From Mobula hypostoma (lineage: Eukaryota), in NCBI RefSeq assembly GCF_963921235.1, contig NC_086097.1:139688001-139752000 (forward strand): a stretch of 64,000 nucleotides of DNA, read 5' to 3'. Each line of letters opens with the position of its first letter. Within the stretch, counting starts at the first letter, position 1. A model generated the notes under the pieces. It worked only from the letters and a program-made list of their open reading frames with translations, was not told where the DNA came from and did no database searches. The translations under genes were made by a program, and so were the position numbers. Below are positions 1-64,000 of the stretch, one piece after another.

Positions 1-3000
1 AAGCTAAATAACACATTCCGGAACTTTAGATGAAGGAGTATATGCAATGTTCATTAATCTCCTAACATTGAAATACGAGAAACGATTTTTAATAAATCCT
101 GTCTGATCATCAGAAATAATTTGTGGCAGTACCTTTTCCAATCTATTTGCTATTATTTTAGAAAAAACTTTGGAATCTATATTCAACAAAGTTAAAGGTC
201 TATATGATGCACAATCAATAAGGTCTTTATCTTTTTTAGGGATTAAAGAAATGGATGCTTCATAAAAGGATTGTGGTAATTTACCTACAAGTAAGGCATC
301 CTTAAAAATTTTACATAGCCATGGTGAAAGTAAATTTGAAAAAGATTTATAAAATTCTTCTGAAAATCGATCCAAACCTGGTGCTTTTCCAGTATTCATC
401 GCAAAAATTGCTTTCTTAATATCATCTTCCGTAATGGATGCATCTAGTTCTAAGCGTTCATTAAGTGGTAAATTCGGAATGTTCAATTTCCTTAAAAGTT
501 CATGCATTATGGTAGATTCTTCAGGAAATTCCGCTTGATATAGAGAGGTATAAAATTCTTGAGAAGGTTTATTAATTTTGTCATGATCAACTGTCAGGGT
601 ACCATCCCGTTTAGAAACTTTACTAATCAGGCGTTTAGCCGAAGTAGCTTTCAGTTGGTCTGCCAATAATTTACCTGATTTATCACCATGTATATAAAAT
701 TGACTCTTAGTTTTAAGTAATTGATTTTCAATCAGGGAAATTAATAACAAATTATGTTGCATCTGAAGTTCAACCCTTCTATAGAGTTCTAGATTAGGAG
801 CAACAAAATATTTTTTATCAGTTTCTTTAATCTTATCAACCAATGTACATATTTCATTATTAATTCATTTTTTCAATCCAGCAGAATATGAAATAATTTG
901 CCCACGAATATATGCTTTAAAAGTATCCCACAATATTCCACTGGAAATTTCATCCGTAGAATTAGTTGAAAAGAAAAAAATCAGTCTGTTCTTTAATAAA
1001 ATTGGCTAAGTTTGAATCCTGAAGCAAAGTGGCTTTGAATCTCCATTGTCTAGCACTAGATATTACGTCGGTGAATTTAATTGATAGTTTCAGAGGTGCA
1101 TGATCAGAGACAGTAATTGCATCATATTCACATGCAATAACAGAAGAAACTAGTCAAGAATCAATAAAAAAATAATCAATTCTCAAATAACATGGGAAAA
1201 AAATTAACCCTAACCCTGAAACCCTGAAACCCTGAAACCCTGAAACCCTGAAACCCTGAAACCCTGAAACCCTGAAACCCTGAAACCCTGAAACCCTGAA
1301 ACCCTGAAACCCTGAAACCCTGAAACCCTGAAACCCTGAAACCCTGAAACCCTGAAACCCTGAAACCCGAAATTCCGGAATCAACTAAAAAGGAGTTAAT
1401 AAAAATAGTGGATTTGATTGGGGCAGACCTATCCATCAAAGAATTCAAGCAACAATTAAAGTCTCCACCCAGTATCAACTTATATTCATTTACATTAGGA
1501 AAAGATGCAAATAAATGCTTTTAAAATTCAGGATAGTCAGTATTTGGTGCATAAATATTAACCAAAACAACTTTTTGATTATAAAGTAAGCCAGTAATTA
1601 ACAGAAATCTACCAATCGGGGCTGAAATTGTTTCATAATGAACAAATGAAATCGAGGAGTCTATAAAAATAGAGACTCCTTTTACCTTAGATTGTTAATT
1701 AGAATGAAACTGTTGTTCCTTCTAAAACCCCAAAAAACACTGATTATCCACCCTCCTCACGTGAGTCTCCTGAGCAAAGATATTCTGAATATTCAGTCTA
1801 TGAAATACTTTAAAAATCTTCTTCTGTTTAATTGGATGATTCAAACCATTTACATTCCATGAAACAAAATTAATAACATTATCCACTTTACTACATTAAG
1901 CCAAATGGTATGCAAAGGGTTAACCTTACTGCACGGGAAACCCATGACTCAGGAAGAGGAAAAAGTTTAAAGAGGAACCGGAATCTACAACAATTCAAAC
2001 ATATTTGTAGTTTCGGAACATCCCAATTGGAAAATATTAAACTAAAAGTCCCCCACCCACCAGGCCTGAGTACGCTAACTAATCCCAAATGCATTACCCC
2101 CAACCCTCATGAAGGCATAACTCCAAATGGAAGGAATGTAATAAACCACCCACGGGCAAAACATTATGAGAGAAATACCAAGAAAAAAAACTGTTGTTGC
2201 GAGACATTTTGAAAGGCAAAATCTTGAAAAATTAAACAAAATACAATCTTATTAATATTTCGAAAAAAAATCAGTCACCAAGTCAAAATGTTAAACGAAC
2301 AGTTAAAAATACTTACATAAAATAATAAGAGAAAAGAAATCTTAACATAAAAGCATAATAAACATCTACACTCCAAAAAAAATATACAGGTATAATCCAA
2401 CCAGGAATGAGAATTCCTGAACTTTAAAGGCAAATCTACACGTTAGTTTTAAACTAATAAATAACTACATTCAAACATTAGAAAGCAGTAAGTTTATTAA
2501 ACAGTTGAAAACTAGTCAAGATCTTCAAGAAATTGATGTGCTTCCGTCACTGATTTAAACCATTTACGTGATTTATCTGGCAAAACAACCCTTAAACGCG
2601 CTGGATATAACAACGCAGGGTGTAATTTCCTTTGGTATAATTCCAACATCACCGACTTAAAAAGAGACCTCCCTTGTAACAACTCTGGACTAAAATCTTC
2701 CACCAAACGAAATCTGAGATCCCCCTGCTCAATCACTCCTTTCTGATATGCAACTCGAATTAAATGCTCCTTAGTATGCACATAGTGGAATCGTAGAACA
2801 ACGGCTCTGGGTTTTAAATCTTTCGGAGGTTTAACCCTTAACGAGCAATGAGCACAGTCTAATATAGGGGGGTTAGAAAACATTTCGGTACCGAATACCT
2901 CCATTAAAAATTGAGCAAAAAACTTAGTGGGGTCACCACTTTCAACATCCTCACGAAGTCCTATAATCTGTAGATTCTGTCTGTGACTGCAGTTTTCCAG

Positions 3001-3470
3001 GTCAATGACCTTTATATCGTTCCAATGCCTGAGTGGTCGAGATTTCTTTCTTCTCCAACGAGCTCAATCTGCAGTCTCTTTGTCTGCCATTTTTATCAAG
3101 ATCCGAAATTAGTTGTTGCTTTTCATTCTCACGTTTAATTGCTCCGAGTTGATCTTTAATATTATTTAACTTTATCTCGAGATTAGAAAAGCTTTTATCA
3201 AATTTATCAAGTTTGTCATCCAAAAGTTTGGATATAACTTCCAAAGTCAGTTGTGCCTGTTTAGACTGTTTAGGGTCGCCTCCTTCTCCATTTCCATTGT
3301 CGGTTTCCTTGCTCTCGGTTACTGCCTTTTTCCCTCTGGTTGTCATTTCCAAGAATTAAAAGTCAAAATTCAAGCATATAAAAATATTGTAAACACTTCA
3401 ATGTGAATACTAAACGGGTGGTAAATAAATGAAAAAAAGAACGGAGCAAAGTCAAGTGTGACTTACTCCA
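1..3470 (-). mobile_element. Degenerate L1/Tx1-clade LINE (ORF1, inter-ORF spacer, ORF2 endonuclease and start of RT; runs off the window's left edge)
   Basis: ORF1 pieces 3002-3352 (coiled-coil-like) and 2512-2904 (L1 ORF1p RRM/CTD-like, LLYPARLRV). ORF2 starts near 1886 with FVSWNVNGLN, then GGDFN and RIDYF endonuclease motifs. RT-proximal motifs KAPGLDRFSEEFYK, SYRPLTLLNIDSK and DQTGF occur in 4-843. Stops and frameshifts throughout. Confidence 0.9.
1205..1368 (-). repeat. Telomere-like tract: 19 perfect TTTCAGGG units plus two TTAGGG-type hexamers
   Basis: + strand reads TAACCC TAACCC (1205-1216), then (TGAAACCC)x19 at 1217-1368. Confidence 0.95.
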
Positions 3471-3474
3471 TCTG

Positions 3475-5875
3475 GTGCTTCAAGAGAGTCATCCTGAGGC
3501 TTCTGTACCACCTTTGATGGCAGCAGCAAGAAGAAAGCATGACATGAATGGTGGACATCCTTGATGATGGATGCTGCTTTCCTGCAACAGCACTCTGTGT
3601 GGATGTGCTCAGTGGTGGGGTGGGTTTTACCCATGATGGATTGGGCTGTATCCACTACTTTTTGTAGGATTTTCCATTCGAGGACATTGATGTTTCTACA
3701 CCAGTCCATGATACAACAAATCAGTATACCTCCCACAGCACATCTATAGATATGTCTTAAGTTTTTGCAGACTTCTAAGAAAGTACAGGCATAGCCATGT
3801 CTTCTTCTTAATGGCACTTGTGTGATCCTCTGAAATGAATACACCGAGGATTTTGAAGTTGCTGACCCTCTCCACCATTAACCCCCTGATGAAGACTGGC
3901 TCATGACCTCTGGTTTCCTGCTGCTGTAGTCAATAATCAGCTCCTTGGTCTTGCTGACATTGAGTGAGAGGTGGTTGTTGTGGCACCACTTAACTAGATT
4001 TTCAATCTTCCCACCTCTAATGCTGATTTGTCACCACCTTTAATTCAGCCAATAACAGTGGAGTCACTAACAAACTTGAATATGGCTTTGGCCCTGTGCT
4101 TAGACTCACAGTCAGAAGGGGGCTAAGCTCAGTTTTGTGGAGATTGTGAAGGTAATACTGTTGCCAATCAAAAATGACTAAGGTCTGCAAATGAGGAAAT
4201 GGAGGATGCAGTTGCTCAAGGAGGTGTTATGGTCTAGGTCTTAAAACATGTTGATTGGTTCTGACAGTATGATAGCATTGAATGTCGAGCTGCAGTCAAT
4301 GAAGAACATCCTGAAGTATACATCTTTGCTGTCCTGATGTTCCAGGGTTGATTAAGAGTTGACCTGTTGCGACGATAGCCAAATTGGAGTGGATCATAGT
4401 CTCAACTTCGGCAGGAGTTGGTATGTTTCATCACCAGCCTTCAAAGCACTTTATCACAGTGGATGCAAGTCTTACTGGATGAAAGACATTGAGGCAGGTC
4501 ACCATATTCTTCTTGGGCACCGGTATCATTGAAGCCTGCTTGAAGCAGGTGGGTACCTCAGACTGCTGAAGCAAGACGTTAAAGATATCAGTGAAAATTC
4601 CTGGCAGTTGATCTGCACAAGTCTTTAGGACTCAGCCAGGTAGCCCGTCTGGGCTGGATGCTTTCTGTGAGTTCTCCCTCCTAAAGGGTGCTCTCACATT
4701 GGCCTCAGAGACTGAAATCAGTGTTTTCGTGGGGCTGTGGGAATTCATGAAGGTGCTTCCATGTTTTATTGGTTAAAGCAAGCATAAATGGCATTGACCT
4801 CATCTGGGAGCAAAACCTTATTGTCACTTGGTTTCATTTTGTAGGAGGTGCAGGTGTTTAAACCCTGCCACAGCTGTTGAGCATCCTTCAGCTATTCAAA
4901 ATCGGTCTAGAATTGCCACTTGACACGAGAAGGCTTTTCAGAGATTGTACCTGGATCAGTTGTATTTTTTTTAGTCGGCAGACCTGAATGCTGCTGATCT
5001 GGCTCTTAGCAGATGCAGATCTCATGGTTCATGCAGGGATTCTGGTTGGGGAAGACTCAATGATTTTGTGGAGACACACTCATCTTCGACTATTTTTATA
5101 AAGTCCGTGACAGCTGTGGTATGTTCATTCAGATCCTCTGAGTTCTTGAACACAGCCCAGTCCACCAACTTGAAGCAATCCCATAGCCACTCCTCTGCCT
5201 CCCATGACCACCTCTTCATTGTCCTTATTTTTGGAGCCTTGCTCTTTAGGCTCTCCCTGTATGCAGGTAGGAGGAGGAAAGCCATGTGATCAGACTTTCC
5301 GAAATGTGGACTAATTGTAGTATAACAGCAGTTGAGTGTGTTGGGACTCCTGGTGCTGCAGGTAATATGCCGGAGATAATTGGGGAGAGATTTATTCAAG
5401 CAAGTCTGACTGAAATCTTTAGCAATGATTTGAAAGTGTCAGGGTAGGCTGTTTCTTGTTTGCTGATGGTGTCACTCAATACCTTGAGTGCTCACATAAC
5501 ATCAACCTTTAGCAATATGTAAACTGCAGTCAGGATCATGGAGGAGAACTCTTGATAAGTAGAATGGTCAGCACTTAATCACTTAAATTCCAGATCGGGA
5601 GAACAACAGCATGACAAAACTGCTACGTCCGAGCACCACAAAAGAGTTTATCATGAAACACAGATCACCTCCCCTCCCCCCCCACTTTCGCAGCCTTCCA
5701 AATTAGCAGTCCAGTCCATCCTGTGCATTGAGAAGCCCTCTAATCTTACCAATATTTTTGGCGTGTCCTGGGTGAGCCATGTCTCTATGAAACAGAACAC
5801 AGCAATTCCTCATTTCTCTCTGATGTAGCAATCTTGTTCTTTGGCAACTGTACATTTGCTAACAAGATGGGGGAA
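3475..5875 (-). mobile_element. Degenerate Rex1/Babar-type LINE
   Basis: Minus-strand remnants include PHFGKSDH...LLPAYR...WSWEAEEWLWDCF (5022-5399) and the C-terminal LQKVVDTAQSI...KAASIIKD segment (3452-3844). Confidence 0.75.
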
Positions 5876-6298
5876 GATAACTGGGTAAAAGAAGTTTAAT
5901 GCCCCATCGTTTATCTTGAAAGCCACGCTGTGGCACAAACCAAGAGCACAACAGTACAGTAACTCAACTACAACTATTTTACTTGAGCTATTTTATTTAT
6001 GGTACCTGGGACAATGCAGCTAGCTCCTGCGTTCTTAATTTCCTAAGTGGAAGAAGAAGTTTAGAGTGACCTAGAAAATAATTTGAGTATCTATCCCATG
6101 CTCAGGAAGCACTTCAAAGTGACTACAGTCAGCACTTCAGTTCAGTGTCTCTGAGCCTGAATGATTCAGCAGGAGGTGAATCGGCTGACACACACACTTC
6201 AAGTACTACAGTCCAGATCTATACACCTGTTACTCAGGGTCTTAAATTAACTTTTTTAATTTAGTAAAGTCTTTACTCAATGAATATTTGTAATTATA

Positions 6299-7103
6299 CA
6301 ATGGATTCCAGGTGATTGAGCCATCATTTATGTTTGATAGCTGATTATTTGGGACAACTTTTTTTTTAAAAAAAAACACTCAAACTAATTGAGAAAATAG
6401 CTGGATTTCCTTCATTTATTTGGGACACGATGTCATTTAATTGGGGTAGGAGACTATTGAACAGTTTCTCGTTAGCATCAGACACATGCACTTTTGTAGC
6501 TGTTAGACAAAACACCATGATTAGTGAAAACAGTTTTTAAGTAGAGGTAGTTGCACGTGCTTGTGTTCGAAATGCAGTAATTTTTTTTGTCACTGATAGT
6601 TGGTGAGAAATAAGTTGTAAGACAATTCAGAACCGTTTTGCTCACTGTGGTTTCAAGCATTCAGGCTTGAGATGCCAGATATGGCCGGGAGTGAAAATGG
6701 AATGGTTTCACTACTTCATGTTGGTATCTGCGAAGATTTGAAGGTATCAATAATCATCTTGAATGGAAGTGAAGATTTGAAGGATGCAGTCACGAAACCA
6801 TTGTATATAGGCAGTTTGCACTAAGTGTCTGCGCTGATTTTGTTCATTTACAGTCAATCAAAAGAACGTAGCAGTGTATAGGTACACTGGATGAATTCCT
6901 CCAATTATTAACTAATAGTGTTATAGTACTGTGGTGGTATTAAGTGTTCTAATTTGTTCTGTATTTCATTTAAATACATAATTTGCTATGCAGTTAAATG
7001 GTAGTGTGTCTTTTATTTATATACCTTTTTAAAATTTGAAACTTCGGCTAATTAGGCCAGAAAGTACCGGTTCTGATATGCCCAAATTAATCAGAATCCA
7101 ATG
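6299..7103. mobile_element. Tc1/mariner-pogo (Tigger-like) non-autonomous DNA transposon
   Basis: TA|CAATGGATTCCAGGTGATT ... AATTAATCAGAATCCAATG|TA: imperfect terminal inverted repeats with a TA target duplication. Confidence 0.65.
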
Positions 7104-7418
7104 TATCTAAATAATTTAAGTCCTTGTCTTGTAATATAAACCACTGTTCATGTTTGGAGCAATTAAAAAAAAACTTGCCAGCCACCTCTCTATTAAGTTA
7201 ATTTACAAGGAAATGCATCATCTCTTCCTCCCTCTACTCCACTAGATTTTCCTCCTAAGGTCACAAATTCCTTGCTCTGTACAACCAGTGCTCCATGAAC
7301 TTGGACTCTTGTCATTTTTGTGGCCAAAAGATGAGGTGTTTGAGTCTAATTATGTGATTTAAGGTTTTCCCTGTGTGCAGAGCTTTCACTCCTGGTTTCT
7401 TTCCCCTTTGTTTATTAG

Positions 7419-7742
7419 CCATGCGGCTGCTAGGCTGTCAGGTCCAGCCGGAGCTCAGACCTCGGGTCCAGCAGCCTCGGAGCCAGTGAATCCGGAGCCT
7501 CATCAGCCAGATGATGCCCCAGCTGCTCCCGTTGCAGCTGCCCCAGAGAACAGGCCCTTCAACCAGAACATTCAGATGAATGCCCAGGGGGGCCCAGTGC
7601 TCAATGATGAGGACCTGAATCGTGACTGGTTGGACTGGATGTACACTATGTCTCGTGCAGGCATCTTGCTGAGTATCGTCTACTTCTACTCCTCTTTCAG
7701 TCGTTTTGTCATGGTGATGGGAGCCATCCTGCTTGTTTATTT
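7419..7742 (+). CDS. HERPUD2: HERPUD2 (HERP2, ER-membrane ERAD protein), third-last coding exon
   Basis: Acceptor tttattag at 7418 and donor gtaagt at 7743. Encodes ...NIQMNAQGGPVLNDEDLNRDWLDWMYTMSRAGILLSIVYFYSSFSRFVMVMGAILLVYL, closer to HERPUD2 than to HERPUD1 as I recall those proteins. Confidence 0.95.
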
Positions 7743-8289
7743 GTAAGTATTATAACAAAAGAGCCCGTGGTATTACAGGAAAGGTGCTTGCATTGAAAGA
7801 GTATTGGCTGATCGGCAGAAAGCAAGGAGTGGGGAAAAAGGGATCCTTTTCTGATTGGCTGCTGGTGACCACTGGTGTTCCGCAGGAGTCCGTTGTATGT
7901 CAGTGATTTGGATGACAGAATTGGTGGCTTTGTGGCAAAGTTAGCGGATGGTACAAAGATGGGTGGAGGAGCAGGTTGTTTTGAGGAAGTAGAGAGACTG
8001 CAGAAGGACTTGGACAGATTAGGAGAATGGGCAAGAGATGGCGATGGAATAGTGTCGGGAAGTGTATGGTCATGCACATTGGAAAAGGAATAAAAGGAAA
8101 AACATTTCTAAACAGGGAGAAAATTCAAAAACTGAGGTACTAAGGGGCTTTGGAGTCCTCGTGCAGGATTCCCTAAAGGTTAATTTGCAGGTTGAGTCTG
8201 TGGTGAGGAAGGCATATGCAATATTAGCAACACCCATCAAAGTTGCTGGTGAACGCAGCAGGCCAGGCAGCATCTCTAGGAAGAGGTAC

Positions 8290-8325
8290 AGTCGACTTTT
8301 CAGGCCGAGACCCTTCGTCAGGACT
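8290..8325 (-). ncRNA. Hammerhead ribozyme motif, stem III mutated
   Basis: Reverse complement reads AGTC-CTGACGA-AGGGTCTCGGCCT-GAAA-AGTC-GACT, with C>A breaking the stem III palindrome. Confidence 0.6.
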
Positions 8326-8692
8326 AACTGAAGGAAGAGTTAGTAAGAGATTTGAGAGGGGGAGGGGGAGATCCAAAATGATAGGAGAAGACAGGAGGGG
8401 GAGGGATGGAGCCAAGAGCTGGACAAGTGATTGGCAAAGGGGACATTACAAGATCATGGGACAGGAGGTCTGGGAAGAAAGACGGGGGGGGGGGACCCAG
8501 AGGATGGGCAAGGGGTATAGTCAGAGGGGCAGAGGGAGAAAAAGGAGAGTGAGAGAAAGAATGTGTGTAATAAAAATAAATAACAGACGGGGTATCTTGG
8601 CTTCATCCCTCCCCCTCCTGTCTTCTCCTACCATTTTGGATCTCCCCCTCCCCCTCCCACTTTCAAATCTCTTACTAACTGTTCCTTCAGTT

Positions 8693-8728
8693 AGTCCTGA
8701 CGAAGGATCTCGGCCTGAAACGTCGACT
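8693..8728 (+). ncRNA. Minimal type I hammerhead ribozyme motif, core intact
   Basis: AGTC-CTGACGA-AGG(ATCTCGG)CCT-GAAA-CGTC^GACT. Stem I is AGTC/GACT, the CUGANGA and GAAA core boxes are present, stem II is short, stem III is the palindromic ACGU, and the GUC cleavage triplet ends at 8724. Confidence 0.75.
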
Positions 8729-10194
8729 GTACCTCTTCCTAGAGATGCTGCCTGGCCTGCTGCGTTCACCAGCAACTTTGATGTGTGTTGCTTGAATTTC
8801 CAGCATCTGCAGAATTCCTGTTGTTTGCAATATTAGCATTCATTTTGAGAGGACTAGAATATAAAAACAAGGATGTAATGCTGAAGCTTTATAAGGCATT
8901 GGTGAGGCCTCACTTGGAGCACTGTGAGTAGATTGGGCCTCTCCTTTAAGAAAGGATGTACTGATAAAGGAGGTTCATGAAAATGATTCTGAAAATGAAT
9001 CATTTATCACATGAGGAGCATTTAACGGCTTTGGGCATGTACTTGCTGGAATTTATAAGATGGGTGGGGGGATTCTCATTGAAACCTGTTGAATATTTAA
9101 AGACCAGGATAGAATGGATGTGGAGAGAATGTTTCCTATAGTGAGGGAGTCTAGGACCAGCAGGCACAACTGAATATAGGGACATCCATTGAGAACAGAG
9201 ATGAGGAAGAACTTCTTTAGCCAAAGGGTGATGAATTTGTGGAATTCGTTGCCACAGGCTGCTGTGGAGGCCAGGTTATTGAATGTATTTAAAGGGGAGT
9301 TTGTTTGATTCTTGAAAAGAGGGTGTGGGGAGAAGGCAGGAAGATAGGGTTGAGAGAGAAATGGAATGGAGGAGCAGTCTTGATGGGCCAAATAACCTAA
9401 TTTTGCTCCAATCTCTTTTGGTCTTTTAATTGAACTGAATGCCCCACAATTTCAAAAGGGTAACAGCCTATTCCCAATTTCTGTTTGGTCTTTTTGTTGT
9501 GTGGAAGACATGGAGCTGAAAATGAAGTCTAATTTTTTTATGGTGTTAAAAGGCCAATGGATTTGTTTTTCTTACTAGCAAAGCGCTGGTGTTAATCTTT
9601 GAGCTAATTTACAAGAGAAACACAAACTTGCTTTGCTGTAAATATTCCGATTCTTGTTATGGTTCTGACATTGCTTCCACACTGAACACCAGGCATGCCA
9701 AGTAACCTATAGTCTGTTGGGCAGTGAGTTAATACAACAGCAGGTTGAATCTTTTGGAAGATGTGCTTTTATGCTATATGTGTTCTTTTGTAGTATCCAG
9801 ATGAAGACACTGGTGCTGCTGTCTCCCATAGAACATAGAAAAGTACAGCATAAAAACAGGCTATTCAGCCCACAATGTTGTGCCGAACTAGCTAAAAAGT
9901 AAATCAAAAACACCCAAGCACCAATCCCTCCTACCTACACCATGTCCATATCCCTCCATCCTCCTTACATCCATGTGCCTATCCAAACGTCTCCTTAAAA
10001 ACTTCTAATGTATTTGCCTCTACCACCATACCAGCAGCACATTGCAAGCATCCACATTTCTGAGTCTTAAAAAAAACTTACCACTCACATCTCCTGCCCC
10101 TCCCCCCCCAAAAGCTCCCTCACACATTCAATACATGCCCTCTGGGTATTCGACATTTCAACCCTAGGAAGCAGATGCTCTGTCTATTCTATCT

Positions 10195-10807
10195 GTGGTG
10201 TGGTGTGGCCTCCGTCGGTCATGGTCGACCATGGGTACTGCGCCTCTGGTAACCACTGAGCTGGAGTGGCCTCTCCAGGGCGTGAGCCAGGGCAGAGTTG
10301 ATATGGAGATCCGTCTGTTGCCCATGCAGCGGGACCCCCCTCTCCATGCTGATGACAGGTCTGAAGGAATGACGAAAGTCGATACAGTTTGGTGCCAGCT
10401 GCATCGCAGGAGTTGCCGTGCCAGTACTGGGTACAGCAGTCAGCCACCTTCGGGACTCCAACTCCGGATTTTTCCTCAGGGTTTACTCCCAAAGCCTTTC
10501 CCGTGAGTGGGTATAGCTGCAAGGCAGCGGAGGTTTGAAATTGGAGTTTTCCCTCTCCTAGATGAGCTACCATCCGTGGTTAACGAACCCCATCTGCCCA
10601 GAGCAACTGGTCGTAAGGCGCCAGTGGCCCGCCTTTGCCCCTTCTCCTGTCAGTGAGAACAGCTCCGCTGGGCATAAGAACTATGCCACACGTGAAGGCC
10701 AGGAGTTGGACTTGGTTGTCAGAGGCTGATTGAGATGCACGGCATGAGGAGCATTTGTTTAGCAGTGGGAGCTCGTCCCCACTACCACCATTCGGCTATG
10801 ACTACCT
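10195..10807 (-). mobile_element. Short non-autonomous retroelement (probably RTE-related) inserted in an older LINE fragment
   Basis: 8-bp direct repeat TTCTATCT at 10187-10194 and 10808-10815, (CCACA)n-like 3' tail, no credible ORF. The family assignment is from recollection only. Confidence 0.55.
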
Positions 10808-11259
10808 TTCTATCTATGACTCTCATAATCTTGTAAAACTGCCTTCAGCCTGCGACACTCCAGAGAAAACTGCCCAAGTTTATCCAGTCTCTCATGATAG
10901 CACATCTTCTAAGCCAGACAGCATCCTTGTAAACCTCTTCTGCACCCTCTCCAAAACCTCAACATCCATCCTATAGTGGGGCAACCAGAACTCTATACTC
11001 CAGATGTGGTCCAGCCAGAGTTTTATAAAGTGCAACATAACCTCCTGACTTGAATTCAATGCCTCGACTAATAAAATCAAGCATTCCATAAGCTGCCTTA
11101 ACCACCTTACCGACCTGTGTAACCACTTTCAAGGAGTATGAACTTGGATCCCAAGATCTCTCTGCTCAGCAACACTGTTAAGTATCTTGCCCATAACAGT
11201 GTACTGTCTCATTGCATTTGACTAAGGAGCAACATCTTGTGTTCATCTGGGTTAAACTC

Positions 11260-14200
11260 TGGGTAAAATGAGGAGATAATAGAGAGGAACTATTGGCAAG
11301 TAGTCACACCGGGGCCTTGAGAGACAGATAAGTGGGTAACAGTCAGGAGAGGGAAGGGCAAAAGTCGGATACTAGAGAGTACCTGTAGCTATTTCCCCCC
11401 CCCTTAACAATAAGTACTCCTGTTTGAATACTGTTGGGTGGGGGGGGGGGAACGGCTTACCTGGAGGGTGCAACAGTGGCCATGCATCTGGCACAGAGTC
11501 TGGCTCTGTGGCTCAGAAGGGTAGGGAAAGGAAGAGGATGGCAGCAGTGATAGAGGACTCTATAGTTAGGGGGTCAGACAGGCGATTCTGTGGACGCATG
11601 AAAGAAATGCGGATGTAAGTTTCCCTCCCAGGTGCCAGGATGTTTCTGATCGCGTCCACGACATCCTGAAGTGGGAAGGTGAACAGCCAGAGGTCGTGAT
11701 ACGTATTGGTACCAGCAACATTGGTAGGAAAAGGGAGGAGGTCCTGAAAACAGACTACAGGGAGTTAGGAAGTTAGGAAGGAAGTTGAGAAGCAGGACCT
11801 CAAAGGTAGTAAAATCAGGATTACTGCTTGTGTCACGTGACAGTGAGTGTAGGAATAGAGTGAGGTGGAGGATAAATGCGTGGCTGAGGAATTGGAGCAG
11901 GGGGCAGGGATTCAGATTTCTGTACCATTGGGACCTCTTTTGGGGCAGGAGTGACCTGTATAAAAAGGATGGGTTGCAATAGAGTCCAAGGGGGACCAAT
12001 ATCCTAGCAGGGAGGTTTGCTAAGGCTATTGGGGAGAGTTTAAACTAGAATTGCTGGGGTGGGTGGGAACTGAACTGAAGAGATGGAGGAAGGGGCAGTT
12101 GGCTCACAAATCAAGAAAGCTTGTAGACAGTGTGAGAGGGAGGATAGGCAGGTTATAGAAAAGGGATGCACTCAGACTGATGGTTTGAGATGTGTCTATT
12201 TTAATGCAAGGAGTGTCATGAACAAAGTGGATGAGTTTAGAGCATGGATCAGTACTTGGAGCTATGATGTTGTGGCCATTACAGAGACTTGGGTGGCTCA
12301 AGGGCAGGAATGGCTACTTCAAGTGCCAGGCTTCAGATGTTTCAGAAAGCACAGGGAGGGAGGCAAAAGAGGTGGGGACGTGGCACTGCTGATCAGAGGT
12401 AGTGTCACGCTGCAGAAAAGGTTGAAGTCATGTTTTTTTATAGAGGAGCAAATAGGGAGACAGATTCTAGAAAGATACAGTAACAACAGGGTTGTTGTGG
12501 GAGATTTTAATTTCCCCAATATTGGCATATGGCATGTCTTGGGCGTCTGAAACCTGGCGGAGCCCATCCCCCTCCAGATTTTTTTTTTACAAGGTCGAGT
12601 TGTTAGCTCGACACTCAACCCAGGCACGGATGGAGAGCGTGCAAGGGAGCCGGCTGGATTTGAACTCGGGACCTCTCGCCCCAAAGTCCAGCGCTGATGC
12701 CACTATGCCACCAGCCGGTACACACAGTATGTAGATAAGCCTATAAGAGGAGTTGCTGTACTTGATCTGTTATTGGGAAATGAGCCCAGTCAGGTGTCAG
12801 GTCTCTTAGTGGGAGAGCATTTTGGAGATAGTGATCACAATTCTATCTCCTTTACCATAGCATTGGAGAGGGATAGGAACAGACAAGTTAGAGAAGCATT
12901 TAACTGGAGTATGGGTAAATATGAAGCTATCAGGCAGGAACTTGGAAGCATAAAATGGGAACAGATGTCCTCAGAGAAATGTACGGCAAAATGTGGCAAA
13001 TGTTCATGGGATATTTGCATGGCATTCTGCATAGGTACGTTCCAATGAGACAGGGAAGGAATAATAGGGTACAGGAACTATGGTGTACAAAGGCTGGTGA
13101 AAATCTAGTTAAGAAGAAAAGAAAAGCTTGCTAAAGGTTCAAAAAACTAAGTAATGACAGAGACCTAGAAGATTATAAGGCTAACAGGAAGGAGCTTAAG
13201 AATGAAATTAGAGCCAGAGGGGGCCATGAGAAGGCCTTGGCGAGCAGGATTAAGGAAAACCAAGGCATTCTACAAGTACGTGAAGAACAAGAGGATAAGA
13301 CATGTGAAAATGGGACCAGTCAGGTGTGACTGTGGAAAAGTGTGTATGGAACTGGAGGAGATAGCAGAGGTACTTAATGAATATTTTGCTTCAGTATTCA
13401 CTACGGAAAAGGATCTTGGTGACTGTAAGGATGACTTACAGCGGACTGAAAAGCTTGAGCATTTTGACATTAAGAAAGAGGATGTGCTGAAGGTTTTAGA
13501 AAGCATCAAGTTGGATAAGTCACTGGGACTGGATGAGATATACCCCAGGTTACTGTGGGAGGTGAGGGAGGAGATTGCTGAGCCTCTGGCGATGATCTTT
13601 GCATTATCAATGGAGACAGTAGAGGTTCCGGAGGATTGGAGGGTTGCGGATGTTGTTCCTTTATTCAAGAAACGGAGTAGAGATAGCCCAGGAAACTATA
13701 GACCAGTGAATCTTACTAGAGAAGGTCCTGAGAAGCGGGATATATGAACATTTGGAGAGGCATAATATGATTAGGAATAGTCATCATGGCTTTGTCAAAG
13801 GCAGGTCGTGCCTTACGAGCCTGATTGAATTTTTTGAGGATGTGACTAAACACATTGATGAAAGTACAGCAGTAGATGCAGTGTATATGGATTTCAGCAA
13901 GGCATTTTATAAGGTACCCCATGCAAGACTTATTGAGAAAGTAAGGAGGCATGGGATCCAAGGGGAGCTTGCTTTGTGGATCCAAAATTAACTTGCTCAG
14001 AGAAGGCAAAGAGTGGTTGTAGACAGGTCATATTCTGCATGGAATGGTTGTAGATGGGTCATATTCTGCATGGAGGTTGATGACCAGTGGTGTGCCTTAG
14101 GGATCTGTTCTGGGACCCCTACTCTTTGTGATTTCTATAAATGACTTGGATGAGGAAGTGGAGGGATGTATTAGTAAATTTGCTGATGACACAAAGGTTG

Positions 14201-15075
14201 GGGGTGTCGTGAATAGTGTAAAGAGCTGTCAGAGGTTACAGCGGGACATTGATAGGATGTAAAACTGGGCTGAGAAGTGACAGATGGAGTTTAACCCAGA
14301 TAAGTGTGAGGTAGTTCATTTTGGTAGGTCAAATGTGATGGCAGGATATAATATTAATGGTAAGACTCTCTGGCATTGCAGAGGATCAGAGGGATCTTGG
14401 GGTCCGTGTCCATAGGACACTCAAAGCTGCTGTGTAGGTTGACTGTGGTTGAGAAGGCATACGGTTCATTGGCCTTCGTCAACTGTGGGGTTGAGTTCAA
14501 CAGCTGAGAGGTAATGTTACAGCTGTATAGGATCCTGGTCAGCACTTGGAGTACTGTGTTCAGTTTTGGTCACCTCACTACAGTAAGGATGTAGAAACTA
14601 TAGAAAGGGTGCAGAGGAAATTTACAAGGATGTTGCCTGGATTGGGGAGCATGCCTTACAGGAATAGGTTGAGTGAACTCAGCCTTTTCTCCTTGGAGTG
14701 ATGGAGGATGAGAGGTGACCTGGTAGAGGTGTATATGATGAAGAGAGGCATTAATCATGTGGATAGTCAGAAGCTTTTTCTCAGGACTGAAATGTTAAGC
14801 ACGAGAGGGCACAGTTTTAAGGTGCTTGGAAGTAGGTACAGAGGGGATGTCAGGGGTAAGTTTTTTATGCAGAGTGGTGAGTGTGTGGAATGGGCTGCCA
14901 GCGACTGTGGAGGCAGATTCAATAGGGTCTTTTAACAGTCTCCTGGATAGGTACATGGAGCTTAGAAGAATAGAGGGCTCTGGGTAACCCTAGGTAATTT
15001 CTAAAGTAGGTACATGTTCGGCACAGCATTGCGGGCTGAAGGACCTGTATTGTGCTGCAAGTTTTCTATGTTTCC
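11260..15075 (+). mobile_element. Long degenerate CR1 LINE (ORF1 esterase part plus broken ORF2 endonuclease-RT)
   Basis: ORF1 remnants DSIVRG and INAWLRNW..HWDLFWGRSDLYKKDG. ORF2 remnants YFNARS, ITETW, GDSDH, NYRPV, HGFVKGRSCLTSL and KFADDTK. (TTTCTATG)-type tail near 15062. Confidence 0.92.
12527..12718 (-). mobile_element. tRNA-derived SINE inserted in CR1
   Basis: Minus strand begins CCGGCTGGTGGCATAGTGG (Pol III A box), followed by GAGTTCAAATCC (B box) and an A-run. Confidence 0.75.
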
Positions 15076-16735
15076 ATCTGCTATTTTTCAACCCATACCT
15101 GCAACTGATCTATATTGTACTGTATTCTTTGTCAGTCTTCTACACTATCCACAACTCCACCAATCATCCACAAATTTACTGACCCACCCATCTACATTTT
15201 CATCCAGGTCATTTATATACATTATAAATAGCAGAGGAACCACCACCGATCCCTGTAGAACTCCTCAAACTACAGACCTCCAACTGCATAAGCCAGTTCT
15301 GAAGCCAAACAGTCAATTTGCCACGGATCCCTTGTCTTAATCTTCTAGGTTAGCCTCCCATGAGAGACTTTGTCAAACGCCTTACTAAAATCCATTGTAA
15401 AGAACATCCACTGCCTTACTCTCATCAATCTCTTGTCACCTTGTCAAAAAACTCAGTTTAGTTGGTAAGGTATGACTTGCCACACACACAGCCACGCTGA
15501 CTCTCCCTAATTAGGTCATGGGTTTCAAATGTTCATATCCTATCCCTAAGAATTTTCTCCAGCAATTTCCCTACAACTAACATGCGACTCACCGGTCTGT
15601 AGTTCCCAGGATTTTCCCCCGTTTCCTTCTTAAACAGAGGTATGACTTTAGCCACTTGCCAGTTCTCCAGGACCTTGCCTGAGGCTATGGAGGACACAGA
15701 TACGGGTCAAGAGCCCAACAGTCTCGTCAATTGCCTCCTTCAATAATCTGGGGTAAATCCCATCAGGCCCTGGGGACTTATCCACCTTAATACTCATTAG
15801 GAGGCCCAACAGTTCCTCCTCTTTGACCTCTAAATGCCCTAACTTACTTGTACATTTAGCACTGATCTCCTGACCCTCTATATTCTTTTCCTGTGTAAAT
15901 ACTGAAGCAAGGTACTCATTAAGTACCTCACTGACATTCTTTGCATCCATCCCACCTTTATCCTTAAGTGGTCCCACCCTTTCGCTAGCTATCCTCTACT
16001 CTTGATGTATGTTTAGGATGCCTTGGGATTCACCTTAATCCTACTTGCTAAGGACTTTTCATGGCCCCTCATGGCTTTCCTAATTCCCTTCTTTAGTTCT
16101 TTTCTGGCTCATTTATATTCCTTCACGTGCTCCATTTGATCCTGACTTCTTTACATACTTTTCCTTTTTTTTCTTGACTAAATTTATCCTCCCTCTGGGC
16201 ATCCGAGGTTCTCTTATCTTTCCATCCTTATCCGTCCTTTTAACAGGAACATACCTTTCCATACTCTGCAATTGATCTTCAAACACCATCTGTATGTCTG
16301 ATGTGGACTTGCCGGAGAAAATGTTCATGATTAACACTTAGTTCCTGCCTAATGCCCTTGTAATTTTCCCTACTCCAATTTAAAACACTCCCACAAGAAC
16401 CATACCTATCCTTATCTAAGCTATCCTTAAAGTTAAGGAATTGTGGTTAATTTTCCCTAACTGTTCACCCACTGAAAGGTCAGTCACATGCCAGGCACAT
16501 TACCCAACACCAGGTCCAGTACGGCCCCTCCTCTGTTTGGACCATACACATTGAATTAAGAAACCTTCCTGGATACACTTAACAAGTTTTGCCCTATCTA
16601 AACCCCTTACACTAAGTATGTCCCAGTTTATATTGGGGAAGTTGAAATCTCCCCATGACAACAAAGGAATTATTTTTACACATTTCCTTAATCTGATTAC
16701 ACATCTGTTTCTGAATGTCCCAGTGTCTATTAGGG

Positions 16736-17689
16736 CAGCGGTCCCCAAACACCGGGCCGTGGACCAGTACCAGGCCACAAAACATGTGCTACCGGGCTGC
16801 GAGGAAACTATATGCTGTCCTGACGAAGGGTCTCGGTCCGAAACGCCTCTTCCTAGAGATGCTACCTGGCCTGCTGCGTTCACCAGCAACTTTTATGTGT
16901 GTTGCTTGAAATTCCAGCATTTGCACGCACTGTTGAACTTGAACATATGCTTGCCAACTGTCCCGTATTTGCCAGGACATCCCGTATAGTGTATTGGGCT
17001 AAATTGGTTTGTCCCATACCAGACCGCCCTTGTCCCGTATTTCCCCCGCTAAGGTAGAGCGTTCCTATGAAATCTTTCGTGCCGAAATGGTGTAAAGTGC
17101 AGAAGCAATTACCATTAATTTATATGGGAAAAATTTGTGAGCGTTCCCAGACCCAAAAAGTAACCTACCAAATCATACCAAATAACACATAAAACATAAA
17201 ATAACTCTAACATATAGTAAAAGCAGGAATGATATGATAAATACACAGCCTATATAAAGTAGAAATAATGTACGTTCAATGTATTGGGATTAAGCCAATT
17301 TATGGGGGAAAACATCGGCACGTACGCGCATGCGCATGTCACATGCGCACGAAGGTGCCGCGCAAGGCTTCATGGTCATGGTAGTCTTTCTCGGGGTAAA
17401 CACAAAGTGTCCTGTCAACACACACAAAAAATGCTGGTGAATGCAGCAGGCCGGGCAGCAGCTATAGGAAGAGGTGTAGTCGACGTTCAGGCCAGGACCC
17501 TTCATCAGGATTTGACTGCTACTTTTGTCCCTTATTTGGGAGTGAGAAAGTTGGCGACCCTAACTGTAAAAGACATGTTGAGGTGAGTTTAACCCTACTT
17601 AAACACCCCCGCCCTCCGGATCGACCAGTCCGCTAGAATACTGTCAATATTAAACCGGTCCGCGATGAAAAGAAGGTTGGGGACCCCTG
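16736..17689. mobile_element. hAT (Charlie-like) MITE
   Basis: TIRs CAGCGGTCCCCAAAC ... GGTTGGGGACCCCTG. 8-bp target duplication TATTAGGG (16728-16735) and TATTAGAG (17690-17697). Confidence 0.8.
16947..17562. mobile_element. Second hAT (Blackjack-like) MITE nested in the Charlie-like element
   Basis: Left end ..TTGCCAACTGTCCCGTATTTGCC and right end AGTTGGCGACCCTA (TAGGGTTGCCAAC-type TIR, left copy eroded). Subterminal TCCCGTA repeats. Confidence 0.55.
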
Positions 17690-19021
17690 TATTAGAGGGT
17701 TTGTAGTACAATCCCGTCAGTGTGATTGCACCCTTCCTATTCCTGAGTTCCACCAAACAGACTCGGTGCCTGACCACTCCATTATGTCTCCTCTGAGTGC
17801 AGCTGTGATATTGTCCCTGATTAGTAGTGCAACTCCAACCCTCTTTTACCTCCTCCATCTTTTCTAAAAACTTAAAAATCCTGGTACATTAATCACCAAT
17901 TCCTGCCCCCCTCTCAACCAAGTTTCAGAAATAATCCATGCTCTAAATTCTTCACCCTTGCCCGTAATACTCTAGCACACTGCATGCCATCCAACTCATC
18001 ATATCTGTTATTTCAATTTTGCCTTTCAATACATTCGCCGATATCTACCTTCTGGTCCTATCCTTGCTTTCCTGACCTGGGGCTCTGGTTCCCAGCCACC
18101 TGCAGAGCTAATTTAAACTCTCTCGAGTAGCATCAGCAAACTTCACGGCTGGGTTATTGGTTTCCCTCCAGTTCAGGTGCAACCAGTACAGGTCACCTCT
18201 TCCCCAGAAAAGGTTCCAACGATTCAAGAACTCAGCCCTGTCCCCTGAACCATCTCCTCAGCCACCCATTCATCTGTGCTATCACCCCATTCCCACCTGC
18301 ACTAGCCCATGCGGGGAGTAATCTAGAGATTACAACCTTGGAGGTTCTTCTCTTTAGCCTTTTTCCTTGAAGGAGGAACTTGTGTAATGCAGTAACGTTC
18401 TGAGAATCTGCTATTCCTGTTGTTGGGACATCTGAGTCCCAGTCCCTGCACTCCCCTTAACCTCACCAAAGCCCCAATTTCTCTACTCTCCTTAATCTCA
18501 CTAAGTTTGTTTTAAAAAATATATATACTACTTTGTAACTTCGTGGGGTTGGGCAGAGAACTAAGAGTGTAGAGCTATTAACATCAACACTCCAAAAAAA
18601 AAATGCTAGTCTGGCACCAGTGAAGTCACAGGCCTGCTGGATTAATGTAGTTTTACTGTAACAGTGATAGATGATGAAGTAAAATAGGTTTAAATAGGTT
18701 TCTTAAGACTGGAATTCTGTGATTCAGACACTTGATTTGTGATTATTTTAGAAATGATCATTGCAAGCATTATTTTGGGATTTGTACTTGATGAAAGCCT
18801 CCTCTTCCTTCAGCTGTTGAAGATTCAGTCAGAATGTTCTCACAAATTAGTGTTTTTGCATTGTAATTATCTTGTTACTACTGCTAATGTAAAAGTAAAC
18901 TTGGCTGGATTAACAGGAGCTCTCTGGAATGCAATGTTAGTTTTTAAATATTGTCTTGAGTAGTTTGAACTGTCATTTGTGGACTTCAGCTCTAGTGACT
19001 GTGATTTTTGTAAAATACTAG

Positions 19022-19139
19022 GTATCAAGCTGGATGGTTCCCATTCAGGCAGGATGCACCAAATGGACATCCAGCAAATCAACCAGCAGACTTCAACCAG
19101 GAAGCACAGGAGGATAATGCCCTTGAAGTACATGAAATG
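19022..19139 (+). CDS. HERPUD2: HERPUD2 penultimate coding exon (not in the ORF track)
   Basis: Acceptor tactag at 19021 and donor gtgagt at 19140. TT|G completes Leu, then YQAGWFPFRQDAPNGHPANQPADFNQEAQEDNALEVHEM. The 118 bp keep frame with both neighbours. Confidence 0.93.
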
Positions 19140-19881
19140 GTGAGTTTGAAACAAATATTTCAGTGTAGCCATTGTAAATCCTAGATACACCAGTGTGAAT
19201 TCATAGCACATGTAGGTCTCCACTTTACTATTTAATGTGGAAATGGGGTGCTAGTTTATAAATATGTGCACTGGATACCCAAGGTGATGTATGATGATAC
19301 TATGAAGGATGTGCTTAAAGCATGACAAATTAGCAGAAATTGATGTCTCACTTCCCCATCTGGATCAGCATGCTGAAAACAGTATCCAGATAAATTTGTA
19401 TTTGTGCCATATACTGATGGATTAAAAATCTTCCAAAGTCTGGCCTTAGTGCTGTAATCGAAAACTACAAAACCATAGCAAAGAGAATTAAGAGGAAAAA
19501 GGGGTAGGGGTGAATTTGTGATCTGTATGAAGCTTTCGTTCACGATGTAAAGCAGAGAGGTATTTTATAATAGCAACATGAATGATGAAATCAGCCCAGA
19601 GTGTTTCACGCAGGAAATGGAGTCTCCTAATGACACTTCTGTGATGGGCATCTCTCACATTTGAATGTTTCTGCTAAACCATCTTTATAGAGAGTTTGTG
19701 AATCTGCAGGTTGAACCATGTCACTATAAATCTTTGAAGGTTGGTATTATTGGCCCACTTTGGGATTTTCCTGTGAGGGGTGGAATAGCCCAGCGTGTAC
19801 AACACTTTGAACGTTGTGGGTCAGCACCCTCAGTGCAGGCAGTACTGCGCTCATCGTAACCAGCTGTGCTTTGCTTTCCAG

Positions 19882-20070
19882 GAGCGTCTCATGGACGAAG
19901 GTCTGGATGACGATAGCTGGGAGAGTGGCGACAGTGGTGACAGTGGAGATGACACCACGGAAAGCGCAGGAGGGGCAGAGCCCCCTGGTTTCATGGCTTC
20001 AGCATGGTCATTCGTCACCACCTTCTTCACCTCTCTCATTCCTGAAGGTCCCCCTCAAGTTGGCAACTAG
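19882..20070 (+). CDS. HERPUD2: HERPUD2 last coding exon
   Basis: Acceptor tttccag at 19881. Encodes ERLMDEGLDD...PGFMASAWSFVTTFFTSLIPEGPPQVGN*, the HERPUD2-type C-terminus. Confidence 0.96.
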   Translation, partial: ERLMDEGLDDDSWESGDSGDSGDDTTESAGGAEPPGFMASAWSFVTTFFTSLIPEGPPQVGN

Positions 20071-22345
20071 GACATGCAGTGGACTTCTCAACTTTGCTGC
20101 TCCCTACAGTTGTATATTTAAGTGACACTTGCTGAAAAGAAACTCCAAACACCTCAGATGTGGAAGTGTGCCCAACCCTTTTTTTTTTGCATTGCTATTG
20201 CTGCTGCAGTCCCCATGGGGTTCAGTTTGTTGAGTTGTTCTCCAGATCAAATCATCCTTTGATTGCGCCCAACATTTAGCATGCACTAATGAAAATTCCT
20301 ACATGAAGAGAAAATGAAATTGAAAGGAAATTGCATATTTTTCTTTGGGTTTTTTTGTTATAACTGTCACCAGCTGTTATTGTGGTCATGGTGGTGGAGA
20401 TACATAAATGGAACAGTTCTTGCTGGTTGACACTTGGATAAGGAGGAATCTGGTTAACATTACATTTTTTGGCTGACTTGTAAGGATACACGTGCAATCT
20501 AAATTTGCTAACATATCAGTCACACATGGCATTACTTTTTTGGCTTCAGCATTTTTCATTGGTTGCCAGCCTAAGGCTCTGGAACAGTTTCCTGGCACAA
20601 TGTTGCTGGCTATTGACTGGTTAGTTTGGATTTTGAAGCTCAGTTGGCTTCATTTGATTTGTATTTTGATCTGAGTTTGAGGTAATTTCCCCTCTCCTCC
20701 TCCCCACCAGATATTTTACCCGATCCCTGGGTTTGTGCTTACTGGTAGCAGTAAACAATTTCATCTCAACTTCGATCACTTGACACTCTGGGGCTTACAT
20801 GAAAAAAAGCTGTAGTTTGGGATTTCAGAGACAAATCCAATGTAATTTGTACTTGTTATATACATACTTTTTAAAATTGCTTTTACATTTTAAAAACTCA
20901 TTTTAGAATTGTATATTTTACTACTTTGCCTTTTGGGCATTGAAGGCATAACTGCTCAATTGGCGGTTTTCATTTGGAGATGGCTAGAGATGGTGATGTA
21001 ACTCGTGCATATGTTACTGATGTAGTGGAAGTGTGAGAGCATAGCAGTGTAAATACATGATCTGTTTGAGTGTTCCCAGCCTGAACAGCAATAAATGCTA
21101 CATATAGGATTAGCAGCACTGTTTGGTACTTCAGAAGGCCAAATAAACTCGGTGTCTGCAGCATGCTAACATACTTTTAACAATAGTGTCACAGCGAAAT
21201 ACTGTTTGCTAGGGGGGAAAAGCAAATAATGATTATTTGAATAAACATTGACACATGCATATAGTATCGCATGAAAGGGCCATATACCCTCAGTGTTTTG
21301 TTATAACTGAAATTCATAACCTCCCTGAACTGGGAAGGAACTTTCTCTATTTGTCCCGTTAAGTGTACTAAGAATGGTACAAAGGGCATGTAGGGGTGCC
21401 CAGCATTATTACTGGATTCACAAGCACACCTGTGTTATTCATTAAAGAACATGCATTTGGATCACACTGCAGCAGGAGTTTAAATAAAAGTAAAACTAGA
21501 GTAAAGCTGGCAACAGGTGATTATGGTCATGAAACTGTTGAGTTATTGTAAAAACAGGTGTCTCACTAATAATCTGAGAAAAGGAAATCTGCCACCCTTG
21601 CCTACTTTGGTGATTTTGCCTGCGTGATTTAAACACTTCAATGTGGATCTCTCTCAACTGATCTTTAAGTTCACTTAATGTCATCAAGTCCAAGGACTAG
21701 GTGTAGGTGGGCAACGATGCCAGTGTAGTCCACATCCTGACTAATAAAAATGTGTCCTAAATTAATATCTTTGGTCCCTCAGATTTTCTCCGAAGGCTGG
21801 GTGCACCTGGCGTGTCTTGGGCAAGTGTTTCTGGTTCCTATGGCCTATTTCTGCTGTTGCTCAGTGTCAAGGTTCCTCATCCACTTCAGTCTCCTCCCTT
21901 GACAGCTAGTAAGCAGAAAGCTTTCATTTCACCCCATGTACTTGATCATCAAGTCACGCGGAGGTAAAATTTTAGCCTCTTTTACAGGAACCAGTTGTGT
22001 CTGCTCTACAGTTTTACATTCAGTGGATCACTGAAATTTTGTTGCTGCTGCAATTTATCTTAATTTGTAAATAAATTTCCACTTTATTTTAGTCCAGTAT
22101 AGTGTCATGGAATTCCATGTCTGAGTTGTTATATATATATATATATATCACTGCATCAAGTTTTGTTGTGCCAAATTTCATTTCTATACATCTGACCTGT
22201 TTGAAGAACTGAAGGTGGGAGAAGGCCTCTTTTACATTTACCAATCACGGCCATTAACTGCTCTGTTCCTGAAATGAGATTGATGAGAATGCATCAACTT
22301 TTTTAGGGTAGTATCTATATGCAGAAGTAAAATAAGCACGTGTCT
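20071..22345 (+). other. Probable HERPUD2 3' UTR region (end uncertain)
   Basis: Largely repeat-poor AU-rich sequence after the stop. Several AATAAA hexamers (about 21090, 21141, 21240, 21484, 21743, 22069). Which one is used cannot be determined. Confidence 0.45.
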
Positions 22346-22804
22346 TTTTAACTATATTCCTTTTGTAGCTACAAAAGTAGCTGTGTGATATTTTAGGAAA
22401 GCTAAATGTTTGTATTTCTTTATTTCCATTATTTAGCTAGAAACTTTTGTCTGGAAGCTACAGGTGCATTTTCCCTATATAATGTATACAGCCAGCTCCC
22501 ACAGGCAAAAGAAAATAATGACCAGGCATTTTGTGTTGCCTTTTACATCAGTTTAGACAGGGACTTAGTTCCTCATCCCCTGCTACAGCAGCACACATTC
22601 AGAACTCCACACAAATCCAAGTTGTTGATTCTAGTCTGTCTGTCATAAAGATCCTCAAACTAAATTTGACAATAAACCAAAGGAGGCACCAGGATGTGGA
22701 AAACGAACACCTCAGATCAGTGTCTGTGGGAGAAGAAACAGTTCTCTTTAAGGTCAAACTCCCTTGGTGAACTCGAGGAAAGAAAAAAAAAGCCTGGTCT
22801 CTCA

Positions 22805-23095
22805 GGCAGTGGCTCTCCTAGTCATGCCACCCACTATCGTTGTCAGAGACCCAGGTTCATTCCTAACTTCAGGTGCTGTCTGGAGTTTGCACGTTCTCCC
22901 TGTGACTGCATGTGTTTCTCCTGGGTGCTCCAGTTTCTAACCACATCCCAAAGGCATGTGGTTTGGCTGTTGTAAATTGCCCCCCCATGTGTGAGGGGTA
23001 GAATGTGGGGAGAATTAAATGAAATTGATATAAATGAATGGCTTCTGGTCAGCATGAACTTGAAGGGCCAGAGGACTTTTTTTCTGTGTTGTATA
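22805..23095 (+). mobile_element. V-SINE (HE1-like)
   Basis: V-domain core GGAGTTTGCACGTTCTCCCTGTGACTGCATGTGTTTCTCCTGGGTGCTCCAGTTTC and a CR1-like 3' tail. Confidence 0.75.
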
Positions 23096-23169
23096 TTTGT
23101 CAGTTAAATTTAGTTAAAGATTTGGTGAATATTAATGGGGTATGGCCAGGGCTTGGTTCTAGGCATTTA

Positions 23170-24075
23170 GGGCATGATTGCCAATGGGTGGATAATAGAC
23201 TGAATTGATTGCTTTGTGACCAAGTTTGCAGATAATACAAAGATAGGTGGAGAGTCAGGCAGTGTGGAGGAAGCAGAGAGTCTGCAAAAGTACTTGGACA
23301 GATTTGAAGAATGGACAATTAGGTAGCAGACGGAATAGAGTACAGGGAAGTGTACAATCATGCACTTTCATAAAAAGGAATAAAGGAATTCTAAATAAGG
23401 AACACATTCAGAAATCAGAGGTGCAAGGGGACTTGAGTCGTCATGCAGGATTCTGTAAAGGTTAACTTGCAGTTTGCCTTGATAGTAAGGAAGGCAAATG
23501 CATGCTAGCATTCATTCTGAGAGTAGAATATAATGCTGAGGCTTTAAAGTCATACTGCACTTGGAGTATTGACAGCAGTTTTGGGCCTCTTATCATGCAG
23601 CCATAGGAGAGGCCAGAGGTTGTTTATGAGACTGATCCAAGGAATGAAAGAGTTCATGTTTGGGGAATGTGTGATGTCTCTGGGCCTGTACTTAACTGGA
23701 GTTTCAAAGAATGTGGGGAGGTCTCATTGAAACCTTTTGAATATTGAAGGGCCTAGACAGAGTGGATGTGGAGAGGATGTTTCCTATAGTGGGGAAGTCT
23801 AGGACCAGAAATCCTAGAGGACGTCCCTTTAGAAAAGAGATGAGGAATTTCTTTAGCTGGAGGGTGGTGAGTCTATAATTCATTCAGACAATCGACTGTG
23901 GAGGCCAGGTATTGGACATAGTTAAAGGTTGATAGGTTCTTGATTAGTAAAAGCGTCAAAGGTTATGGGGAGAAGACGGGGGAATGGGGTTGAGATGAAT
24001 AATAAATCCGGCATGATGGAGCAGATTTGATGGGCTGAAAGTCTTAATTCTGCTCCTATGTCTTATGGCCTTGTC
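23170..24075 (+). mobile_element. CR1 LINE 3' fragment
   Basis: AAGTTTGCAGATAATACAAAG (KFADNTK) through a CR1-type 3' UTR. Confidence 0.75.
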
Positions 24076-24759
24076 ATAGATCCAACTCTTGTTCCTATCA
24101 GCCCCTTGAGCCTCTGAGGTTGCACCCCATCTACTTTCCTGTCCTCCTCTCTGCATTACACTTGCAGATTTATGTGTCTACAGAGTCTTCTGGTGCAATG
24201 AGTTCCAAAGGCCCTCAACCTTCCAAAGAATAAATTCTTCCTCATCCTCCTTAAATGGAGCCCACTTGTTCTGAAATTATGCCTTCTGCTCTTGGACATC
24301 CATGAAAATGTCTGCACTGCATTTACTGTAAAGCCCCCTAAGAACCATGTGTTTCAATAGAATCACTTCTTCTGGAAGGGTAACTTAAGTTTTCAGATGC
24401 CACAAAGGTTGGTAGTGCTGTGATAGTGTGAAAGGTGTCATAGGTTATAACGGGGCATTCACAGGATGCAGAGATGGCCTGAGAAGTGGAAGATGGAGTT
24501 TAATCTGGAAAAATTTGGAAGGTCAATCTCGAAGGCAGATTACAGGGTTTAATGACAGGATTACTAGCAGTTTGGGTGGAAGAGCAGAAAGATCTTGGGG
24601 TCCACATCCATAGATCCCTTAAAGTCGCTATGCAAGCTGATATGGTGATCAAGTTGTCCTTCGTTAGTTGGGGGATTGAGTTTAACAGCCAGGTAATGTT
24701 GCAGCTCCATAAAACTGTCTTTACACCACACTTGGAGTATTGTTCAGGTCTTGTTGCCT

Positions 24760-27700
24760 CTCGCGACAGTGAGAGTAGGAATGCGATGAGGTGGAAGATA
24801 AATGCGTGGCTGAGGGATTGGAGCAGGGGGCAGGGATTCAAGTTTTTGGATCATTGGGACCTCTTTTGGCGCAGGTGTGACCTGTACAAAAAGGACGGGT
24901 TACACTTAAATCCTCGGGGGACCAATATCCTGGCAGGGAGATTAGCGGGGGCTACTGAGGTGACTTTAAACTAGAATGGAGGGGGGGTGGGAATCAAATT
25001 AAAGCGGCTAGGTGTGAGGAGGTTAGTTCACAACAGAGGGATGGGAACCAGTGCAGAGAGACAGAGGGGTGTAAAGTGAGCGTAGAAGCAAAAAGTACAA
25101 AGGGGAAAAGTAAAAGTGGCAGGCCGACAAATCCAGGGCAAGCATTAAAAAGGGCTAAGAGAGTTGTAAAAGAGTGCCTGAAGGCTTTATGTGTCAATGC
25201 AAGGAGCATTCGTAATAAGGTGGATGAATTGAAAGTGCAGATTGTTATTAATGATTATGATATAGTTGGGATCACAGAGACATGGCTCCAGGGTGACCAG
25301 GGATGGGAGCTCAACGTTCAGGGATATTCAATATTCAGGAGGGATAGACACGAAGGAAGGGGAGGTGGGGTGGCGTTGCTGGTTAAAAAAGAGATTAACG
25401 CAATAGAAAGGAAGGACATAAGCCGGGAAGATGTGGAATCGATATGGGTAGAGCTGCGTAACACTAAGGGGCAGAAGACGCTGGTGGGAGTTGTGTACAG
25501 GCCACCTAACAGTAGTAGTGAGGTCGGAGATGGTATTAAACAGGAAATTAGAAATGTGTGCAATAAAGGAACAGCAGTTATAATGGGTGACTTCAATCTA
25601 CATGTAGACTGGGTGAACCAAATTGGTAAAGGTGCTGAGGAAGAGGATTTCTTGGAATGTATGCGGGATGGTTTTTTGAACCAACATGTCGAGGAACCGA
25701 CTAGAGAGCAGGCTATTCTGGACTGGGTTTTGAGCAATGAGGAAGGGTTAATTAGCGATCTTGTCGTGAGAGGCCCCTTGGGTAAGAGTGACCATAATAT
25801 GGTGGAATTCTTCATTAACATGGAGAGTGACGTAGTTAATTCAGAAACAAAGGTTCTGAACTTAAAGAGGGGTAACTTTGAAGGTATGAGACATGAATTA
25901 GCTAAGATAGACTGGCAAATGACACTTCAAGGATTGACGGTGGATATGCAATGGCAGGCATTTAAAGGTTGCATGGATGAACTACAACAATTGTTCATCC
26001 CAGTTTGGCAAAAGAATAAATCAAGGAAGGTAGTGCACCCGTGGCTGACAAGAGAAATTAGGGATAGTATCAATTCCAAAGAAGTAGCATACAAATTAGC
26101 CAGAGAAAGTGGCTCACCTGAGGACTGGGAGAAATTCAGAGTTCAGCAGAGGAGGACAAAGGGCTTAATTAGGAAGGGGAAAAAAGATTATGAGAGAAAA
26201 CTGGCAGAGAACATAAAAACGGACTGTAAAAGCTTTTATAGATATGTAAAAAGGAAAAGACTGATAAAGACAAATGTAGGTCCCCTGCAAACAGAAACAG
26301 GTGAATTGATTATGGGGAGCAAGGACATGGCAGACCAATTGAATAATTACTTTGGTTCTGTCTTCACTAAGGAGGACATAAATAATCTTCCAGAAATAGT
26401 AAGGGACAGAGGGTCCAGTGAGATGGAGGAACTGAGCGAAATACATGTTAGTAGGGAAGTGGTGTTAGGTAAATTGAAGGGATTGAAGGCAGATAAATCC
26501 CCAGGGCCAGATGGTCTGCATCCCAGAGTGCTTAAGGAAGTGGCCCAAGAAATAGTGGATGCATTAGTGATAATTTTTCAAAACTCGTTAGATTCTGGAC
26601 TAGTTCCTGAGGATTGGAGGGTGGCTAATGTAACCCCACTTTTTAAAAAAGGAGGGAGAGAGAAACCGGGGAATTATAGGCCGGTTAGCCTAACGTCGGT
26701 GGTGGGGAAACTGCTGGAGTCAGTTATCAAGGATGTGATAACAGCACATTTGGAAAGCGGTGAAATGATCGGACAAAGTCAGCATGGATTTGTGAAAGGA
26801 AAATCATGTCTGACGAATCTCATAGAATTTTTTGAGGATGTAACTAGTAGAGTGGATAGGGGAGAACCAGTGGATGTGGTATATTTGGATTTTCAAAAGG
26901 CTTTTGACAAGGTCCCACATAGGAGATTAGTGTGCAAACTTAAAGCACACGGTATTGGGGGTAAGGTATTGGTGTGGGTGGAGAATTGGTTAGCAGACAG
27001 GAAGCAAAGAGTGGGAATAAACGGGACCTTTTCAGAATGGCAGGCGGTGACTAGTGGGGTACCGCAAGGCTCAGTGCTGGGACCCCAGTTGTTTACAATA
27101 TATATTAATGACTTGGATGAGGGAATTAAATGCAGCATCTCCAAGTTTGCGGATGACACGAAGCTGGGTGGCAGTGTTAGCAGTGAGGAGGATGCAGGGT
27201 GACTTGGATAGGTTGGGTGAGTGGGCAAACTCATGGCAGATGCAATTTAATGTGGATAAATGTGAAGTTATCCACTTTGGTGGCAAAAATAGGAAAACAG
27301 ATTATTATCTGAATGGTGGCCGATTAGGAAAAGGGGAGGTGCAACGAGACCTGGGTGTCATTATACACCAGTCATTGAAAGTGGGCATGCAGGTACAGCA
27401 GGCGGTGAAAAAGGCGAACGGTATGCTGGCATTTATAGCGAGAGGATTCGAGTACAGGAGCAGGGAGGTACTACTGCAGTTGTACAAGGCCTTGGTGAGA
27501 CCACACCTGGAGTATTGTGTGCAGTTTTGGTCCCCTAATCTGAGGAAAGACATCTTTGCCATAGAGGGAGTACAAAGAAGGTTCACCAGATTGATTCCTG
27601 GGATGGCAGGTCTTTCATATGAAGAAAGACTGGATGAACTGGGCTTGTACTCGTTGGAATTTAGAAGATTGAGGGGGGATCTGATTGAAACGTATAAGAT

Positions 27701-28066
27701 CCTAAAGGGATTGGACAGGCTAGATGCAGGAAGATTGTTCCCGATGTTGGGGAGGTCTAGAACGAGGGGTCACAGTTTGAGGATAGAGGGGAAGCCTTTT
27801 AGGACCGAGGTTAGGAAAAACTTCTTCACACAGAGAGTGGTGAATCTGTGGAATTCTCTGCCACAGCAAACTGTTGAGGCCAGTTCATTAGCTATGTTTA
27901 AAAGGAAGTTAGATATGGCCCTTGTGGCTACAGGGGTCAGGGGGTATGGAGGGAAGGCTGGGTTCTGAGTTGGATGATCAGCCATGATCATAATAAATGG
28001 CGGTGCAGGCTCGAAGGGCCGAATGGCCTACTCCTGCACCTATTTTCTATGTTTCTATGTTTCTAT
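24760..28066 (+). mobile_element. Young 5'-truncated CR1 LINE (ORF1 C-terminus plus near-intact ORF2) nested in an older CR1
   Basis: ORF1 esterase tail ends TAG at 24974. ORF2 carries APE endonuclease and RT motifs. Tail (TTTCTATG)x~3 at 28044-28066. The older CR1 resumes on both sides. Confidence 0.95.
24959..27968 (+). pseudogene. CR1 ORF2 (APE endonuclease plus reverse transcriptase) with a single frameshift near 27195
   Basis: Frame open from 24959 to 27202 ([54 protein letters not shown]). It continues in another frame to 27968 (MQGDLDRL...RPHLEY...FFTQRVVNLWNSLP). Confidence 0.92.
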
Positions 28067-28206
28067 TATAGGAAGGATTTAGAAGTTTTGGGCAGGGTGC
28101 AGAGGAGATTTGGCAGGATGTTGCTTGGGTTCGAGAGCATAGCTTGCCGGGAAAGGTTTAGTGAGCAAGGGTATTTCTCTTCGGAGCGAATGAGGGTGAT
28201 AAATGA

Positions 28207-29342
28207 TGTAACCCAGGTTAAATAAACCCAAATTTGTAATATTAGAAATTTCTACCCGCGGAGGGATGAAAAGGAAGTTTGCCGATTTTTTAAAAAAATT
28301 GGAAAAAACGCTATGCGAAGGAGGGACGGGCTGTACTCAACTGACAAGAAACGCAGCATCAAATAGAAACTGAAGACATGAACCGTTAGGAGTAGAATTA
28401 GTAGTGAGTATTTTAACCCTACTAACTTGAAACCCCTGGAGAAGAAACAACAGCGGTAAGAGATTTATTGAAGCTGCAGCTATAACGAGACAATATCGGC
28501 AGAGACCAGTGCCCAAAATGCCTACTCGGGAATTAGTTCTGCAAAATCAAATTTTGTACAAGTTTGTGAATTGACTTACTATGGATGATCAACTATTTCA
28601 TCTAACGAACCAAGACGGCAAGCCACCCGGGTGACGAACCAGTGCGTGAACGAAATGTGTAATGACGCGGAGGATTTAATACAATTGGATGTATAAGTTT
28701 ATTTTCATACGAGTAATCCGAATTTGATTTTCTGCGAGAACTGATTATTTTTGCACAGACTTTGATAAGTTACTGAATGAGATTTACTTTGTTTAAGAGT
28801 TACAATGTTGGAGAATTGTCGTGAAAGGAGTTAAACTGTGTATATATAATATTTGAATTTAAACTTGCAGATATACTGTCTGGAACTGAAAATGAAGTTA
28901 ACTATATTACTTGAGAATAGGAATTGTATTTGTTTTTTCTAACTAACTAGTGATAAGTAAAAAGGAAAGTTTAGTCTGTAAGCTTTTAAATAGGGAATAA
29001 CACTAGACCTAATTAGAGAAATTGGAGTGACGAAAGTTATTTCAATGAATATCACTGATTCTAATTAAAACGGAATTTGTTGTGGTTTGATAATCTAAGA
29101 TTTGGAACGTAAGCAGAATATTTGAATTTTGAATTGTTCTTGCTCATGTAAATATTTTGTACATACTGTGTTTTTCTTATAAACAAAACCTTATTTCCAG
29201 AAGTGTGTAGTTTCTATTCACTGCCTCCTTCCGATCCCTGGATTCTTCTGATGGCCTATTAGCACCCAGTGTAATTTGATTTTCTCTAAAGAAGGCGACG
29301 ACTAGTCACTCACGACAAGACTGATGCTACACAGGTGTTACA
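28207..29342. mobile_element. Solo LTR (1136 bp) of an LTR retrotransposon or endogenous retrovirus
   Basis: TGTAAC...GTTACA termini, exact 4-bp target duplication ATGA (28203-28206 and 29343-29346). Interrupts a CR1 fragment that rejoins across it. No ORF. Confidence 0.8.
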
Positions 29343-31254
29343 ATGAGGGTAGAGGTGTCTGAGATGAAAAGAAGCATGGATAATGGCCTTTTTCCCAGGA
29401 CGGAAATGGCCATTATGATATGTAATTTTAGAGAGATTGAAGGAAGGTAGGGTGGAATGCCAGGGGTAATGTTTTACACAGTGGCTGCTGGTGGAACGCC
29501 CTGCCAGTATTGGTGATAGAGGCAGATATGTTAGGGACAGTTAAAGACTCTTAGCACTCCATTTTTCTTGCATCTATGTGAGAAGAAAGGGTTAAATTGA
29601 TCTTTAGTTTAAAAGGTTGACACAGCATCATGGGGCAAAGGATCTGTACTGTTCTATGTTCTCAACACCCTTAACCCAACTTAGAAATTGCTTTTACAGG
29701 GAAAGTTGACTATCTACCTAGGATCAGTCTTGTAAATCTTCCCTGAACTGAATCTATTGATAATAAAGATATCTTTAAATGAGGGGATCAAGCTGAAGAA
29801 GTGTCTCCCTAATAAACTTGAATGTGATTCTCCACTCACACTCCAAATCTTTTCGTAATTTAAGATTGTCATTCTTCAGTACATGAGTGTAAAGGAGAAC
29901 AAAATTATTGTTACTCCAAATCCAGTATGGCAGAAAAATACAATAAGCATTTTAAAATGCAATAAATATTTTAAAAAGCAATTATTGTTGTATTTAAATA
30001 TTGGCTTTCTGAAGTTTTCCATTATCTTTGCCAATTTGTGCTGCACCATACACTGGATACCTGAATTCCCTGTAATACAAGTCGCAAATCTGCCATAGAA
30101 GATAAAGGTGTGCAGCTATGGGTGAGGGAGGTAGTGCTGGGCATAATGGCATGAATGACAACATTGTGAAACTAGGAAGTAATAGGGATTTAATGTTTGA
30201 AACCTGTGTAAGACAATGAGCTTCAATTTGATGAACTAACCTTGTGAGAGTTAGGAGTGCCAGGGGTTTCATGGAAGACCAACCAGAGTACATGTGCTAC
30301 TTTAATCTGGAGATACCAGTTTCTGCAGCAGACATATTGGTTAGGAGACAGTTTGTAATGGAGCTGAAATGATGCCTTGCTGACAGATGCTGCTTGATCC
30401 CCTGATTTCTCCAGCAGTTTGGTTTTGTTTGCTCCTGGTTCCATATCCACTTTGGTTCTTCAGAGAGAATAATCTTTCTGTAGCAACTACTGCTCCCAGT
30501 GGAGGGCAGTGTGGTCGTAAGAAACAGGCTCCTGGTTTGTGTTGTGTTGAGCACCATTAATGAAAGCAGCCCAGCCAGTGAGGGATGAAGATAAGGCACA
30601 GAGCAGTACAGTGTGGATGCAGGCCTTTCAGCCCAATGAGTACATGCTGACCACCGTGTCCATCCAGTTGGTCCCAGTTTCCTGTGCTAGGCCAATAACC
30701 CTCTAAGCCCCACCCTTTCATGTACCTATCCAGCACTTCATAAATAATCCTATTGTGCCTGCCTCAATCATTTCCTGTGGTAGCTCATTTCATATACTCA
30801 CCATCTTCTGCATGGAAAAAGTTGCCTCTCCGGTCCCTCTTAAATCTTTCACTCGATATCTATGTCCCCTACATTTGGACTCCCTTGCCCTGGGGAAAAC
30901 ACTGTTACTGTCCAGCTCATGTATTCTTCTGAGGGAAAAATATAGAAATGTGTTAAATTGGTAAATTTAAACTGCTGAATGTGTTTATTGTTGTCACATG
31001 TACTGAGGTACAGAGGAAAAACTTGTATGAACAGTATACAAGGCAAGTGCTTCACTACGTTGATGCATGTGACAATGTCAACTTAAATGTACTAATTTCA
31101 AACAGTTTTCCTCATCTGTTCCAAGGAATAAAGATCCAGTTTTGCCAATTTCTCATTATAACTTGAGCCCTTTCATCCTGCCAACATCTTCACAAATGTT
31201 TTCTGCATTCTTTCCATTTTAACTACATCTTTCCTATAAGAGGGTGACCATTAT

Positions 31255-31860
31255 TAGGAGACTCCTTTATTAGGAGTTTGAAGAGATTTGGCATGTCAAC
31301 AAATACACTCAAAAACTTCTATATATGTACCATGGAGAGCATTCTGACAGGCTGCATCACTGCCTGGTGTGGAGGGGGTACTACACAGGACCAAAAGAAG
31401 CTGCAGAAGGTTGTAAATCTAGTCAGCTCCATTTTGGGCACTAGCCTACAAAGTACCCAGGACATCTTTAGGGAGCAGTGTCTCAGAAAGACAGCATCCA
31501 TCATTAAGGATCCCCAGCACCCAGGGCGTGCCCTTTTCTCACTGTTACCATCAGGTAGGAGATACAGAAGCCTGAAGGCACACACTGAGTGATTCAGGAA
31601 CAGCTTCTTCCCCTTTGCCACCCGATTCCTGAATGGACTTTGAAGCTTTGGATACTACCTCACCTTTTTAATATACAGTATTTCTGTTTTTGCACATTTT
31701 AAATAATCTATTCAATAGGTGTAATTTACTTGTTTATTATTATGTTTTATTTATTATTACTTTTTTTCTGTCTCTGCTAGATTATGTATTGCATTGAACT
31801 GCTGCTGCTAAGTTAACAAATTTCATGTCACATGCCAGTGATAATAAATCTGATTCTGAA
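31255..31860 (+). mobile_element. Rex1/Babar LINE 3' end
   Basis: MKRFGMS..FY.CTMESILTGCITAW...LQKVV...LFSLLPSGRRYRSL, ending AATAAATCTGATTCTGA. Confidence 0.8.
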
Positions 31861-31861
31861 A

Positions 31862-34840
31862 ATTGTAGGTAGAATTCCAAGTGTGGTTTCACCAGAAACT
31901 TGTAAAACTGCAACATAATGTCCTAACTCCTATCTCAATGCCCTAACTGATGAAAGTCAGGATGTTTAAATGTCTTTTACACCACCCCATTTATATCTGA
32001 TGGCACTTTTAACAAACTATGCACTTGTACTCCTTTTTCCCTCTGTTTCATTATACTGGCAGGTACCCTACCGTTCATAGTATAAATCCTAGGATGGATT
32101 GATTTTCCAAAATGCATCACCACATACTTATCTGTATTGAAATCCATTTGCCATTCCTTGGCCCAGTTCAACTGATCAAGATCCCTCTGTAATCTACAAT
32201 AACCTTCACTGTCAATAACACCTAATTTTGTGTCATCCACAAACATACTGATCAAACCTTGTATACTTGCATCCAAATCATTTATAGATAATGATTAACA
32301 AAGGTCCCAACGCTGACCCCTCTGGTACACCACTAGTCACTGGCCTCCTTTCTCAGAAACAGCCTTCAGCTGCTACCCTCTGCTTCCTACCTCTGAGCCA
32401 ATTTTGAACGCAGCTAATTCGTTCTCCCTGATTCTATGGAACATTCTTCCAGACTAGCCTACTGTTTAGGGCTTTGATGTAGGCATTGCTGAAGTCCAAA
32501 TAGACAAGATCCATGGCCCTTTCCTCGTCTACACTTTTTGTTACTCTTCCAAAAAAAAACTAAAAGGTTCATCAAGCATGGCTTTTCACGCACAACTATG
32601 CTGACTCCTCTTACTCTAACTCTGTCTATCCAAATGCTGGTAGATCCTATCTCTCATAATTGCCTGCAGTAACTTCCCCACTACTGGTGTCATGCTGACT
32701 GGCCTGTAGTTACCCGGTTTGTCCTTGCTATCCTTCTTAATAACATTAGCTACATTCCAGTCTTTAGAAGCTTCACCAGTATTTAATGATAAAGCAACTA
32801 TTTCTGCAAGGACCTTCATAATTTCTCCAGCCTTTCACAAATTCCAAGGATACACTTGATCAAGCCACTTAATATGACATAAGGCTGCAAATTCCTCCTT
32901 TCTGTTAATAGAAATGTCCTCTAAAGCCTCACCTGTTTCCCTTATGTCTTGAGCAACCATGATGTTTTCTTCAGTAAATACCAAGGATAAATACTCAATA
33001 AATACCCTACCAATTTCTCGGCAGCCCTGCTGATCTCTAAGGGGACCTACTCACTCCCTGGCCACCTTTTTTCTCTTAATATAGCTATAGACCCTCTAGG
33101 AATTTTCCTTAACCCTACCTGCCAGATCCATCCTGATTTCCCTCCTAAGAGTATTCTTAATCTTTTTATAGTCATCAAGGGATTCAGTCATCCCTGACCT
33201 CCTAAACCTAATGTACACTTGTTTACTTTATCTTGACCAGAACTTCAGTATCTATCGTCAGCCAAGATTACCTAAACAGGCCAGATTCACCCTTCATCCT
33301 AACAGACACTTGCTGCTACTGCACTGATATCACAATGTTAAAATCCTCTCACTTGCTATTTGTTCCTTTCCCTACAAACAGGCTCACCCAATCGACTTCT
33401 ATTAGATACTCAAACAAGAGAAAATCTGCAGATGCCAGAAGTCCGAGCAACACACACAATATGCTGGAGGAACTCAGCAGGCCAGCAGCATCTATGGGGA
33501 AAAAAGTGCAGTCAATGTTTCAGGCCGAAACACTGCGGCAGGTCTGGAGAAAAAAAAGCTGAGGAGTATATTTGAAAGGTGGGGGAAAGGGAGAGAGAAA
33601 CACCAGATGATAGGTGAAACTTGGAGGGGGAGGGATGAAGCAAAGAGCTGGGAAGTTGATTGGTGAAAGAGATAGAAGGCCATGGAAGAAAGTAAAAAGG
33701 AGGAGGGGAAGGGGAGAGGAGGAGGAGGACCAGGGAGAGGTGATGGGTGGGCAAGGAAGTAAAGTGAGAGAGGGACAAGGTAATGGGAAATGGTGAAGGG
33801 TGGAGGGGAGGCATTACTGGAAGTTTGATAAATTCATGTTCATGCCATTAGGTTGGAGGCTAGTCAAACAGAATATAAGATGTTGTTCCTCCAACCTAAG
33901 CGTTACCTTAACCTGACAGCAGAGGAGGTCATGGATGGACATATTGGAATGGGAAGTGGAATTAAAATGGGGGGCTACGGGGAGATTCTACTTGTTCTGG
34001 CGGGCGGAGCATAGATGCTTGGCGAAGCGGTCTCTCAATCTACATCAGGTCTCCGCTTGCAAGGATAAGTGCCAGGAGGGAGATCAGTGGAAATTAGATT
34101 CTACGTAATTTCCTCAAACTACCCCTGCCCTAACCTGTGTACATTGCCATCATTATCTTGGTCACTAAAGCCAAAATGCTCCCTCCCCTGATTAACCTGT
34201 TAATTGCCCTGCTTCGTTCCCTACGGGAAGGTCAACTGTCACACTCTCCTGAGTAGTGGAGAACTTTTCAGGACACATTCCACAAATTCCACCCTGTCCA
34301 GGCCCTTAACACTGCACAGTCCAGTCAAGACGAAGGAAATTAAAATTTCCCACCATTACAAGCCTACTATTCTAACAATTACGAGCAATTTCTCCACACA
34401 CCTGCTCCTCAAGATTCTGCTGACTATTGCAGTTTCTAGAATGGTTGTTGTTTGGCGTCCATCTGTCTTGAAGGACAATGGGTGATGATCGTCATCATCA
34501 CAAGCCTGGGCGGAAGGTATGGAGATCCCGAGATGCCCAGTCATCAAGATCCGCTCTTTCTCCCCACCTTTATTGTGCCCTGCCTATCCTGATTACTAAA
34601 CTTTCTCTCGCTAGCTACTGCTTCATCCCACGACTTGCTCCTGGTCAGAGTCACACCTCACCCTGCCAATCGAGATTAACCCTTTTGTATTGCATTAGTA
34701 AAATTTCCTGCAGGAATATTTTGTCCCTCTCTGGTTCAGATGCAACCTGCCCCTCTTGCACATTTCACCTCTAGCCCAGAAAAGATCGCAATGGCCCAAG
34801 AACCTGAAACCTCCCCCGTTCTGAACCCTCACCACCATCA
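31862..34840 (-). mobile_element. Old degenerate CR1 LINE (interrupted by a Penelope fragment)
   Basis: Remnants [26 protein letters not shown] and the ORF1-like FRFLGHCDLFW..GRLHLN. Confidence 0.75.
33411..34092 (-). mobile_element. Penelope-like element 3' fragment with decayed hammerhead (33510-33545)
   Basis: Homologous to 60461-61539 (LRLEEQHLIF-type segment and pseudo-LTR). Flanking ATTAGAT direct repeat at 33401 and 34093. Confidence 0.75.
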
Positions 34841-36129
34841 AATTTTCTGCCGCTGCTTTTACTCCTTGACCCTGGCACCAGTGAGGCAACTCAATCCTGA
34901 CCTTTCTTCTTTGGCCACAACATCTCCTGTCTCTTCCTCTGGTTTTCAAGCGTCCTAGCACTATTGTCTTGTCTGACTGCACCCTTTCCCTGAGTCTCAG
35001 AGACTTGAACTACTGCTACCCCCTAAAAGAACATTTCCCTCTACCTGGTTGCACTTCCCACAGATGTAGCCAACAGGGAGACCCTGACTTCCCATATATC
35101 ATAGGAGAGGTATTCCACTGCCCTGACTACCATCCTGCCTGTACTCAAACAAGGATTAAGGATTAACTCTGTCAATAGGACATAAAATAGAGCCAGAACT
35201 CAGCTAACAGGATATCAGAATAAGGCCAGAGATCAGCCAATACGGCATAAGAATAAGGCCAGAGATCAGCTAGTAGGGCATGATATTAAGACCAGAACTC
35301 AAGGTACACTAAATGGACAATAAAAAAATGTTTGGCAGCAAAGAGTATCTGTGAATGATTGATATGACAAAGGCTCACATTTTTTGCAGATGGTACAACT
35401 AGATTTTAATGCAAATTTCTTGATCTTGGCATTGGTATCAAGGCCCCAGCTGCCTTTAACAGGGTGTGGATAGCTGTCTCTTTTAAATGCTGCAGTCTTC
35501 CTGGGTGAAAATGGTCCCATGGGTGCCATTGGGAGGAAATTCAAGGACTTAGAACCAGTGATGATGAAGAGTTGGTGATATATTTCCAAGTCAGGATGTC
35601 ATGCTACTTGGAGGGGAACCTGCAGATGGTGGTGCTTCCTGCACTTGCTGCCCTTGTCCTTCTTGGTGGTGGAGGTGGTGGGTTAGGGAGGTAGTATCGG
35701 GCGAATAACTGCAGTGCATTTTGTAGACTGCAGTGCACTGCAACTTCTGTGTGATGGCGTGGAAGTTCAGTGTGGTTAAGCTGCTAATGAGCGGCTACCA
35801 GGTAAGTGGGCAGCTTTGTCCAGAATGATCTCAGGCGGATTGAGTTATTGGAGCTGCACTTGTTCAGGGAAGTGGCAATATTTTCAACATGCTCTGGACT
35901 TGTACCTTGTAGATGGCGGTAAGAACTTGGGGTGTCAGGGCTGAGTCACTCCCTCGAGGCCACGCAGCCTCCATCCTGCGCTTACAGCCACGTCATTCAT
36001 GTGGCTGGTTTGGTAGAATTTCTGGTTGACCTTGTGCCCAAAGGTTGATGGTGGAGCAAATGGTGTCAAGTGTAGGTGGATAACCTCTTTTGTTAGATAT
36101 GGTCAATGTCTTGACAGGCACATTGCCAG

Positions 36130-37050
36130 ATTCTTCTTGGGCACTGGTATTATTGAAGACTGCCGAAGCAGGTGGGTACCTCTGAATGCCTAAGCAAGAG
36201 GTTAAAGGTATCAGTGAACTCTCCAGCCAGTTAATCAGCACAGGCCTTCAGCATTCAGCCATCTGGGCCAGGTACTTTCCCATGGGCACCCTCCTGAAAG
36301 ATGCTCTCCTGTTAGCCTCAGAGACTGTAATTACAGGGCTGTCAGGGGCTGTGGAAGTTTGTGAAGGTGCATCTACATTTTGTCCGTAAAAGTGAGCATT
36401 AAAGGAACTGAGCTCATCTGGGAACCTAATTATTGTTGCTTTCTATGTTCCTTGGTTTTGCTTTATATCAGGTGATAGCGTTCAAACCTTGCCACAGCTG
36501 CCGAGCATCCTTCTGTGATTCCAGATCTCTTGTGCTTTACTTAGTCACCAGACGGGAATGCCACTGATCTTTTCCTCAGCAGATTGCAGATCTCTTGGTT
36601 CATCCAGAACTTCTGGTTGGGGAAGACTCTAAGTGATTTTGTGGGGACATACTCATCCATGACTGACTTTATAAAGTCCACGACAACCGTGGCGTATTCG
36701 TTCAGATCCTCTGATGAGTCCTTGAACACGGCGCAGTCCACTGACTCGAAGCAATCTGGTAGCCGCTCCTCTGCCTCCTGTGACCACCTCTTCATTGTCC
36801 TCACTTCTAGAGCCTTGCTCTTCAGCTTCTGCCTGTATGCAGGTAGAAAGAGGACAGACAAATGGTCGGATTTCCCAAAGTGCGGTCTAGGGCTGGAATG
36901 GTAGCCATTCCTTATGGTGGTATAGCAGTGCTCAAGTGTGCTGATAATCCGGTAGAGATTTCTTCAAACAAGCCAGGTTGATGTCCTCAGCAATGATTTG
37001 AAAGGCATTGGGGTAGGCTGTTTATTGTTTGATTATTGCTGTTCTCAATA
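36130..37050 (-). mobile_element. Rex1/Babar LINE internal fragment
   Basis: LPAYRQKLK...WSQEAEERL.DCFESVD..VF, paralogous to 5022-5399. Confidence 0.75.
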
Positions 37051-39359
37051 CCTCGACTACATGCTTAACTTGCCTTAGATAATTCTCTTTCAAGTATGGT
37101 TTGCTGATTTCAAAGTCACACTTATGATTCATTGCCCAGATGTTGAACGTGTGCATCCCAAGCTCATCACACCTGGCAGAGGAGAGAGAGCTACTAATGA
37201 AACTACTGTTGATGGACTTCAATAAAAATAACTAATAAGGAAAGTGGAAATCAGCAATAGTAACTCATGGCTACAGTTCAGATGGATATAAATCTTTATG
37301 ACTGGAGAAGCAGGACTGAAATTCATTTGAAAATGTAATAAAATGATCAAGGATTTGAATAGACTGGGCCAGATGGTGACATATTCCTGTTTCCAATATG
37401 TCTAGGAATGATGATTGAGAAGCCTAAGGTTTGAGTTTGCAGCCACCCACTGATTTCACTTTGTCATCTGGAAATGATAACTTCTGTCGAGCAGTAGGGT
37501 CAAGAAGTTACGTTTCTCTGGTGCAGTGATATCTGGATGAAACTCCCAATACATCAGAACTTGGATCCTATGTGACACGTGGAAAGCAACAAGAACTATA
37601 TTTGTTTCTGCAAAGTTTCAAAGGCTGTGGATGACATGAACCATGGCTATTGGCTGGCAAAGATAAGGGTGTTTGTAAAGAGAAGAATCCATATATAGAG
37701 AAGCAAAAGTCAGGGAGAAAAGAAGAGGCTAAGGAGAGAGCCAAAAGTGAATATTGGAGCAGTGAAGGAGGGATTAAAATGAGATGAAAGGGCAGAGAGA
37801 TAAAGGAAGGAGAGCAATGGAGGGACTGTATGTTAGCACAGGTAAGGTTTCCTAAAAGAAGTTACAGGCAGAGAGTTCTTCTGAAATGGGAAGACAGCCA
37901 ACGTTAGAGAGGCTGCAGCCATAATCTGGAGGGGTGCTAGCTAGGTCATTACAGTGAGTTAGTCCAGTGCCAGTTGTACTAAACTTCAAGGGAGTTTAGT
38001 CAGCTGGCAGGATGAAAGGTCAAAGCTGCTTCTTACTGAACTATAAAACCTTCACTTTCAGAGTTTTCCTGTTAGATACAGAATGTAAATAAACTATCCA
38101 CAGAGCTAACTGGTTATGTATGATTGCACAGACCATTTGAAACTGTTTTGAGTTTAGTGGTTACACAACTAGAGGTCTACACTCAATAACTGGCCAGAGA
38201 AAACAAGCACTTCCATTTATCCAAAAGAAGGTTGGTGAAATATCTTGGACTGTGGTTCTGGAATGCATCATGCTCTGGCTGGTTTTCTGATAGGAAGGAA
38301 CTTATAGCACTAACGTCTGCAACACTAACTTGATTTATGCTCAGGTAACGATGATTAAATTAGATATTAGAATCAGGCTCTAATGTTGTAACAGTTGGAT
38401 CATTCAGTCATATCTCCCTGTTTAATAAGCAGAAACTGGGGTGACTATTATGAATACCAAAGCAGCCACACACAAACACTGGACAAGGCACAGATGGAAC
38501 TGTTATCTGAAGAGGCTTATTCTAAGCTGAAAGTTGCCCACACTGTAATAATTTGTGTAGTCATGATGCAGAAGTTGTAGCTTTAAGTTGGAAAGTTCCC
38601 AAAGCACGGGGCTGTAAATTAACCAACATGGCTACAGGAGTTCCTTTTTAAACTAATGACCTTGTTTTGATGGTTGTGCCTTTGAAGCAGAGGGCAGTCA
38701 TTAATACTGAGCAGAAGGGAAGTGGGTAAAGGGTTGGGGCGAACCCATCTCTGCCTTGTCCATTGGATACCATGACCTTCTTGCCCTCTCTAAAGGACCA
38801 AGAAGGCACCTCCAGTTCCACCCTTGGTCCACAGGTCCCAGGGGTTTGTGTTGATACAATCCCTGTCCTCAGTAAGAGGTAAAACATTGACATTCTGCCC
38901 AGCATAAACAGCAGGGCAGCTGGAGCACAGGATGAGTGACTTCTGTTAAAACCATAACCCTCCCATGGTCTACATAATGGAGTCACATCAGTACCCATCA
39001 ATCTAGATGGGTAAAAGGTAGAGATCTGCAGATATGCTCCATTTTACTTTCTCTGAAAAGGAGCCCAGATTATTCAAAGCTATTCTCTTTACCTAGCAAG
39101 GTCTGGTAACATGATGGTTAAATTACTCCGCAAACTTTCTGAAGACATTGTACCTGTGTCAGGAAATGAAATCCTACAAGGGCACAAGTAACCAAATAAT
39201 TAATATCACTAAAGATGATTATAGAAACACCAGATTGTTGTAAGCATGTGCTGGTGGTGAACCAGAGGACTGGGAAGATTTTGGAATTCAGCAACAGTGA
39301 ACTAAAAAAGTTCCAGGGAAAAAAATGAGAGAACATGCACGTTATCTAAAGCAAACTGT

Positions 39360-41915
39360 AAAAGTTCCAGTGGATATGTACCTATAAATAGGAAGAAGGT
39401 GGCTAAAGTAAATGTGGGGCCTTTAGAGAAGCAGGCTGGTGGATTAATAACAGCAAACAAATGGTAGCACACACAAAATGCTGGAGAGACTCAGCAGGTC
39501 AGGCAGCATCGAGGGAGAGAGAGAAAACAGCAGATATCGGGACCGGAGAAGGAGGGGGAAGAAGTCAGTGTAAGAACGTAGGGGGAGAGGGAGGAGTGTA
39601 AGCTGACAGGTGATGGATGAAGCCTGGTGAGGGGAAAGGTGGATGGGTGGGTGGGGAAGGAGTGATGAAATAAAAAGATGGGAGCTGAATGGTGGAAAAG
39701 GTAACGGGCTGACAAAGAAGGAATCTGATAGGAGGGGATAGTGAATCACGGGAGAAGGGGAAGGAAGAGGCGTGCCAGAGGAAGGTGATGGGAGGGTGAG
39801 GAGAGATTAAGGGGGAGCCAGAATGGGGATAGAAAAAGAGGGAAAGGAGGAGGGAGAGAATTTCCATATGTTGGAGAAATTGTTGTTCATGCCATCAAGC
39901 TGAAGACTAAAACTACCAAGATGGAATATGAGGTGTTGCTCCTCCAACCAGAGAGTGGTCTCGTCAGGACCGTAAAGGAGGCCAGGGGCCAACGTATCGG
40001 AATGTGAATGGGAAGCCGAATTGAAATGGGTGACCATTGGGAAATCCCACCTTTTGTGGCAGCCGGAGTGAAGATGCACAATGAAGCGATCCCCCCAATC
40101 TATGCCAGGTCTCATCGACGTAGAGGAGGCTACACCGGGAGCACTGGAAACACACGGCAGATGCATTGAATAAATTCTCTGCATCGGGCTTCACCGAGGA
40201 AGATGCTGTTGATATCCTTAGGGTACCAGGCAGGCTAATTTTGAAATAACCACTTTGCAGGAATAAAATATTGGAGGACCTCAAGGGGTAAGGGTGGACC
40301 CGATGAGCTGTACATTAGCATTTTATAGAAAGTGGCTACAGTGATAGTGGATCTATTGTTTGAAAATTTTCACAACTTACTAAACTCAGACAGGATACCA
40401 AAAGATTGGACAGTGACCCCTTGTTTAAAAATCTAGAAAGCAAGGAACCATGGGTCAATAAGTTTAATGGTTATTATTTGCTAGAGAGGAAATAACAATC
40501 TAGGAAAGTTAAATGTATTTAAAACTCATCAACATCATTTAATGAAGGGGAAATAATGTTTGACAAATTTGCTTGAATTCATTGACAATGTGGCATGGAG
40601 AGTTTTTAGAGGGGTACCTGTAGATGTCATACATTTAGATTTCCAAAAGGCATTTGACAAAGTGCCACATAACAGACTGGTACATCCATTAAAAGCCCAT
40701 GGTATCGGAGATGTGGCTGTCTCACAGAGTTGGAATAAATGGGTCCTTTTCATTCTGGAAGGAGATGACTAGTGGAGTGGCCCAAGAATTGGTTGTTGGC
40801 CTGCAGATGTTCACTGAATACATCAATAACTTGAAGGAAAAGGAACAAATTTGTCAATTCATGAAAATATGTGAAGGGGCATGTAGCAGATTGATATAGA
40901 TTGAGTAAGTGGGTAAAAGACAGGCAAAGGGAATTGAATGTGGGGTAGTATGAGGAACGTAAAGGTTATTATCTAAACAGAGAGACTGAGTGAAGTTCAG
41001 AGGATCTAGATGTTCTATTGCATGAATCATAAAAAGATAGCACGCAGATCCAACAAGAAGTAATGAAGGCAAATGGCATTTTGGCCCTTTGCAAAGGGGT
41101 ATGATTTGAAGAACAGACAGGCTTTGTTGTAATTGTACAGGGTGCTGGTGAGGCCTCATCTTCAATACTGGGTATGGTTTGGTCCCTCTACCCAAAACAA
41201 AGCACTTGGTAATATCGGAGGCAGTCCATAGGAGGTTCGCCAGGCTAATTCCTGGGATGAGAGGGTTGCCCTAACAAGTAAGACAAAATAGTTTGGGTCT
41301 GCTTTCATTGGAGTTTAGAAAAGTGAAGGATGACCTTATTCAAACATGAAAATTCTGAGGGGAATTGACAAGGGAAGATGTTGGGATCTTTTCACTAGAG
41401 CGAGAGTCTTAAACAAGAGGACAACAAGATAAGGGACTGATCACTTAAAATGAGGTAGTTCTACATTTCTTCAGGCAGAAGGTGCTGAATCTTCAGAATT
41501 CTCTGCCCTCACAGATGGTAGAAGCTGGATCATCAAAAGTGGAGGAGGATAATTATTTGATAGATTGAAGAATACAGAGATGGTGAACTGGCACTGAAGA
41601 GGAGTTGAGACCAGTGTAGATCAGCCATGCTCATATTGAATGGCGGGGCAGGTTTGAGGACCAAGTAGGTACAGAGGAGATGTCAGGGGTAAATTTTTTA
41701 CACAGGGAGTGGTGAGTGCGTGGAATGGGCTGCAAGCGGTGGTGGTGGAGATCAATACAATAGGGTCTTTTAAGAGATTCTTGGATAGGCACATGGAGCT
41801 TAGAAAAATAGAGGGCTATGGGTAACCCTAGGTAATTTCTAAAGTAAGTACACCTTCGGCACAGCATTGTGGGCTGAAGGGCCTGTATTATGCTGTAGGT
41901 TTTCTATGTTTCTAT
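39360..41915 (+). mobile_element. Old CR1 LINE fragments, plus a younger CR1 3' end at about 41665-41915
   Basis: TNLLEF...[15 protein letters not shown] (40560-40772). The 41665-41915 segment closely resembles 14830-15072. Confidence 0.75.
39468..40152 (-). mobile_element. Penelope-like element 3' fragment (GIY-YIG remnant plus pseudo-LTR)
   Basis: CSRCSLLYVDET..RLG and HFNSASHSHSD..GLLY...LEEQHLIFHLGS. Confidence 0.8.
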
Positions 41916-42444
41916 GGTCTACTCCTGCTCTTACTTTCCTGTGTTCTCGGTCAGGGGAGGAAAGTCCTGGTTTATGTGAACTTGGACTTCCCAATATAGT
42001 TGACACCTCAGTTTGGGTGATTGGAGATGGACAATGAGTGCTCACAACACCAATGGTTAAATAATCTGTGAACTATTAAAGAGCTTATTGTGTCACAATG
42101 TGTCAATTTCTCAATAAATGCACAAACCTTTGGTTTACACGTTAGCCCAAAGGGTATTACCTCAGCGACAATCATGTGATTTATAAAATGCAGAGAGCAA
42201 GTCATTAATCTGACAGCAAGATGACAGAATTAAATGTAAGTTATCAACAGTTAGACATCTCCATCTGATGCTTCCTAAGGACAGGGGAACTACAGCAGTT
42301 TGTACAGGGGCTTCCTCTGTAATCTGATACATGCGTTCGACCCAAGATGTTGACAATGTCTTTCTCCCCACAGATGCTGTTTAACCAGCTGAGTTCCTCC
42401 AGCAGATTGTTTGTTATTCCAGAGCCTCCCTTGCCTGATTGCAT

Positions 42445-42640
42445 GCCAGGGACGCTCAGCTCAGTCTTAAATCCCACTTTCTGGACTGAAGGAACTCACC
42501 GAGGAGGTGCTGAAGGAGTGTGGCCCGTCTGTGGTGCCATTCTTCGGGTGAGATATTAACCCAAGCTCAACGTGAAGATGCTAGATCCCACGGCTACGAC
42601 CAGAAACCGGGGCAGTGCTCATCGTGTACTGGCCAATGTC
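42445..42640 (+). mobile_element. Ancient Deu-domain SINE remnant (AmnSINE/SacSINE-like)
   Basis: GGTGCCATTCTTCGGGTGAGATATTAACC...AGATCCCACGGC...TGTACTGGCCAAT resembles the Deu core as I recall it. Confidence 0.5.
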
Positions 42641-42649
42641 CAAAGAAAA

Positions 42650-43495
42650 TTTTATCTAAATACATACATGTCACCATATATAACCCTGAGTTTCATTTTC
42701 ATGTGGGTGTACTCAGTAAATCTACAGAATAATAACCATAACAGAATCAATGAAAGATTGCCCAACTAGGGTGTTCAACTCGGGTGCAGAAGACAGTAAA
42801 CTGTTCAAATACAGAATGAAGTAATAATAATAATAAATAAATAAGCAATAAATATCAAAAATGACATGAGGAGTCCTTGACTGTGGGTCCACTGGTTGTG
42901 GGAACATTTCAATGATGGGGCATGTGAAGTTATTCCCTTTGGTTCAGCAGCCTGATGGTTGAGGGGTAGTAACTATTCTTGAACCTGGTGGTCCTGAGGC
43001 TCTTGTACCTTTTTCCTGATGGCAGCAGTGAGAAGAAAGTAAGGGAATCCCTGATGATTAATGCTACTTTCCTGCAACAGCATTTCATGTAGATATGATC
43101 AATGGTTGGGAGGGCTTTACCTGTGATGGACTGGGCTATCCGATTATAGGATTTTCCATTCAAGGGCATTAGTGCTTCTATAGCAGGCTGTGATGCAGCC
43201 AGTCAATATACTTTCCACTACACATTTATAGAAGTTTGTCCAAGTTTTAGATGTCGTGCTGAATCTCTGCAAACTCCTAAAGAAGCAGAGGTCCTGCCTC
43301 ACTTTCTTTGTGATTGCATTTACAGGCCAGGACAAGTCCTCTGAAATAATAACACCCAGGAAATTAAAGTTGCTAACTCTCTCCACTTCTGAACCTCCGA
43401 TGAGAACTGGCTCATGGACCTCTGGTTTCCTTCTCCTCAAGTCTATAACCTGCTCCTTGGTCTTGCTGACATTGAGTAAGAGATTGCTGTTGTAA
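42650..43495 (-). mobile_element. Rex1/Babar LINE 3' fragment
   Basis: LNVSKTKE.VID.RR...FLGV.ISEDLSW...VESILTGCITA; FSLLPSGKRY. Confidence 0.8.
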
Positions 43496-46400
43496 AGCCA
43501 TAAGACCATAAGATACAGGAGCAGAATTGGGCCATTTGGCTCATCGACTCTGCAACACCAGTTCCTCATGGCTGATCCAATTTTCCTCTCAGCCCAATCT
43601 CCTGCCTCCCCCCTCCCACCCCGTATCCCCTCATGCCTTGTCCAATCAAGAATTTATCAACATCTGCCTTAAATATACATAAAGAGTTGGCTTCCACAGC
43701 CGCCTGTGACAACGAATTCCTGATATACCACTCTCTGGCTAAAGAAATTCCTCCTTATCTTCATTCTAAAAGGACGCCCCTCTCTTCTGAGGTCATGTTC
43801 TCTGGTCTTAGACTCTCTGAGGTCATGTTCTCTGGTCTTAGACTCTCCCACCATAGGAAACACCCTCTCCACATCCACTCTACCAAAGCCTTCCACCATT
43901 TGATAGGTTTCAGTTAGGGTCACCCCTTATTCTTCAAAATTCTAGGGAATACAGGTCCAGAGCCATCAAACACTCTTCATATGACAAGCTATTCAATCCT
44001 GGAATCCTTTTCCTGAACCTCCTTTCAACCCTCTCCAGCTTCAGAATATCCCTTCTATGATAAGGGGCCAAAAACTACTCACAATACTCCAAGTGAGGAG
44101 TGCTTTATTAAGTCTCAATATTACATCCTTGCTTTTATATTCTAGTCCTCTTGAAATTAATGCTAACATTGCATTTGCCTTCCTCACCACAGACTCAACC
44201 TGCAAATTAGACTTTAGGGAATCTTGCACAAGAACTCTAAAGTCCCTTTTTGCCTCAGTTTTATAGACTTTCTCTCCATTTAGAAAATAGTCAACCTTTT
44301 CATTTCTACTACCAACGTGTATGACCATACACTTCCCAACACTGTATTCCATCTGCCATTTCTTTGCCCGTTCTCCTAATCTGTCTGTCCTTCTGTAGCC
44401 TCTCTTCTTCCTCAAAGCTATCTGCCCCTCCACCTACCTTCATATTGTCTGCAAACTTTGCAACAAAGCCATCAATTCCATCATCCAAATCATTGATATC
44501 TAACGTAAAAAGAATCAGTCTCAACACAGACCCCTGTGGAGCATCACTAGTCACCGGCAGCCAACCGAAAAAAGCTCCCTTTTTTCCCCACTCTTTATCT
44601 CCTGCCAGTCAGCCACTGCTTTATCTATGCTGGAATCATTCCAAACTACCATGGGCTCATTGCTTATTAGGCAGCCTCATGTGTGACGCCTTGTCAAAGA
44701 CTTCCTGAAAATCCAAGTACCCAACATCAACTGATTCTCCTTTGTCTATCCTGCTTGTTATTTCCTTAAAGTATTCCAACACATTTGTCAGGCAAGATTT
44801 TCCCATGTTGACTATGGCCTATTTCATAATGTGCCTCCAAGTACCCCAAAACCACATCCTTCTCAATTGAATCCAACATTTTCCCAGCCAATGAGGTCAG
44901 ACTTACTCGTCTATAGTTTCCTTTCTTCTGCCTCACTCCCTTCTTGAAGAATAGAGTGACATTTGAAATTTTCCATTCTTCCAGAATCGTTCCAGAATCT
45001 AGTGATTCTTGAAAGATCATTACTAATTCCTCCAAAATCTCTTCAGCCATGTCTTTCGAAACCTTGGGATGTACACGATCTGGTCCAGGTGACTTATTTA
45101 CCTTTAGACCTTTCAGTTTCCCAAGAACCTTCTCTCTAGTTATGGTAACTTTGCAAACTTCATGACCCCTGACACCTGGAATGTAAACCATACTGCTAGT
45201 GTCTTCCACAGTGAAGACTGGTGTAAAATACTTATTCACTTCATCCACCATTTTGTTGTCCCCCATTACTAGCTCTCCAGCATTATTTTCCAGCAGTCCT
45301 ATATACACTCTTGCCTCTCTTTCACACTTTATATATAGGAAGAAACTTTTGGTATCCTCTTTAATATTATTGGCTAGCTTACTTTCATATTCTATCTTTA
45401 CCTTCATAATGACTTTTTAGTTGCCTTCTGTTGGTTTTTAAAAGCTTTCCAGTCCTCTAGCTAACCAGTAATTTTGCTCTATTATATGCCATCTCCTTAG
45501 CTTTTAAGTTGGCTTTGATTTATCTTGTTAGCCATGGTTTCATTATCTTTCCTTCAGAATACTTCTTCCTCATTGGGATGTATATACCCTGTGCTTTCTG
45601 AATTGTTTCCAGAAATTATAGGCATTGCTGCTCTGCCATCATCCCTGCCAGTGTTCTTTTCCAATCAATTCTGGCCAACTCTGGTTCATTGAACAACACC
45701 CTATCCAGAATAACGGATCCTCTAGTGGCCTCAACCACGAGCTGCTCTAAAAAACCATCTTGTAGGCACTCCAGAAACTCCCCCTCCTGGAATCCAGCAC
45801 CAACGTGATTTTCCCAATCTACCTTCATATTGAAATCCCCCATGACTACTGTAACATTGCCCTTTGGCCTGCATGTTCTAGCTCCCGTTGTAATTTATAG
45901 GCCATATCCTTACTACTATTTGGAGATCTCACATCAACTCCCATTAGGGTTGTTTTACCCTCGCAGTTCCTTAACTATAAGCACAATGATTCAACACCTT
46001 CCAACACTATGTTACCTCTTTCTAACAATTTGATTTCATTTTTTACCAACAGAACATCACCGCGCCCCCCCCCCCCCCCCCCCCCCCGCCGCCTTCCTGC
46101 CTGTCCTTTTAATACAATGTGTATCCTTGGACATTAAGCTCCCAGCTATAACCTTCTTTCAGCCATGATTCAGTGATGCCAATAACGTTATGCCTGCCAA
46201 TCTGTAACTGTGCTACAAATTCATCTACAAATTCCGTATACAGCGCGCATTCAAATATAACACCTTTAGTCCTAAATTCACCCTCCTCAATTTTGTCCAA
46301 ATTTAACATTTGAACTCCTCCTGTTGACTGAAAATTTGCCCTATCAACAGCCTCTCCTCACTACACGTTGCCTCTGTTTGTAAATCCGCTACCTCTTCAG

Positions 46401-46572
46401 CACTATCACCCGCCTTTCCTACGATACCTCTGGCATTGAAATGTAGGCAGCTCAGGATGCAACTTGCACCATGCTGAACCTTTTGATTCCTGGCTTTGTC
46501 TGAGGTCTCACCAATATCTCCCTCCACGACCTGTCTGATAACTGTGGTTCCCATCCCCCTGCAACTCTAGTT
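43496..46572 (-). mobile_element. Degenerate CR1 ORF2
   Basis: IGITESWL, MGDFN, KSPGPDRVHPKV, NYRRVSLTS, PQGSVL and KFADNMK in broken frames. Contains a poly-C tract at about 46065-46090. Confidence 0.88.
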
Positions 46573-47224
46573 ATGACACCACGCAGCCAGGTTTTCAATG
46601 CCCCTTTTGCGTGCTGATTCATCACCACCTTTGATATGGCCTATGACAGTGCTGTCATCAGCAAACGTGAATACAGCATTGGAGCTGTGCTTAGACACCC
46701 AGTCATAAGTTGTCAATGTCAGTCTTCAGGCTGTTACCTGAAGCCCAAACGGGTTAAGCCATACAGCTGATGATGGGATTTTTCTCGAGCCACGATCAGT
46801 TGCTAGTCAGCGGTGACAGGTTACTCATGATGTGCTGGTGGAGTGGGCAGGACACAGCAGCTCCTGCCTGAAATCGCTGCACCAATCCGTGTGGCCTCCC
46901 GGTTCTCTTCAGGCAGGCAGCAACAGCTCGTGGTTAAAGGGTGGAACAAAGGCCATTTGTTTCAGTGTATGTGCGGACATGCTGAGTGATTTACTGGGCT
47001 CCTGGCCTGAGTCTATAGTTAGGATGACTGCAGTCGATAAAGGAAGATTTGGAGATGTCTGTGGTTTTGCCTGAAAGATTGAGCAGAAGGTAACAGTTTG
47101 CCAGAACCTGGACTCCCATCATGTGGCTCAGGGCTATTACAGCCCAGTAAATACACTGAGACACTACCCCTGACACAATGCACATAACACAGGGCTCCTG
47201 AAACCCCTTTCCTGATATCTTGCA

Positions 47225-49272
47225 TCTGATACGCTGTCCCTGATACACCATCACTGATACACTGACCCTTTTACACTGACCCTACTACACTGACCCTGAT
47301 ACACTGTCTCTGATACACTGTCACTAATACACCATTCCTGATACACTGTCGCTGATACATTGTCCCTGTTACACTGATCGCCTTACACTGACCCTGATAC
47401 ACTGTCCCTGATACACTGACCCTGATGTACTGTCACTGATACACTGACCCTGATACACTGAATCTGATACACTGTCCCTGATACACTGACCCTGATATAC
47501 TGTCCCTGATACACTGTCCCAGATACACTGACCCTGATACACTCTGCCTGATACACTGCCCCGATACACTGTCCCTGATACGCTGACCCTGATACACTGA
47601 CCCTGATACACTGCCCCTGATACACTGTCCCTGATACGCTGACCCTGATACACTGACCCTGATACACTGACTCTGATACACTGTCCCTGATGCACTGTCT
47701 CTGATACACTGACCCTTTTACATTGATCCTATTACACTGACCCTGATATACTGTCCCTGATACACTGTCCCTGATACACTGACCCTGATACACTGTCCCT
47801 GATACACTATCCCTGATACACTGACCCTGATATACTGACCCTGATACACTGACCCCCAATACACTCTCCCTGATACACTGACCCTGATGTACTGTCCCTG
47901 ATGTACTGTTCCTGATACACTGACCCTGATACACTGATGCTGATACACTCTCCCTGATACACCATTCCTGTAACACTGTCCCTGTTACACTCCCCCTGAT
48001 ACATTGCCCCTGTTACACTGACCCTTATACTGTCCCTGATACACTGAACCTGACACATTGACCCTGTTATATTGATTGTGTTACACTGATCCTGATACCC
48101 TGCCCCTGTTACACTGACCCTGATACACTGTCCCTGATACACCATCCCTGATACACTGCCCCAGATACACTGACCCTGATGCTCTGACCCCAATACACTC
48201 TCCCTGATACACTGCCCCTGATACACTGTCGCTGATACATTGTCCCTGATACACTGACCCTGATGTACTGTCCCTGATGTACTGTTCCTGATACACTGAC
48301 CCTAATACACTGATGCTGATACACTCTCCCTGATACACCATTCCTGTAACACTGTCCCTGTTACACTCCCCCTGATACATTGCCCCTGTTACACTGACTC
48401 TTATACTGTCCCTGATACACTGAACCTGACACATTGACCCTGTTATACTGATTGTGTTACACTGATCCTGATACCCTGCCCCTGTTACACTGACCCTGAT
48501 ACACTGTCCCTGATACACCATCCCTGATACACTGCCCCAGATACACTGACCCTGATGCTCTGACCCCAATACACTCTCCCTGATACACTGCCCCTGATAC
48601 ACTGTCGCTGATACATTGTCCCTGATACACTGACCCTGATGTACTGTCCCTGATGTACTGTTCCTGATACACTGACCCTGATACACTGATGCTGATACAC
48701 TCTCCCTGATACACCATCCCTGTAACACTGTCCCTGTTACACTCCCCCGATACATTGCCCCTGTTACACTGACCCTTATACTGTCCCTGATACACTGAAC
48801 CTGACACATTGACCCTGTTATACTGATTGTGTTACACTGATCCTGATACCCTGCCCCTGTTACACTGACCCTGATACACTGTCCCTGATACACTGCCCCA
48901 GATACACTGACCCTGATGCTCTGACCCTGATGCTCTGACCCTGATACACTGTCCCTGATATACTGACCCTGATACACTGTCGCTGATACATTGCCCCTGA
49001 TACACTGACCCTGATGTACTGTCCCTGATGTACTGTTCCTGATACACTGACCCTGATACACTGACTCTGATACACTGACCCTGATACACTGACCCTGATA
49101 CACTGACTCTGATACACTGTCCCTGATATACTGTCCCTGTTACACTGTCCCTGTTACACTGTCCCTGATACATTGTCCCTGTTACACTGTCCCTTGATAC
49201 ATTGTCCCTGTTACACTGATCGTGTTAGACTGACGATGACTGATACAGATGCCTGATACACTATCTTTGATA
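47225..49272. repeat. 14-bp minisatellite (TGATACACTG[A/T]CCC)n with a 376-bp higher-order repeat
   Basis: About 2 kb of 14-mers. The variant CACTGAACCTGACACATTG recurs at about 48042, 48418 and 48794. Confidence 0.95.
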
Positions 49273-51467
49273 CAGTTCTGCTTGGATGTAGCTTACAGTG
49301 GGACCAAAAGACAGTGGAGATCAGCAGCTAACCACTCGGCCATCTCTTCCTGATCTGAAACCTCCATACCTTGAATACAGTGCTGTTTCTAATCATGCAA
49401 TTTGTCTGACCTTTCACAATATTTTCTGCTTGGCTTTGCTACTGCCAGAACAGGATGGAAGATGATTAAAAGGCCTTCTAGATGATGCATCATGTCACTT
49501 TGACCAGTTCTCTGTGGCCTCTCCGGTGCAGCCCTCACAGGGGATTAGAAGAATTTTATACTCACCAGGGTGAATCAGGAAACACGAGAGCCAGGGAGAA
49601 TGTTAAAAGGCCCATAATGAACTCAGAATACAGAGATGCTCTAATCTAATGAGGATAGATCCTTCGCCTTGCATACACAAGTAATCATTCATGGCAGCAA
49701 CATCAATCGGTTTTCATTTTGTTTTAAGGTCAGTAAGTAACTAACAAAAATTGATTAATGCTTAAGTGTTGCAAGTAGTATTTAATTTGTTGAGACATCT
49801 CGTAATATGGCCCAAAAATAGTACAATTCAGACAAAGGATAGCTTTAGTCCACCTTCCTATTCCAAACCCAAAGGAGAATGTTGTCTTTAGAGAACAAGA
49901 TGAGATTCTAGTGGCATCTTTCACCACCCTGAATATTCTGGCAAACAGCCCTGGGAAGGAACTCTGCCCTTTCATTGTCTCAGCAGAGGTCAGGCGCTTC
50001 ACCAGCCCTTGGTGTCAGATCGGGAGTAGAGGAATCATCTCTCTGGTACTGGGCAAAATCCAAACAGCACACTTATACAGAAGTTATTCAAGATAAAAAA
50101 GAGAACGGAGCTTCACAATATGTAAGGCCTGGCTCCAGTGTCTACTCTGGCTTTCGGAGCAGGAAACATACCTCTCAACATTTGCAAATGATACCATTCG
50201 GAGGGCAAAGGTGCATAGCTCGCCCAGGAAGAAACTAGAAAACATGTAAAAGGGTGGGCACGTAAATGGATAATTAAATAACAAATCACCTTTGATATTG
50301 ATAATTGAGGGGCGGGGGAAGACTTTAATAGGAAAATAATCTAAAAGAAACAACGGCAGGCAGGACCAAAGGGACTGGGGATATCATGAACCTGTTAGTG
50401 GCAGCAATGTTATGCCAATGTGATCCCGGCATAATTTCTGGAGGTAAACTATTTGAAACTGAACCTATGGTTGAGATCTCTGACTAATAGGCTGTCCAGG
50501 ATACAAAGTGCTTGCCTGCCTACAGTTTAAATAAAGCCTCAGAAACACTGAAGAAATATACTCTGCTGACTTTGAAATTGTTGGGAAAATGAAACTGAAA
50601 GAGTTTTATTGGAAATTGAAAAGGAGCCATAAAATATTCACCAACACTGACAGGGTAAATGCAATGAGGAAGAATATTCTCCCTAGGTGAGGAGGAATGG
50701 TCCATGTAACCTCAAGCCTGCCCACTGTTCAATGAGATTGATTCCATTGGTCTACCACTATCCTTGCTGTCCTAAATCCTAGTGACTGGACAACTGCAGC
50801 TTCCTGGGAGGGGTTGGGGTGGGGGAGAATTCTAACCTGCCGACCCCTTATCCCAAGGCCCAGTTCACAGTATCCATCTGCTCAACCCCCGCACCATCTC
50901 TGTTGTCCCTTTGAGAATGCATCGGGTGTTGAATAGTCTTACTACCTGCCCTCTCTCGACCGACTCAGTCAGCAAACCCAGGCTGCAGGGAGATCAGAAG
51001 GAGCGTGGTGCTGCACTGCGGACTGGCCAAAGCCCCGTCCAGTTCTCACTCTGATAACAGACCAACATCTCCACCCCGCCCCTTCCCAGTTGTTTGTTGA
51101 ATCTGTATGGGCACTCCCTGTACACTATGAACCCTAGGCCACCTTCCCTCCACCCATACACCAACGGTGTCTATTTTTTCCTTCATTAAACAAAGTTTCC
51201 CCACACGTGCTTGATACAAGGAGTGCCATTCTTGCCCATCTCTTCTTCTGCCCTGCGCCCCACTCCTCGGTTGGAAATGTGACAGTCTTTTCTCTGCTCA
51301 TTGACGTAGGGAGTGAAGAGCTGAGGCACATCTTTTCTGTGTACCACACTTTCCCCCCACCCCCCATAACATCTGGCCAAACAACCTCGGGAAGGAAATC
51401 TGCTACTCTCCCCACCCTGGATGATCCTTTTCCATGTCCATCACTGTACATCCAGTATAGTCTACTA

Positions 51468-52002
51468 CACCCAGTGTATACTGGGCACCTCCTGTGCCCA
51501 ATAAGGTGCCCACAGAATGTATAGGTGTGGTCTTCTGCTGCTGTAGCCAATCTACCTCAAGGTTCGACATGCTGTGCACTCAGAGTTGCTGTTCTGCACG
51601 CTACTGATGTAGCACATGGTTATTTGAGTTACTGTCGCCTTCCCGTCAGCTTGAACCATTCTCCTCTGACCTCTCATTAACAAGGCGTTTCACCCGCAGA
51701 ACTGCTACACGCTGATTTTCTGTTTGTCTTTCGCACCACTCTCTATAAACTCTAGAGACTGTTGTGTGTGGAAATCCAAGGAGATCAGCAGTCTCTGAGA
51801 TACTCAAACTACCCTGTTTGTCACCAACAATCATTCCACGGGGAAAGTCACTTAGTTCATATTTTCCTATTCTGATGTTTGTTCTAAACAACAGCTGGAC
51901 CTTTTGACCATGTCTGCATGCTTTTATGCACTGAGTTGCTGCCATATGACTGCCTGATTAGTTATTTGTATTAGGAACACCTAATAAAGTGACCACTGCG
52001 TG
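51468..52002 (-). mobile_element. Internally deleted Tc1-like transposon
   Basis: TA|CACCCAGTG ... CCTAATAAAGTGACCACTGCGTG|TA. HTH remnant LSDFPRGMIVG...SISETADLLGF..TTVSRVYREW. Confidence 0.8.
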
Positions 52003-53929
52003 TACATATTTGTTGACACGCCCTTTGCACATACTCTGAACATCCTTACACAGTCCAGACTCAATTCGGATTTACATGACGCGAAAGGTGTTGGTTTGCG
52101 ATAGCAGTACAGTGCCGAGACAAAAATATTATAATCACAACAATAAACAAATAGGGTTAGGGTTCTAGATAGCCGGTAGATGGAAAGACAGTGTTAAACA
52201 TTTGCAGGTTTGCTAATGCTACAACTCGGGGTGGGGGGTGGGGAGCAAACGGCGAACAATGAGCATGATACAGGGAGACTTCAGAGGGATGTATACGGGT
52301 TCAATGTGATGACAAAAGACCACGGATGGTTTGGCAGAAGGAGTAAAGCACAATGCTCATTAAATGGTCAGAAACCAGTAGCTATCGGTGAACGCGATGT
52401 GCCGGTACGGCAGCTGACTGGTTGGCCTCTGCTGCACAGAGTGAGGAAGCTCTGAGTTGGCAGATTTAGTAAACCTGTCCGTGGGACGAGGAGCTGCCCT
52501 TTAGGGAGGGATTGGACGAAACTCAATGGAGTTCGAAGAGTGACAGGAGTTCGAGGCTGTGAGATGACGCTGAGAGTGTTTCCTCGGCTTGGAGTCTGTC
52601 CCTCGGACTTCATCGCTCTGCTTTCTCCCGGGGCTCTTTCTTTTTGTTGTTGGCTCTGGTTCTCACGATTGGACCTTTCAAAACCCCGCAAAAGAAGTCT
52701 GGTGCAAATGCAGTTTTCAACGCCAAATGCAGTTAAAAAGGAACCCTCTGTAACTTAAAAAAAAGTTATCCTTTTAATAATTGTCACGTGTTGGTTTCCT
52801 CCAGCACACAGCAGATTGCCTAGGATCTGTCTTGAGGACTAGTCCAATCATGTGGTCTTTCGGCCACTCATAGAGGAACGAGGAGTAGGGCTCGGAGAGA
52901 AGCAATAGAGGCGGTTTTCCAGTACTTTTATAGCTGTCACGATGCTGGAGAACTGCCCAAGGAAATGACTCTAACCGTCACCGATCACATCTGGTAACAG
53001 AGGTTCCTAACCAGTAACATCTGATAACAGAGATTCCTAACCAGGAAAAGCAAACGTATGTTCAGAACTTCCCATTGTCTTTAATTTATCGATTTGAAAT
53101 GAAAGCAGATGGTCTCTAAACAATTTCACTCCGGTACATGTGTTTTCTTTTTGATGTTTACGCTGAAATCTCATTCTGGATCACAGATGCTTCGAAGTGT
53201 GTGGGACTGGATGAAGCCCCACTGCGTCCTGTCCGAGATGGTCACAAGAGCCGCGTTATATTGAAGCGGGGATAAGGTAGAGGGGGCATACGAGGGCATC
53301 CCTGCTGCTGACGGACTAGGTGTTGTTTTTGGAGCTACCGTCACATGACTCCCTTGCACCCAGCCACGCCCATTGCCCTGCCGTTCCGGACGCGTTTCTC
53401 CCCAGGGTGTTCAGTCATCCCTCGCTTGCTGGAGCCAGAAAGGGTTCTTAATTATAAAACCGAACTGTTAGACGCTGCCAACCCAGCTCGGCACTGGCGT
53501 TCCCTCAGTATGATAGCATAGTGATCAGTGGGGGTTTGATCATTGGTCCAGACAGACTTTCAAACCTTTATGGGCAGTTTACATACAGATGTTCGTAGTC
53601 AAAATACGACGGTGATCATGAAACTGCTGGATTGTTAGAAAATAAACATCTAGTTCACTGACGTCTGTTAAGGATTTGCACAGTCTAGTCTACATGCAGT
53701 CCCGTTCACGTGATTGACTCACCAGCTCTGCGTGGTTGCGACGGAGAAGAGCGGCAGCTGGACCGATCGAGGGCCTTCCTATTGCGAAGGTGTTTTTGCA
53801 CTGACTGGGAAGCTCCATTTTCAGAAGAACTAGACCGCCTGGTTTCCAGATGAGACGCCCCCATCCCCCGCCCTGTCATGGGGATGTTAGGGTACAATGG
53901 CAGCAGCCCAAGGCCAATCTTACTAGGGT

Positions 53930-54650
53930 TAAAATTTCGGAATCAGCATCGGGTTTATTATCACTGTCATATATGATGTATACTTTGTTATTTTGCGGCA
54001 GAAAAACAGTGCAAAGTTACGAAAGGACTATAGATTACAAATAAATCATGCAAAAAAAAGGAATAACGATTCATGGACCGTCAGGAAATCTGCTTGCGGA
54101 GCGGAAGGAACTGTTGCTGAATCGTTGAGTGTAGTCTTCGGGCTCCTGTACCTTCTCCATGATGGTAGGAACGAGGAGAGGACGTGACCAGACGGTTAGC
54201 CGGCACCTCCTTGACGCACCACTTCTTGAAGATGCCCTCAGTGGCGTGGAGGGTTGTTCGCGTGATGGAGTTGACTGAGTCAATAATCCTCTGTGAATTG
54301 CAGCCTCCATTCGAGGCCGTGATGCGACCAGTCAGAATGCTCTCACCGTACATATATAGAAATTTACCAGAGACTTTGGCGCCCTACCGAATCTACTCAA
54401 TCTCCTAAGGAACTAGTCACCGTATGCCTTCTTCACGGCTAAAATAATGCGTTGGGACCGGGATACATTCTCTGAGGCATTAACATCAAGGACCTGAAAG
54501 CTGCTCACCTTTACCAGTGTTGACTCCTCAGTGATAACTGGTGTATGTTCTCCCGACTTTCCTTTCCTGAAGTCCACAATCAATTCCTTGGTCTTATTGA
54601 CGTTAAGTCCGAGGTTATCATTGCAATACCGCTCAGCCAGATGATCTACA
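53930..54650 (-). mobile_element. Rex1/Babar LINE 3' fragment
   Basis: ESILTGRITA...QRIIDS...; ends AATAAACCCGATGCTGATTCCGA on the minus strand. Confidence 0.7.
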
Positions 54651-55974
54651 GTAACTCAGTCCTCGACACCTCCTCCTCGTGATTTCAGCGTTAACCAACA
54701 GGGCCATGTCCATGATCATATCCTTGGCTCTAGGATCTTGTGTGTAATTTCAATGTGACTGGATGGTCTCGATGCGTTGGGGTTTCCTGAAACGGATGCC
54801 ATAAATCCGTGTGAAGAGGAGAGAAGGTGTGAGGGTTGGAGATGGGATTCACTCCACACTTGGCTCCTTAAAGCAGTGTGCTTTTTGTACGAGGGTTTCT
54901 AGGTAAGAGTTCAACAAAATGTGGATAAACTGTTTTGTTTAATACAAAGCCAGGTAGATTGTCACGTCTTAATTGTGAGTAAATTGAATAAAAATGATTT
55001 TTATGGTCAATCAGCAAGTAACAAAAATATCCTCAGTGCCTTCGGTCTAACTCAGGCACATAACTCCAGCACCGATCCTGTGACTCACTGCTCGTTATAC
55101 ATCGCCATCTAGATAGGGAGCCGTTTATGCCTACCGTCTGCTTCCAGAGAGTCCGCCAACCTTCCCTTCACACCAACACGTGAACGCGTCACCTCCCGGA
55201 CCGTGAGCTTTCACTTCCTCAATTACTTTGATGCAGTTTTATCAAAGTCCAGAAATCCCCCAGTTTCTTTTATCCACAGCACAGGTGATTTTTTTCAAAC
55301 ATTTCCCTTTCACATAACCAGAATGACATTGCCCGGGCACTTTGAGTTATTCTTGAGTAACGTCTTTAATGGCAGCCGTTTACACTTTCCGTTCATATAC
55401 GCTGAGCTAACTGTAATTTCATGCTCTCCGTCTCCCTCTCTGTTTGAATAAAGGAGTTACATTTGTTATTTTCCAGTCTAATGGACCTTACCTGAATTGA
55501 ATTTCGGGGACTTCAGGGCTGTTAAACCCAACACATCAAGGATCTCACCAGTCACTTCGGTTCAGACCCAGGGATTCAGACCGTCTGGATCCACAGCTCA
55601 TGCACTTTGCACAGTGCCACTGCCCTCGGTGATTGGAGCTCCCCCCTCCCGCCAGTTCCCAATTTACAGCTATTTCCGGGATGGTGCTTCCCTGCTAAAT
55701 GCCGCGGAGCTAAAACGGCCAGGTCAGCGGGGTCGAACGGCCAGGTTTATGTTGCTGGCAGAGCCCCACCCCGGCCCTGACAGTCAAGCGTTCAGATTCG
55801 TAAGTCAGCACCTTAAGTGTCGAGTCCCCGTTGGAAAGAGGCAGAGGTGCGTTAACCGCCTTCCGGGGGCACACTGAAACAGTAGAAATGGATCGATCGC
55901 AGATCGCTCTCGCACAACCGGGTGGGTCTCTCGGTTCATCACAGCAACGAGTTCGTTGAATGACTCTACAGATT

Positions 55975-57482
55975 TTGCCTTTTACAAACTCTCAATTTTA
56001 ATCTTAACTTTCAAATATTACATTGAAATCAGTTCCTGCAGAAATAAATATATTGCACTTTTAGAAAACAATTCTTCATAGCTGTAACTCCACAATTTCT
56101 TTCGAATATAATCTAGTACAGGAGAAAACACTGAATGGGAATTTATTACTAACTGTTTTAAAATGAGTGAACATGCTCACAAAATGGTACGACATTAAAT
56201 GGACACTTGTAAAGATATGGTGAGTTATTTTACCTGCTACTGGGAGACACACAACCAAATAACCCGCTTACACACACGCACACACACACGCGCACACACA
56301 CGCGCACTCACACGCGCACTCACGCGCGCACACAGTGACTATGAGACGCTTCGGACCTTCAGAAGTGTTCGCCGCCCCAGTCGGTAACCTCGCGGCCGAC
56401 ACACCACCCTCGCCCACCGTCACTGTCAGACTCGGGTCAATGGGCTGTGCAGGAGGGCAGGTAGGGAGCAGCCTCAGGTCTGTCCACCTGAAGCTGATGA
56501 GGTCCCCGCCCAGTGAAGCTGCAGTTGGACCCCACGCTGCTCAACATCACCAGCAGCGGGTGATAGAGCTCAGTGACCTCACGGGGGATCGGATGCAAGC
56601 TCTGCAGTCTGCCTCATCTGGTTGTGGATGGGGGTAACGGGTGGAGGGGGCTCCAGGGTCGACCCCTACCCTCAGTGAGGGTGGAGCAGCCTGAGAGGGC
56701 TGGGGACAAGACTGACCTATATATAACCACGTTCAGGGTGCTCGATCTGAGATCCCTCTGGCACAGAAACCTGTCTCCAGACAATTCCATTCGCTCCGTG
56801 ACAGGTAGCACTGGACACAGATCCTGTGGCGTCGTGTCTGTCCCTGTCGTGTGAGCACACTTGCACGTGGTCACAAGCATGCACACAGCGACTAACACAG
56901 ACATATAAACATCAGCACACAGGCACATGCACACTCACACACTGATACACACACACACACACAGTGGTACACATATGCACACTCGCACACTATTTCACGC
57001 ACACACATATTTGTACAAACGGTCGAATTCACAAGCGATTTGTATCCGAGATGTGACTGCAGGTCCAGACCCGCTGAGAGTCCTCAGTATGTCTGCTGCA
57101 GTGCACCCTCTGACAGTACGGGTCGGCCAGTGTCGCTGGTGCAAAACAGTCCTTCAGGTGCCTGGCTCAGCCGCTGCCTATTTCCCAGACAGTCCAGTAA
57201 CCCAGTCCGACTGGCAGCTCACTGCAGTGCCAGCACTCCCGGCACATGAGGGCGCTTTAGCTGCCTTCGCTGCAACCTGACTGTCGACGGTGCGTTCTGG
57301 GAGTTGTGGTTCAGCTGAGGCAAACCTGTGGTGCATTCTGGGGGTTGTAGTTTCTGCTCTTGTCCATGCAGGAGCTGCTGCTTGCTGCGCCGCTCAGCTG
57401 TTGGTGTGGAGCATGACCCCGATTCTCTGAGCGGCTTTCACAAGCGTCAAGGTCCCTGGGTGAAATGCAGCCCCGATGTCAA
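55975..57482 (-). other. Probable TBX20 3' UTR
   Basis: Follows the TGA. AU-rich distal end with ATTAAA (minus strand, 55997-56002) as candidate polyadenylation signal. Contains CA/CG-type microsatellites. Confidence 0.5.
56269..56333. repeat. (CA)n/(CG)n mixed microsatellite; a second degenerate CA-rich tract lies at about 56855-57010
   Basis: Read directly from the sequence. Confidence 0.85.
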
Positions 57483-57820
57483 TCACACAAAGTGTGTCAT
57501 CACAGCCGACGAGTGCCGCAGGCCTTGGATAGCGGCGTAGGGACCTTGCTGAAAGTAGTGGTGGTAGCGGGGCATGTGGAAGGTGGGGAAGGTGGGTCCG
57601 CTGCCTTGCATGGAACTGGCGATGGCCGACGGTGTCAGGGGCATCCCGAGGCGGCTGTACTGTGGCAGAGAACCCTGGATGGGGTGAGGGACGGGGGCAG
57701 CGAGCGAAGCGGTGGTGGTGGCGATTGCCAGCGACTGTGGATGTTGAAACCCCGGGAAACTGCAGGAAGAGGCAACCCAGGTGCTGAGGGACAAGTTATC
57801 TGAGGCAGTGAAGGCGGAAC
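57483..57820 (-). CDS. TBX20: TBX20 last coding exon
   Basis: Acceptor ttttgcag. Encodes (G)SAFTASDNLSLSTWVASSCSFPGFQHPQSL...MPRYHHYFQQGPYAAIQGLRHSSAVMTHFV*, the TBX20 C-terminus. Confidence 0.97.
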
Positions 57821-59719
57821 CTGCAAAACAAAACAGCGCGGAGGTATGAGGCGGTGCGGGGAAACACTGGTCGGTCGTTGGGGAGAAACGGTGACACTAC
57901 TGCAATGCAAACGGGGGGGGGGGTACGGAGAGTGTTGGGGAAACTCAGCGGTTAGGCATAATCGATAGAACGAAATAGACAGCCGACATTTCGCGTTGAT
58001 ACTGCTGATCAAGCCGGCATGAAAGGGGAAATATTACATCATTCACTCTCTTCCTACCTCCCTCACCTGCCTATGATTTTCCTCTCACCTGGATCCACCC
58101 ATCACCCGCCAGCTACGCCTTCTCCCCACCCCACCCCCAGCTTTTTTATACTCCTTATCTTTCTTCGAATTTTCAGTGAGTTCCAGCGCTTTGTTTGTTG
58201 CTACAAACTTACAGCATCTGCAGTTTCTTGTGTCCCTTGGATCTACTCGCGCCTTGACAACGAGTCAAACATCAGGAAATGCTGGATGATCTCAGCCAGT
58301 CGAGCAGTACCCGTGGAAAGGGAAACGGGCCGGGGGTCCTTCCCCAGAACCGCTATAAATCAGACTGTTTATTCCGATAATAAGATCAATCCGCCACGGC
58401 ATTACCCGTTACAGTGGGTAGTTTATGAAAGATCTGCCTTTCACTTCCAGGGGTTGATCTTTGCGCGGAGCACCGACCCGATCTGTGGATGGGTGATGGC
58501 AGGTCGTCACTCTTTACCTAGGCAAAGCTGGCTCCTTGGCACTTTAGTGCGGAGAGCTTCAGATCCATCCGTACTTGCCTTCCCTCTGTGCTGAACCCAT
58601 CTCTCACCTGATCCAATCCAGTGATTGAGTGACTATGGCCCAAAGGGAGCAGGGTTAAATGAGACTTCCCTCACCAGATCCGCTGATTAAACAATATTCT
58701 TCCTTGTCGTCACTTCAGACATTCGGGGTATATTGGAATGTTAGTTTGACACAATTCTCACAGCAAAGGTTCAGTAGTAAACTGCCGTCCTTGGCTCCCT
58801 GATATTCGCGCTCAGTCCGCCCCTCGCTCAACTGCAGCCGGCGCGGTTTTCAAAACTAGAAACGGTATCGGTTCTAAGGAGTATTTTCATTACTGCTCCC
58901 GGCGACAGCAACCGAGAGGGAAAATGATGTCTAGAAGCACAGCAAAAACCTGAGAGATGGACAGGCCTGTGTTAATGTTTGGGTCGGGCAGGGCAGAGTA
59001 AATCAAGCGCCCGTTGTTGCTCCGGATATCTTATTTTCGCCCTGAAGTTACGACTTTCGTTTATTTGGGAGTGTGGATGGGCTTTCCCACAGATTTGGGA
59101 GAATGCTGTCGCCTGAGGGAATTGTCAGTAGAAGTGGCACCTCCCAAGCAACTAAATAGATTGGGATGGGACGAGTGGCGGGACGGGGGTGGGGGTGGGG
59201 TGCACGATGTCTAATCCAGCTTTGTTGGTGACAGGAGGGGACAGAATCTCCCGCTCTCCCACCATCCGGACCATGTCATCAGGAAGGTGGGACAGGGTCC
59301 TCAAGTCCCACGCCACCAGGTTCAGGAACAGTTATAACCTCTCAACCATCGGGCAGGGGATAACTTCACTCACCCAATCTCAGGGTAGAATATGGTGACG
59401 TATATGTACTTCGGTAATAAATTGACTTTGAACTTTAAACTTCTTTTTTAAACTACGTAGGGTAAATTTAGGAACACGAGGAGACATCAGCCTCTCTAAC
59501 TTTCGGTGAGATCATGGCCAGCCCACCACCGTTCTGCATGTGGACCCGTGTCGAAACTTTATTCCCCCTTCTCATCCTTACATCCCGCCCTCCTTGAACA
59601 TCTTTCTTTTCGGACTTTGAGGAAAGCTGGGGATAATCTGGGAGTAGTGCACAGGGGGTATGCCCAGTGTTGGGAAGAAGTGGGTCACACATATCCGTAG
59701 GGTGGTAAAGAGGGCGCAT

Positions 59720-60295
59720 GGCATGCTTACCTTGAGTTCAAGGGTCAGGGAGTTGTGCTACAGCTTTATAAAACTCTGATCAGGCCGCGTCTGGATTATT
59801 GCATTCAATTCTGATCATCCATTATTGGAAGGTTTTCGAGACTTTATAGAAGAAACAGACGAGGCTTACCAGGATAATGCCTCGATTAGAGTGCAATGTT
59901 GTATAGGAAAGTTTGGACAAACTTGGGTTACTTTCTCTGGAGCGGCAGTGATTTCAGGAAACCTGATATAAGTTAACAATATTACGAGAAGCGCAGAGTA
60001 GACAAGAGGGTCGAAAGTCTGACACTAGAGGGCGCGCATTTAAGGTGAGAGGGGTAAGTGTAAGAGGGGTGTAAGGGGGATTTGTTTCACCCAGAGAGTG
60101 GCCGATTCCTGGAATGTTCTGCCGGGGGTGGTGGCGGCCAGAACGTCAGAGGCGTTTAAAAGGCTCTTGGATAGGCACATGAGCCTACAGACAATGAGGG
60201 ATATGAACCGAGTGCATACAGAAAGCATTACGTTTAATTAGCTTGATTTAACTTTGTATGTTCTCGTGCTGTACCGTTCTATGTTCTACGTTCTG
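59720..60295 (+). mobile_element. CR1 LINE 3' fragment
   Basis: LQLYKTLIRPRLDYCIQF remnant and a GTTCTATGTTCTACGTTCT tail. Confidence 0.75.
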
Positions 60296-60460
60296 TGGGG
60301 CAAAGTTTTCTACGTCATGTTCCAAAGTACAGTAAAAAGGTGACGCAAACTGTGACGAACCCAGCCGGCAATTAAGTGAAAGACACTCTCAGTGATATCT
60401 GCATCACAGGAGCGTGGACGAACTCAAGCTACGGTCAGTGAGGATCAGAGCACTATCAGT

Positions 60461-61539
60461 AAACACAAAATAATCTGCAGATGCTGTGATCAAAGCAACA
60501 CTTTCAGTACACTGGATGAACTCAACAGGTCGGGCAGCATCAGTTAGAAACAATGAGTCGCCGTTTCGGGCCGGAACCCTTCGTCAGGACTGAAGAATGA
60601 AAGATGGGGAAGGATTTGAAGAATGCTTGTAGCTTCAGTTGAAAGACCAGTAATTTGAAAGACAAAGGGATGGGGGAGGGGAAGCATTGACGTCATAGCC
60701 CTGAAAACAATAGGTAGTAGACGAAGGAGGCGGAACCATGAGGGAGCTGGGGGAGGGGGTAGAGTGAAATAGCGATAGAGGAAGGGAGGGGGAGGGAATC
60801 ACCGGAAGTTGGAGAATTCTATGTTCATACCAAGGGGCCGGAGACTACCTAGACGGTATATGAGGTGTTGCTCCTCCAACCTGAGTTTAGCCTCATCATG
60901 GCAGTAGAGGAGGCCATGTACGGTCATATCTGAATGGGAATGGGAAGCAGAGTTGAAGTGGGTGGCTACCGGGAGATCTTGTCTGTTGTGGCGGACGGTG
61001 TGGAGGTGCTCAACGAAGCGGTCCCCCAATCTGCGTCGGGTTTCACCGATGTAGAGGAGGCCGCACCGGGAGTACCGGATGCAATAGATGACCCCAACAG
61101 ACTCACAAGTGAAGTGTTGTCTCACTTGGAAGGACTGTTTGGGGCCCTGAATGGTGGCAAGGGAGGAGGTGTAGGGGCAGGTGCAGCACGTACGCTTACA
61201 GGGATTAAGTGCCGGGTGGGAGATCAGTGGGGATGGACGTGCGGCTAAGGGAGTCGCGGAGGGACCGATCCCTGCGGAAAGCGGAGAGGGGTGGAGAGGG
61301 AAAGATGTGCTTAGTGGTGGGGTCCTGTTGAAGGTGGCGGAAGTTGCGGAGGATAATGTGTTGGATCCGGAGGCTGGTGGGGTGGTAGGTGAGGACAAGG
61401 GGAACTCTGTCCCTGTTGTGGTTGCGGGAGGATGGGGTGAGGGCCGAAGTGCGGGAAATGGAGGAGATGCGGGTGAGGGCATCATTGATGACGGTAGAAG
61501 GGAAACCACGATCCTTAAAGAAAGAAGACATTTGAGATG
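60461..61539 (-). mobile_element. Penelope-like element 3' part: RT thumb/linker, GIY-YIG endonuclease and pseudo-LTR with hammerhead
   Basis: FKDRGFP...PLVLTYHP...AFRRDRSLRDSL, then (frameshifted) CTCPY...FTCES.GVIYCI..SRCGLLYIGETRRRLGDRFVEH...LEEQHLIYRLGSL.P.GMN*. 9-bp direct repeat ACTATCAGT at 60452-60460 and 61540-61548. Confidence 0.92.
60556..60591 (-). ncRNA. Hammerhead ribozyme motif in Penelope pseudo-LTR, cleavage triplet mutated (GUC>GGC)
   Basis: Reverse complement reads AGTC-CTGACGA-A-GGG(TTCCGG)CCC-GAAA-CGGC-GACT. Confidence 0.65.
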
Positions 61540-63859
61540 ACTATCAGTCCTGTCCAAACCACGGCTGATTCCCACCTTCCTTCAGTTACTTCCGTGGCGG
61601 AGGGAAGCGATTGATTGCAAGGAGTGTGTGGCAATGTTTTTTCCAAATCTATCAACAAGAAAATTACCAATTTATTGAATTTAAAATAAATACTTAATTT
61701 GGTTTGCAACAAATCTCAAATGAATGTCAAGTAAAATAAATTGCTATTATTACTGCAGAATATTTTGTTAATTAGTTGAGAGCAGATTTTCTTCTCCTAA
61801 AATTCTTTAAATAGTTCACGGCGGGACTGAGGTTTCTGCAATATATGCAGCTCCTTGTAGAAAACTGGATAACAAATGTTTCAGTTTGAATTTATGGCCG
61901 GATTTATGTTGCTATTCTGAAGCAATGATAATGCCTCAGAATGGGAAAATGAATTTGGATGCCACATTCGAAGGGTTTTTTTCTCGGCACTGTAGAAATA
62001 TTTCTTTAAAGGAAGTAAGGGAGTGTTGAGACTTCGCTGTCAACGAGAGTGTTTCTGTATTCCGGGTTGAGGATGTGAATCTGAGAAGGTCCCAATCGCT
62101 CTGCGCAGGAGTGGTTCTGGACTGGCGGTACGGGATGGAGGGTGCTGTATGTCAAACCGGCGCCGCTGGGCTCCCAGAGCTCAAAGCACAAGCCTCTAAC
62201 TCGGTACTGCCGTTATGTTACCGGGAATATGCAGTCAATGGATTAGAAGAATAACGTCCAGCACAGCTTTGCCATCTAAGTGGAGTAGGCATTTGCCTTT
62301 CGACGTTTGCGCCAAACAATTTGCACTGAAGTAATCTGCCGGAAACTCAGCGGGTTGAGCAGCATCGGAGCAGGAGAAGGGGTGGGTGGGGCGGTGAGGA
62401 ATTGTTAACTTTCTGGGACGTTCGGGGCAACCGGTCTGCATTAAAGTCACTGGACCGAGAGGAACACTGGAACCACTAAAACATAAGGACCGCGTGCTAG
62501 CAATAGGATATTGATCAGTACGAAGGAGTTAGCATGGACGTGATGGCCCGAAAGCCCTGCTTCATGCTGGACAACTCGGTGATCTGAATGTGGGATCTGA
62601 ATACAATCCAGGTGCGAGGGTGAATTTATCCGCGGCGACCAGCACAAGCCAGCTTTCCAGGGAGTACGATTAACCAGTCAATGTCTGGGCCTTCTGGAAG
62701 TGCCGCAGTTGACACTATATCCGTGGTACTGACTGCGGTGCGTTATCTGTCAGCGCGCTGGGTCAAGTAAAACTGCGGGCTCCTGGGTTAATTTTTTTTA
62801 ACCAACAGTTCCAAGTGAAATCAGCCTAAACTATCATTGGCCTGGACTGGTTAGGGCAGACGCCGTTTTATGTATAACGGTTCTATTTATATATAATCAA
62901 TTATATTAATCAACCCTGCTAACCCACGTTTCAAGAATATGGAAAATCACTGAAATTCTCCATACTACTTCGATGACATCACAGTTTTCATTAACCTTTG
63001 GATATACAATTGTTCATGTTTCTACCTGTTTCACATCCCGACACACTCCAATTAACTACTTCTGGCGGCGGACGGAGATCCTCTCCCGGTACTTCTCAGA
63101 TAATTTCTGGGACCTTACACCAGTATCGAAGGGCCGAGTGACCTACTCTCGTTCCTTCCTTGGATCTTTCTCGGAAGGGAAGCGTGGTCGCAGTACAAGC
63201 GATATCAACAGGTAGTCAGACTGGGGAAGTCGACGGACACCAAACCAAGAAATCTAAAGTCGTGGTGCAGGTTCTTAGCCCGGAGCATTGAAAATCCCGC
63301 TGTCTCTGTACATGTCAGCCCGACACCTTGAGCACGGCCCTCTGAGCTCCACAGCCGTCTGATTTGTGTTTGGAATTGCATTTGTACCACTTTACGGAGA
63401 ATGATACAAAGAATAAAATTTACTTGGGGCTAGAGACGACTTTCACACGCTTCACTTTAGAATCCGTGGAACTTTAACATATTTATTCTGAAGAGCGGGT
63501 GAGATAAGTTTTTCAGCTGCAGTTACAGCGTCAGTTGTACCATTCAATGAGGCGTTAAATCGAGTTACAGGAGGCATGGGTCTGATGGCGATTGTGTTTG
63601 GGGAAGATTGCCATGGGCAATAATAAGTGGGGTACCGGTGAATCATTGGGCAGCTACTGCTTGAATCTACGTGTGCGCACACCCGAAAGAGCAGACCCTG
63701 CGGCAGGAATTGGCGGGCCATTGTCACCGAGCTGCTGCCGTGGAAAGATTGGCTGCTTCATTTCCTACATTACGGCAATGGCTACACATCAACACGGCTG
63801 CACTTATCAGGATGTCCTGGGCTGACGAGGAATACAGCGGCAAGGATTCTTTCTCCTAC

Positions 63860-63972
63860 CTCTGGTCTGTGTTGTTTGACTTTCTTCGCTGAGGGCCTCA
63901 TCATCTCCCCCGTAGGTCCGGATCGGTGACCGTGCGTAAGTGTGCTTCTGGATAAGATTCTCCACACTTTCC
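63860..63972 (-). CDS. TBX20: TBX20 penultimate coding exon (113 bp; not in the ORF track)
   Basis: ctgcag|G GAA AGT GTG ... ACC AGA G|gtagga. Encodes ESVENLIQKHTYARSPIRTYGGDDEALSEESQTTQTR(G), and the phase matches the last exon. Confidence 0.96.
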
Positions 63973-64000
63973 CTGCAGCACAAGAGAGTCAGGGTTAAGA

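Follow-up and report, generated by a model that had tools for sequence, protein, structure and literature searches.

In most vertebrates, CR1 dominates among retrotransposons. The junction between its two ORFs, examined here in a copy from the devil ray Mobula hypostoma, bears on the open question of how the ORF2 of LINEs is translated. In the review passages covered, ORF2 translation is ascribed to reinitiation, an IRES, or 2A skipping, not to frameshifting. The window analyzed is a stretch of 64,000 nucleotides (contig NC_086097.1, 139,688,001–139,752,000), and its numbering is used unless a locus is named. An initial annotation had inferred that this element produces an ORF1(esterase)–endonuclease–RT fusion by −1 programmed ribosomal frameshifting (PRF).

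The ORF1–ORF2 junction of the CR1 copy

A CR1 LINE copy of a young family lies on the plus strand at 24762–28066, within older LINE debris, and its 5′ truncation point is inside ORF1. By BLAST, it is 99.6% identical to an intact copy of the family (L222), with 3 mismatches and one 11-nt deletion. What remains of ORF1 (24762–24974, plus strand, as are all junction features below) is the final 70 codons and the stop, comprising the end of an SGNH esterase with its DGLHL motif. The ORF2 frame (24959–27202) encodes an APE endonuclease and most of the RT (PF03372, PF14529, and PF00078). It ends early because of the deletion, which is in the RT part near 27188–27198, and the C-terminal remainder past the deletion is carried by another frame (27051–27968). 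As read from the sequence, a 3′ UTR and a short-repeat tail without poly-A follow (27969–28066), with the same end in loci L221, L222, and L226.

A junction search of the 3.5-Gb genome gave 1384 candidates; 40 of them were scored, and 30 loci of this family were retrieved. Intact copies have an ORF1 of 311 aa, an SGNH esterase in copy L002 (PF13472, E = 3.2e-16), and a −1 frame that is open over 1004 codons with the endonuclease and RT. The element shows the canonical CR1 traits, namely an SGNH esterase ORF1, an APE and RT ORF2, a short-repeat tail without poly-A, and 5′-truncated copies. By domains and 3′ tail, it fits the esterase-type canonical CR1 of a vertebrate survey, as described in the portions covered of the survey and of the report on the ZfL2-1 esterase structure (PMC13343379 and PMC3905857). 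The closest named ORF1 protein (99%) is from M. hypostoma; none of the relatives of ORF1, which bear shark, coelacanth, frog, turtle, squamate, and bird names, is labeled CR1. A further ORF1 protein, 60% identical to that of the window, carries the database label Pseudomonas aeruginosa SGNH hydrolase (P0021) and probably stems from host DNA in a bacterial assembly. The full-length copy L002 has a tandemly duplicated unit of ~190 nt at its 5′ end, upstream of ORF1 (L002:2690–2990, minus strand). A 221-nt deletion of the ORF2 linker without GT-AG ends was seen in contigs of a related organism (L002:1384–1606; runs X5 and X8), probably representing a deleted genomic subfamily.

ORF1 ends with ACT TTA AAC TAG, and the heptamer T_TTA_AAC (24965–24971) is in the X_XXY_YYZ phase, with the TAG stop (24972–24974) adjoining its 3′ end. 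This stop is TAA or TGA in some other families and always reads as Leu in the −1 frame. Six nucleotides 5′ of the heptamer, a TGA (24956–24958) shuts the −1 frame, so that ORF2 cannot be fed from an upstream start. The heptamer, the ORF1 stop, and this TGA are identical in all 30 retrieved loci. From 24959, the −1 frame of the window copy is open over 747 codons, through the heptamer and a linker (24971–25195) that leads from the slip site to the NARS motif of the endonuclease. The linker is variable and contains no AUG in this family. The heptamer, the TGA, and the opening of the −1 frame lie where the initial annotation had placed them, as does the first in-frame ATG at 25583, inside the endonuclease. 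The GTG at 25076 is likewise present, and the ATG at 24976 belongs to another frame, in which it opens 8 codons only. Of the 13 other ATGs between 24900 and 25582, none is in frame or opens more than 17 codons. The first Met of the −1 frame comes 206 codons into it in intact copies. In one such copy, the ORF1 frame runs 341 codons from stop to stop, and this is its sole canonical heptamer in phase. An in-phase heptamer arose from three random codons of the ORF1 frame in 0.12% of trials (~1 in 900).

Three other CR1 copies were noticed in the window. Two are older copies of other families, one with the exact heptamer at 12039 in the same junction (12039–12070, plus strand) and one with a one-letter variant (~18117–18090, minus strand). 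A further copy near 34673 (minus strand) is too decayed for the junction to be recognizable.

Conservation of the heptamer across CR1 families

The 151 junction candidates comprised those from family searches and from 10-kb stretches taken at 60 evenly spaced places, together with the window and 45 metagenome loci. The DGLHL motif rather than the heptamer served as the anchor, and nine junctions were left out for a low motif score. The first in-frame stop was 24–33 codons past DGLHL in 115 junctions, and TTTAAAC directly preceded it in 108 of them; among the other 27 anchored junctions, 24 had the heptamer or a one-letter variant. In the unbiased subset (random stretches and window, n = 16), the heptamer was exact in 10, changed at one position in four, and decayed in two.

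The 115 junctions were grouped into 21 families. Setting aside two without the Leu-Asn end (an L2-like element and a decayed copy) left 19, each represented by a real copy (nine from this genome and 10 from host contigs in metagenomes). Pairwise identity among the representatives had a median of 54% and a maximum of 78%. The Leu codon was TTA and the Asn codon AAC in 19/19 families, against 3.1 and 6.4 expected, respectively, from ORF1 codon use. The codon before TTA ended in T in 18/19 families (7.1 expected), while encoding eight amino acids. The single exception is G_UUA_AAC, and a first-position variant of this type is listed for equine arteritis virus in the sections covered of a frameshifting review (PMC5009743).

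As the 19 families share ancestry, P values overstate their independence, and internal synonymous-site controls were therefore used. The invariant G, L, H, and D codons of the DGLHL region, 14–26 codons upstream, are scrambled at their synonymous sites. Among 178 ORF1 columns other than Met and Trp (15 families; median conservation of the third position, 0.53), TTA and AAC were the only ones with a fully invariant third position. The synonymous-site conservation that the initial annotation had put forward as a check thus held over deeply diverged CR1 families. For the 10 non-ray representatives, the nearest ORF1 proteins were from hummingbird in five cases and from reptiles in one; four were unplaced at 35–45%. 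At the protein level, 84 of 120 ORF1 homologues had a Leu-Asn C terminus, including proteins with shark, coelacanth, frog, turtle, squamate, and bird names; for the frog, turtle, squamate, and coelacanth elements, the shared feature is this protein end. Codon −3 was K, E, Q, M, or W in only 2/78 homologues, a weak test because positions −6, −7, −9, and −13 to −15 are similarly depleted. No relatives were found in the viral and prokaryote sequence collections. Judged from these alignments, the recoding-type signal in this known LINE family is real and deeply conserved.

Frame and start codon of ORF2

The start of the endonuclease was detectable in 117 of 136 junctions and lay in the −1 frame in 98 of the 117 (68/87 when the family of the window was left out). 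The copies with another frame are old ones with indels. In intact copies, ORF2 was in the −1 frame as anticipated, and the opposite case did not arise. No stop intervened between the heptamer and the endonuclease in 84 of the 98 in-frame copies, the linker length ranged from 39 to 110 codons, and the −1 frame was closed 6 or 15 nt upstream of the heptamer in 73/98. The linkers had 0 stops in the −1 frame versus 60 and 93 in the other frames over 970 codons, which is no independent test because the copies had been selected for an in-frame endonuclease.

The absence of an AUG upstream of the endonuclease, which the initial annotation had pointed out, held for the intact copies of the window's family but not elsewhere: an AUG was absent in 9/17 linker types and present at scattered positions in 8/17. 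It was within five codons of the slip site in four of the 17, once as an overlapping TAATG. The fifth −1 codon was ATG, TTG, ACG, or GTG in 9/19 families, being ATG in three bird-like elements; it is TGG in the window's family. On a tree of the 17 linker types (two rows with long branches), the AUG state changed at least four times. The AUG therefore comes and goes while the heptamer stays, and some families with an AUG could use both frameshifting and reinitiation. One ray junction family (G000, L206–L220) combines the slippery heptamer with an overlapping stop–start, where the ATG after TAA is in the ORF2 frame; it offers a natural test case for frameshifting versus reinitiation.

No full-length natural in-frame ORF1–ORF2 fusion was found among five longer homologues, which are gene models; this is a weak result. 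In two stingray gene models (P0036 and P0121), ORF1 runs straight into the ORF2 frame at the junction; each apparently reflects an individual copy in which one base has changed. The heptamer is lacking from L2-like elements whose ORF1 is an esterase (L155:1594–2241 and L143 near 1933). In L155, one decayed copy, the endonuclease continues in the same frame directly past a TGA then CTG. A TGA followed by CTG is a readthrough-prone context, and readthrough of this type could be a second route to an ORF1–ORF2 fusion in the sister clade.

The downstream G element

The initial annotation had described a G-rich tract shortly after the heptamer and expected a stimulator 5–9 nt downstream. Five Gs at 24982–24986 are conserved, following a 10-nt spacer, and a second GGG is at 24989–24991; together they form a candidate unstructured stimulator (24982–24991). 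The two preceding letters of the described tract (24980–24981) are private to the window copy, since 29/30 family loci read TT where it has AG. The expected spacing was not borne out: the conserved element is this unstructured G5, which spans +11 to +15 past the heptamer in 16/19 families (background, 0.0017 per position). The sixth −1 codon has G as its last base in 19/19 families, spread over seven different codons (10.5 expected); the same holds for the seventh codon in 18/19 (5.6 expected) and the ninth in 15/15 (4.4 expected). Because the G excess is at third positions, G5 is a nucleotide-level signal.

Searches for RNA structure gave no common solution. Fold z-scores for a local hairpin or pseudoknot ranged from −2.0 to +1.7, no family being better than −2.0, and RNAalifold on 14 families returned 0 consensus pairs at the junction. 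Three-tier quadruplexes were found in 0/19 families; two-tier ones were enriched (8/19 versus 13/143 background windows) but not universal. As to a long-range partner of the G motif, the top duplexes differ among the loci (18 of the 20 long loci have a junction). A recurrent match ~420 nt upstream corresponds to CLPG codons, whose variation shows no covariation (CTC in 11/15). In the text covered of a study of synthetic quadruplexes (PMC3919603), stimulation of U_UUA_AAC was best at 6–8 nt and required three tiers, and a bare heptamer shifted poorly (0.4% in a G4-disrupted control). There is no structured 3′ stimulator 5–9 nt downstream, and the junction therefore does not belong to the classical structure-stimulated class of frameshift sites. 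It does have a short unstructured motif at a fixed distance of 10–11 nt from the heptamer, as in the arterivirus type, and G5 is a candidate protein-bound stimulator site.

Proposed mechanism and alternative explanations

Here, we propose that CR1 ORF2 is made by −1 programmed frameshifting as an ORF1(esterase)–endonuclease–RT fusion, with a probability of roughly 0.8. An in-phase X_XXY_YYZ heptamer, an open downstream ORF in the −1 frame, and conservation of the heptamer beyond the need of the protein characterize a frameshift cassette, and all three are observed at the junction. Together with the absence of a usable AUG in the window's family, they support the fusion that had been inferred initially. 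According to the review sections covered (PMC5009743), few heptamers make mammalian ribosomes shift as readily as U_UUA_AAC. Most ribosomes would halt at the ORF1 stop and release ORF1p. A minority, with the Leu and Asn tRNAs on UUA AAC, would slip to UUU AAA, avoid the adjoining stop, and continue from the Leu codon at 24971. The predicted product in the window's family is an ORF1–linker–endonuclease–RT protein of 1313 aa. The chances are about even that the shift is promoted by a pause from the adjacent stop plus a factor on the unstructured G5, in an arterivirus-like manner, rather than by a pseudoknot. The factor may be either ORF1p of the element itself or a host protein that binds G tracts. 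More tentatively, and with somewhat less than even odds, CR1 may have been gag-pol-like since before the shark/bird split, a U_UUA_AAC shift driven by a G5-bound protein and not by RNA structure giving a 1300-aa fusion.

The main rival to frameshifting is termination–reinitiation, whereby ORF2 would be made separately from an AUG or non-AUG codon just past the ORF1 stop and the motif would position the post-termination ribosome. It is the mechanism reviewed for SART1 (UAAUG) and L1, where it is possibly AUG-independent (parts of PMC3894237, PMC2881922, and PMC5009743). The overlapping stop–start of the ray family, the ATG of the bird-like elements, and the AUG or near-cognate codons at the fifth −1 position speak for it. 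Reinitiation, however, gives no reason for the synonymous sites of the heptamer to be fixed or for the −1 relation of the frames to be invariant. The window's family, with its TGG and first in-frame AUG 206 codons on, has no AUG overlapping or adjoining the ORF1 stop, and the AUG state changes on the tree while the heptamer does not. We consider reinitiation unlikely.

The motif might instead be kept for another RNA or DNA job, such as packaging, ORF1p binding, or termination efficiency, with ORF2 starting at a near-cognate codon (GTG 25076) or an IRES. An unstructured G5 could serve protein binding for any purpose, and IRES-type initiation has been raised for non-LTR ORF2 in the portion covered of a review. 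This explanation appears very improbable: the GTG has no counterpart among linkers of varying length and sequence, most in-frame copies have no −1 stop between the heptamer and the endonuclease, and precisely the slippery phase would have to arise by chance at the ~1 in 900 given above. It is scarcely credible that splicing or a slipping polymerase corrects the frame in the RNA at this junction. In favor of it, most families have an AG in the stop codon, and runs of G are able to enhance splicing; against this, the stop is TAA or TGA in 6/19 families and a pyrimidine tract is absent at the junction. Neither an indel at the heptamer nor a GT-AG joint was seen among the matches listed for contigs of four runs, which is weak evidence because the RNA status of these contigs is a guess and contigs drop rare forms; strand and expression are not shown by them.

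Comparison with known systems

Returning to −1 frameshifting, the CR1 junction can be compared with viral and LTR −1 PRF (coronavirus U_UUA_AAC, retroviral gag-pol, and PEG10), as described in the sections covered of PMC5009743. The heptamer and phase are the same, and a structural protein upstream is likewise followed by enzymes in the −1 frame. The differences are that CR1 is a non-LTR LINE, has no pseudoknot or hairpin 5–9 nt downstream, and meets the zero-frame stop at once. In the PRRSV arterivirus, an unstructured CCCANCUCC ~11 nt 3′ of the shift site is bound by nsp1-beta and PCBP (same sections of PMC5009743), and the CR1 G5 begins at +11. The likeness is in spacing only, as the CR1 motif is G-rich, not C-rich, and its binder is hypothetical. 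SART1 and L1, as far as the sources covered describe them, resemble CR1 in having a bicistronic non-LTR RNA with ORF2 dependent on ORF1 translation; their reinitiation, unlike the reading proposed here, gives free ORF2p and needs no slippery site. A SART1-type stop–start occurs in only 1/17 CR1 linker types. Partial precedents come from non-LTR-type elements of clades unrelated to CR1, again from sources covered in part. For Penelope-like elements, a figure legend notes a frameshift and pseudoknot after ORF1; for Dictyostelium TRE5-A, overlapping ORFs are given, with neither heptamer conservation nor a fusion; and in HeT-A, the frameshift is within gag (PMC5009743).

The CR1 survey treats ORF1 and ORF2 as separate proteins in the text covered, unlike the fusion proposed here, and its main text contains no match for frameshift, overlap, slippery, start codon, or translation (PMC13343379). 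A word search of PMC11303007 gave 0 matches for frameshift, and CR1 is not mentioned in 300,000 of the 449,034 characters of the frameshifting review (PMC5009743). Further literature was drawn on in part (PMC11835228, PMC1925062, PMC8557442, PMC3159450, PMC5006619, and PMC5633606). No proposal of a CR1 frameshift was found in the literature searched, whose coverage did not extend to older CR1 papers (1990s chicken and turtle; Kojima 2005). The 1990s chicken and turtle papers reportedly describe closely spaced or overlapping ORFs, and a passing proposal of a frameshift in them is possible.

The frameshift mechanism itself is known; its use by CR1, suggested by the junction sequences, would be new and is unproven. 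The signal at the junction occupies under 30 nt, and an unstructured G5 at a fixed distance would be a stimulator type without description for cellular or transposon genes in the literature examined. If a G5-bound protein drives the shift, this would be a protein-stimulated frameshift outside viruses. If CR1 ORF2 is indeed made by frameshifting, annotations that start ORF2 at an internal AUG are wrong. The CR1 RT would then be joined, in a set proportion, to an esterase that multimerises and binds membranes, much as Pol is attached to Gag, and the picture of the CR1 particle would change.
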